Source of the DNA: a bacterium
GTDB taxonomy: Bacteria > Acidobacteriota > Blastocatellia > HR10
Assembly: GCA_041640655.1 (NCBI GenBank)
Contig: JBEPZV010000013.1
Span: 1 to 52,556 of the forward strand
Length of the DNA stretch: 52,556 bases
Direction of reading: 5' to 3'
The stretch's first letter is position 1. Every line of letters begins with the position of its first letter. Made by a program: the position numbers and the translations under genes. The notes beneath the pieces were generated by a model. It had not been told where the DNA came from. It did not search any database and saw only the letters and a program-made list of their open reading frames with translations. Shown here piece after piece: positions 1 through 52,556 of this stretch.

Positions 1-68
1 AGGGGGTATGGGGGTTATCACTTTCGCCCACCTAACCCATTGGACTTTCAGAACTAAACCCCACAGCT
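1..68 (+). promoter_or_regulatory. CRISPR leader (3' part, truncated by window edge)
   Basis: 68 nt without a repeat before repeat 1, longer than any spacer (36-43 nt) and less GC-rich than coding DNA; the repeat ends in ATTGCGAC on the + strand, the usual 3' end. Confidence 0.7.
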
Positions 69-1020
69 GTCGGAAACCAGGACTCGCTTTAAAGAGGATT
101 GCGACAATCAGCCCTTCTATCTGCTTCATGACAGCGTTGAAGTCGGAAACCAGGACTCGCTTTAAAGAGGATTGCGACCCCACAGCCCCAGCAATATCCG
201 GAGGCCGTGGGTTCTGTCGGAAACCAGGACTCGCTTTAAAGAGGATTGCGACCCATTGACCCACCCAAGCCCGGCTGTCCACCATTGTGGGTGTCGGAAA
301 CCAGGACTCGCTTTAAAGAGGATTGCGACACTCCTCCATTATCTCATCGGCGATATCCGAGGCTTCATGTGTCGGAAACCAGGACTCGCTTTAAAGAGGA
401 TTGCGACGCAATTAAAAGCCAGATGTTACCGTCCTGGTCACTCCAGTCGGAAACCAGGACTCGCTTTAAAGAGGATTGCGACCAGATATTGGCGACCGTG
501 CGCCCAAGGTGCTCAAGACGTGTCGGAAACCAGGACTCGCTTTAAAGAGGATTGCGACCCTTGTCAATTCAATCACGCGTCAAATTCGTTTGGCATAAGC
601 CGTCGGAAACCAGGACTCGCTTTAAAGAGGATTGCGACTCTGAGGCTTGCCCTGCCTCACTTGCTCCAAGTATACAGTCGGAAACCAGGACTCGCTTTAA
701 AGAGGATTGCGACATCCCGAATTCTCTGCACATCTTCCCCAAAGCCCCGCCAAATGTCGGAAACCAGGACTCGCTTTAAAGAGGATTGCGACTCAAGGCA
801 TCCAGTATCACTCGGTTACTATCCACCCATGGTCGGAAACCAGGACTCGCTTTAAAGAGGATTGCGACACAAGAAACGGCTCACAGTTTTTGAACCAAGC
901 TGCCGCGAGTCGGAAACCAGGACTCGCTTTAAAGAGGATTGCGACCCGTACCACCATGAAATTCTCACTTCGTAGGTCATTGCGTCGGAAACCAGGACTC
1001 GCTTTAAAGAGGATTGCGAC
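69..1020 (+). CRISPR. CRISPR array, 13 identical 37-bp repeats GTCGGAAACCAGGACTCGCTTTAAAGAGGATTGCGAC and 12 spacers of 36-43 bp
   Basis: Repeats start at 69, 142, 216, 293, 371, 446, 522, 602, 677, 756, 832, 909 and 984; spacers are unique. Confidence 0.99.
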
Positions 1021-1025
1021 GGCCG

Positions 1026-1490
1026 TCACTCCTTCCGTCGCGTGAGCGCGCGGCGGCGGAGATCGTGAAGCTTCCAGTAGTAGAAGTACTTCGACGGAGG
1101 AGCGGTGCGGAAGCGGAGCCGATCGAGGGCTTGCAACTCTTCCAGCGTGGCGGCGCCGGAGAGTTCCGGATCGGCCAGAAATTCGTGAAAGGCGCGATAG
1201 GGGGAGGAGAAAGCGGGCTTGAGCTGACGAGCGGGCGTGCGGCGCGGTGTGCCGCGGCCGGTGAAGAGCCAGTCCAGGGAGATCCCGGCGCGGACCAGAG
1301 CCAGGTAGAAGTCAGCCGAGGGAAGGCCGCGGCGTTCGATATGACTGAGGCGTTGCTGCGACAGCCCCAGGCGCTCGGCGAAGGCTTTCTGCGAGAGGGG
1401 AGCGCGAGCGCGACGCAACCGCTCGCGGACGGCCTTCACCTCCGGCGTCTGCTTCCGACGACGTGTGCGGTTTTGTCGGCGCTTCGGCAT
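1026..1490 (-). CDS. XRE-family helix-turn-helix transcriptional regulator with unassigned C-terminal domain (154 aa)
   Basis: RLRRARAPLSQKAFAERLGLSQQRLSHIERRGLPS...GISLDWLFTG is a Cro/cI HTH signature; ATG at 1490 follows a TATACT -10 box. Confidence 0.88.
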   Translation of the reverse strand: MPKRRQNRTRRRKQTPEVKAVRERLRRARAPLSQKAFAERLGLSQQRLSHIERRGLPSADFYLALVRAGISLDWLFTGRGTPRRTPARQLKPAFSSPYRAFHEFLADPELSGAATLEELQALDRLRFRTAPPSKYFYYWKLHDLRRRALTRRKE

Positions 1491-1498
1491 GAGCTGAG

Positions 1499-1504
1499 AG
1501 TATA
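1499..1504 (-). promoter_or_regulatory. -10 box (TATACT) of the XRE gene, probably leaderless
   Basis: TATACT lies 8 nt upstream of the ATG; no Shine-Dalgarno. Confidence 0.55.
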
Positions 1505-1683
1505 CCCGATCGGCGGAGATTTGGGAAGTGGGAAGATTTTGTTCCGCCAGGTTAGGATCAAAAGGATATCGAGCGGCCGCTGGACCTGATGTGGTGTGCC
1601 GTTCAGAGCCGGACGCCGGTCTTCTCGGTTGCGCTACGCGGACTTCCTGTGGCAGGAGGGATCTCGCCCCGCTCGCTCCGGGC

Positions 1684-1712
1684 TTGACATCGAGGCGGAG
1701 GATGTGGAAAAT
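1684..1712 (+). promoter_or_regulatory. Sigma70-type promoter for the cysteine operon leader
   Basis: TTGACA (1684-1689), 17-nt spacer, GAAAAT (1707-1712). Confidence 0.65.
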
Positions 1713-1811
1713 TTCTCGCCTTGAAATGCGCGCGGCCGGCAAGGTGAGAGGGTTGTGAGGCAGACGCTGGGCATCAACCGGAAGGTGAGAACCGGAGGCG
1801 AGGACCGCCGG

Positions 1812-1883
1812 ATGGCCATGATGTGTTGTTGTTGTCGGACGACGGGAGGCTCTCCGGCGGTGGTGCAGACGCTCGTGAGCTAG
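1812..1883 (+). CDS. Poly-Cys attenuator leader peptide MAMMCCCCRTTGGSPAVVQTLVS (23 aa)
   Basis: ATG GCC ATG ATG TGT TGT TGT TGT ... TAG; GAGGA SD-like motif upstream; directly precedes a terminator and the cysteine synthase gene. Confidence 0.88.
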   Translation: MAMMCCCCRTTGGSPAVVQTLVS

Positions 1884-1907
1884 GCCGCGCGAAGCGACAT
1901 CGAGATC

Positions 1908-1948
1908 AAAAAAACCCACTGCCGGAGAGATCGGCGGTGGGTTTTTTT
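1908..1948 (+). terminator. Intrinsic terminator of the attenuator
   Basis: AAAAAAACCCACTGCCG-GAGAGAT-CGGCGGTGGGTTTTTTT: GC-rich stem with one G-U pair, then 7 T. Confidence 0.92.
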
Positions 1949-1974
1949 ATGGCCGGCGACGAGGCGAGGCGCGC

Positions 1975-2979
1975 ATGAAGGGCATTCGAGGGGCGTGCGC
2001 GGAAGGAGCGTGGGCGACCTTCGGGCCTCGCGCGAGGATGGTGCGCGCGTGGGAGCGACCGGTGGACCTGTTGCAGCTTGTCGGGCGGACGCCGCTTCTG
2101 CGGCTGCGGCGGATCGCGCGCGAATTCGAGGGGGTGGAGATCTACGCGAAGGCGGAGTGGTACAACCCGGGGGGATCGGTGAAGGATCGCGCGGGGTTGT
2201 GGATCATTCAAGACGCGGAGGCCGCGGGGCGACTGACGCCGGAGAAGATCATCCTCGACGCGACGTCGGGCAATACGGGCATCGCCTATGCGTGGATCGC
2301 GCGGGTGAAGGGGTATCGGGTGACGCTCGCCATTCCGGCCAATGTCACGCCCGAGCGGAAGCGGATTTTGCGGGCCTTGGGGGCGGAGTTGCGCTTCACC
2401 GATCCGCGCGAGGGGTCGGACGGGGCGATTCGCGAGGCGCGACGTCTGGCGGCGGAGCATCCGGAGCTCTACTTCTATGCCGATCAGTACAACAATCCGG
2501 CCAATTGGCGCGCGCACTATGAGACGACGGCGGTGGAGATCTTCGAGCAGACGGAGGGGCGGATCACGCATTTCGTGGCCGGGTTGGGCACCAGCGGCAC
2601 GTTCGTGGGCGTCGGGCGCCGCTTGCGCGAGCTCTGTCCGGAGATTCGGTTGATCTCGGTGCAGCCGGATGCGCCGTTTCATGGGATCGAGGGGCTGAAG
2701 CACATGCCGACGGCTCTGCGGCCGGGCATCTATGACGACGCGCTGGCGGACATGAATCTGGAGATCCCGACCGAGGAGGCCTACGCGATGGTGCGACGCC
2801 TGGCGCGCGAGGAGGGGCTGCTGGTGGGCGTCTCCTCGGGAGCGGCGTTGGCCGCAGTGCTGCGCATCGCGCGGACGATTCGTCGTGGTGTCATCGTCAC
2901 GATCTTCCCCGACGGTGGGGACAAGTACTTGAGTGAGCGCTTCTGGGAGGAAGGGGGGGATGATTCGACTCACGATTGA
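1975..2979 (+). CDS. cysM: PLP-dependent cysteine synthase (CysM-type; start may be 2038)
   Basis: NPGGSVKDR PLP-lysine motif, DATSGNTG, GLGTSGT, GVSSGA; operon context. Confidence 0.88.
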   Translation: MKGIRGACAEGAWATFGPRARMVRAWERPVDLLQLVGRTPLLRLRRIAREFEGVEIYAKAEWYNPGGSVKDRAGLWIIQDAEAAGRLTPEKIILDATSGNTGIAYAWIARVKGYRVTLAIPANVTPERKRILRALGAELRFTDPREGSDGAIREARRLAAEHPELYFYADQYNNPANWRAHYETTAVEIFEQTEGRITHFVAGLGTSGTFVGVGRRLRELCPEIRLISVQPDAPFHGIEGLKHMPTALRPGIYDDALADMNLEIPTEEAYAMVRRLAREEGLLVGVSSGAALAAVLRIARTIRRGVIVTIFPDGGDKYLSERFWEEGGDDSTHD

Positions 2980-3379
2980 ACAGCTTGAGGCGATCAAGCG
3001 GCATGGGGAGCGCGCCTATCCTGAGGAGGGGTGCGGCGTGTTGCTCGGACACGTGGAGGGGGAGACGAAGGTCGTCGAGGAGATTCGTCCGACGCCGAAC
3101 GCGCGGCAGGACTCACCGCACAATCGCTATGCCATCGCCCCGGAGGAACTGCTGCGGCTCGAACGCGAGGCGCGCGCGCGCGGTCGTGAAGTCCTCGGCT
3201 TCTTCCATTCGCATCCGGATGCGGAGGCGCGCCCCTCATCGCACGATCTCGAACACGCGTGGCCGTGGTATTCCTATCTGATCATCTCGGTGCGAGCCGC
3301 GGTCTCCGAGAGCGTGCATTCCTGGGTCTTGCGCGAGGATCGTTCGCGGTTCGATCAGGAGGAGATTCTCATCGGGTGA
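2960..3379 (+). CDS. mec: JAB/MPN+ (M67) metallopeptidase, Mec-like CysO-cysteine peptidase
   Basis: PEEGCG ... FHSHPDAEARPSSHD JAMM motif. Confidence 0.9.
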   Translation: MIRLTIEQLEAIKRHGERAYPEEGCGVLLGHVEGETKVVEEIRPTPNARQDSPHNRYAIAPEELLRLEREARARGREVLGFFHSHPDAEARPSSHDLEHAWPWYSYLIISVRAAVSESVHSWVLREDRSRFDQEEILIG

Positions 3380-3435
3380 TGCTTCAACTGCGGGGCTTCC
3401 CGCATCGGGGGGGCTCCGGGGGAAAGGAGGGAGCG

Positions 3436-4905
3436 ATGTCGGTCACGATCTCACTTCCGACGGCCTTGCGGCGATATGCCGCCGAGAGCGATACGCTTCA
3501 GGTCGAAGGGCGAACGGTGCGCGAAGCGCTCGCCCGGTTGGTCGAGCGATACCCCGATTTGCAGCACCATCTCTTCACCGAGGATGGGCGGTTGCGCCAT
3601 TTCGTCAACGTGTACGTCAATGATGAGGACGTGCGGTACCTGCAGGAGCTGGAGACGCCGGTGAAGGAGGGGGATGAGATCACCATCGTCCCCTCGGTCG
3701 CGGGGGGGCGGGCGTCGGGAGCATCGGATGGTGAAGGGCTGGCGGCGATCGCCGAGCGCGCCGAGCGCGTGCGGCTCAGCCCGGAGGAGATCCTGCGCTA
3801 CAGCCGACACCTCATCATGCCGGAGGTGACCATGGAGGGGCAGCGTCGGCTCAAGGCGGCGCGGGTGCTGATCATCGGCGCGGGCGGTCTGGGGTCGCCT
3901 CTGGCCCTCTACTTGGCCGCCGCGGGCGTGGGGCGCATCGGGATCGTGGATTTCGATGTGGTGGATTTCACGAACCTCCAGCGGCAGGTCCTCTACACCA
4001 CGCACGACGTCGGTCAGCCCAAGTTGCAGAAGGCCAAGGAGCGGCTCCAGGCGATCAATCCCCACATTGAGATCGAGACCTATGAGACGCGGCTCACCTC
4101 GGCGAACGCGCTCGAGATTCTGCGGGACTACGATGTGATCGTGGACGGCACGGATAATTTCCCGACGCGCTATTTGGTCAACGATGCGTGTGTGCTGCTT
4201 GGGAAGCCCAACGTCTATGGGAGCATCTTTCGCTTCGAGGGACAGGCATCGGTCTTCTACGCGCGGCAGGGGCCGTGTTACCGCTGCCTCTATCCGGAGC
4301 CGCCGCCGCCCGGGCTCGTCCCGAGCTGCGCCGAGGGGGGCGTGCTCGGCGTATTGCCTGGGATCATCGGCGCGATTCAGGCCAACGAGACGATCAAGCT
4401 GATTCTGGGGCAGGGCGAGCCGCTCATTGGGCGGCTCTTGCTGTTGGACGCCTGGCGGATGCAGATCCGCACGGTGAAGGTGCGCAAGGACCCACAGTGC
4501 CCGATCTGCGGTGAGCGGCCGACGATCCGCGAGTTGATTGACTACGAAGAGTTCTGCGGCGTGATGCCGGAGCCGGTGCTCGCCGAAGAGCTGGAGATCA
4601 CGCCGCGCGAGCTGAAGGCGCGACTCGATCGGGGGGAGCCGCTCTTCCTGCTCGACGTTCGCGAGCCGCACGAATGGCAGATCGCGCATCTGCCGGGCGC
4701 GACGCTCATCCCCATGAACCGCATCCCCGCGCGCTTGCACGAGCTGCCGACGACGGACGAGATCGTCGTCTATTGCAAGACGGGAGGGCGAAGCGCGCAG
4801 GTGCTGCGGTTCCTCTACAGTGCGGGCTTCCGGCGGATCAAGAACCTGAAGGGGGGGATTGATCGCTGGGCCGTGGAGGTGGATCCGAGCGTGCCGCGGT
4901 ACTGA
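3436..4905 (+). CDS. moeB: Fusion of ThiS/MoaD (CysO-like) sulfur carrier, MoeB/E1 adenylyltransferase and rhodanese (MoeZ-like)
   Basis: N-terminal beta-grasp domain ending ITIVPSVAGG; GAGGLG, CYRC, CAEGG, CPIC; rhodanese YCKTGGRS; AAGGAGG SD before 3436. Confidence 0.92.
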   Translation: MSVTISLPTALRRYAAESDTLQVEGRTVREALARLVERYPDLQHHLFTEDGRLRHFVNVYVNDEDVRYLQELETPVKEGDEITIVPSVAGGRASGASDGEGLAAIAERAERVRLSPEEILRYSRHLIMPEVTMEGQRRLKAARVLIIGAGGLGSPLALYLAAAGVGRIGIVDFDVVDFTNLQRQVLYTTHDVGQPKLQKAKERLQAINPHIEIETYETRLTSANALEILRDYDVIVDGTDNFPTRYLVNDACVLLGKPNVYGSIFRFEGQASVFYARQGPCYRCLYPEPPPPGLVPSCAEGGVLGVLPGIIGAIQANETIKLILGQGEPLIGRLLLLDAWRMQIRTVKVRKDPQCPICGERPTIRELIDYEEFCGVMPEPVLAEELEITPRELKARLDRGEPLFLLDVREPHEWQIAHLPGATLIPMNRIPARLHELPTTDEIVVYCKTGGRSAQVLRFLYSAGFRRIKNLKGGIDRWAVEVDPSVPRY

Positions 4906-4915
4906 GGAGGTGGTC

Positions 4916-5416
4916 ATGAGGGCGATTGACGAGGTCGTGGAGGCCAACGCGGCTTACGCCGCGCAATTCGCATGGGGGGACTTATCGGCGCCGCCCACAC
5001 GGCGGCTGATCGTGCTCGCGTGCATGGACGCGCGAATCCTCGTCTCGCAGATATTGGGGCTGAAGCCAGGTGAGGCGCACGTCCTGCGCAATGCCGGCGG
5101 CATCGTGACTGAGGACGTCTTGCGCTCGCTGCTCATCTCCCATTATCTGTTGGGGACGCGGGAGTTCATGATCATCGCCCACACCGACTGCGGCATGATG
5201 ACCTTCACCGATGACGATCTCTTTCGGCGTCTTCGGCACGAGACGGGGACGGCCGTCGTGGCCCCGGCGCGCTTTTTCGCCTTCCGCGATCTGGAGGAGA
5301 ACGTGCGGGAGCAAGTGCAGAAGGTGCGCTCGCATCCGTGGGTTCCTGCCGCGCTCCTGGTGCGCGGGTTCATCTACGATGTGAAGACCGGACGATTGCG
5401 CGAAGTCTCCGCATGA
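4916..5416 (+). CDS. Beta-class carbonic anhydrase (short clade-D type; possible COS hydrolase)
   Basis: ACMDAR, RNAGG, HTDCG zinc motifs; GFIYDVKTG; GAGGAGG SD. Confidence 0.92.
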   Translation: MRAIDEVVEANAAYAAQFAWGDLSAPPTRRLIVLACMDARILVSQILGLKPGEAHVLRNAGGIVTEDVLRSLLISHYLLGTREFMIIAHTDCGMMTFTDDDLFRRLRHETGTAVVAPARFFAFRDLEENVREQVQKVRSHPWVPAALLVRGFIYDVKTGRLREVSA

Positions 5417-5420
5417 GGGC

Positions 5421-5456
5421 GGTGGGAGGGGCGAGCTCGTGATCGCCCCTCCCGCT
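5421..5456. terminator. Stem-loop between convergent genes
   Basis: GGGAGGGGCGA (5424-5434) pairs with TCGCCCCTCCC (5443-5453); no strong U tract. Confidence 0.55.
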
Positions 5457-5468
5457 GATCTCCCCTTC

Positions 5469-8400
5469 TCAGAAGGAGAGCTTCAGGCCAAATTGGATGA
5501 TGCGCGGATCGCGCGCGCTGCTGACGGACCCGAAGCCCGCGACGCCCAGGGTCGCGCTCGGCGCCCCCAATTGAGTGTGATTGAAGGCGTTGAAGAATTC
5601 CGCCCGGAATTGCACGCGCACCTGCTCGGTCAGGGCGAAGTTCTTCATCAGGCTGATGTCCCAATTGTTGACGCCCGCGGCGCGGATGATGTTACGCCCG
5701 GCCGTCCCGAAGGTCGTGGTCGCCCGGCGGAAGGCATCCGTATTGAACCAGCGCGCGGGGGTACGTTGACCTTTCGGCAGACGCGGATTCGCGATCAGGT
5801 CAGGTCGCGTGGAGCCTCCGGCCGGGAATGGTCCGACCAGCAGCGTGTCTCCGGACTGGAAGACGGTGAAGGGCAGGCCGCTCCAGAAGGTCGTGATGCC
5901 GGAGAGTTGCCATCCGCCGAAGACGGCGCGCACGGCCGGATGGGCTTCCCGCAAGGTGGGGAGCTCCCAGATGTAGTTGATCGTCAGCACGTGCTGGCGC
6001 TGGAACGAGGAGGGCGCGCGCTCGGCGCGGATGTTGAGCGAGTCCTGCGGCGCATCCGAGCGATCCGTCGAAGCGGTGGTCATGTTCTTCCCCCAGGTGT
6101 AGACCCCGCCGATGGAGAAGCCGCGACTCATCCGCTTCTGGATGGACATCTGCAGCGAGTGGTAGCGCGAGATGCCCGTCGTCTGTCGCTCCTGGATCAG
6201 GGCGTATCCGAGATAGGGGCGCACGCGATTGATGACGCCGCCGGCCTGATTGGCGGCCAGGGGACGCGGCTGGTTGATGTTGATGAGGCGGAGCAGATTG
6301 TTGCCGCCGGAGCCCACGTAGCCGATCTCAAAGAGCGTCTGCGGGAAGAGCTCGCGCTGATAGCTCAGGTTCCACTGCTGCATGGTCGGCGCGCGGAAGG
6401 GGAAGCCCGTCGTGAGCAAGCTGATGGGCAGGATGGTCTCGCGCGTGACGCCGGCCGCCGGGTTGCTGAGCAGCGCATTGTCAATGGTCACACGGGTGTT
6501 CGCCTTGGGATTCACGAACCCGTTCTGCAGGACGATCCCCGTCAGCGAGCGATCGTAGTAGATGCCGTAGCCGCCGCGCAGAACGCTCTTTCCGCGTCCG
6601 GACGGATCCCAGGCGAAGCCGAAGCGCGGGCCGATGAGGTCGAAATTATTCTCCTGCACGCGTCGCCCGAAGGGGGAATTCTCTCCGGAGAAGATCATCC
6701 CGTTGAAGCGATCGCCGCTGCCGGGGATGATGAAGCCGCGCGCGTCCAGTTGCACCGCGCGCTCCGGGCGGTAGAGATCGGGCCGGAAGGTCTGCAGGAG
6801 ATTGTTCTTCTCCACCGGGTTGCCGAACATGGAGAACCGAACGCCGAAGTCGAGCGTGAGGTTCGGGCGCACTTTCCAGCTGTCTTGCGCGTAAAACTCG
6901 TAGGTGTTGTACCGGAGGTCCAGGTTCACATCCACCTGATCCTCCGTGTAGCTGGAGGCGAGGCCGAGCAGGAAGTCCGCGAAGGCGTTCCCCGTGAAGC
7001 GGCCATCGAAGGTGAACGAGCCATCCACAGGATTGCCGCCGGAATTCTCGAACTTCCGCTCCGTCGCGATGAACGCTCCCGTCTTGAACGTGTGCTTCCC
7101 CGTCGTGTAGGTGAAGTTGTAGGTGAACGAATGGCTCGGGTTCCCGTTCCGATATGGCCCGAAGAAGCTGATGCCGGCGAAGCCGGAGATGGAGATATTG
7201 GGCACCAGGTCGCGATTGCCCGGGAAGATCTCGGGGATTCTCAAGCCCAGTGCGCTGCGCTTGCCGCGCCCGATGATATTGCTGATGATCTGGTTGCGGG
7301 AGAAATCATAGGCGAACTCGCTCACGGCGCGCGTCCCGAGGACATGCGTGGCCGCCACTTTGAAATTGACAGCGGGCGTATCGGTGGCCGTCGTCGCGAC
7401 GTCCGGCAGCAGGATGTTGTTGAACAGTCCGCCCGGCTCGACGCGCGAGAAGATGTCTCGAATATAGCGGGCCCACACGCGGAAATTGGGGGTGAAGATA
7501 TGGTCCACGCGCCACAACTCCTGACGGAAGTTGACGGGCTGAGGCAGGGTGGGGCGGTAGAAGCGCGGATCGCCTTCGGCGGCCGCGTTGGGGAGCGGGA
7601 AGAGCCGCTCGACGATGATCCGGGCGTTCGGATCAATGCGATCCGGCGGGATGCTGTTGCCCGGGAACGGTTGTCCCGTCTGCGGATCTCGGATGGCGGG
7701 GAATCCCGAGAAGTCCCCCCGGCGCATGGCGGCCGTCGGCACGGTCGTGCGCGGCGTCGTGAACTCCCGAATGCGGCGGAACTCCTGCGAGAAGAAGAAG
7801 AAGGTCTTCTCTCGCTGCCTGTTGTACCCGAAGAGCGTGACCGGCCCGCCGATGTTCCATCCGAAATTGTTGTACCGCAGCGGCGGCTTCAGGCTCGTTC
7901 GTCCCACAATGGGCGGCGTGAAGCGAAACGGCTCGCGCGCGGTGATGACATCGTTGCGCAGGAAGTGATAGGCGCCGCCGTGAAACTCGCGCGTCCCCGA
8001 CTTGGTGATGATATTCACCACGCCCCCGGCGTTGCGGCCGAACTCGGCGCTGTAGACGTTGGTGAGGATGCGGAATTCGGCCACCGCATCCACGCTCGGG
8101 TAGTTGAAGAGTGTCAGGTTCGATCCCGTGTCCACGTTGCGCCCGCCGTCGATGAGCCAGTTGATGCCGCTTGTGCGACTCCCGCTGACGGAGATCGAGA
8201 TCACGCTGAGTCCGCCGAAGCCCACTTGACTCGGCAATGCCGAGGAGACGCCCGGCACGAGATAGGTCAACTGCACGAAATTTCGGTTATTCAACGGCAG
8301 CTCGGTCATCTGTCGCCCGGAGACCAAGCCGCTGATGGTGGGACTCTGTTGGACGAGGACTTCTTCCGCCGTGACGGTCACCGTCTCCTGGATCTCGCCC

Positions 8401-8726
8401 AGTTGCAACGTCACGTTGAGCGCGACGCGATCATTGACCGAGAGGATGATGTTCTCGCGCACGAAGCGCTTGAATCCCGGTGCTTCGACCGTGAGTTGGT
8501 AGCGGCCGACCGGCAGATAGGTCAGCACGTAGTTCCCCTCCTCATCCGTGCGCACGCTGCGGGAGAAGCCCGTGTCCATGTTCTTCACGACGACCTCAGC
8601 TCCCGGGACGACAGCCCCCGTCGGATCGCTCACGCGACCGACGATCGTCGCCGTCAGCTCCTGTGCGCCGACGATGAGCGTCGAGAGGCCGAGCATTGTG
8701 AGGATGGCGGAAAGTCTCCTCCTCAT
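5469..8726 (-). CDS. TonB-dependent receptor, Oar-like, with N-terminal carboxypeptidase-regulatory-like domain
   Basis: Signal peptide, GRVSDPTGAVVPGA, YSAEFGRNAGG, C-terminal QFRAEFFNAFNH...PRIIQFGLKLSF. Confidence 0.93.
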   Translation of the reverse strand: MRRRLSAILTMLGLSTLIVGAQELTATIVGRVSDPTGAVVPGAEVVVKNMDTGFSRSVRTDEEGNYVLTYLPVGRYQLTVEAPGFKRFVRENIILSVNDRVALNVTLQLGEIQETVTVTAEEVLVQQSPTISGLVSGRQMTELPLNNRNFVQLTYLVPGVSSALPSQVGFGGLSVISISVSGSRTSGINWLIDGGRNVDTGSNLTLFNYPSVDAVAEFRILTNVYSAEFGRNAGGVVNIITKSGTREFHGGAYHFLRNDVITAREPFRFTPPIVGRTSLKPPLRYNNFGWNIGGPVTLFGYNRQREKTFFFFSQEFRRIREFTTPRTTVPTAAMRRGDFSGFPAIRDPQTGQPFPGNSIPPDRIDPNARIIVERLFPLPNAAAEGDPRFYRPTLPQPVNFRQELWRVDHIFTPNFRVWARYIRDIFSRVEPGGLFNNILLPDVATTATDTPAVNFKVAATHVLGTRAVSEFAYDFSRNQIISNIIGRGKRSALGLRIPEIFPGNRDLVPNISISGFAGISFFGPYRNGNPSHSFTYNFTYTTGKHTFKTGAFIATERKFENSGGNPVDGSFTFDGRFTGNAFADFLLGLASSYTEDQVDVNLDLRYNTYEFYAQDSWKVRPNLTLDFGVRFSMFGNPVEKNNLLQTFRPDLYRPERAVQLDARGFIIPGSGDRFNGMIFSGENSPFGRRVQENNFDLIGPRFGFAWDPSGRGKSVLRGGYGIYYDRSLTGIVLQNGFVNPKANTRVTIDNALLSNPAAGVTRETILPISLLTTGFPFRAPTMQQWNLSYQRELFPQTLFEIGYVGSGGNNLLRLININQPRPLAANQAGGVINRVRPYLGYALIQERQTTGISRYHSLQMSIQKRMSRGFSIGGVYTWGKNMTTASTDRSDAPQDSLNIRAERAPSSFQRQHVLTINYIWELPTLREAHPAVRAVFGGWQLSGITTFWSGLPFTVFQSGDTLLVGPFPAGGSTRPDLIANPRLPKGQRTPARWFNTDAFRRATTTFGTAGRNIIRAAGVNNWDISLMKNFALTEQVRVQFRAEFFNAFNHTQLGAPSATLGVAGFGSVSSARDPRIIQFGLKLSF

Positions 8727-9074
8727 ACATCCCTCCTTAGCGTCGAGATTCACGCCCGCGAAGATTGTACTCAACTTGGCGGGGGAAGTCGAACGAGAAG
8801 ATTTGATGGGTTCGATAACGCTTCCTGATGGAGCGCGCGTTCGACCCGAGGCGGAGTATCGGTGCCGTGCTCGGGATCGAGGAGAGACGCGGCGATTCTC
8901 GGTTTCTCACCGGAATGCCGCGTGGGTGTCGGAGAGGCTCGCGCGCGGTCGCGAGGCTCGTCGCGCAGATCCGGTGATCCCTACTGCTCCAGCTCGCGAG
9001 GCCGACATCCGAAACGTGGTTTCGAGCGATCTGCGGGATAGGGCTTTTGGCGATCCCCCCTTCGGGTGGAGCTG

Positions 9075-9127
9075 GCGTGAGCGGGTGCCCGAATGTCGCT
9101 CGGAGCGAGCCGAAGGCGGGCCTGGGG
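9075..9127 (+). repeat. Degenerate REP-like palindromic element
   Basis: GCGTGAGCGGGTGCCCGAATGTCGCTCGGAGCGAGCCGAAGGCGGGCCTGGGG resembles the units at 10648 and 10920. Confidence 0.5.
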
Positions 9128-9162
9128 ACTGCGAGCTGAACGTCGCCTCGGGCGAGTGCGCT

Positions 9163-10530
9163 CTACGCCTTCTTCGGCGTGTTGCCCACGCGTCGAGGGC
9201 GCGAGCGTGGTGAGGCCGCGCGCTGCTGGATGCGGTGGATGGCGAGATTGGCCGCGTTGACCAGTTCCGGATCTTCAGCGCTCAGCAAGGGCGTCAGGTG
9301 CTCGATGGCGTCGCGCGAGCCGATGCGGCCGAGCGCTTCCACGACCGATCGGCGTGCGCGCACGCTGCCACGCCGAAGGAGAGGATACAGATCCGAAGGC
9401 TCGACCTCGAGCAGATACGCGGCGGCCTGCGCGTGATGCCCCCCATCCAGCTCTTGGAAGATGGCTTCGAGAAATTCTCGCCGGCCGAGCCGATAGAGGG
9501 CGAAGGCGAGCGCCAGTTGCACGCTCCGATCTCTCTCCTGCAAGCGCGCCAGTGAGAGGCGCTCGACATAATGCGTATCGCCCAGGCGCGCCAAGCCCTC
9601 GGCGGCGAAGCGGCGCCGGTCGGGAGAGGGGTGAGTGAGATTCTGAAGGAAGATCGGCTCGGCCGCGCGATCTCCAAGACGCGCCAGCGCCTCCAGCGCT
9701 AAGCGCGCCGTCTCCTCATCGCGCGGTCGCTCGAAGACTTCGATCAGCTTCGGCACGGCGTCGGCCACGCGCAGGAGACCGACGGCGATCACAGCCGATT
9801 TTCGCACATCGGCGTCGGGATCGTTGAGGAAGGGGATGATGTAGGTGCCGGCTCGGGGATCGCCGAGCTTCATGAACGTCTTCAGGATTTCGACGCGAAG
9901 GGCGCTCTGACCCATGAAGAGGCGTCCGAGCTGTGGGACGATGTCGGTCGCGCGCAGGACGCCCAGAGCGCGAACGGCCGCGCGACGCACGCTGAGATCC
10001 CCATCGGTTTGCGCGACGCGCAGAAGGCCTTGGACGATCCGATCATCTACTTTTGTCTCCGGCTCGATGATGGTCGCCTCATAGGTGCTCAGGAAGGGAT
10101 TGAGGATGTGCCAGCCCCGGCGCTCGGCCGTGATGAACTCGATGTTCGCTTCGATGTAGAAGCTGACGAGGGCCAGGATCGCGGCCCGACGCACATCGCG
10201 ATGTGCATCCGAGAGCGCGCTCAGCAGAGCCGGAAGCGTCGCTTCGTCCTTGATCAGACCGAGGGCGCGTGCGGCCTCTCGACGCACATCAGCGCGCGTA
10301 TCGGTGCGGAGAGTGTGTGCCAGGGCTTCGGCAGCCTCCCGCTGTCGGCGCTCGCCCAATTTTCGCGCGGCCTCCTGTCGCGTCTTCGGGATCGGACTCC
10401 GGAGATTGGCGATCAACTCCTCGGTTGTCTGCTCATGCCCGCGCGCGAGTGCGCTCGTGTGAAGGCTCACGAGAAGAGCGATGATGATCTGCGTCACGCT
10501 CGCACCTCCGCTCGCGTCTCGCGCTCGCAT
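9163..10530 (-). CDS. HEAT/PBS-lyase repeat protein, probably exported
   Basis: Many DxDVRxxAxxALG repeats; hydrophobic N-terminus. Confidence 0.88.
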   Translation of the reverse strand: MRARDASGGASVTQIIIALLVSLHTSALARGHEQTTEELIANLRSPIPKTRQEAARKLGERRQREAAEALAHTLRTDTRADVRREAARALGLIKDEATLPALLSALSDAHRDVRRAAILALVSFYIEANIEFITAERRGWHILNPFLSTYEATIIEPETKVDDRIVQGLLRVAQTDGDLSVRRAAVRALGVLRATDIVPQLGRLFMGQSALRVEILKTFMKLGDPRAGTYIIPFLNDPDADVRKSAVIAVGLLRVADAVPKLIEVFERPRDEETARLALEALARLGDRAAEPIFLQNLTHPSPDRRRFAAEGLARLGDTHYVERLSLARLQERDRSVQLALAFALYRLGRREFLEAIFQELDGGHHAQAAAYLLEVEPSDLYPLLRRGSVRARRSVVEALGRIGSRDAIEHLTPLLSAEDPELVNAANLAIHRIQQRAASPRSRPRRVGNTPKKA

Positions 10531-10647
10531 CGAATGCCGCGCGTGTCGTCCGGATCGTCACCAGGCGATTCTACCCGCGATGGGGGAAAAGTCAAGGAGG
10601 GAGGCGGATTCGGTCGAGCCTTCCTCCCGCCCGCGCCGGGTCCGCAT

Positions 10648-10974
10648 CCCGCGTGAGCGGGCGTACAGGTGTAGCCCGGGACGAGTCGAAGGCGAACCCG
10701 TTCGAGAGACCGCCATTCCGCATCGCGCCCGCGGAGCCAGCGAGCGAGTTTAGCTGAGGGTGAGTCGGAGGCGCGCTCAAGGACATCATCCCCGAGCCCC
10801 CGAAGGAGGACGGCCCATCCGCGCAGTCACACGCGGTGTTTGTGCAAACGGCGTCATGGTCCGCCGCCGGATGGACCGCCCGCGTGCGCGGGCTTGGGGT
10901 TGGGTTTTGGCTCCTTGTTCCTGGGGCTCGCTGCGCTCACCTCGGGCCACATTCGGTCGCCCGCTTCACGGGCT
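10648..10974. repeat. REP/BIME-like composite: degenerate ~50-bp inverted units with internal palindromes
   Basis: 10648-10700 (CCCGCGTGAGCGGGCGTACAGGTGTAGCCCGGG...) approximates the reverse complement of 10920-10974; extra CCCGCGTGCGCGGG palindrome near 10879-10892. Confidence 0.6.
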
Positions 10975-11026
10975 CACGCGTGGGTGATCTCACAACGTAG
11001 GCTCGCTCCCCTTCCCATGGGAGAGC

Positions 11027-12010
11027 TCACGGTGATGTGGGGGCGACCTGAGCCGTCGGGACGCGACCGAGCAGCTCCGTCAAGCGGTCGAGATCAATGT
11101 TGCTGCCGGTGAGGATCACGCCGATCTTCCGGCCGAAATCGCGCGAGGATTCCAAGAGCGCGGCCACGCCGACGGCTCCGGCGCCTTCGACGACCTGATG
11201 TTCGTGCTTGAGCAGCAGGACGATCGCCTCGCGAATCGCCTTCTCCGAGACGAGCAAGATGTCGTCCACGTACTGCCGAATGATGGGGAACGTGATGGCA
11301 TCCGGCTCAATATTTCCCGCCAAGCCATCGGCGAGTGTCTCTCGTTCCTGGACGACGACAAGGCGGCCGGCTCGGAAGGATTCGTACATGGCGGGGGAAT
11401 TCTCCGACTGCACGCCGAAGATGGCGATCTTCGGGTTCACGGCGCGCGCGGCGAGAGCGACGCCGGCCAGCAGGCCGCCGCCTCCGGTTGGGACCAGAAG
11501 CGCGTCCAACTGCGGCAGCGCCTCCAGCATCTCCAGGGCGATCGTCCCCTGGCCGCAGATGATGTCGGCATCGTTGTAGGGGGAGATGAAGAGGGCGCCC
11601 GAGCGCGCAGCCATCTCGCGCGCCTGCTGCTCGGCCTCGTCGTAATCCTCGCCCACAAGCAGCAGGCTGACGCGATGTCGGGCGATGGCCTCGATCTTCG
11701 TCGGCGCCGCTGTGCGCGGAACGATGATCGTCGCGCGCGCGTTGAAGAGTTCGGCGCCATAGGCGACGGCGCGCCCGTGATTGCCTGCGGAGACGGTGAA
11801 CAGCTCGCGCTCCCGTGCTGTGGGGCCCAGCCGCGCGAGCTTGTAGAGTGCGCCGCGCACTTTGAATGAGCCCGTCAGTTGCAAATTCTCGAGTTTCAGA
11901 TAGACGTCTGCCGAACGGTGCTCCGACAGCCAAGCGGAGCGAAGCAGCGGCGTCGGCCAGATCAAACCGCGCAACGTCTGCCGCGCTCGCAAAATCTCTC
12001 GCAGGTTCAT
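11027..12010 (-). CDS. Threonine/serine dehydratase (PLP), no ACT domain
   Basis: KLENLQLTGSFKVRG, SAGNHG, PTGGGGL, GSNID. Confidence 0.92.
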   Translation of the reverse strand: MNLREILRARQTLRGLIWPTPLLRSAWLSEHRSADVYLKLENLQLTGSFKVRGALYKLARLGPTARERELFTVSAGNHGRAVAYGAELFNARATIIVPRTAAPTKIEAIARHRVSLLLVGEDYDEAEQQAREMAARSGALFISPYNDADIICGQGTIALEMLEALPQLDALLVPTGGGGLLAGVALAARAVNPKIAIFGVQSENSPAMYESFRAGRLVVVQERETLADGLAGNIEPDAITFPIIRQYVDDILLVSEKAIREAIVLLLKHEHQVVEGAGAVGVAALLESSRDFGRKIGVILTGSNIDLDRLTELLGRVPTAQVAPTSP

Positions 12011-12079
12011 AGTCGCGGCGCATTATATGGGGGTTCCGACGCCCGTATCAAGATCGAGCCGGTGGCTTCGGCGCCCCGC

Positions 12080-12661
12080 TCAGCGTCCTGCCGGATTCGC
12101 GCGATTGTATTCGGTGATGAAGTCGCGTGTGATGTCGAGCGCGGGATCGAAATAGCTGATGGCGCCGGCCTGGCTGAGCACGGCGTGATCGAGCACGAGC
12201 TGAATCTGCCGCGTCTGCGCGTATGAGGCCAGGAAGGTGAAGATGCGTTCGCGAATGGGATCGGTCGCGCGGCGCATGGCGCGCTCGTAGTCGCGCTGGA
12301 AATCCTCATTCTCGCGCTGGTAGCGGCTCTGCAGCTCCTCCAACTCGTCCTGCTTCTGCTCGCGCGCTTGGGGGGTGAGGTTCGCCCACTGCGTCTGGAG
12401 CTCGCGCTGCAGGCTTTGAATTTGCTGCTGCAGTTTCTGTAGCGCCGCCAGGCGATCGCGGAACGATTCATCCGTCTGCCGCATTTGCTGCAGCAGTTGC
12501 TGAATGCCATTCTCCGTGGTGAAGAGGCGGCTATCAATGATGGCGATCTTCACCGCCGGCGTATTGGAGGTCGGTTGAGGGGCTTGCTGCCGCGCGGCGA
12601 AGGCCCATCCGGCCGTCCACATGAGGCCGGCCAGAGCGATCGTGGACCATCTCCCTCTCAT
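12080..12661 (-). CDS. skp: OmpH/Skp periplasmic chaperone
   Basis: Signal peptide, KIAIID, coiled coil, LVLD...DIT C-terminus. Confidence 0.82.
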   Translation of the reverse strand: MRGRWSTIALAGLMWTAGWAFAARQQAPQPTSNTPAVKIAIIDSRLFTTENGIQQLLQQMRQTDESFRDRLAALQKLQQQIQSLQRELQTQWANLTPQAREQKQDELEELQSRYQRENEDFQRDYERAMRRATDPIRERIFTFLASYAQTRQIQLVLDHAVLSQAGAISYFDPALDITRDFITEYNRANPAGR

Positions 12662-12786
12662 CTCTTCTCCCTCCTTCGGCCGATGTCTTCAGACAAGTCA
12701 CTCATTTTAGCACGAGGGGGAAGCGCTTCCCAATTTGAGAGCGGGAACGGTCTCTGAGGAGAGACCACGCTTTTCGCCGGGGGGCG

Positions 12787-15297
12787 TCAGCGATCCGCCG
12801 AAGGAGGGCGAACGCGAAGCGGGCGCGCTTTGGGAGAGAGATCCTCTGGAGGTGGCTCCACCGAAGGCGGGAGAGGCGGATTCTCCGAAGGGACTTCCAG
12901 CGGCGGCAACTCTTCGACCGGTTGACCCGGATGCAGCGTGCAAACGTCGGTGACCTCGCGGCCTTGGATGAAGAGTTCCACGCGCTTCTCCGGGCACTGA
13001 TCGGTCGCGCGCAGCCCTGTCTGCGGATCCACGACGTGCTCGACGATCCCCTCCGGCGGGGCGAAGCTTCCCGTCGTGAGGTCCGGGCGGAGCGCAGCCA
13101 CCTGTCGCATGAAGGCGATCCAGATGGGGAGGGCGGCTCGCGACGCAGCTAGCGGCAGTGGCCGATTATCGTCGAAGCCCACCCAGACGACCACGACGAC
13201 GTGAGGGGTGAATCCAACGAACCACGCATCGCTCCGCTGCGATGTCCCGGTCTTCCCCGCGAGGGCGGAGAGGCCGAGTGCGCTCGCCGCATATCCGGTC
13301 CCGTACGGTTCGGTGATGACGCTCCGCAGTGCGCTGGTCACCAGATAGGCCACGGCGGCGGGCATCGCCTCCGCCCGTTGAGGGGTCGTCTCCTGAAGCA
13401 TGTGCCCTTCGGCCGTGAGGATGCGCGCGATGGCGAAAGGCGACGTGCGCTGTCCGCCGCCCGGGAAGACCGTATAAGCCGCCGCCAGCTCCAGCGGCGT
13501 GACTTCAGAGGCGCCCAGAGCCGTCGCCGCTTGCGCGGGCGGACGCGGCAGCCCGCAGCGCTCGATCATGCGGGCGACCGTCCCGTATCCGATCTCCTGC
13601 GCGATCTGCACGGTGATGACATTGAGTGAACGCGCCAGCGCTTCGCGCACGCTCACCGGACGAAGCAGATAGGTATCGCCGAAATTCTTCGGCGCATATC
13701 CCCCCTCGAACGTGCGCGGTTCGTCCATATAGAGATCGGCGAGCGTCACGGGTCTGCCCTCGTGTTCTCCCGATTCCAGAGCCGCCGCGTAGACGAACGG
13801 CTTGATGGCCGAGCCCGGTTGCCGCCGCGCATCGGTCGCGCGGTTGAACTGGCTCTCGGTGTAGTTCCGCCCGCCGATCATGGCCAGGATCTCTCCCGTG
13901 CGGGCGTGAAGGGCGACGAGCGCGCCTTGCACGGTTCCGGGAGGGATGCGCTCCCGACGTCGCTGCAGCTCCCGATCCAGTCGCTCCAACCCCTCGGTCA
14001 GGACGGCCGTGGCCGCGCGCTGCAGGTCCATGTCAATGGTCGTGTAGACGCGATAGCCGAGCTGGGCCAGATCACTTGTCGGGAACAATTCGCCCAATTG
14101 CTCCTGAACGTAGTCGAGGAAATAGGGGGCGCTCACCTCGGCCCCCGGACGCCCGGCGCGGAAGCGCAGCTCCAGGGGCGCTCTTTGGGCCCGCTCGGCC
14201 TCACGTGGGGTGATGTATCCCTGCTCGACCATGAGATCGAGCACGAGATTGCGGCGGCGGAGGCCACGCTCCACGACCTCCGGACGAGGGGTGCTGGTGA
14301 TGTAATACCCCGGACGGTGGATGATTCCGGCTAGGAAGGCCGATTCAGGGAGCGTCAGCTGCGAGACGTCCTTGTTGAAATACTCCCGCGCGGCAGCGCC
14401 GATGCCGTAGACCGAGAGTCCGCCCCGCCGTCCGAGATAGATGACGTTGACATAGCGGGTGAAGATCTCCTCCTTGCTCAGCCGTCGCTCCAGTGCCAGG
14501 GCGAGGAACGCCTCGCGCACCTTGCGCCGCAGCGTTCGCTCTGAGCCGGTCAGGATATTTTTGACCAACTGTTGCGTGATCGTCGAGCCGCCTTGAACGG
14601 CCTCGCCCGCGCGGAGATCATGCCAGAGGGCGCGCAAGATGCCCAGGTAATCCACGCCCGTGTGCTCGAAGAAGCGTTTATCCTCGACGGCGACGATCGC
14701 TTGAACGAGATGGCGGGGGAGCTGCTTATACTCGACGTCCAGACGCATGCCGCGGCTGGAATCCCCTGAGGCTCCGGCCGTTCGAGCGATGGAGCCGATC
14801 GGCTCCGGTTCGAGCAGGGCGCTCTCCAGATCCCGGCCGGTCTCCAGGTCCGTGAGGCGTTCAATGGTGCGCCCGTCGCGGGAGAAGGTGATGCGCACGC
14901 GTGGGAAACGATCCCCGGCTTGAGGGCCGGGCCACACCTCCACGCTCTGTCGCACGATCCGGTACCGGCGGCGCTGCGGATCGTCCGTCTTCGACCACTC
15001 GGTGTATCCGGCGCGGCTGAGGTGCTCCAGCAGCCGCTCGCGCGAGAGGCGTTGCCCCACGCGAATCCGGCGCGGAGCAGCGTAAAAGATCGTCGGTTCG
15101 CTCACCCCCAGGCGTCCACTGAGCCACGCGTCCAATGTCGCTTCGGCCTCGAGATAGAGGTAGGTGGCGGCCGCGAGGCTCACCGCAAGGCCGATCGCGA
15201 GCGCGAGCAATCCCCGAAAGGCCCACCGCCGTTCGGCCCGGCGCTCGATGGCGAGGGCTGATGAAGACGCCCTTCGGTTGGCCCGGCGTCGTCCCAT
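12787..15297 (-). CDS. Class A penicillin-binding protein (PBP1A/1B)
   Basis: EDKRFFEHTGVD, QGGSTITQQLVKN, RKVRE, SAIK, SLN and KTGT motifs. Confidence 0.95.
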   Translation of the reverse strand: MGRRRANRRASSSALAIERRAERRWAFRGLLALAIGLAVSLAAATYLYLEAEATLDAWLSGRLGVSEPTIFYAAPRRIRVGQRLSRERLLEHLSRAGYTEWSKTDDPQRRRYRIVRQSVEVWPGPQAGDRFPRVRITFSRDGRTIERLTDLETGRDLESALLEPEPIGSIARTAGASGDSSRGMRLDVEYKQLPRHLVQAIVAVEDKRFFEHTGVDYLGILRALWHDLRAGEAVQGGSTITQQLVKNILTGSERTLRRKVREAFLALALERRLSKEEIFTRYVNVIYLGRRGGLSVYGIGAAAREYFNKDVSQLTLPESAFLAGIIHRPGYYITSTPRPEVVERGLRRRNLVLDLMVEQGYITPREAERAQRAPLELRFRAGRPGAEVSAPYFLDYVQEQLGELFPTSDLAQLGYRVYTTIDMDLQRAATAVLTEGLERLDRELQRRRERIPPGTVQGALVALHARTGEILAMIGGRNYTESQFNRATDARRQPGSAIKPFVYAAALESGEHEGRPVTLADLYMDEPRTFEGGYAPKNFGDTYLLRPVSVREALARSLNVITVQIAQEIGYGTVARMIERCGLPRPPAQAATALGASEVTPLELAAAYTVFPGGGQRTSPFAIARILTAEGHMLQETTPQRAEAMPAAVAYLVTSALRSVITEPYGTGYAASALGLSALAGKTGTSQRSDAWFVGFTPHVVVVVWVGFDDNRPLPLAASRAALPIWIAFMRQVAALRPDLTTGSFAPPEGIVEHVVDPQTGLRATDQCPEKRVELFIQGREVTDVCTLHPGQPVEELPPLEVPSENPPLPPSVEPPPEDLSPKARPLRVRPPSADR

Positions 15298-15309
15298 CGA
15301 GGGAACATT

Positions 15310-16452
15310 TTACGCCATTTTCGGAGGGCGAACCACAGGGAGGCTTCTGCGGATGGGGGTCGTTTCGGAGGCGCGCTTCCTTTGGATGAGGACTTTGAAC
15401 TGCTCGCCCAGATCGCCGGTGAGCAGAAAGTGCTTGAGCGCCAGTCGAGCGGCCACGTCTTCGGCCGAAGATGTGGCCTTCTGAAGCCAGACGCTCGCGC
15501 GCTCCAGCAGCCCTAGTTCCATCAGGAGCGCGCGTTGGCTTTTGAACTCCACGACCTCAAGCCCGAGGCGCTGCCCCGCCGTCATCACCAGTGTGAAGTC
15601 CACGCTCGCCGTGATGTCCTGTTCCCCCACGCGCGCGAGCGGGTCGGAGACGAGCTGACGGCCCCAGAAGCATCGCAGCGTCCCCATCGGACGGGTTCGC
15701 GTGTAGAGCCGATCGGCTGTGTCCCCGTAGTCTATCGTCACGACGTATCCCGCCTTCAGGATCGAGGCGACGCATTCGAGCCAGGGGACGATGTCCATGG
15801 CCAGGTCGGCGATCTGCCCCTCTTCGAGTTCGATGCCGATCTGTTCGAAATATCGCGCGATCTCCGGGCGCGTCAGCTCGCCGAGCGTCCAGGCGAACGC
15901 TTCGTCGCGAAGCGTCACATAGAGTTCCCGCCACTGACCGTGCTCCCGCACGACGCGATGCACGGGGAAGGAGTCGAGCAGCTCGTTGGAGAGGATGATC
16001 CCCGTGAGGCATTCCGGCCCCAGCTCTCGCTCGCTCACCCACGCGACATTGGAGCGCTCGCGGAGGAGCCGTCGCTGTTCCTCTCGCAAGCGGGGACTGA
16101 TCTCGCAGATCAGATAGCGAATCGGGCGGGCTTCCGGCTGTCGCTCGAAAGCCGCCAGCAGATCGGCGGCCAGGCGTCCCGTCCCCGCCCCCCACTCCAA
16201 GAGCGTCCACTCATCCGATGGGACTTCGGCCTCTAGCTCGCGAAAGAGCGCGAGCACTTTCTCGGCCAGCAGCTCTCCGAAGATGGGATGCAGATGCGCG
16301 CTGGTGAGATAATCCCCGCGCGCGCCGATCGTCACGCGCCGCATGTAATATCCGTGCTCGGGATCATACAAGGCGGCCTCCATGAAGTCTCGAAACGGGA
16401 TCGGCCCTTCGGCTCGAAGGCGCGCGCGGAGCTTCTCCTCAAGCGCCGACAT
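15310..16452 (-). CDS. SAM-dependent methyltransferase, MidA/NDUFAF7 family
   Basis: FRDFMEAALYDPEHGYY, GDYLTS, EWGAGTG, SNELLDSFP, IDYG, QDITASVDF. Confidence 0.92.
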   Translation of the reverse strand: MSALEEKLRARLRAEGPIPFRDFMEAALYDPEHGYYMRRVTIGARGDYLTSAHLHPIFGELLAEKVLALFRELEAEVPSDEWTLLEWGAGTGRLAADLLAAFERQPEARPIRYLICEISPRLREEQRRLLRERSNVAWVSERELGPECLTGIILSNELLDSFPVHRVVREHGQWRELYVTLRDEAFAWTLGELTRPEIARYFEQIGIELEEGQIADLAMDIVPWLECVASILKAGYVVTIDYGDTADRLYTRTRPMGTLRCFWGRQLVSDPLARVGEQDITASVDFTLVMTAGQRLGLEVVEFKSQRALLMELGLLERASVWLQKATSSAEDVAARLALKHFLLTGDLGEQFKVLIQRKRASETTPIRRSLPVVRPPKMA

Positions 16453-16538
16453 GGTGGGACAGGAGGAACGGATTCGAGGAGAGATCGAGCAGGCCTCTTC
16501 GATGAAGACCTCCGAGGCCTTCCATTCTCCAAAATAGC

Positions 16539-17078
16539 TCACGCCGCCGATTCGGCGATCGGTGTGACGCGCACCACGCGCTCTCGGCCGAAGATATAGA
16601 GGCTCGGATGCTCGCGCATGATCTTATCCTGCAAGCGCATGAGACCGTAGAGCAGGGCCTCCGGTCGAGGCGGGCAACCGGGGATGTAGACATCTACGGG
16701 AACGACGCGATCCACGCCCTGCAGCGTCGAATACGAATCAAAGGGGCCGCCAACGCTGGCGCAAGCCCCCATGGCGATGACCCATTTGGGCTCCGGCATC
16801 TGATCGTAGACGCGGCGCACAATGGGCGCCATCTTGAGCGTGACCGTCCCGGCGACGATCATCAGATCCGATTGTCGGGGACTCGGGCGAAAGACGCCCG
16901 CCCCGAACCGATCAATGTCAAAGCGCGAGGCCCCGGTGGCCATCATCTCGATGGCGCAGCAGGCGAGCCCGAAGGTCATGGGCCAGAGCGCCGACTTGCG
17001 CGCCCAGTTGAAGACCGTATCCACGGTCGTCGTCAAAAATCCTCCGGCCTGCGCGTACTCCTCCAGGTTCACGTCCAT
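16539..17078 (-). CDS. nuoB: NADH-quinone oxidoreductase subunit B
   Basis: [31 protein letters not shown]. Confidence 0.97.
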
Positions 17079-17449
17079 TCTAGAGCTCCTTTTCGCCAAG
17101 CGTAGTAGTAACCGACGATGAGAAGGCCGAGAAAGACGACCATCTCGATGAGTCCGAAAAGCGCCAGCTTGTCGTAGATGACGGCCCAGGGGAAGAGGAA
17201 GACCGTCTCCACGTCGAAGATCAGAAAGAGCATGGCGATGATGTAGTAGCGCACGGAGAAGCGCTCCCGAGCGTCCAGGATCGGATCCACGCCGCACTCA
17301 TACGGGGAGAGCTTCGGGGCTTCCGGCTTGGCCGGACGCAGCAGCCGCCCGATGCCCAGCACCAGCGCGGGAAAGAGCACCGCGATCAGAAAGAGGACGA
17401 GGATCGGGAGGTACCCGTAGATCGGATCCGTTTGGAGCAAGAGTCCCAT
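17069..17449 (-). CDS. nuoA: NADH-quinone oxidoreductase subunit A
   Basis: [30 protein letters not shown]. Confidence 0.97.
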
Positions 17450-17474
17450 ACGATCTCCTCGCGTGTGAGCATTA

Positions 17475-17504
17475 ATGGTAGGGGGCGGGTGCCGTCCGTG
17501 TCAA
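17475..17504 (-). promoter_or_regulatory. Promoter of nuoA
   Basis: TTGACA, 18-nt spacer, TACCAT on the minus strand. Confidence 0.55.
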
Positions 17505-17550
17505 GGTGCGGGGTTCGAAAGCGCGCGCCGAAGGGCGATCTGAAGAGCAC

Positions 17551-17579
17551 TTGATTTTGGCCAGAGAGCGGGCTATCAT
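17551..17579 (+). promoter_or_regulatory. Promoter of the rimP operon
   Basis: TTGATT, 17-nt spacer, TATCAT. Confidence 0.6.
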
Positions 17580-17619
17580 TTATCTCTCAATTTCAAGTCG
17601 GGTTGGGGGTGATGCGGAC

Positions 17620-17645
17620 GTGGGCTGTTGGCCCACTTTCTTTTT
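17620..17645 (+). terminator. rimP leader hairpin / attenuating terminator
   Basis: GTGGGC-TGTTG-GCCCAC followed by TTTCTTTTT, just upstream of rimP. Confidence 0.75.
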
Positions 17646-17657
17646 GGGGGAGAGGGC

Positions 17658-18137
17658 ATGAATCTCGTCGAGCGCGTGACGGCGATCATCGAGCCGGTCA
17701 TCGCCGCCCTGGGCTATGAGCTGGTGCATGTGGAGATCAGCGGGGGGCGACGGGGGATGACTCTGCGCGTCCTCGTGGACAAGCCCGGCGGGATCACCGT
17801 GGAGGATTGCGCTCGCGTGAGCGAGCGCATCGGCGTCGTCCTGGACGTCGAGGATCCGATCCCACACCGGTATGTGTTGGAGGTGTGCTCGCCGGGCATC
17901 GAGCGCGGATTGTATCGCAAGAGCGACTACGCGCGATTTGCGGGCCGCACCGTCAAGATCGAGACGTGGGAGCAGATCGAGGGGCGGCGGCATTTCACGG
18001 GCGAGTTGGTCGGCATCGAGGGGGATGCGGTGACGGTGCGCGAGCGCGAGCTGAAGCGGGACGTGGTGATCCCGTATCCGAAGATCCGCCGAGCGCATTT
18101 AGCCTTCGAGTGGGGGAGGTCCGAGGCGCGACGATGA
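17658..18137 (+). CDS. rimP: Ribosome maturation factor RimP
   Basis: GITVEDCARVS, YVLEVCSPGIER; upstream of nusA. Confidence 0.95.
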   Translation: MNLVERVTAIIEPVIAALGYELVHVEISGGRRGMTLRVLVDKPGGITVEDCARVSERIGVVLDVEDPIPHRYVLEVCSPGIERGLYRKSDYARFAGRTVKIETWEQIEGRRHFTGELVGIEGDAVTVRERELKRDVVIPYPKIRRAHLAFEWGRSEARR

Positions 18138-18244
18138 TGCGGAGCACGTGGAAACGTGGAACGTTCGGAGGCGAACGGCCGCGCGATCGGCGGGATCGTG
18201 CGGGAGCCGTCGCCGTGATCGTTTGAGGATGCGGGGGGAGCCGT

Positions 18245-19576
18245 ATGGCGAATCCGAGAAGCCCCATCGCTGAGAGCATCGAGTTGCTCAGTCGGGAGAA
18301 GAATATTGATCCGGAGGCCGTCATCACGGCCCTCAAGGAGGCCATTCGCCGGGCCTACGAGAAGCAGTTCAAAGCGATGGGCGAGGAGATTGACGTCGAG
18401 TACAATCCGGAGACGGGGCAGATCGAGATCTTCGCGCGAAAGGTCGTCGTCGAGCAGGTGACCGATCCGGCACGGGAGATCAGCGTGGAGGAGGCGAACC
18501 GATTGGTCGAGGGGGCGGAGGTCGGCGACATCGTGGAGATCCCACGCCCCTTCGAGGGCTTGGGACGCATCGCGGCGCAGATGGCCAAGCAGACGATCAT
18601 GCAGAAGGTGCGCGAGGCCGAGCGGCAGCGCATCTATGAGGAGTACATCGGACGCGTGGGCCAGCTCATCAGCGGGTTCGTGAAGCGGTTTGAGAAGAAG
18701 GGCGATATGATTGTGGATCTGGGCACGGTGGAGGCACTGCTGCCGCGCTCCGAGCAATCGAAGGCCGAGCGATATTCCGTGGGCGAGCGCATTCGCGCGG
18801 TGATCAAGGAGGTCAACCGCGGGGCGGGGCATCAGGTCATCCTCTCCCGGACGGCCCCGGAGTTGGTCATGCGACTCTTCGAGTTGGAAGTCCCGGAGAT
18901 CTACGATGGGACGGTCCAGATCAAGGCCTGCGCGCGCGAGCCGGGCGAGCGCGCCAAGATCGCCGTCACTTCGACCGATCCCGATGTGGACCCGGTCGGC
19001 GCCTGCGTGGGGATGAAAGGGAGTCGCGTCCAGGCGGTCATTCGCGAACTGCACGGGGAGAAGATTGACATCATCGAGTGGTCGGAGAATCCGGCCAAAT
19101 TCGCGGCCAGCGCCTTGAGCCCGGCCCGGGTCAATCGCGTGCGCATTGTGGATCCGGCCGCGCGTCGGTTGGAGGTCATCGTGGATGACGATCAGCTCTC
19201 GCTCGCCATCGGCAAGCAGGGACAGAACGTGCGCTTGGCGGTGAAGCTCGTCGGGTGGCATATTGACATCCGCAGCGAGTCGGAGGTGAAGCGCGAAGTG
19301 GCCGCGCAGATCGAGCAGTTGGTCTCCGGGGGGGAGACGCCCCTGAGCGCGCTCGAAGGACGCCTGCCCGAAACCACGCTCGAGCAGCTCCGGGCCAAGG
19401 GCTTCACGGCGGTCGAGCAGATCGCTCGTGCGGATGCGGATCAGTTGGCGGAGAAGCTCGATTGGAGTTTGGCGCACGCGACCGAGGTGATCGCGCGGGC
19501 TCGGGACGCGCTCGGTGGGAAAGAGATGGAGCCGGCGGCGAGCGCTTCGGCCGTGGACGAACACGAACGCGCGTGA
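18245..19576 (+). CDS. nusA: Transcription termination/antitermination factor NusA
   Basis: GRIAAQMAKQ, REPGERAKIAV, DPVGACVGMKGSRV, LAIGKQGQNVRLA. Confidence 0.98.
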   Translation: MANPRSPIAESIELLSREKNIDPEAVITALKEAIRRAYEKQFKAMGEEIDVEYNPETGQIEIFARKVVVEQVTDPAREISVEEANRLVEGAEVGDIVEIPRPFEGLGRIAAQMAKQTIMQKVREAERQRIYEEYIGRVGQLISGFVKRFEKKGDMIVDLGTVEALLPRSEQSKAERYSVGERIRAVIKEVNRGAGHQVILSRTAPELVMRLFELEVPEIYDGTVQIKACAREPGERAKIAVTSTDPDVDPVGACVGMKGSRVQAVIRELHGEKIDIIEWSENPAKFAASALSPARVNRVRIVDPAARRLEVIVDDDQLSLAIGKQGQNVRLAVKLVGWHIDIRSESEVKREVAAQIEQLVSGGETPLSALEGRLPETTLEQLRAKGFTAVEQIARADADQLAEKLDWSLAHATEVIARARDALGGKEMEPAASASAVDEHERA

Positions 19577-19621
19577 GCGACCCCCTGGCGCGGGGGGAGA
19601 GCATGGGGGAAGAGGGTCGGG

Positions 19622-22192
19622 ATGAAGAAGATACGCATCTATGAGTTGGCGCGAGAGCTGAAGCTCGAGCCGCGCCAGGTGATCGAAGAGGCGCGGCGGC
19701 TCGGCTTTGATGTGAGCGTGCCCTCGAATTCGCTGACCGAGGAGCAGGCCGAGCAGATTCGCTCGCGTCATTATGCGAAGCAGCCGGAGGTCTCGCAGTT
19801 GAGGCCGCGCCTGGTGAAGAAGGCGAAGGAAGCGGTGCCTGAGCCTGGGGCAGCGACTCCGAGTCCTCCGCTGAGAGTGGCGCCCGAAGGGCCGCCTCGC
19901 GAGAGCCGCGTGCGTGGCGAGCTGGAGGTCGTCCGCGCGGCTGTCGGCAAAGAAGCCCCTGAGGTCCCACGGCAGCCGGAGCGGCCGACAGCAGAGGTCG
20001 AACCGCGTATGAAGGTGATGCCCTTGAAGCCTGTGGCACCACCTTCGCCCCCACCTGCCCCTGAACGGGTTGCGGCGGCTGCGACGGCGGAATCCGCGGG
20101 CGCGGCGCAGGCTGTTGACAGAGCCGAGGAGGCGCGCGCGGCACCGGCTCCGCAGGCCGCGCCCGAGGCGAAGCCGCGTCCCTCGAAGCCGCAGGTCGTC
20201 ATCCTTCGACCCTCGAGCGCCCTGACTTCGCCGGTCGCCACGCCCACGCCGGATTTGGCGAGCACCGTCTACATCCCACCGCGGGATGAACGCCGACGGC
20301 GCATTCGTCGTCCGCTCGGACCGCCTCCGAAGAAGCCGGCGCCGAGTGCGGAGACCCCTGTGGCGGCAGCTCCGGCCCCACCCCCGGTGAAGGAGTTGAA
20401 GCCGATCCGGCTTCCGGAGACGGTGACCGTGCGCGAGTTCGCCGAGAAGCTGCAGGTCGCCCCTCGCGAGGTCATCCAGAAGCTCGTCGCGCGGCGCATC
20501 TTCGCGACCATCAATCAACCGCTCGATCGCGAGATCGCGCGCGAGCTGGGTCGGGAGTTCGGCTACGATGTCTCCTTCACCTCCTTCGAGGAATTGATCG
20601 AGGAGCAGGAGCTGGAGCGTATCCTCCAATCGGGCGAGGAAGAGGTCCTGGTTCCTCGCGCGCCGGTGGTCACGGTCATGGGGCATGTGGATCATGGGAA
20701 GACGACTCTGCTGGATGCCATTCGGCAGACGCGCGTGGCCGAGCAGGAGGCGGGCGGGATCACGCAACATATCGGGGCGTATGTCGTCTCCGTGCCCGAT
20801 CCCGATGATCCCACGCGGCAGCGGGAGATCGTCTTCTTAGATACGCCCGGGCATGAGGCCTTCACCATGATGCGCGCGCGCGGCGCGCAGGTGACCGACA
20901 TCGTCGTCCTGGTCGTCGCCGCCGATGATGGCGTCATGCCGCAGACGATCGAAGCGATCGAGCACGCTCGGGCGGCGCGCGTGCCCATCATCGTCGCCAT
21001 CAACAAGATTGACAAACCCGAGGCCAATCCCGAGCGCGTGAAGAAGGCGCTCGCCGAACAGGGATTGCTCTGGGACGGCTGGGGCGGCGATACGGTTATG
21101 GTCGAGGTCTCGGCCAAGCGTCGGATGAATTTGGAAGCGCTCCTGGAGATGATCATCCTCACGGCGGACCTGATGGACCTGAAGGCGAATCCGAATCGGA
21201 AGGCGGTGGGCACGGTCCTGGAGGCGAAGCTCGATCGCGGGCGCGGCCCGGTGGCGACGGTTCTCGTGCAACAGGGGACATTGCATGTGGGCGATTGGTT
21301 CGTCGTGGGGGCGACCTATGGGCGCGTGCGCGCGCTCGTGGACGATCGCGGGCGCCCTGTGCCGGAGGCCGGGCCGTCGCGCCCGGTGGAGGTCTTGGGC
21401 TTGGAGTCCGTCCCGCAAGCGGGGGATAAGCTCATGGTCGTCGAGGATCAGGCGACGGCTGAGCGTATCGCCTCAACGCGGCAACTGGAACTGCGGCAGG
21501 CGCGGGCGCGCATGGCGATGACCTCGCTCGATCAGCTCTATAAGCGACTGCAGGCGGGCGAAGTCAAGGAGTTGCAGATCGTTCTGAAAGCCGACGTGCA
21601 AGGATCGCTCGAAGCCCTGCGGCAGACGCTGGAGAAGCTCTCCGGCGAGAAGGTTCGCATCAACGTCATCCGGGCGGGTGTGGGCGCCATCACGGAATCG
21701 GATGTATTGCTGGCCGCCGCTTCTCGCGACATGCAGCGGACGGCCTTGATCGTCGGCTTCAACGTCCGTCCGGAGCCGCGCGCGCGCGAGGTCGCCGAAG
21801 CTGAGGGCGTGGAGATCCGCCTCTACTCGGTCATCTACAAGGTCGAGGAGGACATCCGCAACGCTATGCTCGGCCTGCTCGCGCCGGTGGAGAAAGAGGT
21901 CATCCTCGGGCGCGCGGAAGTCCGACAAGTCTTCCGCATCGCCAAAGTCGGCAACGTCGCCGGATGCTTCGTGCAAAGCGGCGTCATCCGCCGCAACGCC
22001 AATGCCCGCGTCATTCGCGATCACGTCGTCGTCTACGAGGGGACGATCGCCTCGCTCCGTCGCTTCAAAGACGATGTGGCCGAAGTGAAGGAAGGATTCG
22101 AATGCGGGCTCGCCCTAGAGAAGTTCAACGACATCAAAGAGGGCGACGTGATCGAGGCGTATGTGATCGAGAAGGTGGCGCCGACGCTCTGA
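19622..22192 (+). CDS. infB: Translation initiation factor IF-2
   Basis: [37 protein letters not shown]. Confidence 0.99.
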
Positions 22193-22209
22193 GCCCGATC
22201 GGGGGGGAG

Positions 22210-22638
22210 ATGAAACGTTATCGTCCGGAGCGCATCGGGGAATTGCTCAAGGAGGAGCTGAGCCAGATCATCGGCTACGAGCTGAAGGATCCACAGCTCG
22301 GTCTGGTCACGATCACGCACGTGAAGGTGAGCGCCGATCTCCGCCATGCGAAGGTCTACGTGAGCACGCTCGGGACGCCCGAGGAATCGCGCCGGACGGT
22401 CGAGCGCTTGAATCATGCCGCGGGGTTCATTCGGCGTCAGCTCTACCCGCGTCTTCATCTGAAGACGATCCCGGAGTTGGTCTTCCACTACGATGAGACG
22501 ATCGCGCGCGCGGCGCGCATTGACGATCTCCTGTACGAGGAGAAGCGGGCGCGCGGAGAATCGCTGTTGGCGGACGCCTCGCCGACGGAAGGGGCGTCTT
22601 CGGAAGCGGCGCCATCTGAAGAGGGGGAGACGTCCTGA
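22210..22638 (+). CDS. rbfA: Ribosome-binding factor A
   Basis: LKDP, VSADLRHAKVY, PELVFHYD; follows infB. Confidence 0.96.
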   Translation: MKRYRPERIGELLKEELSQIIGYELKDPQLGLVTITHVKVSADLRHAKVYVSTLGTPEESRRTVERLNHAAGFIRRQLYPRLHLKTIPELVFHYDETIARAARIDDLLYEEKRARGESLLADASPTEGASSEAAPSEEGETS

Positions 22639-22683
22639 GGCGGCCTCCCATCTCGATCTCACCAGGGGCGAGGGGGGACGGAG

Positions 22684-23718
22684 ATGCTCATCCTCATGCA
22701 CCAAGCTGCGACCGAGGAGCAAATCGCCGCCGTCGTCCGCAAGATCGAGGCCTTGGGCTTTCGCGCCCACGTTATTCCGGGAGCGCAACGGACGGCCATC
22801 GGGATCACGGGGAATCCGGGGCCGCTCGATCCCGGAGTGTTCGAGGGGATGCCCGGCGTCATCGAGGCCGTTCCCGTCTCCCGGCCGTATAAGCTCACCA
22901 GTCGCGAGGTCAAGCCCGAGAAGACCATTGTGCGCGTAGGCGAAGCGACGATCGGCGGTGAGGAAGTGGCCATCATCGCCGGGCCGTGTGCGGTCGAGAG
23001 CTATGAGCAGACGATGACGGTCGCCGAGTGGGCGAGTCGGCTCGGCGTGAAGTTCTTTCGCGGTGGCGCCTATAAGCCGCGCACGTCGCCCTATTCGTTC
23101 CAAGGGCTCGGGGAAGAAGGGTTGAAGATTCTGGCCGAGGTGCGCGCGCGCTTCGGCCTGAAGATCGTGACCGAAGCCATTGATCACGAGAGCGCGGATC
23201 TGGTCGAACGGTACGCCGATGTCATGCAGATCGGCGCGCGCAACATGCAGAATTTCAGCCTGCTGCGCCGCGCCGGACAAGCGCGCATTCCGGTCCTGCT
23301 GAAGCGCGGCATGTCGGCGACGCTGGAGGAGCTGTTGCTGGCGGCCGAATACATCATGGCTGAGGGCAATTACAACGTCATCCTCTGCGAGCGCGGCGTG
23401 CGCACGTTCGCGCAGCATGCGCGCAATACGCTCGATCTCTCGATCGTGCCCGCCCTGCAGCGCCTCAGTCATCTGCCCATCATCGTGGATCCCAGCCACG
23501 GGACCGGGCGTCGGGAGCAGGTGATCCCTCTGGCTCGAGCCGGAGTCGCCGTGGGCGCTGACGGGATCATGGTGGAAGTCCATCCGAATCCCGAGCGCGC
23601 GCTCTCGGACGGGCCGCAGGCGCTGACGCTCCCCATGTTCCGCGATCTCGTCGAGCAGGTGCGCGAGATCGCAGCCCTCATCAAGAGGATGGAGCGAGAG
23701 CCCGCGCCGATGGGATGA
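22684..23718 (+). CDS. aroF: DAHP synthase, class I-beta, with N-terminal ACT-like domain
   Basis: [42 protein letters not shown]. Confidence 0.95.
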
Positions 23719-23810
23719 GCCTCGAGCGCGCTTCTTCGGGCTCTCGTCGGATGAGGCGAACGCGCACCCCCTTGCCGAAGACGCAGAGCCCGGCTACATT
23801 ACTCGGCGTG

Positions 23811-24971
23811 ATGCGACGCGCGACGAGCAAAAGCCTCTTCATCCGCCAGCTCCTTCAGAGCGGGCGCGCGCCCTGTGTGCTCCTTCTGCTGCTGGTGATC
23901 CTGCCGGCCTGCACCCCGCGGGTCGCCATCCGACCGCGCGTCCCCACGTTCGCGCAGCTCATCGCGCAGCTCTCGGAAGAGGGGGGGTATTTCCCGAGCG
24001 ACAATCTGATCTCGAACGAGCTGGGGTATCAGAAGGTCCTGCAGAAGCTCGACGAGCTGAATGTGCGCGGGGGAGTGTACATCGGCGTCGGCCCCGAACA
24101 GAACTTCACCTACATCGCCGCCGTGCGGCCGACGTATGCCTTCATTCTGGACATTCGGCGCGAGAACCGATTGCAACACCTCTTCTACAAAGCGCTCTTC
24201 GTGCTCGCGCGTCATCGCGCGGAGTATCTCGCCATGTGGTTGGGTCGGCCCCTGCGCGAACCCTCGGACCGATGGGCGCATGCTTCGGTGGCGGATTTGG
24301 TCCGGCTCATGGAGACGACCCCACCGGATTCGGACTACGTGCGGATGACGCTGGAGCGCGTCTCTGCGACGATCGAGCGGCGATTCGGCGTGCCGTTGAC
24401 GCCGGAGGATCGTCGCTCGATCGCGTACATCGCCCAGAGCTTCTCCGAACACGGGCTCGACATTCGATACGAATCGCACTTTCGCCGTTCGTGGCGGCAG
24501 TTCCCCACCTTGCGCCAACTCCTGCTGGAGACCGATCTCACGGGCCGACCGCGCAACTTCCTCGCCACTGAGGAGAGCTTCCAGTTCCTCAAGCGCCTGC
24601 AGGAGCAGGATCGGATCATCCCGGTGACGGGTGATTTCGCCGGCCCGAAAGCCCTGCGGGCCATTGGCGACTATATCCGCAGCCTGGGCGAGACGGTCTC
24701 GGTCTTCTACGTCTCGAACGTCGAGTACTACCTGCTGCAGAACGATACGTTCGCCGCCTTCGCCGAGAATGTGAAGACCTTGCCCCGGACCGAACGCAGC
24801 CTCATCATTCGGAGCTACGTGGGATATGGCATCTCGCATCCGGAGGCCTTGCCCGGCTACTTCATCACGACGCTCCTGCAGCGCATGAATGAGTTCATCC
24901 GCCTGTATGAAGCGGGGGAATATCGCACGTATTGGGACGTGGGGCTGCTCGACTATATCCCCGTGCGTTGA
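23811..24971 (+). CDS. Uncharacterized lipoprotein, possible SAM-methyltransferase-like fold (start uncertain, 23715-23811)
   Basis: Hydrophobic stretch plus ILPAC lipobox; GVYIGVGPEQN, VTGDF and FYVSNVE motifs; coding-like codon usage. Confidence 0.7.
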   Translation: MRRATSKSLFIRQLLQSGRAPCVLLLLLVILPACTPRVAIRPRVPTFAQLIAQLSEEGGYFPSDNLISNELGYQKVLQKLDELNVRGGVYIGVGPEQNFTYIAAVRPTYAFILDIRRENRLQHLFYKALFVLARHRAEYLAMWLGRPLREPSDRWAHASVADLVRLMETTPPDSDYVRMTLERVSATIERRFGVPLTPEDRRSIAYIAQSFSEHGLDIRYESHFRRSWRQFPTLRQLLLETDLTGRPRNFLATEESFQFLKRLQEQDRIIPVTGDFAGPKALRAIGDYIRSLGETVSVFYVSNVEYYLLQNDTFAAFAENVKTLPRTERSLIIRSYVGYGISHPEALPGYFITTLLQRMNEFIRLYEAGEYRTYWDVGLLDYIPVR

Positions 24972-25022
24972 CGGTGAGGACGCGCATGCCGTAAGGTAAT
25001 GCTCTCTTCGGGAGGGACGGCG

Positions 25023-26156
25023 ATGGGCGAGGGGACATCGCGGGAGATTCAGCCGATTCTGGAGAAAGCTCTGGCCGGCGATCGTCTCACGGTGGAGGAT
25101 GCGGTGCGCCTCCTGGCCTCGGACGACCTGATCGCCCTGGGCATGGCGGCGGATGAGGTCCGGCGGCGGAAGCATCCCGGCGATGTCGTCACCTACATCA
25201 TTGATCGCAATGTGAACTACACGAACATCTGCATTCAATATTGCCACTTCTGCGCTTTCTATCGGCCGCCGGGATCGCCCGAGGGCTACGTGCTGCCGCT
25301 GGAGGAGCTGTTTCGGAAGATCGAGGAGACGATCGCGCTCGGGGGGACGGGCATTCTGATGCAAGGGGGGCTGAATCCGTATTTGAAGATCGAGTACTAC
25401 GAGGACCTGCTGCGCGCGATCAAAGAGCGGTATCGGATTCACCTGCACTGCTTCTCGCCGACGGAGATCGTGCACATCGCGCGCGTCTCCAAGCTCTCCC
25501 TGCGCGAGGTCATTCGCCGGCTGAAGGCGGCGGGTTTGGACTCGATTCCGGGCGGCGGGGGGGAGATCCTGGACGATGAGATCCGGCGTCGGATCGGCCG
25601 GAAGACGACGACCGAGGAATGGCTCGCGGTCATGCGGATCGCTCACGAGGAGGGCTTGCGCACGACGGCGACGATGGTCATCGGCTTCGGGGAATCGCTC
25701 TGGCATCGCGCCATGCATCTGGAGCGCATTCGCGCGCTCCAGGATGAGACAGGCGGCTTCACGGCGTTCATCCCCTGGACCTATCAGCCGGAGAACACGG
25801 AGCTGGGGAGGGGGGGATGGTTGGAGGCGACGGCCGTGGAGTACTTGAAGCTGCTCGCCGTCTCGCGCCTCTACCTCGACAATGTGGACCATCTGCAGGT
25901 CTCGTGGCTGACGCAAGGGTTGAAGGTCGCGCAGGTGGGCTTGCGCTTCGGGGCCGACGATTTCGGGAGCACGATCATTGAGGAGAACGTCGTCACGGCG
26001 GCGGGGGTGCCGCGCGTCTCGGTGAGCGAGGCCGAGATTCGCCGCGTGATCACCGACGCCGGATTCCGTCCCCAGCAGCGCGATACGCTCTATCGTCCCG
26101 TCGCCCGTTCGCCGGAGGGAAGCGCGGAGGAGCATCGTGCCGATTCCGCTCGTTGA
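25023..26156 (+). CDS. mqnC: Cyclic dehypoxanthinyl futalosine synthase (radical SAM)
   Basis: TYIIDRNVNYTNICIQYCHFCAF, LMQGG, SIPGGGGEIL, FTAFIPWTYQ, GADDFGSTIIEENVV. Confidence 0.9.
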   Translation: MGEGTSREIQPILEKALAGDRLTVEDAVRLLASDDLIALGMAADEVRRRKHPGDVVTYIIDRNVNYTNICIQYCHFCAFYRPPGSPEGYVLPLEELFRKIEETIALGGTGILMQGGLNPYLKIEYYEDLLRAIKERYRIHLHCFSPTEIVHIARVSKLSLREVIRRLKAAGLDSIPGGGGEILDDEIRRRIGRKTTTEEWLAVMRIAHEEGLRTTATMVIGFGESLWHRAMHLERIRALQDETGGFTAFIPWTYQPENTELGRGGWLEATAVEYLKLLAVSRLYLDNVDHLQVSWLTQGLKVAQVGLRFGADDFGSTIIEENVVTAAGVPRVSVSEAEIRRVITDAGFRPQQRDTLYRPVARSPEGSAEEHRADSAR

Positions 26157-27321
26157 CCTTCGGCGTCAGCACCGATCCATCCGAAAACGCCTGCAGTCCG
26201 CGATCAAGCGCGTCCTCAAGTCCGGACAATTCGTCCTCGGCGAAGACGTGGCGCGATTTGAGCGCGAATGGGCGGCCTATTGTGGGGTCGCCCATGCGGT
26301 CGGAACAGGATCGGGAGCCGCGGCGTTGCATCTGGCGCTGCTGGTGCTCGACATCGGACCGGGCGATGAAGTGATCACCGTCCCCTTCACATTCATCGCG
26401 ACCGTCTCCGAGATCACGCGCACAGGAGCGCGCCCGGTCTTCGTGGACATCGAGCCGCGCTCCTACACGCTCGACGTCGAGAAGCTCGCGGAGAAGATCG
26501 AGCGCGAGTATGTGTTCCACGAGCGGATCGGTTATTTGGTGAATCGGACGACGGGGCGGCGGCTGAAGGCGATCGTGCCGGTTCACCTCTACGGGCAGAT
26601 GGCCGACATGCGGCCCATTCTGGAACTGGCGCGGCGCTATCATCTCCGCGTGATCGAAGATGCCGCGCAAGCTCACGGCGCCGAATACCGGATGGAACCG
26701 GAGGCGCGCCCGTTCAAGGCGGGAAGCCTGGGCGATCTGGGCTGCTTCAGCTTCTACCCGACCAAGAATCTGGGAGCCTGTGGCGAGGCCGGCGCGATTG
26801 TGACGCGGAACGCGGCATGGGCCGAACGGCTTCGCCGCCTCGTCAACAACGGGCGGGCCGATGCGCATCGGCATCTGGAGGAGGGGTTCAACTACCGGCT
26901 GGATACGTTGCAAGCCGCCATCTTGCGCGCCAAGCTCCGGTATCTCGATCGGTGGAACGCGCGGCGTCGGGAATTGGCCGCCCTCTACCGGGAGAAGCTC
27001 GCGGACGTGGAGGAGATCACGCTCCCGGAGGAGATGCCCTATGGGCGGCACGTGTATCATCGCTACGTCATCCGCGTGCCCGATCGGGATCGCGTGCGGC
27101 GGCAATTGAGCGAGGCGGGGATCGAAACGGCCGTGACCTATCCCATACCGCTCCATCTGCAACCCGCCTATCGCCATCTCGGCTATCGGCCGGGCGATTT
27201 CCCCGTGGCCGAGGCGTGCGCGCGGACGGTCCTCTACCTCCCCCTCTATCCCGAACTGCGAGAGAAAGACATTGCGCGGATCGCGCGGGCGGTGCGCGCC
27301 GCACTCCGCGCCGGGCGATGA
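26137..27321 (+). CDS. DegT/DnrJ/EryC1/StrS sugar aminotransferase
   Basis: PVHLYGQ, IEDAAQAHG, FSFYPTKNLG. Confidence 0.95.
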   Translation: MPIPLVDLRRQHRSIRKRLQSAIKRVLKSGQFVLGEDVARFEREWAAYCGVAHAVGTGSGAAALHLALLVLDIGPGDEVITVPFTFIATVSEITRTGARPVFVDIEPRSYTLDVEKLAEKIEREYVFHERIGYLVNRTTGRRLKAIVPVHLYGQMADMRPILELARRYHLRVIEDAAQAHGAEYRMEPEARPFKAGSLGDLGCFSFYPTKNLGACGEAGAIVTRNAAWAERLRRLVNNGRADAHRHLEEGFNYRLDTLQAAILRAKLRYLDRWNARRRELAALYREKLADVEEITLPEEMPYGRHVYHRYVIRVPDRDRVRRQLSEAGIETAVTYPIPLHLQPAYRHLGYRPGDFPVAEACARTVLYLPLYPELREKDIARIARAVRAALRAGR

Positions 27322-27339
27322 GGAGATCCGCGTTCGCGA

Positions 27340-28338
27340 TCAGCGCGGCAGATACCGCTTGGGGAATTTCGCGACCACGGTATAGTGCGGGTCCACGACG
27401 TTGGCCACGCGCAGGACGGCCAGTTGCGAGACGATCTGCAGCGCCTCCCACTTCTCGAAACCGTAGTCTTCCACGAGCCAGCGAATCAGCTCCACGCAGG
27501 CGATGCGCACGGCATCTACCAGCGGGCGCATGCTCCCGGCCACCATGATGTATTCGGCATCCTCCAAGCGCGGCCAGGCGATCTTCTTCCCCTTGAGGAG
27601 ATCGAATTGGAAGGTGACCTCCATCGTCGTCTCCAGTCCGGAACCGCAAATCTCCCCATCTCCTTGCAGCGCGTGTCCATCCCCGAAGTAGAAGAGCGCG
27701 CCCTCGTGAAAGACGGGCAGATACACGGTCGTCCCCTCGCGCACCTCGGGAGCGTCCATGTTGCCGCCGAAGGGCCCCGGCCATAATCCATCGAACGATT
27801 CCTCGCCCGGTGGGGCCACGGCCACGCGCCCGAGCATCGGGGCGAGGGGGACTTCGATCCGTCGTCTTTGGCTGCCGGGCAGCTCCAGCGTCGCCGTCAG
27901 GCGCTCGCGATCGAGCGTCCAGATGAATCGGCGAGCCGGAATGGGATCGGTCAGCATCGGCGTCCACCGATCGGCGGCCAGAAGACCGAAGGTGGGATTG
28001 TGCGTGGAGATGGCGATGTCGCGATTGGGGCGCAGACGCAGGATCTTCACCACTAGCGTATCGCCCGGCATGGCCCCCTCGATATAGAAGGGGCCGACCT
28101 CGCCCGGCCATTTCCCTCCGGGGCGTTCGTACCATTCGCCCCAGAGCGTCTCCGTCTCGACGATGTCACCCGGGCGAATGCGCAAGACCGGTTCGCGTCG
28201 CGCGAAAGTCGAATAGCCGACCGTCGGTTTGAAACGATGGACCTCGGCGCGCGCGACGCGCTCCTGCGCCGCGAGGACGCTGAGAAACGCCATGAGGCCG
28301 ATCGCCCCCGACCACAGACCTCGTGCTCGCTTCTGCAT
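27340..28338 (-). CDS. Acetamidase/formamidase family protein with signal peptide
   Basis: GPFYIEGAMPGDTL, GGNMD, GDGHALQGDGE. Confidence 0.9.
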   Translation of the reverse strand: MQKRARGLWSGAIGLMAFLSVLAAQERVARAEVHRFKPTVGYSTFARREPVLRIRPGDIVETETLWGEWYERPGGKWPGEVGPFYIEGAMPGDTLVVKILRLRPNRDIAISTHNPTFGLLAADRWTPMLTDPIPARRFIWTLDRERLTATLELPGSQRRRIEVPLAPMLGRVAVAPPGEESFDGLWPGPFGGNMDAPEVREGTTVYLPVFHEGALFYFGDGHALQGDGEICGSGLETTMEVTFQFDLLKGKKIAWPRLEDAEYIMVAGSMRPLVDAVRIACVELIRWLVEDYGFEKWEALQIVSQLAVLRVANVVDPHYTVVAKFPKRYLPR

Positions 28339-28458
28339 TTTCCCCCCTCCTGTGTTGAAAATTGCGGGAGACGCCATGTACTATACTCGCTCCGCTGAGA
28401 AATGGCGAGCGAGGAGAGCAGTGTGAACTCGAGAGCGCGTCTGGTCCAGAACCAGACG

Positions 28459-29784
28459 ATGGCGCTTGTGGAGCGGTGGTTTCGCGTGAGCGAGCTGGGG
28501 ACGACGATCCGCACGGAAGCGCTCGCGGGGGTGACGACTTTCCTGACGATGGCGTACATCATCTTCGTGCAGCCGGCCGTGCTGAGCGCCGCGGGCATGG
28601 ATTTCGGCGCGGTGCTGGTCGCCACGTGCCTCTCCAGCGCAGGGGCGACGCTGCTGATGGCCTTTCTGGCTAACTATCCGATCGCCGTCGCTCCGGCTAT
28701 GGGGCACAACATCTTCTTCGTCTACACGGTCGTCCTGGGCATGGGGGTGCCGTGGCCGATCGCCCTCGGTGCGGTCGCCTGGGCCGGGATCGTCTTCATC
28801 CTCACGGCGGGGATCGGGCTGCGCGAGCGGCTCATCACGGCCATTCCCGCTTCGCTCAAGCACGCCATTGCGGCGGGGATTGGACTGCTCATCGCCACGA
28901 TCGGCCTCCAGTGGGCGGGCGTGATCGTCGCCTCGCCGAAGACGCTGGTGACCCTGGGCGAGGTGACATCGCCTCCGGTCCTGCTCGCCCTCTTCGGGCT
29001 CGCCGTCATGGCGGTGCTCTTCGCACGGGGCATCCGCGGAGCTGTCCTCTGGGGGATTCTGCTCACCACCGGCGTCGGGCTCCTCTTCGGACTCGTGCGG
29101 TATCAGGGGCTCATCAGTCGCCCGCCGTCGTTGGCGCCCACGTTGCTGCGCCTGGATTTGCTGGGCGCGCTGCGGCCGCAGATGCTGGAAGCGATCTTCG
29201 TCTTCTTCTTTCTGGCGCTCTTCGATTCGGTGGGGACGCTCGTGGGCGTGGCCGGGCAGGCGGGGCTCTTGCGCGACGGCGTGCTGCCGCGCGCGCGCGA
29301 AGCCCTGTTGGCCGATGCCATCGGCACTGTCGGCGGCGCCCTGCTCGGGACCTCCACGGTCACCGCCTACATCGAGAGCGCGACGGGCGTCGCCGCGGGC
29401 GGGCGCACGGGATTGGCGAATCTGGTGACAGCTGCGCTCTTTCTGCTATCGCTCCTCTTCTATCCGCTGGTGCGCATGATCGGCGGAGGGTATCACACGG
29501 CGCAGGGGACGACGCTCTATCCGGTCATCGCGCCCGCGCTTGTTCTGGTGGGGACGCTCATGATGAAGGAGGCGGCGCGAATCCCGTGGGAGGAGATGAC
29601 GGAGGCGATCCCCGCCTTTCTGACGATGGTCATGATGCCGCTGTCGCTCAGCATCACCGATGGAATCGCCTTCGGCTTCATCGCGTATGCCCTCGTGAAG
29701 CTGGCGGCCGGGCGCGGGCGCGAAGTGCACTGGTTCATCTACCTCTTCGCCGCCCTCTTCGGGCTCCGCTACGCCGTGGCGTAG
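28459..29784 (+). CDS. NCS2/AzgA family purine permease
   Basis: TTFLTMAYIIFVQP, APAMG, YIESATGVAAGGRTGL, SITDGIAFG. Confidence 0.94.
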   Translation: MALVERWFRVSELGTTIRTEALAGVTTFLTMAYIIFVQPAVLSAAGMDFGAVLVATCLSSAGATLLMAFLANYPIAVAPAMGHNIFFVYTVVLGMGVPWPIALGAVAWAGIVFILTAGIGLRERLITAIPASLKHAIAAGIGLLIATIGLQWAGVIVASPKTLVTLGEVTSPPVLLALFGLAVMAVLFARGIRGAVLWGILLTTGVGLLFGLVRYQGLISRPPSLAPTLLRLDLLGALRPQMLEAIFVFFFLALFDSVGTLVGVAGQAGLLRDGVLPRAREALLADAIGTVGGALLGTSTVTAYIESATGVAAGGRTGLANLVTAALFLLSLLFYPLVRMIGGGYHTAQGTTLYPVIAPALVLVGTLMMKEAARIPWEEMTEAIPAFLTMVMMPLSLSITDGIAFGFIAYALVKLAAGRGREVHWFIYLFAALFGLRYAVA

Positions 29785-29793
29785 TCTCGCGGA

Positions 29794-30723
29794 TCATGGG
29801 GTGAGGAGCGCGAGGGCGCCCTGCGCGATGAGGTGCTCGGCCAATTGCTGACCGAGTACGAGAGGCTCCGCCAGGGGACCGATGACGTGCGCCCTCAAAA
29901 GGCGCGTTCCATCTGCGCGGGCGATCATTCCGCGCAGGATCAGCCGGGTGGAATCCTCCGCGAGGATCTCGGCGTGAGCGGCGATCGGGACGTGGCATCC
30001 TCCACCGAGCCGGCGCAGGAACGCGCGCTCGGCTTCCACCGCCGAGCGCGTCGGCGGATGATCGAGCGGAGCCACCAGGGCATTCACCTCTTCGTCATCG
30101 GCGCGCGTCTCGATGGCGATGACCCCTTGTCCAATAGCGGGAATCAACACATCCGTGGGGATCCGCTCGACGATACGATGCTCCAGACCGAGGCGCACGA
30201 GTCCGGCGGCAGCGAGCACGATGGCATCATAGTGGCCTTCATCGAGCTTGCGCAGGCGCGTGTCCACGTTCCCGCGCAGGGGCCGAATGTCGAGGTCAGG
30301 GCGAAGCGCGCGCAATTGCGCGGCGCGGCGCACGCTGCTTGTTCCGACGCGCGCCCCTTCGGGGAGCGCCCGCACCGTCCCGTGCCCCGTGCGCGTGATC
30401 AGGGCATCGCGCGGGTCCTCGCGCTCCAGGACGGCAGCCAGGCACAACCCCGCGGGGATCTCCACCGGCATATCTTTCAGACTGTGGACGGCCAGATCGA
30501 TCTCACGGGCGAGCAGGGCTTCCTCGAGTTCTTTGATGAAGAGGCCCTTGCCGCCAAAGGCCGTGAGAGGATGGTCAGTGAGGCGATCACCGCTGGTTTT
30601 GATGATCTTCACCGTGAGGGAGAGTTGTGGATTCTGCGCCGCGAGTCTCACGCGGACGATCTCGGCCTGGCGCAGCGCCAATGCGCTCCCGCGCGATCCG
30701 ATGATCAGAGATGAGCGCCTCAT
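29794..30723 (-). CDS. hemC: Hydroxymethylbilane synthase
   Basis: GSRGSALAL, GKGLFIKELE, VHSLKD, GTSSVRR, RGNVDTRL, GGCHVP. Confidence 0.98.
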   Translation of the reverse strand: MRRSSLIIGSRGSALALRQAEIVRVRLAAQNPQLSLTVKIIKTSGDRLTDHPLTAFGGKGLFIKELEEALLAREIDLAVHSLKDMPVEIPAGLCLAAVLEREDPRDALITRTGHGTVRALPEGARVGTSSVRRAAQLRALRPDLDIRPLRGNVDTRLRKLDEGHYDAIVLAAAGLVRLGLEHRIVERIPTDVLIPAIGQGVIAIETRADDEEVNALVAPLDHPPTRSAVEAERAFLRRLGGGCHVPIAAHAEILAEDSTRLILRGMIARADGTRLLRAHVIGPLAEPLVLGQQLAEHLIAQGALALLTP

Positions 30724-32039
30724 CGCGGGGATCGAGATTCGCGCGAAGCCGATAGGGAGGGGTCCCTCGCCTCCAGGACGTCGCGCCATAGTTCCAGGAA
30801 GCTCACATCCTCGGGATGGCGCAGCCCCTCGCGCGCCGCGTGATGCAAGCGCGCGATCGCCGGGTGAGCGAGTTTGTTGATGATGCCTTCCAGCAGATGG
30901 TGCAGCGCGCGCTCCTGCTCCGGCGTGAGCGTGCCGAGATACCGCCGATGGCGCTCCAATTCGCCGTAGGCGATCTCCTCCAAGCGGCGTCGAAAGGCGG
31001 CGATCACAGGACCGATCTCCAGGCTGCGGAGCGCCTTCATGAACGCCTCCACGGCCTGATCCACGATCACCTCCGCGCGCGCCGCTTCGGAGCGGCGGTG
31101 CTCACGATGCATGCGCACGATCTGCTCCAGGTCATCAATGTCGTAGAGGAACACGTTGGCGAGCTGTCCGACGCTCGGCTCCACCGTGCGCGGGACGGAG
31201 ATATCGATGAGGAAGAGGGGGCGATGGCGTCGCGCGAGCATGGCGGCCGCCACATGCTCGCGTCGCACGACGTACTCGGTCCCTCCCACCGAGCAGATGA
31301 GGATGTCCGCGCGCGCGATCGCCGAAGTCAGCGCCTCGAAGGAGAGCGCCTCCGCCCCGAAGTGAGCGGCGAGCTGCTCGGCGCGCTCCCGCGTACGATT
31401 GCAGATGAGCAGATGACGGACGCCGGAGGTCATGAGATGCCGGACGGCCAGTTCGGCCATCTTCCCCGCTCCGATCAGCAAGACCGTCCGCTCCTGGAGG
31501 TCCTCGAAGATCTTGCGCGCCAGCTCGACGGCGACGGAGCTGACCGAGACGGCCATCGTTCCGACAGCCGTCTCCGTGCGCACGCGCTTGGCGACCGAGA
31601 AGGCGCGCGGCAAAAGCAGATGGAGCGTCTTGCCCACCGTTCCGGCCGCTGCCGCCTGCGCATATGCCGCCTTCACTTGTCCGAAGATCTGCGGTTCCCC
31701 AAGGACCATCGAGTCCAAGCCCGCCGTGACGCGGAACAGATGCCGAACGGCCTCCCGATCCACATAGTGGTAGAGGGAGGCCTCGTACTCGCCCGCGGGA
31801 ATCTGCTGTCGCTGGCTCAGGAAGGCGCGGATACGCTCCAGGGCCGCGCGCTCGGAGAGGGGGGTGACGGCGAGGACCTCCACGCGGTTACACGTGGAGA
31901 GGATCAGACCTTCGGTGATCGTCGTGCCATCCACAAGCTGCCGCAGGGCCTCGGGGAGCTCCGCGTCTGCGAAGGCCAGGCGCTCGCGCACCTCCACAGG
32001 CGCCGTGCGGTGATTCATCCCGACGAGCACGATCGTCAT
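30720..32039 (-). CDS. hemA: Glutamyl-tRNA reductase
   Basis: HRTAPVEVRE, STCNRVE, GLDSMVLGEPQI, GAGKMA. Confidence 0.98.
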   Translation of the reverse strand: MTIVLVGMNHRTAPVEVRERLAFADAELPEALRQLVDGTTITEGLILSTCNRVEVLAVTPLSERAALERIRAFLSQRQQIPAGEYEASLYHYVDREAVRHLFRVTAGLDSMVLGEPQIFGQVKAAYAQAAAAGTVGKTLHLLLPRAFSVAKRVRTETAVGTMAVSVSSVAVELARKIFEDLQERTVLLIGAGKMAELAVRHLMTSGVRHLLICNRTRERAEQLAAHFGAEALSFEALTSAIARADILICSVGGTEYVVRREHVAAAMLARRHRPLFLIDISVPRTVEPSVGQLANVFLYDIDDLEQIVRMHREHRRSEAARAEVIVDQAVEAFMKALRSLEIGPVIAAFRRRLEEIAYGELERHRRYLGTLTPEQERALHHLLEGIINKLAHPAIARLHHAAREGLRHPEDVSFLELWRDVLEARDPSLSASRESRSPR

Positions 32040-32860
32040 AAGATGTGCCCGAACAGACGGGCGCTCGTGAAGACGGCGGCCGTCGCCAGAAACCCCACGA
32101 TGAGCAGCAGCGCTGCCCGACGACCGCGCCAGCCCGCCGCCAGCCGATAATGCACGACGATCAGGTAGAAGAGCCAGGTGATGAGAGCGAGCACGATGAT
32201 GGGATCGCCGCGCCAGAAGACCGGATCGCTCCGACGCAGCAAGATGATCCCCGTCCCGATCCCGAACGTGAGCATGAGGAAGCCAAACAGCAGCGACCGA
32301 TGGCCGATCGTCTCACAGGTGGAGAGGGAGGGGAAATACCGGTAGATGAACCCGAAGCGTTTGCGCTTCAGCTCGCGCTCTTGTAACAGGTACATCAACG
32401 CGGCCAGGAAGGCGAGCAGAAAGCCCGCGTAGGCGAGCATCATGAAGCCGATGTGCAGCGGAAGCGCCGGCATGCGCAGCAGGTCCTCCAACTCCTGTGG
32501 CAGCAATTTGAACCCGGTCGAGACGAGCGCCACCAGCACAAAGAGCAGGACGATCGGCAGCACGAAGATGCCGAGGACGTCGGTCCACCGCCGCTTCCTT
32601 TGCACGAGGAGATAATAGACGAGGATGGCCCACGCCAACAGGGCGAAGACCTCCTGTGTGCTGATGATCGGCACGTGCCCGAACCGCATCGTCGCGCGCA
32701 CAAGCCATAAGGTGTGCGCGCTGAGCCCAGCGATCAGCGGGAGGGCGAAGGGCCATCTCCCGAAGCGCGTCTCCCTCAGCCACAGGCTCACGATCAAATG
32801 AAGAAGGGCGAGCGCGTAGCCGATCGCTGTCCCCAGAAGCAACAGATCCGCGCGATCCAT
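32036..32860 (-). CDS. CcsA/HemX-like cytochrome c assembly family membrane protein
   Basis: Multiple TM helices, LHI, MYLLQERELK, W..DP, GWRGRRAA. Confidence 0.88.
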   Translation of the reverse strand: MDRADLLLLGTAIGYALALLHLIVSLWLRETRFGRWPFALPLIAGLSAHTLWLVRATMRFGHVPIISTQEVFALLAWAILVYYLLVQRKRRWTDVLGIFVLPIVLLFVLVALVSTGFKLLPQELEDLLRMPALPLHIGFMMLAYAGFLLAFLAALMYLLQERELKRKRFGFIYRYFPSLSTCETIGHRSLLFGFLMLTFGIGTGIILLRRSDPVFWRGDPIIVLALITWLFYLIVVHYRLAAGWRGRRAALLLIVGFLATAAVFTSARLFGHIL

Positions 32861-32939
32861 ACCGCGAGTGAGATTGTAGGCCCCAGGCCGGTGATCGGTC
32901 AATCGCCTCTCGCCTCCGAGGGGGGCCGACGGCTTTCGC

Positions 32940-34121
32940 TCACGCGAAGACGCGCCGAATCTGATAGGTCGTCGTGCGCTCGGCCGGGATGCGGCCCAAC
33001 TCGCGGATGCGCGCGTGGAATTCTTCCGGCGCCAGATATTGGCCGGCCGTGGCGCCCGCCAGCCGCGAGATGTTCTCCTCCATGAGCGTGCCCCCGTAGT
33101 CGTTGGCTCCGGCTTGCAGGCACTGCTGCGAGAGCGCGCGTCCGAGCTTCACCCAGGAGACCTGAATGTTCTCGATCCACCCGCGCAGGAGCAACCGCGC
33201 GAGCGCGTGCACCTTCAGATGTTCCTCTCGGGTCGGACCGGGACGCGCCTTCCCGCTCTTGTAGAGCGCTGTGTTCCACGGGACGAAGCCCAAGGGGACG
33301 AATTCCGTGAATCCCCCCGTGCGCTTTTGGATGTCGCGCAGAAGGAGCAAATGCCCGACCCAGTGCTCGGGCGTCTCCACATGCCCGTACATCATTGTCG
33401 AGGTCGAGCGGATGCCCAGCTCGTGCGCCGTCGTGATGACCTCGATCCATTGGGCGACGGTGAGCTTCTGCCGCGAGATCCGCCAGCGCACGGCGTCATC
33501 GAGGATCTCGGCGGCCGTTCCGGGCAGCGTGTCCAGGCCGTTCTCTTTCAGCATGAGCAGGTAATCGCGCAGCGGCATCCCCGTCCGCTCAACGCCGTAG
33601 ACGATCTCCATGGGCGAGAAGGCGTGGATGTGAATCTCGGGGACGCGTGCTTTGATGGCGCACAGGATGTCGCGGTAGAAGAAGCCATCCATCTCCGGAG
33701 GGAGTCCCCCTTGCACGCACACCTCGGTCGCGCCGCGTTGCCAGGCTTCGGCCGCTTTCTCCGCCACCTGTTCGAGCGTCAGCGCGTAGGCGTCTCTCTC
33801 CTTCGGGGTGCGACTGAAGGCGCAGAAGCTGCAGCCGACGAAGCAGATGTTCGTGAAGTTGATGTTACGGTTGACGACGTAGGTGACAATGTCGCCGACG
33901 GTCTCCTGCCGCACCCGATCGGCGACGGCGACCAGCGCCCGCACTTCCTCGCCCGTGGCCCGGGCCAGGCGCACGCCCTCTTCACGGCCCAATTCGCGCC
34001 CGTTCAGGGCCGCGTCCAGGATCCGAGCGATGTCGGGGGCCAGGCGCGCGAGCGCGCGCTCCGGAGATTCGACCTCGGGGACGAGCTCATCCGTGACATT
34101 CGGCATCGCCTGCTCCCTCAT
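32940..34121 (-). CDS. cofH: FO synthase subunit CofH (radical SAM)
   Basis: VTYVVNRNINFTNICFVGCSFCAF, GATEVCVQGG, PGTAAEIL, GGFTEFVPL, GGTLMEENISRLAG; overlaps cofG. Confidence 0.9.
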   Translation of the reverse strand: MREQAMPNVTDELVPEVESPERALARLAPDIARILDAALNGRELGREEGVRLARATGEEVRALVAVADRVRQETVGDIVTYVVNRNINFTNICFVGCSFCAFSRTPKERDAYALTLEQVAEKAAEAWQRGATEVCVQGGLPPEMDGFFYRDILCAIKARVPEIHIHAFSPMEIVYGVERTGMPLRDYLLMLKENGLDTLPGTAAEILDDAVRWRISRQKLTVAQWIEVITTAHELGIRSTSTMMYGHVETPEHWVGHLLLLRDIQKRTGGFTEFVPLGFVPWNTALYKSGKARPGPTREEHLKVHALARLLLRGWIENIQVSWVKLGRALSQQCLQAGANDYGGTLMEENISRLAGATAGQYLAPEEFHARIRELGRIPAERTTTYQIRRVFA

Positions 34122-35362
34122 ACGGGATACCCCTCCTCGGTCACGCGCGCCCAGACGCGCGCCGCGAGCGCGGGAGCGAGAAAGCCCGGCTTGCGGACGA
34201 ATTCCGGGTAGATGGCCAGCCGCTCCCGCAGCTCGAATCCACGCGCGCGCATCTGCTCGCGCAACCATTCGATTTGAGGCCACGGACGCTCGGGATTGAT
34301 ATAGTCGCGCGTGAGCGGGGAGATCCCTCCCCAGTCGTTGATCCCGGCCCGCAGCAGCACATCCAGAGCTTCCGTCGCCTTCGGCGAAGGCGCCCCCTGT
34401 GCCGCGGGGGCCTCCAGGACGAGATTCGGCGGGGCTTGAATGTTCATCGCCTCGCCAAAGAGGAGTCGGGCGACAGCCACCGTGCGCGCCAGGTCCTCCA
34501 GCGTCGGCTCCGGATGCGCTCGCATCGGCGTGTCCGGCTTCGCGCGAAAGTTCTGAATGATGATCTCCTGAATATGCCCGTAGGCCTCCTGCAGCGCGCG
34601 CAACTCCAGGAGCGAATCCACGCGTTCCTCCAGAGTCTCGCCGATCCCGATGAGCACGCCGGTCGTGAACGGGATGCGGAGGCGCCCGGCCTCGGCGATC
34701 GTGCGCAGCCGAAGGCGCGGATGCTTATCCGGAGCGCGGAAGTGCGGCCCTCCCGGTCGAAGCAGGCGCGGACTCGCGTTCTCCAGCATCAACCCCATGC
34801 TCACACTCACCTCTTTGAGGGCGCGCATGTCGGCCTCGGTCATCACGCCCGGGTTCAGGTGCGGCAGCAGCGTCGTCTCCCGCAACACGCGCGCGCACAC
34901 CTCCCGCAGGTAGCCGAGCGTCGTCTCATGCCCGAGCGCAGCGAGCGTCCGCCGCATCTCGGGGAAGGCGCGCTCCGGCTTATCGCCCAGGCTGAAGAGC
35001 GCCTCCTTGCACCCGAGCCGCTCCCCGGCCCGCGCGACCGCGAGCACCTCCTCGGGCGTCATCGTCTTCGCCGCGGGATCCCCGGGATCCTTCCGAAACG
35101 TACAATAGGCGCAGTAATCGCGGCACAGGTTGGTGAGCGGGAGAAAGACTTTCTTCGAGAAGGTGATCGTGCGTCCGCGTCCGCGGTCGCGCACGTCGGC
35201 GGCCGCCTCCAGAAGCGCCCACCACTCCTCTCCTTCCGCCTGAATCAGATGAAGTGCTTCCTCGCGCTCCAGGCGTCCGCCAGCGCGCGCTCTCTTCAAT
35301 GCCGCAGAGAACGCGCGATATGTGAATCGTCCGCGCTCGGGCGCCGTGGCGGTCTCGCGCAT
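34118..35362 (-). CDS. cofG: FO synthase subunit CofG (radical SAM)
   Basis: TFSKKVFLPLTNLCRDYCAYC, SMGLMLE, HIQEIIIQNF, IQAPPNL, DWGGISP, INPERPWP. Confidence 0.94.
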   Translation of the reverse strand: MRETATAPERGRFTYRAFSAALKRARAGGRLEREEALHLIQAEGEEWWALLEAAADVRDRGRGRTITFSKKVFLPLTNLCRDYCAYCTFRKDPGDPAAKTMTPEEVLAVARAGERLGCKEALFSLGDKPERAFPEMRRTLAALGHETTLGYLREVCARVLRETTLLPHLNPGVMTEADMRALKEVSVSMGLMLENASPRLLRPGGPHFRAPDKHPRLRLRTIAEAGRLRIPFTTGVLIGIGETLEERVDSLLELRALQEAYGHIQEIIIQNFRAKPDTPMRAHPEPTLEDLARTVAVARLLFGEAMNIQAPPNLVLEAPAAQGAPSPKATEALDVLLRAGINDWGGISPLTRDYINPERPWPQIEWLREQMRARGFELRERLAIYPEFVRKPGFLAPALAARVWARVTEEGYPV

Positions 35363-35573
35363 CTCCCCTCGCCCGTTCATCGTCGCGAGCATCAACTGTA
35401 TCGCACTTCGGCACGAGGCGCAAATGCCCTCCTCGATACGCCTTTGTGAAATCCCCCATGAGGTCGTAAAATGCCAATGGCCCTATGCCGAGGCACGACG
35501 CGCAGAGGATTGGAGGGTCGGGAGAGGGCGGAAGGCCTTTCCCCATGTCGCCGAGGGGCTGGAGGATCATCCG

Positions 35574-36428
35574 ATGAATCTCTTCTTCCTCGCTCGCCGT
35601 TTCGTCGCCGGCGTGGACGTCGAGAGCGCCATCCGGGTTGTTCGGGGATTGAACCAGAAGGGGTTGCGGGCCACGCTGGATTTCCTCGGAGAGAACGTCC
35701 GCGATCGCGCGCAGGCGGAGCGGGCGGTCGAAGCCTACGGCCAGCTCCTGGAGCAAATCGCGAGGGCGGGGATCGAATCGGACATCTCGGTGAAGCTGAC
35801 GCAGCTCGGCTTGGACATCAGCGACGCCTTCTGCGAGGCGAATATGGAGCGATTGCTCGCTCGCGCGAGCGCATGCGGGAACTTCGTGTGGATCGACATG
35901 GAGGGATCGGCCTACACGCAGCGCACGCTGGACCTCTTCTTCCGCCTCTTTCGCACGCATCCGAATGTCGGCGTGGCGATCCAGGCCTATCTCTACCGCA
36001 GCGAGCAGGACGTTCGTCGTCTCGCCGATGTTGGCGCGCGCGTGCGCTTGTGCAAGGGGGCATACAGAGAGCCGAAGACGATCGCCTATCGGCGGATGCG
36101 CGACATCCGGCGCAATTTCCTTCGCCTGGCGGAGATCCTCCTGGAGCGCGGGAGGGAACCGGCCATCGCCACGCACGACGACCAGCTCCTTGAGGCGGTC
36201 ACGCGATGGACGGCCGAGCGCGGCATCGGTCCGGAGCGCTTCGAGTTCCAAATGCTCTATGGCATTCGGCCGCGCGCGCAAGAGGCGCTGGCCCGGGCGG
36301 GCTATCGCGTGCGCATCTATGTCCCCTTCGGCACACATTGGTTCCCGTATTTCTCTCGTCGGCTGCGAGAGCGGAAGGAGAACGTGTGGTTCGTCGTGCG
36401 AAACCTCTTCGAGTGGTCGCGCGCGTGA
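35574..36428 (+). CDS. Monofunctional proline dehydrogenase
   Basis: RRFVAG, LDFLGE, SVKLTQLG, IDME, RLCKGAY, IATHD, FQMLYG, YVPFG, RRLRER. Confidence 0.95.
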   Translation: MNLFFLARRFVAGVDVESAIRVVRGLNQKGLRATLDFLGENVRDRAQAERAVEAYGQLLEQIARAGIESDISVKLTQLGLDISDAFCEANMERLLARASACGNFVWIDMEGSAYTQRTLDLFFRLFRTHPNVGVAIQAYLYRSEQDVRRLADVGARVRLCKGAYREPKTIAYRRMRDIRRNFLRLAEILLERGREPAIATHDDQLLEAVTRWTAERGIGPERFEFQMLYGIRPRAQEALARAGYRVRIYVPFGTHWFPYFSRRLRERKENVWFVVRNLFEWSRA

Positions 36429-36437
36429 GGTGGCGCC

Positions 36438-36959
36438 TCACCAGGCGACGCGCACGACGTGATGGGGAGAGATGCGCACGTAACCGCGCTCGCGCGCGAA
36501 GCGCACGATATCGCGCAGCAGCTGCACATCGCGACGGCAGTATTCGACGACCCGTTCGATGTCACCACTGCGCCACCATCGGACGGCATCCTCCCCGCTT
36601 CCGCTCTTGCTCTGTCCCAGGGTCGCCCGAACCAGAGACTCCAGAGAGACGCGGCGCGCGAGCTTCCGCCTGAGGTCCGCGTGCAGATCGAGCGATTTGA
36701 TGTAGAGCTTCCCCACCGGGCCGTAGCCGCTCAGGACGGAGAAATCGAAACGCTCGCCGTTGAACGTGATGATGCGATCGAAGGTCTCCAATTCGGCGAT
36801 GAGGCGCGGGGCATCCGCTTCAAACCACACGCGGAAGTCGTGCGCGTCATCCCAGGTGACGGCGACGGCGAGGCCGAAGGCGCGAATGTTCGTCCATCCG
36901 CCCGGCACCTCGTGCGCCAGCTTCTGCGTCTCTACGTCGAGATAGATCTCGCGGGGCAT
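36438..36959 (-). CDS. Stand-alone RNase H-like DEDD exonuclease domain protein
   Basis: YLDVET, FNGERFD, YCRRDV. Confidence 0.85.
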   Translation of the reverse strand: MPREIYLDVETQKLAHEVPGGWTNIRAFGLAVAVTWDDAHDFRVWFEADAPRLIAELETFDRIITFNGERFDFSVLSGYGPVGKLYIKSLDLHADLRRKLARRVSLESLVRATLGQSKSGSGEDAVRWWRSGDIERVVEYCRRDVQLLRDIVRFARERGYVRISPHHVVRVAW

Positions 36960-37687
36960 GCGACCTCCGAGACGGCCGATTCCGGGAGCGCCGATGCGAT
37001 GGCGCGGCGGACCCCCGCGATCAGAGATTCGATGGTCTCCGCGCAGTAGGACGTCGTCGGAATCGGATCATGCACGATGACCCGAATGCGTCCGGGCCGA
37101 CAGCGCACCGGTCCTTTGGGCATCACGTCGTAGGCCCCGCGAATCGTCACGGGGACGATCGGCACACCCGCCTCCAGCGCCAGGAGGAAAACGCCTTTGC
37201 GAAAGGGTTGCAACGTCCCATCGGGCGTGCGCGTGCCCTCGGGATAGGCGAGGAAGCTGACGCCGCGCCTCAGCTTCTCGGCCGCGCCGCGCAGGCTCTC
37301 GATCGCTCGCTCGCGATTGGAGCGGTCAATCGGCACGCACTCGATCCAATGCAACCCCGGATTCAGCAGAGGCCATCGAAACAGCTCTTTCTTCGCCAAG
37401 AAGGCGAGATCGCGCCCGAGGCCAACCAGCTGAATGAGTGGATCGAGCAGGCTTTGATGGTTCGAGAGGAAGAGATAGGCCTGATGTGGATCGAGCTTCT
37501 CCACGCCCACGACATCGAAGCGCACGCCGCCAAGACGCAGCCCGATCCGAATGAAGAATCGGGCCGAGGCATACAACACCCGCTTCCGCCGAGACAACAA
37601 AAAGAGCGCGAACACCGGCGGTGCGATCACAGCGAGGCTGAGGCCCCAGAAGGCGAGCACCGCCCATCCGCGCGCGCGATCCCTCAT
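36932..37687 (-). CDS. plsC: 1-acyl-sn-glycerol-3-phosphate acyltransferase family
   Basis: NHQSLLD, AKKEL, IDR, YPEGTR, PIVPV. Confidence 0.9.
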   Translation of the reverse strand: MRDRARGWAVLAFWGLSLAVIAPPVFALFLLSRRKRVLYASARFFIRIGLRLGGVRFDVVGVEKLDPHQAYLFLSNHQSLLDPLIQLVGLGRDLAFLAKKELFRWPLLNPGLHWIECVPIDRSNRERAIESLRGAAEKLRRGVSFLAYPEGTRTPDGTLQPFRKGVFLLALEAGVPIVPVTIRGAYDVMPKGPVRCRPGRIRVIVHDPIPTTSYCAETIESLIAGVRRAIASALPESAVSEVACPARSIST

Positions 37688-37809
37688 CGCCACCGTTCCT
37701 CCGTGCGCCGCTTGCTGCGGGTCGAGGATATGATAAACTCTTGCCCTCCGCCCGAACAATGTGGGGAGGAGAGGGAAAGCGAAACCGAAGGTCTTTCGGA
37801 GGAGTGGGT

Positions 37810-40416
37810 ATGAAGCAACGGTATGTGCAGCTCGCGGTCATCGTCCTCGTTCTCCGCGTACTGGTCGTCCCCGCTCAAGCGGTCATCCCCTCGCCCGCCT
37901 CGGTCCTCGGGTTTCAGCCGGGTGAGGATCGGCGTCTGGCCGATTGGACGCAGATCGCCGACTACTTCCGGCGCCTGGATGAGGCGTCCCCACGAGTACA
38001 GGTGCTCGAGATCGGGCGTTCGACGCAGAACCGCCCGATCCTCATGGCCATCATCACGTCGCCGGAGAACATGGCCCGTTTGGATCGGTATCGAGAGATC
38101 GCGCGCCGACTCGCCGATCCGCGCACCATCGCCGATGAGACGGAAGCCGAGGGGCTCATCGCCGAGGGGCGGGTGATCGTCGCCATCACCTGTTCGATCC
38201 ATTCGACGGAGATCGTGGCGTCGCAGATGGCGATGGAGCTGGCGTATCGCTTGGCCTCGGACACCTCGCCTGAGACGCGCGAGATCTTGGATCGGGTGAT
38301 CCTGTTGCTTTTCCCCAGTCCGAATCCCGATGGGATTGACATCGTGGCCTCCTGGTACCGGCGCACGCTCGGGACGCCGTATGAGGGGACGGCGCCGCCG
38401 GAGCTCTATCATCCCTACGCCGGCCACGACAATAACCGCGATTGGTTCATGCTCACGCAAGTGGAGACGCAGGCCCTCACGCGCGTGCTCTATCGAGAGT
38501 GGTTCCCGCAGATCCTCTACGATGTGCATCAGATGGGATCCACCGGCGCGCGCATGTTCGTGCCGCCGTTCTACGATCCGCCGAATCCGAACATTGATCC
38601 CGTCCTCCTGCGCAGTGTGGCCGTGATCGGTCACCACATGGCGTGGGAGTTGACGGCGGCGGGCTTTCGCGGCGTGGTGACCAATGCGCAATACGATACG
38701 TGGTGGGCCGGCGGGCTGCGCACGATGCCTTATTACCACAACGTGGTGGGGATCCTGAGCGAGGCGGCGAGCGCGCGCCTGATGACCCCGATCCCCCTCA
38801 CGCGCGAGCAGCTGCGCGGGGCGACGCGCGGACTGCCGAATCCGCTGGAGCGCGCGACGAATTTCCCCGATCCCTGGCCCGGAGGGGTCTGGCGCCCGAT
38901 GGACATCCTGCGCATGGAGCTGGTGGCCGCGCGCGCGCTCCTCCGCGTGGCCGCGCGCTATCGGGAGGAGTTCTTGCGGAATTTCTATCAGCTCGGGAAG
39001 CGAGCGATCGAACGGGGTCGAACCGAGGAGCCGTTCGCGTACGTCGTTCCGACTGAGCAATGGGATCCGCCCACGGCCGCGCATCTGCTCAACATCCTGA
39101 TGACGCAAGGCGTCGAAGTGCACCGAGCGACCGAACGCTTCGTGGCCGATGGGATGGAGTATCCAGCGGGCAGTTATGTCCTGCTGCTGGCGCAACCGCG
39201 GCGCGCGCTGGTGAAGACGCTGTTGGAGATTCAGCGCTATCCGGAGCGGCGTCTCTATCCGGGTGGGCCTCCCGAACGTCCCTACGATGTCGCGGGATGG
39301 ACGCTCCCGCTGCAGATGGGCGTGCGCGTGGTCGAGATCGCTCGTCCGTTCGAGGCGCAATTGGAGAGGGTCACCGAGGCCCTCTCGATCGTGGGGCGCG
39401 TGAGCGAAGCCCGCGGCCTTGAGGCGCGACGCCCGACGGAGATCCTCTGGCTCATCGAGCCCAGGGCGAACCGCGCCTTCTCGGCCGTCAACGAGCTTCT
39501 GGCCTCCGGCCTCTTCCGCGTGAGTCGTCTCTCACGCGAGGCGGTGATCGAGGGACGTCGCTATCTGGCCGGGACGTTCGTCCTGCAGGCGGCCGAAGGG
39601 GCGCGATCCTCTCGCACTGCGCTGCGGCAGACGCTGGAGGACATCGCGCGCCGTCATGGTGTGGAGATTCACGCGATCGCGCAGCGGCCTCTGGAGCTTG
39701 TGCCGGTAGAGAGCCGACGCATCGGACTCTATCGCAGTTGGGTGCCTTCGATGGACGAAGGCTGGACGCGGTGGGTACTCGAACGCTTCGGCTTCTCCTA
39801 CACGACGGTGCGCGACGCCGACATCCGGAGTGGCGACCTGCGCGCGCGATGGGACGTGATCATCCTGCCGAGCGATTCGCCGCGAGAGATTCGGGAGGGA
39901 CATCGTCCGGGGTCATACCCCCCCGAGTACACGGGCGGTTTGGGGAAGGAGGGCGTGGAGAATCTGAAGGCGTTCGTCGCCGCCGGGGGCACGCTCCTGG
40001 CCTTGGGGGAATCCTCGGATCTTGTGATCGAGGAGTTCGGGCTGCCGGTGCGCAACGTCCTGCGCGGGCTCTCTCCGAACGAATATTTCTGTCCCGGCTC
40101 CATCCTCCGCGTGACGATGGACCCCGAGCATCCGGTGGCCTATGGCCTGCCGACGGAGACCGACGTCTATGTCGTGGGCGGGCTCGCGTTCGAGATCACG
40201 GCGCCTGAGGGGCAGGCGCCGGCGGTCGTCGCCCGATATGTCGAAGATCCGCTGCGCAGCGGGTATCTGCTCGGCCGAGAGAAGATCGCCGGACGCGCCG
40301 CTCTGCTCGATGTTCCCTACGGACGGGGGCGCGTGATCTTGGTCGGATTCCGCGCGCAACACCGCGGGCAGAGCTGGGGCACGTTCAAGGTGCTCTTCAA
40401 CGCCCTTGTTCGATGA
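37810..40416 (+). CDS. Secreted M14 zinc carboxypeptidase with C-terminal GATase-like domain
   Basis: Signal peptide, IHSTE, NPDG, DNNRD, DVHQMG; SMDEGWTRW. Confidence 0.92.
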   Translation: MKQRYVQLAVIVLVLRVLVVPAQAVIPSPASVLGFQPGEDRRLADWTQIADYFRRLDEASPRVQVLEIGRSTQNRPILMAIITSPENMARLDRYREIARRLADPRTIADETEAEGLIAEGRVIVAITCSIHSTEIVASQMAMELAYRLASDTSPETREILDRVILLLFPSPNPDGIDIVASWYRRTLGTPYEGTAPPELYHPYAGHDNNRDWFMLTQVETQALTRVLYREWFPQILYDVHQMGSTGARMFVPPFYDPPNPNIDPVLLRSVAVIGHHMAWELTAAGFRGVVTNAQYDTWWAGGLRTMPYYHNVVGILSEAASARLMTPIPLTREQLRGATRGLPNPLERATNFPDPWPGGVWRPMDILRMELVAARALLRVAARYREEFLRNFYQLGKRAIERGRTEEPFAYVVPTEQWDPPTAAHLLNILMTQGVEVHRATERFVADGMEYPAGSYVLLLAQPRRALVKTLLEIQRYPERRLYPGGPPERPYDVAGWTLPLQMGVRVVEIARPFEAQLERVTEALSIVGRVSEARGLEARRPTEILWLIEPRANRAFSAVNELLASGLFRVSRLSREAVIEGRRYLAGTFVLQAAEGARSSRTALRQTLEDIARRHGVEIHAIAQRPLELVPVESRRIGLYRSWVPSMDEGWTRWVLERFGFSYTTVRDADIRSGDLRARWDVIILPSDSPREIREGHRPGSYPPEYTGGLGKEGVENLKAFVAAGGTLLALGESSDLVIEEFGLPVRNVLRGLSPNEYFCPGSILRVTMDPEHPVAYGLPTETDVYVVGGLAFEITAPEGQAPAVVARYVEDPLRSGYLLGREKIAGRAALLDVPYGRGRVILVGFRAQHRGQSWGTFKVLFNALVR

Positions 40417-40466
40417 GGACGAGCGGAGGGGGCTCCGATCCTGGAGAGCCCCCCCGCCGAATGGGT

Positions 40467-42086
40467 TCACTGCCGAAGCGTCGGGTAGCGAATGCCGAGC
40501 TGTTCGAGATAGGTGTCGTACTTCTCCGGGTTGAAGTAGAAGCGCTCCATCTGCGGGCGGAACCGCTCCATCTTCTCCCGATTGAGATGGATGGGGGGCG
40601 GCGTGCCCTCGGGAATGAGCGAGACCCAGGATTGATCCTTCGTCTGCTCGCGGAAGTAGGCCCAGGCCGCCTGTACCAGTTCCGGTTGCGTGAGGAAATC
40701 CAGAGCCGTCAGAGCCAGGGCTTTCGCTCCGGCCGTCGCCCCTTTGTGCGCAATAGGAGTCGCCATGCTCACGGCGTTCGCCCAGTGATGGCCTGGAAGA
40801 CCGGGGATGTTTCCGGGGAAGCGCAGATAGACCGTGGGCACGTTCCAGGAGATCTCACCGATGTCATCCGATCCCGCGCTCACGACCTCGCGCCCGGCCT
40901 CGAGCCGACCGACTTCGGTCTTGAGACCCACGGGATCAGCACCGATCTCCCGCTGCAGCGCCTTCGCGAGCATTTGATCCGCCTCACTCCAGGCGGGCAT
41001 GCCGACCCGCTCGATGTTCTTCTGCAGCACTTCGGCCACGACCTTGTTGAAGTGCGTGGGCCAGGTCGCCGCGAGAATCCGTTCGGTGACTTCCGTATCG
41101 GTCATCAAGGCAGCGGCTCTGGCGATCTTCTGCCCGATCTCGTGCAGGCGCTTGATCCGCGCGTAGTCGGTCTCCCGGAAGTAGTACCACACGGTCGCGC
41201 GGTCCGGGACGACATTGGGTTGATCCCCGCCCTCCACGATGACGTAGTGCGATCGGTGCTGAGGACGCAGATGCTCGCGCCGGAAATTCCAGGCGACGTT
41301 CATCAGCTCCACGGCATCCAGGGCGCTGCGCCCGCGCCAGGGCGCGCCCGCGCTGTGCGCGGCCTCGCCGCGGAACGTGAATTGCGTGGAGACCAGGCCC
41401 GTATTGGTCACGCCATAGGCCGTGCTGAAGCCGTCGCTGATGTGCGCCCCCAGGACGATGTCCACATCCTTGAAGAGACCGGCGCGCACGAAGTAGTTCT
41501 TGCTCCCGAGCAGCTCTTCGGCGACCCCGGGATAGAGCTTCAACGTCCCCGACAGCTGGTGTCGCTCCATGAGCCGCTTGAGTGCGAGAGCAGCCGTGAC
41601 GATCACCGCCTGTCCGGCATTGTGCCCCTCGCCGTGTCCGGGGGCGCCCTCGACGATGGGCTCGTGATAGGCGACACCCGGCTTTTGCGAAGCGCCGGGA
41701 ATGGCGTCAATGTCGGCGATGAAGCCGATCACCGGATGGCCTCGCCCCCAGCTCGCCATCCATGCCGTGGGAATGCCGGCGACACCCCGCTGGACGCGGA
41801 ATCCCTCCGCCTCCAGAATCCCGGTCACATATCGCGAGGTCTCGAACTCCTGAAAGCCCAGCTCGGCGAAGCTGAAGATCATGTCCACCATGACCTGCGT
41901 GAATTTGCGCATCCCCTCAATCGTCGTGAGCAACTCTTGCTTATACGCTTCGATCTGGCCGGATGAAGGGGACCTGGATCCCACAGCTCGTGAGTCCCTC
42001 GGCATGAAGCCCGGCCAGAGGATTGCTGCGCTCAACAGGATGAGGGAGAATCGTTTCGCTGCCCTGTTCATAACCCTCCTCCGCAT
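40467..42086 (-). CDS. M20 amidohydrolase (AbgB-like) with signal peptide
   Basis: ELGFQEFET, GHGEGHN, AEELLG, HSAGAPWRGRSALDA, SDDIGEISW. Confidence 0.9.
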   Translation of the reverse strand: MRRRVMNRAAKRFSLILLSAAILWPGFMPRDSRAVGSRSPSSGQIEAYKQELLTTIEGMRKFTQVMVDMIFSFAELGFQEFETSRYVTGILEAEGFRVQRGVAGIPTAWMASWGRGHPVIGFIADIDAIPGASQKPGVAYHEPIVEGAPGHGEGHNAGQAVIVTAALALKRLMERHQLSGTLKLYPGVAEELLGSKNYFVRAGLFKDVDIVLGAHISDGFSTAYGVTNTGLVSTQFTFRGEAAHSAGAPWRGRSALDAVELMNVAWNFRREHLRPQHRSHYVIVEGGDQPNVVPDRATVWYYFRETDYARIKRLHEIGQKIARAAALMTDTEVTERILAATWPTHFNKVVAEVLQKNIERVGMPAWSEADQMLAKALQREIGADPVGLKTEVGRLEAGREVVSAGSDDIGEISWNVPTVYLRFPGNIPGLPGHHWANAVSMATPIAHKGATAGAKALALTALDFLTQPELVQAAWAYFREQTKDQSWVSLIPEGTPPPIHLNREKMERFRPQMERFYFNPEKYDTYLEQLGIRYPTLRQ

Positions 42087-42228
42087 TGTGATCTCCGTGG
42101 CGATGACGGCGGGATTGTAGGAGAGGAGACGGCTCCTTTGTCAAGGGGCCCGCGCTCGGGCGCTTGCGCGCGTGGTGAAACCCGGGGGAGAATATGCGAT
42201 CTTGATCTCGCGCATGGAGGGAAAAGCG

Positions 42229-43980
42229 ATGAGACGGAGACGATGGCTTGTCCTCTGGACGTGGGCGAGTCTGTGGACGTTGGGCCTCGGCGGGCTCTCG
42301 TCTCGCCCGTTGTGGGCGCAGCGCGCTGAGCCGTCGGCCTCCGCGCGCGCGCCGCAGGAGCCGATCTCGCTCGGGCGGGTGCGGCCCCTCATGGTCAAGC
42401 GGGTGGGGGTGGATGTGGAGAACCTCTGGTACCTCTCGCTGCATGATGCCATCTTGAAGGCTCTGGAGAGCAACAATGAGATTCAGGTCCAGCGCACCGG
42501 CGTGCAGATCAGCGAATTCGCCCTGCGCGCCGTCGAGGGGGCCTATGATCCGGTCATCTCCATTGGGACCCCTCCGCCAGCGGCAGCCCTGGCGGCGACG
42601 GGGTTCGCCGGGGGCGCCGCTTCGCAAGGCTTCGGCTTCGAGTCGCGCTCGACGCCCGCGGCCTCCCGCTTGCAAGCCGGGCGCGATGCCAATGCCCAGC
42701 GGAGCCGAACGTTCACCTACAACCTCGGGATCGGCCAGTTGCTCCCCACCGGCGGGAACTGGCAGTTCACCTTCTCCAATCAGCGCACGACGACCAACTC
42801 GATCTTCGCCACCTTGAACCCGCAGTTCTTCACCACGCTCGCGCTGGATTTCGTCCAGCCGCTCTGGCGGAATTTCCGGTGGAATCAGACGACGCAGCAG
42901 ATCCGCATCGCGAAGAAGGCGCTCGATCTCTCCGACAGTCAGTTCCGACAGCGCGTCATCGAGATCATCACGCAGGTGCAGAAGGCCTACTACGACCTCA
43001 TCTTCGCGATTCGAAATGTGGAGATCCTGCAGGAGGCCGTGGACCTGGCGCGGCGGCAACACGCGGAGAACGAACAGCGCGTGGAGGCGGGGACGCTGCC
43101 CCCGATCGAGCTGCATCAGTCGCTGGCGGAGATCGAGCGGCGGAATCAGGAGCTGATCGCCGCCATCGCTCAGGTCACGGTCGCGGAGAACGCGTTGAAG
43201 GGGTTGATCCTGCCCAATCTGAACGATCCGCTCTGGCGGGCCAATATCGTGCCGACTGAGGACATCGCCTACGTGCCGCCAGCCATTGATGAAGAGAGCG
43301 CGCTGCGGCTGGCGCTTCTGAATCGCCCGGAGGTGAAGCAGTTGCACCTGCAGAAGGAGCAGACGGAGATCGCCATTCGATACTTCGCCAATCAGACGCG
43401 GCCGGCCGTGAATCTGATCGCGCGCTACGCGTCTTTCGGATTGGCGGGGACCGAGGTGCCACCCTCACCGGAATTCCCGTTCCTCGCCGGTGGCGTGGCC
43501 GCGCAGTTCCTCGGCGGTCCCGGTCAGGCCATCCAGAACGCGCTGCGCCAGCGCTTCCGCGATGTGGCCATCGGCGTGAGCATCAGCTTCCCGCTTCGGA
43601 ATCGCACGGCCCAGGCGCAATTGGGGCAGGCGAAGGCGCAAGCGCGCGTCCTCGACTATCAGGAGCAACAGTTGCTGCAGCGGATCGCCATCGAGGTGCG
43701 GAATGCCTTGCAGAACGTCGAGGCCGCGCGCCAGAGCATCGAGGCCGCGCGCGCCGCGCGCCTGGCGCGGGAGAAGCAGCTCGAGGGTGAGCAAGAGCGA
43801 TTCGCCGCCGGGATGTCCACGAACTTCCTCGTCCTGCAGTATCAGAATCAGCTCTCGCAGGCGCGCGGGGCGGAGCTTCAGGCGCTGGTCGCCTACAACA
43901 AGGCGATCGCCGAGCTGCAGCGCGTGATGGGGACGACGCTCGACGTCCACAACATCCGGCTCTCGACGGACTCTCGATGA
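42229..43980 (+). CDS. TolC-family outer membrane efflux protein
   Basis: Signal peptide, LSLHDAILKALESN, helical OEP repeats, ERFAAGMST. Confidence 0.9.
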   Translation: MRRRRWLVLWTWASLWTLGLGGLSSRPLWAQRAEPSASARAPQEPISLGRVRPLMVKRVGVDVENLWYLSLHDAILKALESNNEIQVQRTGVQISEFALRAVEGAYDPVISIGTPPPAAALAATGFAGGAASQGFGFESRSTPAASRLQAGRDANAQRSRTFTYNLGIGQLLPTGGNWQFTFSNQRTTTNSIFATLNPQFFTTLALDFVQPLWRNFRWNQTTQQIRIAKKALDLSDSQFRQRVIEIITQVQKAYYDLIFAIRNVEILQEAVDLARRQHAENEQRVEAGTLPPIELHQSLAEIERRNQELIAAIAQVTVAENALKGLILPNLNDPLWRANIVPTEDIAYVPPAIDEESALRLALLNRPEVKQLHLQKEQTEIAIRYFANQTRPAVNLIARYASFGLAGTEVPPSPEFPFLAGGVAAQFLGGPGQAIQNALRQRFRDVAIGVSISFPLRNRTAQAQLGQAKAQARVLDYQEQQLLQRIAIEVRNALQNVEAARQSIEAARAARLAREKQLEGEQERFAAGMSTNFLVLQYQNQLSQARGAELQALVAYNKAIAELQRVMGTTLDVHNIRLSTDSR

Positions 43981-44025
43981 GCGAGACCTGAGACAGGGGC
44001 GCGGCGTGCAGCCCCCCGCCCCGGC

Positions 44026-44994
44026 TCACGGCACAAGGAGCAACTTCCCCGTCGAGCGCCGCTCGGCGAGGGTGCGATGGGCCGCCGCAGCTTCGCTCAA
44101 GGGGAAGACGCGCTCGATGTGAATCCTCACGCGCCCCTCCTGAATCCATTGAAACACTGCCCGCGCGCGCTCAAGCAGCTCCTCGCGCGTGGCCACATAG
44201 TGCATGAGATGTGGTCGCGTGAGAAAGAGCGAGCCCTTCGTCGAGAGCAGGAGCGGGTCAAGGGGCGGGACCGGACCGCTCGACTGGCCGAAGAGCACAA
44301 GCAGACCGCGCGGCCTCAGGCAATTCAGGCTCTTCTCGAAGGTCGTTCGGCCGACGGAATCGTAGACGACGTCAACGCCGCGCCCCTCGGTGAGCCGCTT
44401 CACCTCGGCCTCAAAATCGCTCTGCGTATAGAGGATCACATGATCGGCACCCGCTTCTCTGGCGCGCTGCGCTTTCTCCGGGGTCGAGACCGTGCCGATG
44501 ACGCGCGCGCCTCGCAGCTTCGCCATTTGCACGATCAGAAGCCCTGTCCCCCCGGCCGCCGCGTGGACGAGCGCGGTATCGCCAGGCCGCAGCGGATACG
44601 TGCTGTGGGTGAGATAGTGGGCCGTCATCCCTTGCACCATCGCCGCCGCAGCCACCGAGGGGTCTACCCCGTCCGGAATGGGGACCAGCCTCCACGCGGG
44701 AACGACGGCGTACTCGGCGTAGGCGCCGAGCGAGAGCGCATAGGCGACGCGATCTCCCACTCGCACCTCCGTGACTCCAGGGCCGACAGCTTCCACCGTG
44801 CCTGCGCCTTCGATGCCGGGTGTGAACGGAAGCGGATTCGGATAAAGCCCCGTCCGATGGTAGATGTCAATGAAGTTAACCCCCGCGGCCTCAATCCTCA
44901 CCCGCGCTTGGCCCGGCCCCGGCTCCGGCAGCGCGACCTCCTCATAGCGCAAAACTTCCGGTCCGCCATGCTCGTGAACGCGTATCGCCCTCAT
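44026..44994 (-). CDS. qor: NADPH:quinone oxidoreductase (zeta-crystallin family)
   Basis: [41 protein letters not shown]. Confidence 0.92.
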
Positions 44995-45158
44995 GACTGG
45001 TTCCTCCATACGTTCGTGAAGTAAAGCATGCCGGTTCCATCCGCCTCAAGTTCACCATGGCAGGCATCACTCGAACCGGGAGCGACTCGCCGGAACGTCC
45101 CCCATTCGCCTATAATAAGCCGCCGTGGTTAGAGCATGCGTTATCGAGGAGGGACGAG

Positions 45159-46010
45159 ATGATGCCGCTTCGCCAACCGAAGCCCTGGCGCCGAGGGGTG
45201 ACCCGTGGGGTCGCCCGAACGCTTCTTGAGCTGGCGCGTCAGGCGGTGGATGAGACGCGCGAGATTGAGATCGTGCGAGAGCGCGTGTGGCTCTCGGGAT
45301 TGCCCGGGAGTTTTGAGGGCTTCACCCTGGTGCACCTGTCGGACATTCACCACAGCGCGTTCGTGGACGCGGACTATATCGCCCATGCTGTCGCGCTCGC
45401 CAACCGTTTGGCTCCGGATGCGATCGTCCTCACAGGTGATTATGTGAGCCACTCGCGATCCTATATTGGCGGAGTGGCCGAACTGCTTGGCGACTTGCGC
45501 GCGCGCGTCGGCGTCTATGCCGTGCTCGGCAATCACGATTTCTGGACGGGCCCGGAAGCGCTCACGCGCGCCTTGCGTCGGCACGGCATCGAAGTCTTGC
45601 GCAACGCGCACACCTATGTGCGCCGGGGCGGAGAGGCGCTGGGACTCGCGGGCCTTGATGACCTGACGGTGGGAGAGGACGACTTGCTCGCAGCGCTGCG
45701 CGGCCTGGATCGCCGATGGCCGACGCTCCTGCTCTCGCATCATCCGAACATCCTCTGGTCGGCCGCTCACGCGCGCGTGGCGCTTGTTCTGGCCGGACAC
45801 ACGCATGGCGGCCAGATCAACATCCCCTCCTGGCGACGACGCTTGCGCCGCTATTGGCCCATCTTGCGCGGACATGGCCGATATGGGCCGACGCAGATCT
45901 ACGTCAATCGGGGGCTGGGCACCGTCTTGATCCCCGTTCGCTACCGATGTCGGCCCGAGATCACGCTTCTCGAACTGCGGCGCGCGCCCGAAGCGGATGG
46001 CTCGGTGTGA
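45159..46010 (+). CDS. Metallophosphoesterase (YkuE-like)
   Basis: SDIH, TGD, GNHD, LSH, GHTHGGQ, NRGLG. Confidence 0.92.
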   Translation: MMPLRQPKPWRRGVTRGVARTLLELARQAVDETREIEIVRERVWLSGLPGSFEGFTLVHLSDIHHSAFVDADYIAHAVALANRLAPDAIVLTGDYVSHSRSYIGGVAELLGDLRARVGVYAVLGNHDFWTGPEALTRALRRHGIEVLRNAHTYVRRGGEALGLAGLDDLTVGEDDLLAALRGLDRRWPTLLLSHHPNILWSAAHARVALVLAGHTHGGQINIPSWRRRLRRYWPILRGHGRYGPTQIYVNRGLGTVLIPVRYRCRPEITLLELRRAPEADGSV

Positions 46011-46015
46011 GCGGC

Positions 46016-46570
46016 ATGGGTCAAATCGCGACGCTCGCCAATCTCCTCACGCTCCTTCGCCTGCTGCTGATTCCGGCCTTCGCCGCGCTCGTCCTCTATA
46101 ACGATCTGCCGCGAGCGCTGTGGGTCTTCCTGCTGGCCGGGATCACGGACGCGCTCGATGGCTTCGTCGCTCGGCATTTCCATCAGCGCACGACGCTGGG
46201 GACGATCCTCGATCCCATCGCTGACAAGCTGCTGCTCATCACGGCCTTTGTGCTGCTGACGCTCCCGAATCGTGGCTACCGACCGATCCCCCTCTGGCTC
46301 ACGATCACCGTCATCAGCCGTGACGTCTTCATCGTGCTCGGCGCCCTCATGCTCTTCATCATGACGGGCTTTCGGCATTTTCGCCCTTCGCTCCCGGGGA
46401 AGGTGCACACGACGATTCAGGTCCTCACGATCGCACTCGTGCTGGCCGTCAATGCCTGGGGGAGTGGCGCGGAGCTGCTGCGCTCCATGTACATCGCGAG
46501 CTTCGCCATCACCCTCATCTCCGGGATCCACTACATCTACCATGCGGCTCGGCTCCTCGAAGAACGGTGA
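46016..46570 (+). CDS. CDP-alcohol phosphatidyltransferase (PgsA-like)
   Basis: NLLTLLR, TDALDGFVAR...LG..LDPIADK. Confidence 0.93.
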   Translation: MGQIATLANLLTLLRLLLIPAFAALVLYNDLPRALWVFLLAGITDALDGFVARHFHQRTTLGTILDPIADKLLLITAFVLLTLPNRGYRPIPLWLTITVISRDVFIVLGALMLFIMTGFRHFRPSLPGKVHTTIQVLTIALVLAVNAWGSGAELLRSMYIASFAITLISGIHYIYHAARLLEER

Positions 46571-47750
46571 ATCGCCGCGGTGCCGCTTCGTACATCAGAT
46601 ACGCCCGACGCAGCTCGCGGAATCGCTCCAGATCCGCGCGCCAGGAGTCCACGATCTCCCGAAGCGGACGATCCTCGAGAATCTGCGCGCGCACTTGATC
46701 CGTCCCGGCCAGGATGTCAAACGGCAAGCGATCGAAGACGTATTCATACGGTGGCGGACGCCATTCAAACCGATCGGGGTAGAGGCGATGAATCGCCTTG
46801 AGGAGAGCGACTCCGGTGAGGACGGGCTTGAACCGGTCGCGATTCAGGACGTGAATCTGGACGCCGCCGCACAGTTGGCCCGCATGCTTGTGAAACGTCG
46901 GCTGAAAGTAGCACGGGCGGAAGAAGACACCCGGCAGCCGATACGCGCGCAACTCGGCGACCAGGCGATCAGGATCAATGAACGGCGCGCCGATGATCTC
47001 GAACGGACGCGTCGTCCCCCGCCCTTCCGAGAGCATCGTCCCCTCGACGAGAACGGCTCCGGGGTAGACGGTCGCCGTCTCCAGCGTGGGCATGTTCGGC
47101 GAGGGGGGGACCCAGAGCAAACCCGTCTGGTCGTACCAGAGATCGCGCCGCCATCCCTCCATGGGGATGACCCGCAACCGGCAGCCGATGCCGAACGCTT
47201 CGTTGAATAGCCGCGCGAGTTCTCCGATCGTCATCCCATGCCGCAGGGGGATCGGGAACATCCCGACAAAGGACTCAAAGCCCTTTCGCAAGACCGGCCC
47301 TTCCACGTGCACGCCGCCAATGGGATTGGGGCGATCGAGCACGATCATCTCGCGATCCTCGCGCGCGGCCGCCATCATGCAGAGCGCCATCGTCCAGATG
47401 TACGTGTAGACGCGCGTCCCGACATCTTGCAGATCGAGAACCAGGACGTCCACCTCGGCCAGCATCTCCGCTGTGGGCGCGCGCGTCGCCCCATAGAGGC
47501 TGAAGACGGGAATCCCCAGCTTCGGATCCCGCCACCCCTCCCATTCGATCATGTTGTCCTGGGTCTCGCCGCGCAGACCGTGTTGAGGGCCGAAGATGGC
47601 GGTGAGGCGAAGATCGGAGGCCGTCGCGAATCGCGCGATCGCATGATGCCGGTTCCGATCGAGCGAAGCGGGATGGACAATGAGACCAATCCGTCGGCCT
47701 CGCACAAGGCGTCGGTGCCGGAGAAAGAGCACATCCAAGCCCAGGCGCAT
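46515..47750 (-). CDS. namZ: Exo-beta-N-acetylmuramidase NamZ family (DUF1343)
   Basis: PQHG, SLYG, DLQDVGTRVYTY, LDRPNPI, RHGMTIGE, PSPNMP, SEGRGTTRPF. Confidence 0.9.
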   Translation of the reverse strand: MRLGLDVLFLRHRRLVRGRRIGLIVHPASLDRNRHHAIARFATASDLRLTAIFGPQHGLRGETQDNMIEWEGWRDPKLGIPVFSLYGATRAPTAEMLAEVDVLVLDLQDVGTRVYTYIWTMALCMMAAAREDREMIVLDRPNPIGGVHVEGPVLRKGFESFVGMFPIPLRHGMTIGELARLFNEAFGIGCRLRVIPMEGWRRDLWYDQTGLLWVPPSPNMPTLETATVYPGAVLVEGTMLSEGRGTTRPFEIIGAPFIDPDRLVAELRAYRLPGVFFRPCYFQPTFHKHAGQLCGGVQIHVLNRDRFKPVLTGVALLKAIHRLYPDRFEWRPPPYEYVFDRLPFDILAGTDQVRAQILEDRPLREIVDSWRADLERFRELRRAYLMYEAAPRRFTVLRGAEPHGRCSGSRR

Positions 47751-47751
47751 C

Positions 47752-48120
47752 TCACCGCTCGGACGCGCGCAGCAGGCCGCGCTCCTGCAAGTCCTGGCAC
47801 GTCACGCAATGACGGGCCCATGGGACGGCCTCCAAGCGCTTCGGCTGAATCTCCGCGCCGCAGGCCACGCAGATGCCGTACGTCCCTTCCTCAATGCGTT
47901 CCAGCGCCTCGTCAATGAGCGCGAGGATATACCTGTCGCTCGTGCTCTGGCTGAAGAGCAGCTCTTTCAGATACGAATTCGAAGCCTTATCCGCCGGATC
48001 CTGCGCGGCGTCTTGATCGGCTTCCCGCCCGTAGTGGACGTGGCGATCCAGCGCCCGGAGCAGCTCCTCGCGCTTCTCCAGCAAGCGTCTCCGATATTGT
48101 TCGGCCTTCTTCTTCGTCAT
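47752..48120 (-). CDS. dksA: TraR/DksA C4 zinc-finger protein
   Basis: DPAD coiled-coil tip, [24 protein letters not shown]. Confidence 0.88.
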
Positions 48121-48152
48121 CCCGCGCCGTCTCCTCGCATGAGCGGCCGCGC

Positions 48153-48614
48153 TTACCTCGGATAGGGCAAGCTACGGATTATAGCAAAAGCTCGATAAAT
48201 TTGCTCCAGCAAAATGACGCGCACAAGCTCATGCGGCAGCGTCAAGCGCGAGAGCGCGAGGCATTCCTCAGCCCGCTCTCGAACGCTCTCGGCGACCCCC
48301 TCAGCTCCACCGACGAGGAAGCAGAGTCCGGGCGTCCCTCCGTGCTCATGCGCGCGCAGCCACGCGGCCAGCTCCGGCGAGCTGAGCATCCGCCCGCGCT
48401 CGTCCAGGAGGACGACGCGAAATCCGGGTCGCAGCGCCCCCAGCAGCGCCGCGCCCTCTCGCTCACGAAGCCGCCTGGCGTCTCGCCCCCGGATCGCGCG
48501 CAGCGCGCGGATCTGACACGGGGCGAAACGCTGGAGGCGATGCACATACTCCTGCTCCAGCGCGGCCAAATGTGGGTTCCGCGTCTTCCCGACCCAGAGG
48601 AATTCCACGTACAT
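48153..48614 (-). CDS. rlmH: 23S rRNA m3Psi1915 methyltransferase
   Basis: [29 protein letters not shown]...YPR. Confidence 0.96.
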
Positions 48615-48679
48615 CGCTCCTCACCTTCAGGTAGGTTCACTCCGGTCCCCGGAAGGGCACAGTGGGCCAGATCCCCACG

Positions 48680-49042
48680 TCAGGGGATCGGGATCTTCTC
48701 GGCGTCGCGCCAGAGCCGTTCCAGATCATAGTACTCGCGCGCGCTCTGCTCAAAGACGTGGACGACCAGGTCCCCGTAGTCAATCAGGATCCACTGCGCC
48801 ACCGTCTCCCCCTCCACATGAAGCGGACGCGTGCCGTGCTCCTCCAGCTTCTCCAAGATCGCTTCGGCAATGGTTTGCACCTGGCGCGTGGAGGTTCCGC
48901 TGCAGATCAGGAAGTAATCGGTGAACGTAGCCACCCCTCGCAGATCGAGCGCGACGATATTCTCAGCCTTCTTCTCGCTGGCCGCTTCAACGGCCAACGC
49001 GAGGGCTCTTCGAGTGTCTCGTGCCGAAGACACGCGCGCCAT
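48680..49042 (-). CDS. rsfS: Ribosome silencing factor
   Basis: KKAENI, TDYFLICSG, WILIDYGDLVVHVF, YYDLERLW. Confidence 0.97.
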   Translation of the reverse strand: MARVSSARDTRRALALAVEAASEKKAENIVALDLRGVATFTDYFLICSGTSTRQVQTIAEAILEKLEEHGTRPLHVEGETVAQWILIDYGDLVVHVFEQSAREYYDLERLWRDAEKIPIP

Positions 49043-49043
49043 T

Positions 49044-49697
49044 TCAGGTCGTGACCCCTTCACGATACAGGCGATACTTCTCGATGTAGGCCGCCGCTTC
49101 GGACGGGACCAGGTGAGCAATAGCCTCCCCGCGCCGCAGTGCGGCCCGAATCGCCGTCGCCGACGTCGCGTTGTGAATCCCCGAACAGAAATAGATGCGC
49201 GGACCCTGCTCTTGAACGCGATCGCGCTCGGGGACGAAGGCGCGCACCCGAGCGCGAATCTCCTCCGGCAGCCCCTCGGCGCTCAGGATGTATCCCGGAC
49301 GCGGAATGACCACCAGATTCATCAGCCGCAGCAATTGGTCGTACTCCTTCCACTGCGTGATACCTTGAAAGGCGTCGGCGCCCATGATGAAGTAGAGCTC
49401 CGCATCCTCACCCATCCGATGGCGGAGTTCTCGAACCGTGTCGATCGTATAGCTCACCCCCCCGCGCGCCAGCTCGAGCGTCGAGACGTAGAAGGCCGCA
49501 TATGGCTGCGTCGCCAACACGAGCATCGCGAATCGGTCCCAAGCTGGTGCTTCCGGCTGCCGGCGCTTATGCGGGGATTGAGCCGCGGGAATGAAATAGA
49601 GGCGATCCAGGGAGAACCAATGCCAGACTTTCTCGGCGATCTCCAGATGTCCGTTGTGGACGGGATCGAAGGTGCCCCCGAAGATTCCGATGCGCAT
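49044..49697 (-). CDS. nadD: Nicotinate-nucleotide adenylyltransferase
   Basis: GGTFDPVHNGH, SYTIDT, IMGAD, SATAIR. Confidence 0.97.
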   Translation of the reverse strand: MRIGIFGGTFDPVHNGHLEIAEKVWHWFSLDRLYFIPAAQSPHKRRQPEAPAWDRFAMLVLATQPYAAFYVSTLELARGGVSYTIDTVRELRHRMGEDAELYFIMGADAFQGITQWKEYDQLLRLMNLVVIPRPGYILSAEGLPEEIRARVRAFVPERDRVQEQGPRIYFCSGIHNATSATAIRAALRRGEAIAHLVPSEAAAYIEKYRLYREGVTT

Positions 49698-49702
49698 ATC
49701 GG

Positions 49703-50728
49703 TCAGCGGGAGGGAAGGGCTGCGACGGCCATGACTGCACCCTCCACGCGTCGAGCGACGCGCTCCAGGAGCTCGGCCACGCCCTGCCCGGTCACGGCCG
49801 AGATGCCGACGAATTCCAGATCGCGCGCGCGACAAAAGGCCTCCAGCTCGCGGACCCATTCGTCGGACGCGATGTCCATCTTCGTCGCCACGACGATCTG
49901 TGGCTTCTCCAAGAGCCGCGGATTATAGGCCTCCAGCTCGCGGTTGATGATCATGTATCGCTCCACCGGTCCGCGCTCGGCCAAAGGCGAGACATCCACC
50001 AGGTGGAGCAGGACGCGCGTCCGCTCGATGTGGCGCAGGAACTCATGTCCCAAGCCCGCCCCCCGATGCGCCCCTTCGATCAATCCGGGAATATCGGCGA
50101 CGACGAAGCTGCGCTCCTCATCAAGTTGCACGACGCCGAGGACGGGTTCCAGCGTTGTGAAAGGATATTCGGCGATCTTCGGCCGCGCCGCTGAGATGCG
50201 CGCCAGCAACGTGGACTTGCCCGCGTTGGGGAAACCGACCAGCCCCACATCGGCCAGAAGCTTCAGCTCCAATCGCAGGCGGCGGACCTGACCCGGCTGC
50301 CCGCGCTCGTGAAATCGCGGCGCACGTCGCGTCGGCGTCGCAAAGCGCGCATTGCCACGCCCTCCACGCCCCCCGCGCGCGATCAGCACCCGCTCCCCCG
50401 GCGTGGAGAAGTCGTGGATCAATTCCCCAGTCTCCTGATCATAGACGAGCGTCCCCACCGGCACTCGGATCACAATGTCCTCGCCATCTCGCCCATGCCG
50501 ATTATTCCCCTCCCCATGCCCACCGCGTCCGGCCCGATACTCCGGATTGTACTTGAAGTGAATGAGCGAATTCATCCCGAGCGCAGCCTCCATGTACACA
50601 TGTCCCCCTCGGCCGCCGTCGCCGCCAGCCGGTCCTCCAAAGGGGACGTACTTCTCGCGGCGAAAGGCCGTGCACCCGTCCCCCCCATCTCCGGCTTTCA
50701 CCACGATCTCCGCGCGATCAATGAACAT
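49703..50728 (-). CDS. obgE: GTPase Obg/CgtA
   Basis: [36 protein letters not shown]. Confidence 0.98.
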
Positions 50729-50770
50729 GGCACCCGTGCGGAGGAGGCCCGAAGGGAACACGACGCGCGC

Positions 50771-51040
50771 TCATTCGCTCGTCGTCGAGACCGGATAGAC
50801 GCTCACGAACTTGCCCATCCGCCCCTTATCCTCGAACCGGACGATGCCCGAGATCTTGGCATACAGCGTGTCATCGCTGCCGATGCCCACGTTGACCCCG
50901 GGCTTGAAGCGCGTGCCGCGCTGTCGGACGAGGATCGAGCCTCCGGTCACGAATTGTCCTCCGAAGCACTTGATCCCTAATCGCTTCCCGACCGAATCGC
51001 GCCCGTTGCGCGAGCTTCCCATCCCCTTTTTGTGAGCCAT
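50771..51040 (-). CDS. rpmA: 50S ribosomal protein L27
   Basis: [21 protein letters not shown]. Confidence 0.99.
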
Positions 51041-51061
51041 AGCCCCCCTCCTTCCGGCGCA

Positions 51062-51376
51062 TCACGTCGCGTGAATGGCTTCCACGCGAATGGCCGTGTA
51101 CTTCTGCCGATGCCCCTTCTTGCGCCGATATTGCTTGCGCCGCTTGAACTTGAACACGATGATCTTTCGCTCCTTTCCATGCTCCAGGACGCGGCACACA
51201 GCGCGTGCTCCCTCCACCACCGGGCGACCAATCCGAACCTGTCCCCCATCGCCGAGGGCGAGCACCGGCAACTCCACAGTCGCCCCCACTTCGGCGCGAA
51301 GCGCCGGAACGCGCAGAATGTCACCCGGCGTGACGCGATATTGTTTCCCCCCTGTGGTGATGATCGCGTAGGTCAC
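51062..51376 (-). CDS. rplU: 50S ribosomal protein L21
   Basis: YAIITTGGKQYRV, KKGHRQ. Confidence 0.99.
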   Translation of the reverse strand: MTYAIITTGGKQYRVTPGDILRVPALRAEVGATVELPVLALGDGGQVRIGRPVVEGARAVCRVLEHGKERKIIVFKFKRRKQYRRKKGHRQKYTAIRVEAIHAT

Positions 51377-51417
51377 ACCTTCTTCCTCCGGCCTCTCAGT
51401 CTCACCGAAAAGGATAC

Positions 51418-51446
51418 ATTGTAGGAGCGTCCGCCAGATCTGTCAA
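51418..51446 (-). promoter_or_regulatory. Near-consensus sigma70 promoter of the rplU operon
   Basis: TTGACA, 17-nt spacer, TACAAT on the minus strand. Confidence 0.8.
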
Positions 51447-51453
51447 TTTCCGC

Positions 51454-51666
51454 TCACAGTCGGGCCGCCAGCTTGAAGACGTTGTAAATCCCCCCACCGA
51501 TGCCAATGGCGAAAAACAGCAGGAACAGCCAAGGTGATGTCCCCAACCACTTGTCCAGGAAATACCCGATCAGCGAGCCAGCCGCCACATAAGAGACGAA
51601 GACCGTCCCCAGAGATGCCGCCACGCCGAATTTCTTGATCGTCTCTCCAGGACCGCTTTTCCACAT
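51454..51666 (-). CDS. AtpZ/AtpI-family small membrane protein
   Basis: GSLIGYFLDKWLGTSPW...GIGGG signature. Confidence 0.85.
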   Translation of the reverse strand: MWKSGPGETIKKFGVAASLGTVFVSYVAAGSLIGYFLDKWLGTSPWLFLLFFAIGIGGGIYNVFKLAARL

Positions 51667-51727
51667 CCCGAGAGAGATTGTACGAAGCGGACCCTGAGGG
51701 AGGCAATGGGCCAGTGGAAACAGAAGA

Positions 51728-51802
51728 TGGTGGGCACTGGAGGATTCGAACCTCCGACCTCTCGCGTGTGAGGCGAACGCTCTACCGCTGAGCTAAGTGC
51801 CC
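51728..51802 (-). tRNA. tRNA-Val (anticodon CAC), CCA encoded
   Basis: GGGCACTTAGCTCAGCGGTAGAGCGTTCGCCT-CAC-ACGCGAGAGGTCGGAGGTTCGAATCCTCCAGTGCCCACCA folds as a cloverleaf. Confidence 0.98.
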
Positions 51803-51814
51803 ACGGCGAAGGAC

Positions 51815-51844
51815 AATATAGCAAAGGGCCTCGGCCGTCGTCAA
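51815..51844 (-). promoter_or_regulatory. tRNA promoter
   Basis: TTGACG, 18-nt spacer, TATATT with an extended TG motif. Confidence 0.65.
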
Positions 51845-51863
51845 ACGCGCCGGGCCTGATCCA

Positions 51864-52556
51864 TCATCCGGAAGATGCTAACCACGTTTTCAGCGCTTCC
51901 TCCCAGAGGAAGACCCGCCCATCCTGAAGCATCACCACGCTTTGTTGTCGAGCATTCTCTTCCGCCCCCAGGGTGGCCCGTTCTCCCGCGGCCACAGGGA
52001 TCGCCCGGTATCCGGCGCGGCGCAGTAGCGTCGCTCTCCGCCGCGCGCGCTCGACATCTCGCTCATCCACAACGGCAGAGACCTCAATGGCGAGCCATAT
52101 TTCGGGCTTCCCCGGCCAGGTCTCCAACTTCCCCTGCACCAGAAGGTCGAGCAAGAGGACGTCTCGGAATTCTTCGGGAGAGAGCTTGGCCCTGAGCGCT
52201 TCAAGCAACGTTTCCATGGAGACGACGCGAACCCGTCGCAGCAGAGGTCCGAAATACGCCACGGCCTTGTTCTGATATGTCAGTTCCAGCACTCGGCCTC
52301 TGAGCCCGCTGACGGCGTCACTCAAAGAGCTCACGCGCGAAGATAGCTCCGAGAGCTCGCTTGACATGCTCCGCTGAACCTCGACCAGGGCCGCCAGGTG
52401 TTCCTCCGTCTTACGCTGCGCCTCGGCCAGAGCCGCCAGTTGCTCCTCCACGCGCGCCACCCGCTCCTCCAAGTGCCGCTGCGCCTCGGCCAGCATCCGC
52501 ACCTGCTCCTCCGTCTTGCGTTGCGCCTCGGCCAGAGCCGCCAGTTGCTCCTCCAC
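51864..52556 (-). CDS. Coiled-coil heptad-repeat protein with C-terminal PD-(D/E)XK-like domain (5' truncated)
   Basis: EEQLAALAEAQRKT repeats; G...E, DLLVQG, AIEVS and DVERA motifs. Confidence 0.75.
   Translation of the reverse strand: MEEQLAALAEAQRKTEEQVRMLAEAQRHLEERVARVEEQLAALAEAQRKTEEHLAALVEVQRSMSSELSELSSRVSSLSDAVSGLRGRVLELTYQNKAVAYFGPLLRRVRVVSMETLLEALRAKLSPEEFRDVLLLDLLVQGKLETWPGKPEIWLAIEVSAVVDERDVERARRRATLLRRAGYRAIPVAAGERATLGAEENARQQSVVMLQDGRVFLWEEALKTWLASSG
52418..52556. repeat. Intragenic direct repeat, 105-bp period
   Basis: GCGCCTCGGCCAGAGCCGCCAGTTGCTCCTCCAC at 52418-52451 and 52523-52556. Confidence 0.9.

Follow-up and report, generated by a model that had tools for sequence, protein, structure and literature searches.

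The leader segments of classical attenuators are numbered 1 to 4. Such attenuators, among them E. coli trp and Salmonella his (summarised in 10.1101/834739 and PMC4007540), combine a short leader ORF, tandem cognate codons, an antiterminator competing with an intrinsic terminator, and a downstream biosynthetic operon. Canestrari et al. (10.1101/834739) presented cysteine uORF attenuation as previously undescribed and proved a translational, leaderless form in mycobacteria. The mycobacterial Ms5788A and Rv0815A (10.1101/834739, PMC13096801, PMC1262725) are poly-Cys short ORFs ahead of cysteine genes with a proven response to cysteine; they are leaderless, a hidden SD places the control at the level of translation, and termination was excluded by the authors. 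Seliverstov et al. (PMC1262725) reported Cys leaders of Actinobacteria without terminator hairpins; the initial annotation of the DNA studied here had treated poly-Cys short-ORF control in mycobacteria and actinobacteria as known, and it is indeed documented (10.1101/834739, PMC1262725). In Deinococcus deserti, a leaderless Cys-codon leader of ten residues, two of them Cys, precedes cysS, and transcription attenuation was proposed (PMC4007540).

The nearest precedent is uORFC-8-2 of Brewer et al. 2021 (PMC8632094), predicted in 145 Rhodobacterales examples, in which a Cys uORF with two tandem Cys codons, UGC being dominant, and an intrinsic terminator lie before cysS, the first stem contains the Cys codons and read-through is proposed upon stalling. 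This precedent limits the novelty of the design that joins a Cys uORF to a terminator. No further terminator-type Cys case appears in the available text of PMC2965389, PMC4833913, PMC13236596 and PMC13096801; within these sources, cysteine leader-ORF control is proven as a mycobacterial translational switch and predicted as a terminator switch for cysS only. The initial annotation knew of no description of an element like the present one. Our literature search found no Cys uORF with a terminator described for Acidobacteriota, which does not establish its absence from print, and the claim of novelty has to yield to the Rhodobacterales cysS prediction as far as the general design is concerned (PMC8632094).

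The window analysed here is a whole stretch of 52,556 nucleotides from an acidobacterium, and the element under study lies ahead of a cysM-like gene. We consider it highly probable that this leader is a trp-type ribosome-mediated transcription attenuator, sensing charged tRNA-Cys and gating the cysM-mec-cysO/moeZ operon. The reading as a Cys attenuator of the trp/his/leu type was already that of the initial annotation. It draws support from the conservation of the leader, its compensatory changes, its spacing and its codon bias, and from the way in which the leader amino acid matches the pathway encoded downstream. The leader comprises the following features:

1684..1712, + strand, sigma-70-type promoter TTGACA-17-GAAAAT, predicted transcription start near 1719
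1729..1737, + strand, 5' arm of outer helix P0, pairing with 1883-1891 over a perfect 9 bp
1755..1883, + strand, long form of the leader ORF from an in-frame GTG, 42 codons
1804..1812, + strand, segment 1, which captures segment 2 (anti-antiterminator)
1812..1883, + strand, short leader ORF, 23 codons, MAMMCCCC, SD-like pairing -7.2 kcal/mol
1824..1835, + strand, four sensing codons, each TGT
1850..1863, + strand, segment 2, 5' strand of the antiterminator, 14 nt past the last Cys codon
1883..1891, + strand, 3' arm of P0, right at the leader stop codon
1914..1929, + strand, segment 3, 5' arm and loop of the terminator and 3' strand of the antiterminator
1932..1948, + strand, segment 4 and U7 tract of the intrinsic terminator

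The promoter, the 23-codon ORF with its four Cys codons and the three helices with their T run had all been annotated initially, and each was recovered exactly where it had been placed. The promoter-like site is one of 2 in positions 1200-2400, where 0.1 would be expected, and TTGACA, which served as anchor, stands 224-287 nt upstream of the end of the U run in 20/20 leaders examined. The short ORF translates as MAMMCCCCRTTGGSPAVVQTLVS, followed by its stop codon. Helix 1:2 (1804-1812/1853-1861) is Watson-Crick in 9/9 pairs, helix 2:3 (1850-1863/1916-1929) has 14 pairs including one G-U, and helix 3:4 (1914-1924/1932-1942) has 11 pairs including one G-U, with T7 at 1942-1948. The fold of the leader region gives a z of -3.19, and the 2:3 duplex, at -30.7 kcal/mol, is stronger than in 300/300 shuffles. 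A simple terminator scan missed the terminator hairpin, and we take the pairing of T7 with the A7 run 5' of the stem (1908-1914) to have hidden the U tail from it. Among 207 terminator-like sites of this genome, a CCC leader is found at one, namely that of cysM.

We infer the course of translation, stalling, folding and termination from this arrangement, and it would run as follows. The ribosome would load at ATG 1812, at GTG 1755 or at both. When Cys-tRNA is short, it would stall on the TGT run and cover or block segment 1, while segment 2, lying just past its leading edge, would pair with segment 3 as this emerges; the 14-bp helix 2:3 would take in the terminator loop, no terminator would form and RNA polymerase would read into cysM. 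When cysteine is ample, the ribosome would pass over segment 2 to the stop codon, and behind it segment 1 would capture segment 2 before segment 3 exists, about 30 nt later; P0 would close upon release of the ribosome, and helix 3:4 with U7 would terminate transcription near 1948. As judged from sequence, the operon is thus very probably switched on by cysteine shortage.

The following parts of a classical attenuator can be recognized at the locus: (i) a short leader ORF bearing a run of codons for a single amino acid, ahead of genes assigned at family level to cysteine synthesis; (ii) an intrinsic terminator between the leader and the first gene; (iii) an antiterminator exclusive of that terminator, with its 5' strand just past the stalled ribosome; and (iv) a 1:2 helix that would remove segment 2 when there is no stall, weaker against shuffles than 2:3. 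Unlike in classical trp and his, the amino acid sensed would be cysteine, segment 1 precedes the sensing codons (it lies on their 5' side), segment 2 is wholly within the ORF, two in-frame starts are conserved, and P0 links the 5' end to the stop codon (10.1101/834739, PMC4007540). Compared with uORFC-8-2, which is defined by its position upstream of cysS in Rhodobacterales, the present leader precedes cysM in an acidobacterium, its relatives stand before biosynthetic and sulfur genes, and they hold 3-8 Cys codons with UGU dominant (PMC8632094). In contrast to the mycobacterial ORFs, the candidate starts lie about 35 nt (GTG 1755) and 95 nt (ATG 1812) past the predicted transcription start and the terminator is U-tailed (10.1101/834739, PMC13096801, PMC1262725). 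No in-frame start coincides with the predicted transcription start site, at the transcript 5' end where the leaderless mycobacterial ORFs begin, and the distance from the 5' arm of P0 to the Cys run varies modulo 3. A leaderless start from ATG 1726 was considered and rejected, this ATG being in a different frame and not conserved among relatives.

The initial annotation had the leader start at ATG 1812 behind an SD, and had overlooked that the Cys frame is open from GTG 1755. The better SD score of ATG 1812 (-7.2 against -4.6 kcal/mol for GTG 1755, with a standard anti-SD sequence) speaks for that assignment, and the ATG 1812-type start is the stronger in 11/14 leaders. Against it, this ATG, present in 14/15 genus-level leaders, is absent from the remaining 5/19, whereas an open frame with an upstream start is found in 19/19 relatives. 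At the family level, 16/16 leaders have an ATG or GTG in frame no more than 22 nt past the 5' arm of P0, with no stop before the Cys run. The other frames of the 19 leaders are interrupted by stops, the +1 frame in 19/19 (partly from ATG-A itself) and the +2 frame in 15/19. Initiation may occur at either codon or at both. In three leaders (L009, L010 and L015), the predicted transcription start site and the first leader ATG are overlapped by an imperfect inverted repeat (9+4+9 nt), which could be a repressor site.

The outer helix P0, also overlooked initially, connects the 5' part of the leader with the stop codon. Column conservation is 0.96 and 0.93 in its two arms and 0.60-0.72 in the flanks. 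P0 is strong in 12/15 genus-level leaders (equalled by at most 5/300 shuffles) and weak or absent in 4 more distant ones. It shows little covariation, so that its support is that of conservation.

The initial annotation had pointed to the upstream regions of cysM homologues as the place to look for poly-Cys short ORFs, and they are indeed found there. A cysM orthologue is present in 11/12 genomes of the order, with a Cys-rich leader and a terminator before it in 11/11; in the twelfth genome, such leaders stand upstream of cysK and cysH. When metagenome loci were selected on nothing but the terminator sequence, 9/9 (one being a duplicate) proved to carry cysM behind a CCC leader.

Compensatory changes, which the initial annotation had proposed to look for, were found in alignment A1, which holds 19 distinct leaders. 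In antiterminator 2:3, 93.6% of 265 cells are paired and 5/14 pairs show a two-sided change, a result reached by 0/500 shuffles; these changes stem from three distant sequences and are therefore few events, and two of the five columns are possibly alignment offsets. For 1:2, 3:4 and P0 combined, 90.2% of 564 cells are paired and 13/30 pairs show two-sided changes, the count for 1:2 being inflated by the misalignment of segment 1 in four distant leaders. One two-sided change in segment 1, from G-C to A-U, was traced in L007. In terminator 3:4, 99% of the cells are paired, with two-sided changes in 4/11 pairs. When no alignment is used, the 2:3 duplex is at or beyond 299/300 shuffles in 19/19 leaders, and helix 1:2, much weaker, is equalled by 0-75 of 300. 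The leader stop stands 28-36 nt before segment 3 in 19/19, despite differing leader lengths.

To follow the leader beyond cysM, covariance model R1 was built from 15 leaders and used to search 151 genomes of the class at E <= 0.001. Matches were obtained in 34/151 genomes, in 42 rows. Training sites account for 11 rows in their own orientation and for 3 more in reverse; the other 28 are 23 Cys leaders, 2 His leaders, 1 Trp leader, and one His and one Cys leader read on the reverse strand. Since R1 includes the Cys run, the independent evidence is the downstream gene. Behind the 23 Cys leaders, this gene is cobA/cysG (16), cysK (1), cysH (1), nitrite/sulfite reductase (1), DUF1684 (2), hemerythrin followed by a cobA/cysG-like gene (1) and a cysH-like gene at 470 nt, read by eye (1).

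A pattern of the terminator stem, which carries no codon information and was written after Cys, His and Trp examples were known, gave 34 distinct sites in 28/151 class genomes, the reversed control giving none. A mechanical rule called 23 of them Cys, 8 His, 2 Trp and 1 Asn, two calls being in a wrong frame or start; the same rule passes 6/207 generic terminator-like sites of this genome. After inspection, 34/34 sites proved to be leaders, for Cys (24), His (8) and Trp (2). The sites include kin and hence are not independent; 12 of them were new, and 12/12 fit. Of the Cys leaders, 7 precede cysM, 1 cysH, 1 nitrite/sulfite reductase, 13 cobA/cysG (one truncated at a contig end and assigned by eye) and 2 peroxiredoxin, which places 22/24 before cysteine or sulfur genes. 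The His-rich leaders have hisZ downstream in 8/8 cases (L147, L170, L172, L174, L184, L185, L192 and L193) and the Trp-rich ones, WYWW and WCWW, DAHP synthase in 2/2 (L137 and L191).

An A run followed by CCC...GGG and a U run is a common form of terminator. The shared stem could therefore be convergent. We hold in even balance the proposal that the terminator stem is a single ancestral Blastocatellia chassis, re-specified between Cys, His and Trp by exchange of codons and spread to at least 5 kinds of sulfur genes, and that this genus acquired both an outer helix to lock the off state and a second in-frame start, through which a queued ribosome can mask segment 1.

Several side observations belong to this family. 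Cys leaders were seen before DUF1684 (2), peroxiredoxin (2), hemerythrin and an exported CxxC protein (L134, L156, L166, L190, L136 and L145, the last on the - strand), which suggests that these proteins are linked to sulfur or thiol supply. In L153 (G007:C58:3800-8800), two Cys attenuators lie 2.2 kb apart within a single sulfur cluster. The first stands ahead of cysH-tauE-like genes, with more U-run hairpins between it and cysH, and the second ahead of the reductase. Model R1 against 94 cysM loci outside the order gave a best E of 0.033, within no leader examined, so that no member of this leader family was detected upstream of those cysM genes. Seven other loci (L088, L099, L101, L102, L105, L112 and L113; Anaerolineae, Thermoanaerobaculia and others) have a Cys-run frame, a hairpin and a U run before cysM; they are unmatched by R1 and are probably separate families. 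In seven more (L021, L022, L023, L025, L026, L057 and L097; other Blastocatellia or Acidobacteriota), a Cys-run frame overlaps the cysM start out of frame with no terminator, possibly for translational control.

The peroxiredoxins behind two of the 24 Cys leaders, and DUF1684 or the CxxC protein behind others, count against plain control of biosynthesis. Together with the hemerythrin, they also lend some weight to the idea that the switch is real and answers to another signal, the Cys-rich nascent peptide sensing oxidation, metal or thiol state, or the leader reporting a general slowing of translation. The same can be said of the long frame and of P0, neither of which a plain attenuator model requires. 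We regard this idea as quite improbable on the following evidence. The last Cys codon is 11-17 nt from segment 2 in 19/19 leaders, despite differing leader lengths, which places the Cys run at the decoding-site position and not up the exit tunnel. The peptide beyond the Cys run is not conserved. TGT is strongly preferred in the leaders, accounting for 73/79 Cys codons, when the long ORFs of the genome have 898 TGT to 2554 TGC. Finally, the same terminator stands behind His runs at hisZ and behind Trp runs at DAHP synthase. These data are in agreement with a ribosome that senses charged tRNA-Cys through its codons.

The way in which that ribosome would act was considered by folding. The initial annotation held that a ribosome stalled on the Cys codons blocks 1:2 and leaves segment 2 free. 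The second part is borne out by the 14 nt between the last Cys codon and segment 2; the first is incomplete, as a ribosome on the last Cys codon alone would leave segment 1 uncovered. With 6 nt of segment 4 inside the polymerase, 16/19 leaders fold into 2:3 when the ribosome covers the first Cys codon, and 12/19 form the terminator as naked RNA. When the ribosome is placed on the last Cys codon instead, 2:3 is obtained in 8/19, or in 14/19 with a second ribosome queued behind. Masked folding, proposed as a check by the initial annotation, in this way reproduces the stall side for a ribosome on the first Cys codon but not the run-through side, a footprint at the stop codon still leaving 2:3 prevailing in 13/19 at equilibrium. 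Equilibrium folding was accordingly rejected as proof of the off state, failing as it does to reproduce termination at cysteine sufficiency, and since it does not separate the states cleanly, the switch must be kinetic. Two results fit with a kinetic switch. With the ribosome placed at the stop, segment 2 is already engaged with upstream sequence in 16/19 leaders at a stage when segment 3 has yet to be transcribed. In addition, conversion of 2:3 into 3:4 has to cross a barrier of 13.6-22.2 kcal/mol.

Once segment 4 has fully emerged, the terminator prevails at equilibrium in 16-18/19 leaders whatever the mask. This is what would be expected of a constitutive or leaky terminator placed after a small RNA or peptide gene, the operon then being driven by basal read-through or by another promoter, and the A7 run 5' of the stem is likewise of the kind seen in two-way terminators. 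Such an arrangement is very improbable: the + strand of positions 1200-2400 offers no further promoter-like site, the hairpin does not mark the end of a convergent gene, segments 2 and 3 co-vary, and the leader amino acid follows the downstream pathway. A riboswitch, T-box or protein-bound leader with 2:3/3:4 as expression platform and an incidental ORF is scarcely credible, even though P0 and 1:2 close a multi-branch structure in naked RNA, for an Rfam scan of window positions 1-6000 gave no family above chance (best E 1.6) and no T-box or SAM riboswitch match, conservation inside the multiloop is low (0.60) except at the helix arms and the Cys codons, and the frame is open in 19/19.

The attenuator reading is in agreement with the genes that it would control. 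The cysteine synthase that the initial annotation placed shortly after the T run is a CysM frame from ATG 1975, and it is followed by three further genes:

1975..2979, + strand, cysteine synthase family PLP enzyme (CysM-like), PALP domain, ATG 1975
2960..3379, + strand, Mec-like JAB-domain peptidase, Prok-JAB 6.3e-26
3436..4905, + strand, CysO-like ThiS carrier fused to a MoeZ-type ThiF-rhodanese enzyme, domains ThiS, ThiF and Rhodanese
4916..5416, + strand, beta-carbonic-anhydrase-like gene, Pro_CA

The best NCBIfam model for CysM, TIGR01138 cysM, scores 367.5 bits, under its cut-off of 394.2, which makes the assignment one at family level; the closest relatives, with 87-95% identity, are from Blastocatellia and from the bacteria HR08/HR10. 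The beta-carbonic-anhydrase-like gene is probably the last of the operon, and a hairpin without U run (-38.3 kcal/mol) lies at 5415-5467. Judged from their predicted domains, the operon genes are the set of the CysO/MoeZ route to cysteine, in which we take CysM and Mec to have their usual roles. The CysO/MoeZR cysteine pathway is known from M. tuberculosis (PMC3227635), with which this regulated operon shares CysM-, Mec-, CysO- and MoeZ-like domains; in contrast to that system, CysO is fused to MoeZ here. A VAGG motif is internal to the fusion, at the end of the ThiS part, and the adjacent JAB peptidase would need to release the carrier.

No cysE above its cut-off is found in this genome (89.8% complete), so that the cysM-mec-cysO/moeZ operon may be its main cysteine route. 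The cysS gene is on another contig, and cysH apparently lies behind a cobA/cysG-like gene whose start runs off a contig end. On reading, no attenuator leader was seen before the hisZ/hisS-like, the two DAHP synthase and the second cysteine-synthase-like genes of this genome, where the shared terminator stem occurs a single time. Elsewhere in the window, an XRE-type helix-turn-helix gene (1490-1026, - strand) is divergent from the leader and nearly leaderless, its promoter-like site (1527-1499) ending 9 nt upstream of the ATG. A CRISPR-like array at 69-1020, at the contig start, has 13 copies of a 37-nt repeat at a spacing of 73-80 nt, with no cas gene among the ORFs scanned.

The locus thus offers a complete and conserved terminator-type Cys leader on a biosynthetic operon, which at about 270 bp is short enough for testing in a laboratory host. 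If the reading of a common chassis is true, the family would be a natural series for testing the change of ligand in attenuators, and the leader would be the first tested Cys attenuator using intrinsic termination on a biosynthetic operon; with a stem common to Cys, His and Trp leaders, it becomes possible to test how attenuator specificity arose. In Blastocatellia, the leader marks a putative cysteine regulon of cysM, cysK, cysH, nitrite/sulfite reductase and cobA/cysG, which suggests that DUF1684, a peroxiredoxin and a hemerythrin, found behind the same leader, are also connected with sulfur.

Follow-up and report, generated by a model that had tools for sequence, protein, structure and literature searches.

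A putative cysteine-sensing leader-peptide attenuator upstream of an acidobacterial cysM-mec-cysO/moeZ operon, with similar leaders in related loci

Introduction

The classical transcription attenuators, i.e., those of trp, his, leu, thr, ilv, and phe in Proteobacteria and of trp and ilvB in Actinobacteria, combine a short open reading frame (sORF) that is led by a Shine-Dalgarno (SD) sequence and carries tandem codons for the pathway product with three mutually exclusive helices (1:2, 2:3, and 3:4) and a Rho-independent terminator just upstream of the first gene. For cysteine, the described leaders include the polycysteine sORFs of mycobacteria, which are leaderless and act on translation (Canestrari et al. 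2020, 10.1101/834739). In the accessible portion of that study, control by Ms5788A is attributed to sequestration of an SD sequence, transcription termination having been tested and excluded, and the authors state that, until then, cysteine had lacked any described case of uORF-mediated attenuation. The proven cysteine leader is thus far translational only. Candidate cysteine leader peptides, with runs of Cys codons upstream of cys operons and cbs, were proposed for Actinobacteria by Seliverstov et al. 2005 (PMC1262725); the available part of that paper reports that no terminators were found and suggests Rho-dependent control. Transcription attenuation has been predicted for cysS. The available text of PMC8632094 describes a motif that precedes cysS in Rhodobacterales, uORFC-8-2, in which two tandem Cys codons are accompanied by a U run that is consistent with an intrinsic terminator, and predicts ribosome-mediated attenuation for it, while the accessible sections of PMC4007540 describe a leaderless 10-amino-acid leader with two Cys residues before cysS in Deinococcus deserti. 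As for Acidobacteria, the portion of PMC2965389 at hand indicates that hardly any predicted attenuators had an assigned function at that time, and the available parts of PMC13236596, PMC2965389, and PMC4833913 contain nothing on cysteine terminators. In the searchable full-text literature, outside of which lie most subscription journals and supplements, we found no sORF with a Cys cluster and a terminator described upstream of cysM/cysO operons; within the same scope, none was found for Acidobacteriota, Gemmatimonadota, or Chloroflexota.

Here, we analyze the leader of a cysM-mec-cysO/moeZ operon in a stretch of 52,556 nucleotides (referred to as the window) from a member of the Acidobacteriota (Blastocatellia-like), which a preliminary description had proposed to be a trp-type attenuator. 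It shares with the classical attenuators the SD-led sORF, the tandem codons, the exclusive helices (with weak support for 1:2), and the terminator directly ahead of the first gene, but it differs from them in the amino acid that would be sensed, cysteine, and in its host, as well as in the position of two segments: segment 1 precedes the regulatory codons, overlapping with the start of the sORF, and segment 2 lies wholly within the sORF, well before the stop codon. With the mycobacterial polycysteine sORFs, as far as the available text describes them, it has in common an unannotated sORF with consecutive Cys codons that precedes cysteine metabolism genes and, putatively, ribosome pausing as the sensor; unlike them, the window copy has a predicted 5' untranslated region (UTR) of ∼92 nucleotides (nt), an SD sequence, and a strong intrinsic terminator. 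In the actinobacterial candidates, from what is accessible of their description, short ORFs likewise contain stretches of Cys codons, but a terminator and an antiterminator are present here. Finally, uORFC-8-2 and the D. deserti cysS leader are, in the accessible texts, also predicted Cys-codon uORFs with predicted transcription attenuation. They differ in that they precede a tRNA synthetase gene and not a biosynthetic operon, have two Cys codons versus four, and come from other phyla. We see no sequence relation between those leaders and ours, as far as they are described in these sources. Rfam gave no match over positions 1 to 6000 of the window at E values up to 10 other than three chance-level ones elsewhere or on the other strand, and in 12 related loci nothing reached the gathering score except two tRNAs.

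Results

The operon and its genomic neighborhood

Judged by their profile matches, the genes downstream of the leader are a cysteine synthesis set (PALP/cysM-like, JAB, ThiS, ThiF, and rhodanese), all encoded on the plus strand. The first structural gene, at positions 1975 to 2979, encodes a cysM-like pyridoxal phosphate-dependent cysteine synthase (PALP, 1.4e-72) and is preceded by the SD sequence GAGG at 1966 to 1969. Its best matches among the models were cysM models, with a score of 367 bits against TIGR01138 (cysM) that lies under the cut-off of 394 for this model. Relatives of the protein exist at 80 to 96% identity, and the best named ones are cysteine synthases from Blastocatellia. The gene is followed by one for a JAB/MPN metalloprotease (Mec-like and desampylase-like, positions 2933 to 3379) and by a gene at 3436 to 4905 in which a CysO-like ThiS/SAMP domain ending in GG is fused in frame, through a linker of ∼20 amino acids, to MoeZ (ThiF plus rhodanese). 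This fusion gene presumably starts at M60 of the ORF spanning 3259 to 4905. A beta-carbonic-anhydrase-like gene at 4859 to 5416, which is also the next gene in two related loci (L019 and L024), is possibly the last member of the operon. We take this cysM-mec-cysO/moeZ gene set to match the CysO-thiocarboxylate cysteine route of Mycobacterium tuberculosis (CysM, CysO, Mec, and MoeZ).

Upstream of the leader, an HTH_3 gene is encoded on the minus strand in a long frame, 1026 to 1919, that would overlap the leader. We rejected such an antisense overlap, given that the helix-turn-helix domain occupies residues 173 to 211 and that a promoter-like site on the minus strand (1527 to 1499) lies 8 nt ahead of an ATG at 1490 and fits a gene of 154 amino acids. 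Taken together, these two observations suggest that the HTH_3 gene most likely spans 1026 to 1490, which would make positions 1491 to 1974 a divergent intergenic region.

A tetracysteine sORF in the leader

The proposed leader peptide is encoded at positions 1812 to 1883 of the plus strand, from an ATG at 1812 to the TAG stop codon at 1881 to 1883, with 23 sense codons that translate to MAMMCCCCRTTGGSPAVVQTLVS. Reading and translating the sequence bore out the four consecutive Cys codons at 1824 to 1835, all of them TGT, which constitute the proposed sensing site. The frame had been described as absent from the ORF list; this was incorrect, as it is also open from an upstream GTG and is found in the mechanical ORF list as 1755 to 1883. 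A run of four Cys codons occurs only once in all six frames of the whole window, namely, in this sORF. Two SD-like sequences, GGAGG (1794 to 1798) and GAGGA (1800 to 1804), which may serve as ribosome-binding sites, lie directly 5' of the sORF (1794 to 1804), with GAGG 8 nt upstream of the ATG, suggesting a short translatable frame in the 5' leader of the operon. A search of a protein collection with the 42-amino-acid frame found no homologue, which says little because small ORFs are seldom called.

We also recovered the upstream promoter proposed earlier: the sigma-70-like site TTGACA-17-GAAAAT at 1684 to 1712 matches at 10 of 12 positions and is the top plus-strand match within positions 1 to 8000, a region in which the promoter scan returned 3 sites versus 1.3 expected. 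Transcription would start near 1719, resulting in a 5' UTR of ∼92 nt ahead of the sORF. This promoter-like site, located ∼100 nt 5' of the ATG, is the only one there, and the window copy does not show the leaderless arrangement.

Three mutually exclusive helices

The coordinates of the three helices given in the preliminary description could all be confirmed on the sequence. Segment 1 (1804 to 1812), the 5' strand of the anti-antiterminator, overlaps the SD region and the start codon of the sORF and pairs with 1853 to 1861 to form helix 1:2 (9 bp). Segment 2 (1850 to 1863), located inside the sORF, begins 15 nt past the last Cys codon, a placement that would leave it free under a ribosome stalled on these codons, as had been proposed. 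Its partner is either segment 1, through 1853 to 1861, or segment 3 (1914 to 1929). In the latter case, 1850 to 1863 pair with 1916 to 1929 to form the antiterminator, helix 2:3, with 14 bp including one G-U pair (G1859-U1920). Alternatively, positions 1914 to 1924 of segment 3 pair with segment 4 (1932 to 1942) to form helix 3:4, with 11 bp and one G-U pair (U1920-G1936), and this stem together with the T7 run at 1942 to 1948 makes up the intrinsic terminator, whose 3' part thus covers 1932 to 1948. The three helices are mutually exclusive. The terminator stem, which is preceded by an A run, is 11 to 14 bp long, and the structure spans 1912 to 1948 with the T7 run included.

Folding of positions 1790 to 1950, as suggested in the preliminary description, gave a minimum free energy (MFE) structure composed of helix 1:2 and the terminator at −73.1 kcal/mol, which corresponds to a z score of −3.9 (shuffle mean, −57.7; standard deviation, 3.9; 1 of 200 shuffles as low). 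Taken alone, helices 1:2, 2:3, and 3:4 have energies of −15.7, −26.5, and −21.4 kcal/mol, respectively. An RNA that ends at 1931, and thus does not yet contain segment 4, folds to helix 2:3 with or without a ribosome mask, so that 2:3 outranks 1:2 thermodynamically in the nascent RNA even when no ribosome is present. For the full-length RNA in the absence of a ribosome, forcing the antiterminator state costs 11.5 kcal/mol relative to the terminator state (−61.6 versus −73.1 kcal/mol). With a ribosome mask on positions 1809 to 1838, the terminator state of the full-length RNA is still ahead (−56.1 versus −47.3 kcal/mol). Antitermination would therefore have to be kinetic, as it is in the known attenuators.

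When we compared the helices with chance pairing, the antiterminator turned out to be the best-supported one, since none of 300 dinucleotide shuffles of the upstream part matched the 2:3 duplex (z score of −4.3). Helix 1:2 exists and is part of the MFE structure, but 21 of 300 shuffles were as good within the window (z score of −1.5), and it does not clearly exceed chance.

Our own strict terminator scan of the whole 52.5-kb window on both strands yielded five terminator-like sites, the strongest of which is the hairpin at 1912 to 1944 (stem of 14, with 8 G-C pairs). A different terminator scan did not list this hairpin, probably because the extension of the stem by the A run and the T run consumes the T tail. 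The strict scan did not flag it on the minus strand, which may be explained by the G-U pair turning into an A-C mismatch there. We therefore rejected a bidirectional terminator, for which a converging gene is also missing. As described earlier, cysM starts just past the T run, with 26 nt between the last T (1948) and the ATG (1975). This gap is too short for a promoter of its own and none was detected in it, suggesting that transcription of cysM must cross the hairpin.

Cys-cluster sORFs upstream of related cysM genes

To look for the same leader elsewhere, as the preliminary description had proposed, we used an alignment of 36 CysM proteins as the query of a profile search of genome contigs, which gave at least 601 matches, and retained the best 80. 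These loci have 48 to 68% CysM identity; the relatives at 80 to 96% lie outside this sample. In the 400 nt upstream of cysM, runs of three or more Cys codons were found on the plus strand in 11 of these best 80 loci, compared with 2 of the 80 on the minus strand, 49 of 2,348 control blocks (∼2%), and a shuffle mean of 0.84 (Fisher P = 2e-6). Two of the 11 are false positives, as the run in L005 is out of frame within the N terminus of cysM and the frame in L014 has no start or stop codon. Runs of four or more were present in 4 of the best 80 loci on the plus strand and in 1 on the minus strand, versus 2 of 2,348 control blocks of 400 nt (∼0.1%) and a shuffle mean of 0.015 (Fisher P = 2e-5).

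Requiring a complete sORF, i.e., a start codon, a stop codon, at most 70 codons, and at least three Cys codons within six codons, we again obtained 11 of the best 80 loci, above background. According to the record titles, they belong to Vicinamibacterales (L008), Acidobacteria (L016), Anaerolineaceae (L018), Anaerolineae (L026), Pyrinomonadaceae (L051), Gemmatimonadetes (L063), Acidobacteriota (L069), Vicinamibacteria (L072), Gemmatimonadales (L074), Thermoanaerobaculia (L077), and Pseudobdellovibrionaceae (L078). The other 69 of the best 80 loci have no Cys-cluster sORF, including two (L020 and L023) of the three Pyrinomonadaceae loci, which are the closest class-level relatives in this sample. 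The 11 related sORFs share nothing but the Cys cluster, their length and remaining sequence being variable. Like the 69 loci that have no sORF, a further observation counts against the proposed attenuator: in five of the sORF-bearing loci (L008, L016, L018, L026, and L078), cysM has no adjoining JAB/ThiS genes.

The Cys codons of the leaders are biased toward TGT, with a TGT-to-TGC ratio of 34:18 versus 5:22 in the adjacent cysM genes (P = 1e-4); in the long ORFs of the window this ratio is 21:72. The only tRNA-Cys anticodon seen was GCA, in L008. TGT would presumably be read by wobble, which may sharpen the ribosome pause.

The preliminary description had called the attenuator SD-led, and this holds for the window copy and for the Anaerolineae loci, in which a 5' UTR and an SD sequence are present. 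By eye, the sORFs of L069, L072, L016, L008, and L051 start 6 to 10 nt past a TTGACA-17-(−10) promoter, suggesting that most acidobacterial relatives are leaderless, a likeness to the mycobacterial polycysteine sORFs as the available text presents them.

Predicted terminators and antiterminators in the related leaders

A hairpin with a T-rich tail lies between the sORF and cysM in 10 of the 11 Cys-sORF loci (drawn from the best 80 among at least 601 matches), the exception being L078, where no hairpin was found. These 10 loci carry the labels Acidobacteriota, Gemmatimonadota, and Chloroflexota. L072 has a weak T tail, and L018 and L026 form complex structures. Our strict terminator scan flagged 5 of the 11 Cys-sORF loci versus 4 of 68 others from the same sample (L005 was left out owing to its short flank), compared with 107 of 3,168 control blocks.

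For the window and the 10 loci, we then assessed the antiterminator by pairing the segment 3' of the Cys codons with the 5' arm of the terminator, with 300 shuffles each. The number of shuffles that were as good was 0 in the window, 0 in L069, 4 in L008, 5 in L077, 13 each in L016 and L051, 18 in L063, 31 in L074, 142 in L018, 203 in L072, and 220 in L026. Pairing is thus weak in L063 and L074 and fails in L072, L018, and L026, and masked folding of the two Anaerolineae loci (L018 and L026) gave no antiterminator at all; the combined Fisher P value over the window and the 10 loci was 4e-6. In the window, L069, L077, L016, and L008, segment 2 starts 14 to 24 nt past the last Cys codon, in several loci within the sORF itself, and a CCGGCGG/CCGCCGG core is common to the window, L069, and L077. 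The equivalent duplex test of helix 1:2 in seven loci was significant in L077 only (2 of 300).

When the window is compared with L069, segments 2, 3, and 4 differ in concert in their outer parts, and the core is kept. RNAalifold on MAFFT alignments of seven, four, and three leaders recovered the terminator only, with two pairs changed on both sides; with so few leaders of such divergence, the alignments were uninformative.

Discussion

Taking together the sequence elements observed here, their calculated energies and positions, and the enrichment of such parts in related loci, we read the leader as a ribosome-mediated (leader-peptide) transcription attenuator that would sense charged tRNA-Cys and gate the cysM-mec-cysO/moeZ operon, and we give this reading a probability of roughly three in four. 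At the level of sequence and comparison, the evidence supports the trp-type mechanism put forward in the preliminary description, as all of its sequence features are present and correctly placed and its parts co-occur in related loci. Most likely, such a leader would switch on the operon only when cysteine is short.

In the mechanism that we propose, transcription would proceed from the promoter at 1684 to 1712, starting near 1719, and a ribosome would load at the SD-led ATG at 1812. With cysteine plentiful, the ribosome would pass the four UGU codons and reach the stop codon at 1881 to 1883. Helix 1:2 would then pair behind it, also hiding the sORF start, and segment 3 would be free for segment 4, leading to termination at the U run (1942 to 1948), 26 nt before cysM. 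With Cys-tRNA scarce, the ribosome would wait on positions 1824 to 1835, where its footprint would cover or sterically block segment 1 and stop short of segment 2 (from 1850). Segment 2 could then capture the newly made segment 3 through 14 bp (−26.5 kcal/mol), the terminator would be unable to form, and the operon would be transcribed. In the absence of translation, helix 1:2 would form and termination would be the default.

The least-supported point of this mechanism concerns what ensures termination under cysteine-replete conditions. A distance of 18 nt separates the end of segment 2 from the sORF stop codon, so that a terminating ribosome would not cover this segment. Consequently, termination would rely on the weakly supported helix 1:2 re-forming before segment 3 emerges, and on kinetics.

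The weakness of helix 1:2 is also one of the arguments for the alternative that no amino acid is sensed, where the hairpin would terminate part of the transcripts constitutively, act as a stability element, or form the 3' end of a small leader RNA, and the Cys run would be due to chance or untranslated. This notion would likewise accommodate the 69 of the best 80 of at least 601 loci that have no sORF and the four loci without a Cys sORF that nevertheless have a terminator upstream of cysM. However, a run of four Cys codons was found in only ∼0.1% of the 400-nt control blocks and once in the window, and it falls within an ORF with an SD sequence and an ATG directly ahead of a cysteine operon; in addition, the 2:3 complementarity is beyond chance, and Cys sORFs and terminators co-occur in relatives. 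We therefore consider the absence of sensing unlikely.

A little less probable still is that translation is attenuated as in mycobacteria, either alone or in addition to termination. In this case, the poly-Cys tract would pair with the ribosome-binding region of cysM until a stalled ribosome frees that region. Such control has been proven for Ms5788A of M. smegmatis, according to the accessible portion of the work (10.1101/834739), and in the window a duplex between 1815 to 1845 (start codon and Cys tract) and 1950 to 1985 (5' UTR, SD sequence, and start codon of cysM) reaches −26.6 kcal/mol, a value matched or bettered by 15 of 300 mononucleotide shuffles. This result is borderline, though, given a lenient shuffle, and the strongest run of pairs (1830 to 1839 with 1953 to 1962) falls short of the proximal SD sequence at 1966 to 1969. 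In the MFE structures of the leaders, the Cys tract is paired locally instead. A pairing of the cysM SD region with the 3' part of the sORF was rejected, as 228 of 300 shuffles were as good. Moreover, a strong intrinsic terminator lies between the Cys tract and cysM, unlike in the mycobacterial case. Last, Cys-rich small proteins exist and the sORF has an SD sequence and is followed by a terminator, but a functional Cys-rich micropeptide (e.g., metal or redox related) with its own terminator and separately controlled cysM is very improbable, considering that only the Cys cluster is common to the 11 related sORFs, that the protein collection held no homologue of the 42-amino-acid frame (though small ORFs are seldom called), and that the gap between terminator and cysM is just 26 nt with no promoter detected.

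Returning to a transcription attenuator that senses charged tRNA-Cys, its mechanism is a textbook one, and Cys-codon leaders with terminators have already been predicted for cysS. The preliminary description was right that poly-Cys short-ORF control is known in mycobacteria and Actinobacteria (10.1101/834739 and PMC1262725, in their available parts), but its claim of novelty was somewhat overstated, because Cys-codon leaders for which intrinsic terminators are predicted have been published for cysS (PMC8632094 and PMC4007540, likewise in the parts accessible to us). The claim stands for cysM/cysO operons and for the phyla considered here, for which our literature search, with the scope given above, found none.

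We lean modestly toward the broader view that the leader in the window belongs to a multiphylum class of transcription attenuators in which poly-Cys leader peptides control cysM/CysO-type operons, with leaderless as well as SD-led members from Acidobacteriota, Gemmatimonadota, and Chloroflexota and with tuning through a preference for wobble-read UGU. Such a class would represent the classical cysteine attenuator that has so far been missing, closing the gap for cysteine biosynthesis with a terminator-based attenuator, and it would do so in several phyla that have received little study. If this is true, the same sensing idea has arisen repeatedly, with leaderless or SD-led sORFs and with either termination or translation as the readout. 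In practice, the leader would add an unannotated regulatory sORF to genome annotation and provide a compact cysteine-responsive part. For the organisms themselves, it would offer a first handle on the regulation of sulfur and cysteine metabolism, through the CysO/CysM thiocarboxylate pathway, in Acidobacteriota and neighboring soil phyla.

Leaders of related cysM loci

The leaders of two related cysM loci from Anaerolineae, L018 (positions 3203 to 3406 of the locus) and L026 (3204 to 3399), can be aligned with 73% identity, although their G+C contents are 44% and 61%, respectively. In both, a conserved complementary stretch 3' of the stop codon pairs with the poly-Cys codons, and further downstream lies a large hairpin that carries two T runs. 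An antiterminator, a helix excluding the terminator, was not found in either of these two leaders by masked folding. Two further loci may carry degenerate or variant leaders that fall below the thresholds of our scan for Cys-rich short ORFs (sORFs). One of them, L045, has an sORF with a C-T-C stretch (MSSTLHGIGCTCS...) and a strong terminator immediately 5' of cysM (1 to 175); the other, L058, has a Cys-rich frame lacking a canonical start (ACKCCNVCG; 3390 to 3470), with a T-rich tail resembling those of L018 and L026. At the Vicinamibacterales locus L008, the poly-Cys leader sORF of cysM (2028 to 2117) lies ∼100 nt downstream of a tRNA-Cys(GCA) gene (1847 to 1920), itself preceded by a tRNA-Gly gene.

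The cysM operon of the window and its flanks

Within the operon, a ThiS/SAMP-like sulfur carrier of the CysO type (from ∼3436), ending in ...IVPSVAGG (GG at approximately residue 150 of the whole ORF), is joined in frame to MoeZ (ThiF plus rhodanese) through a linker of ∼20 amino acids with no intervening stop codon (ORF 3259 to 4905). Among the related loci, 43 have both domains adjacent to each other, and 26 of these show this in-frame fusion as well. The protease encoded by the adjoining JAB gene may cut after the GG and thereby release the fused sulfur carrier. Directly 3' of the operon lies an ORF of 1,129 amino acids (5439 to 8828), for which neither Pfam nor NCBIfam gave a match at the cut-offs applied.

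Upstream of the Cys sORF, a 10-codon ORF (MRAAGKVRGL*; 1726 to 1758) starts ∼7 nt past the inferred transcription start. Its TGA overlaps, as GTGA, the in-frame GTG at 1755 with which the longer form of the Cys sORF begins, an arrangement that could reflect termination-reinitiation coupling or else chance. On the minus strand (1488 to 1527), a TTCCCA-17-TATACT promoter-like site is followed after 8 nt by the likely ATG (1490) of the divergent HTH_3 gene, which therefore looks leaderless, suggesting that leaderless mRNAs are in use in this organism.
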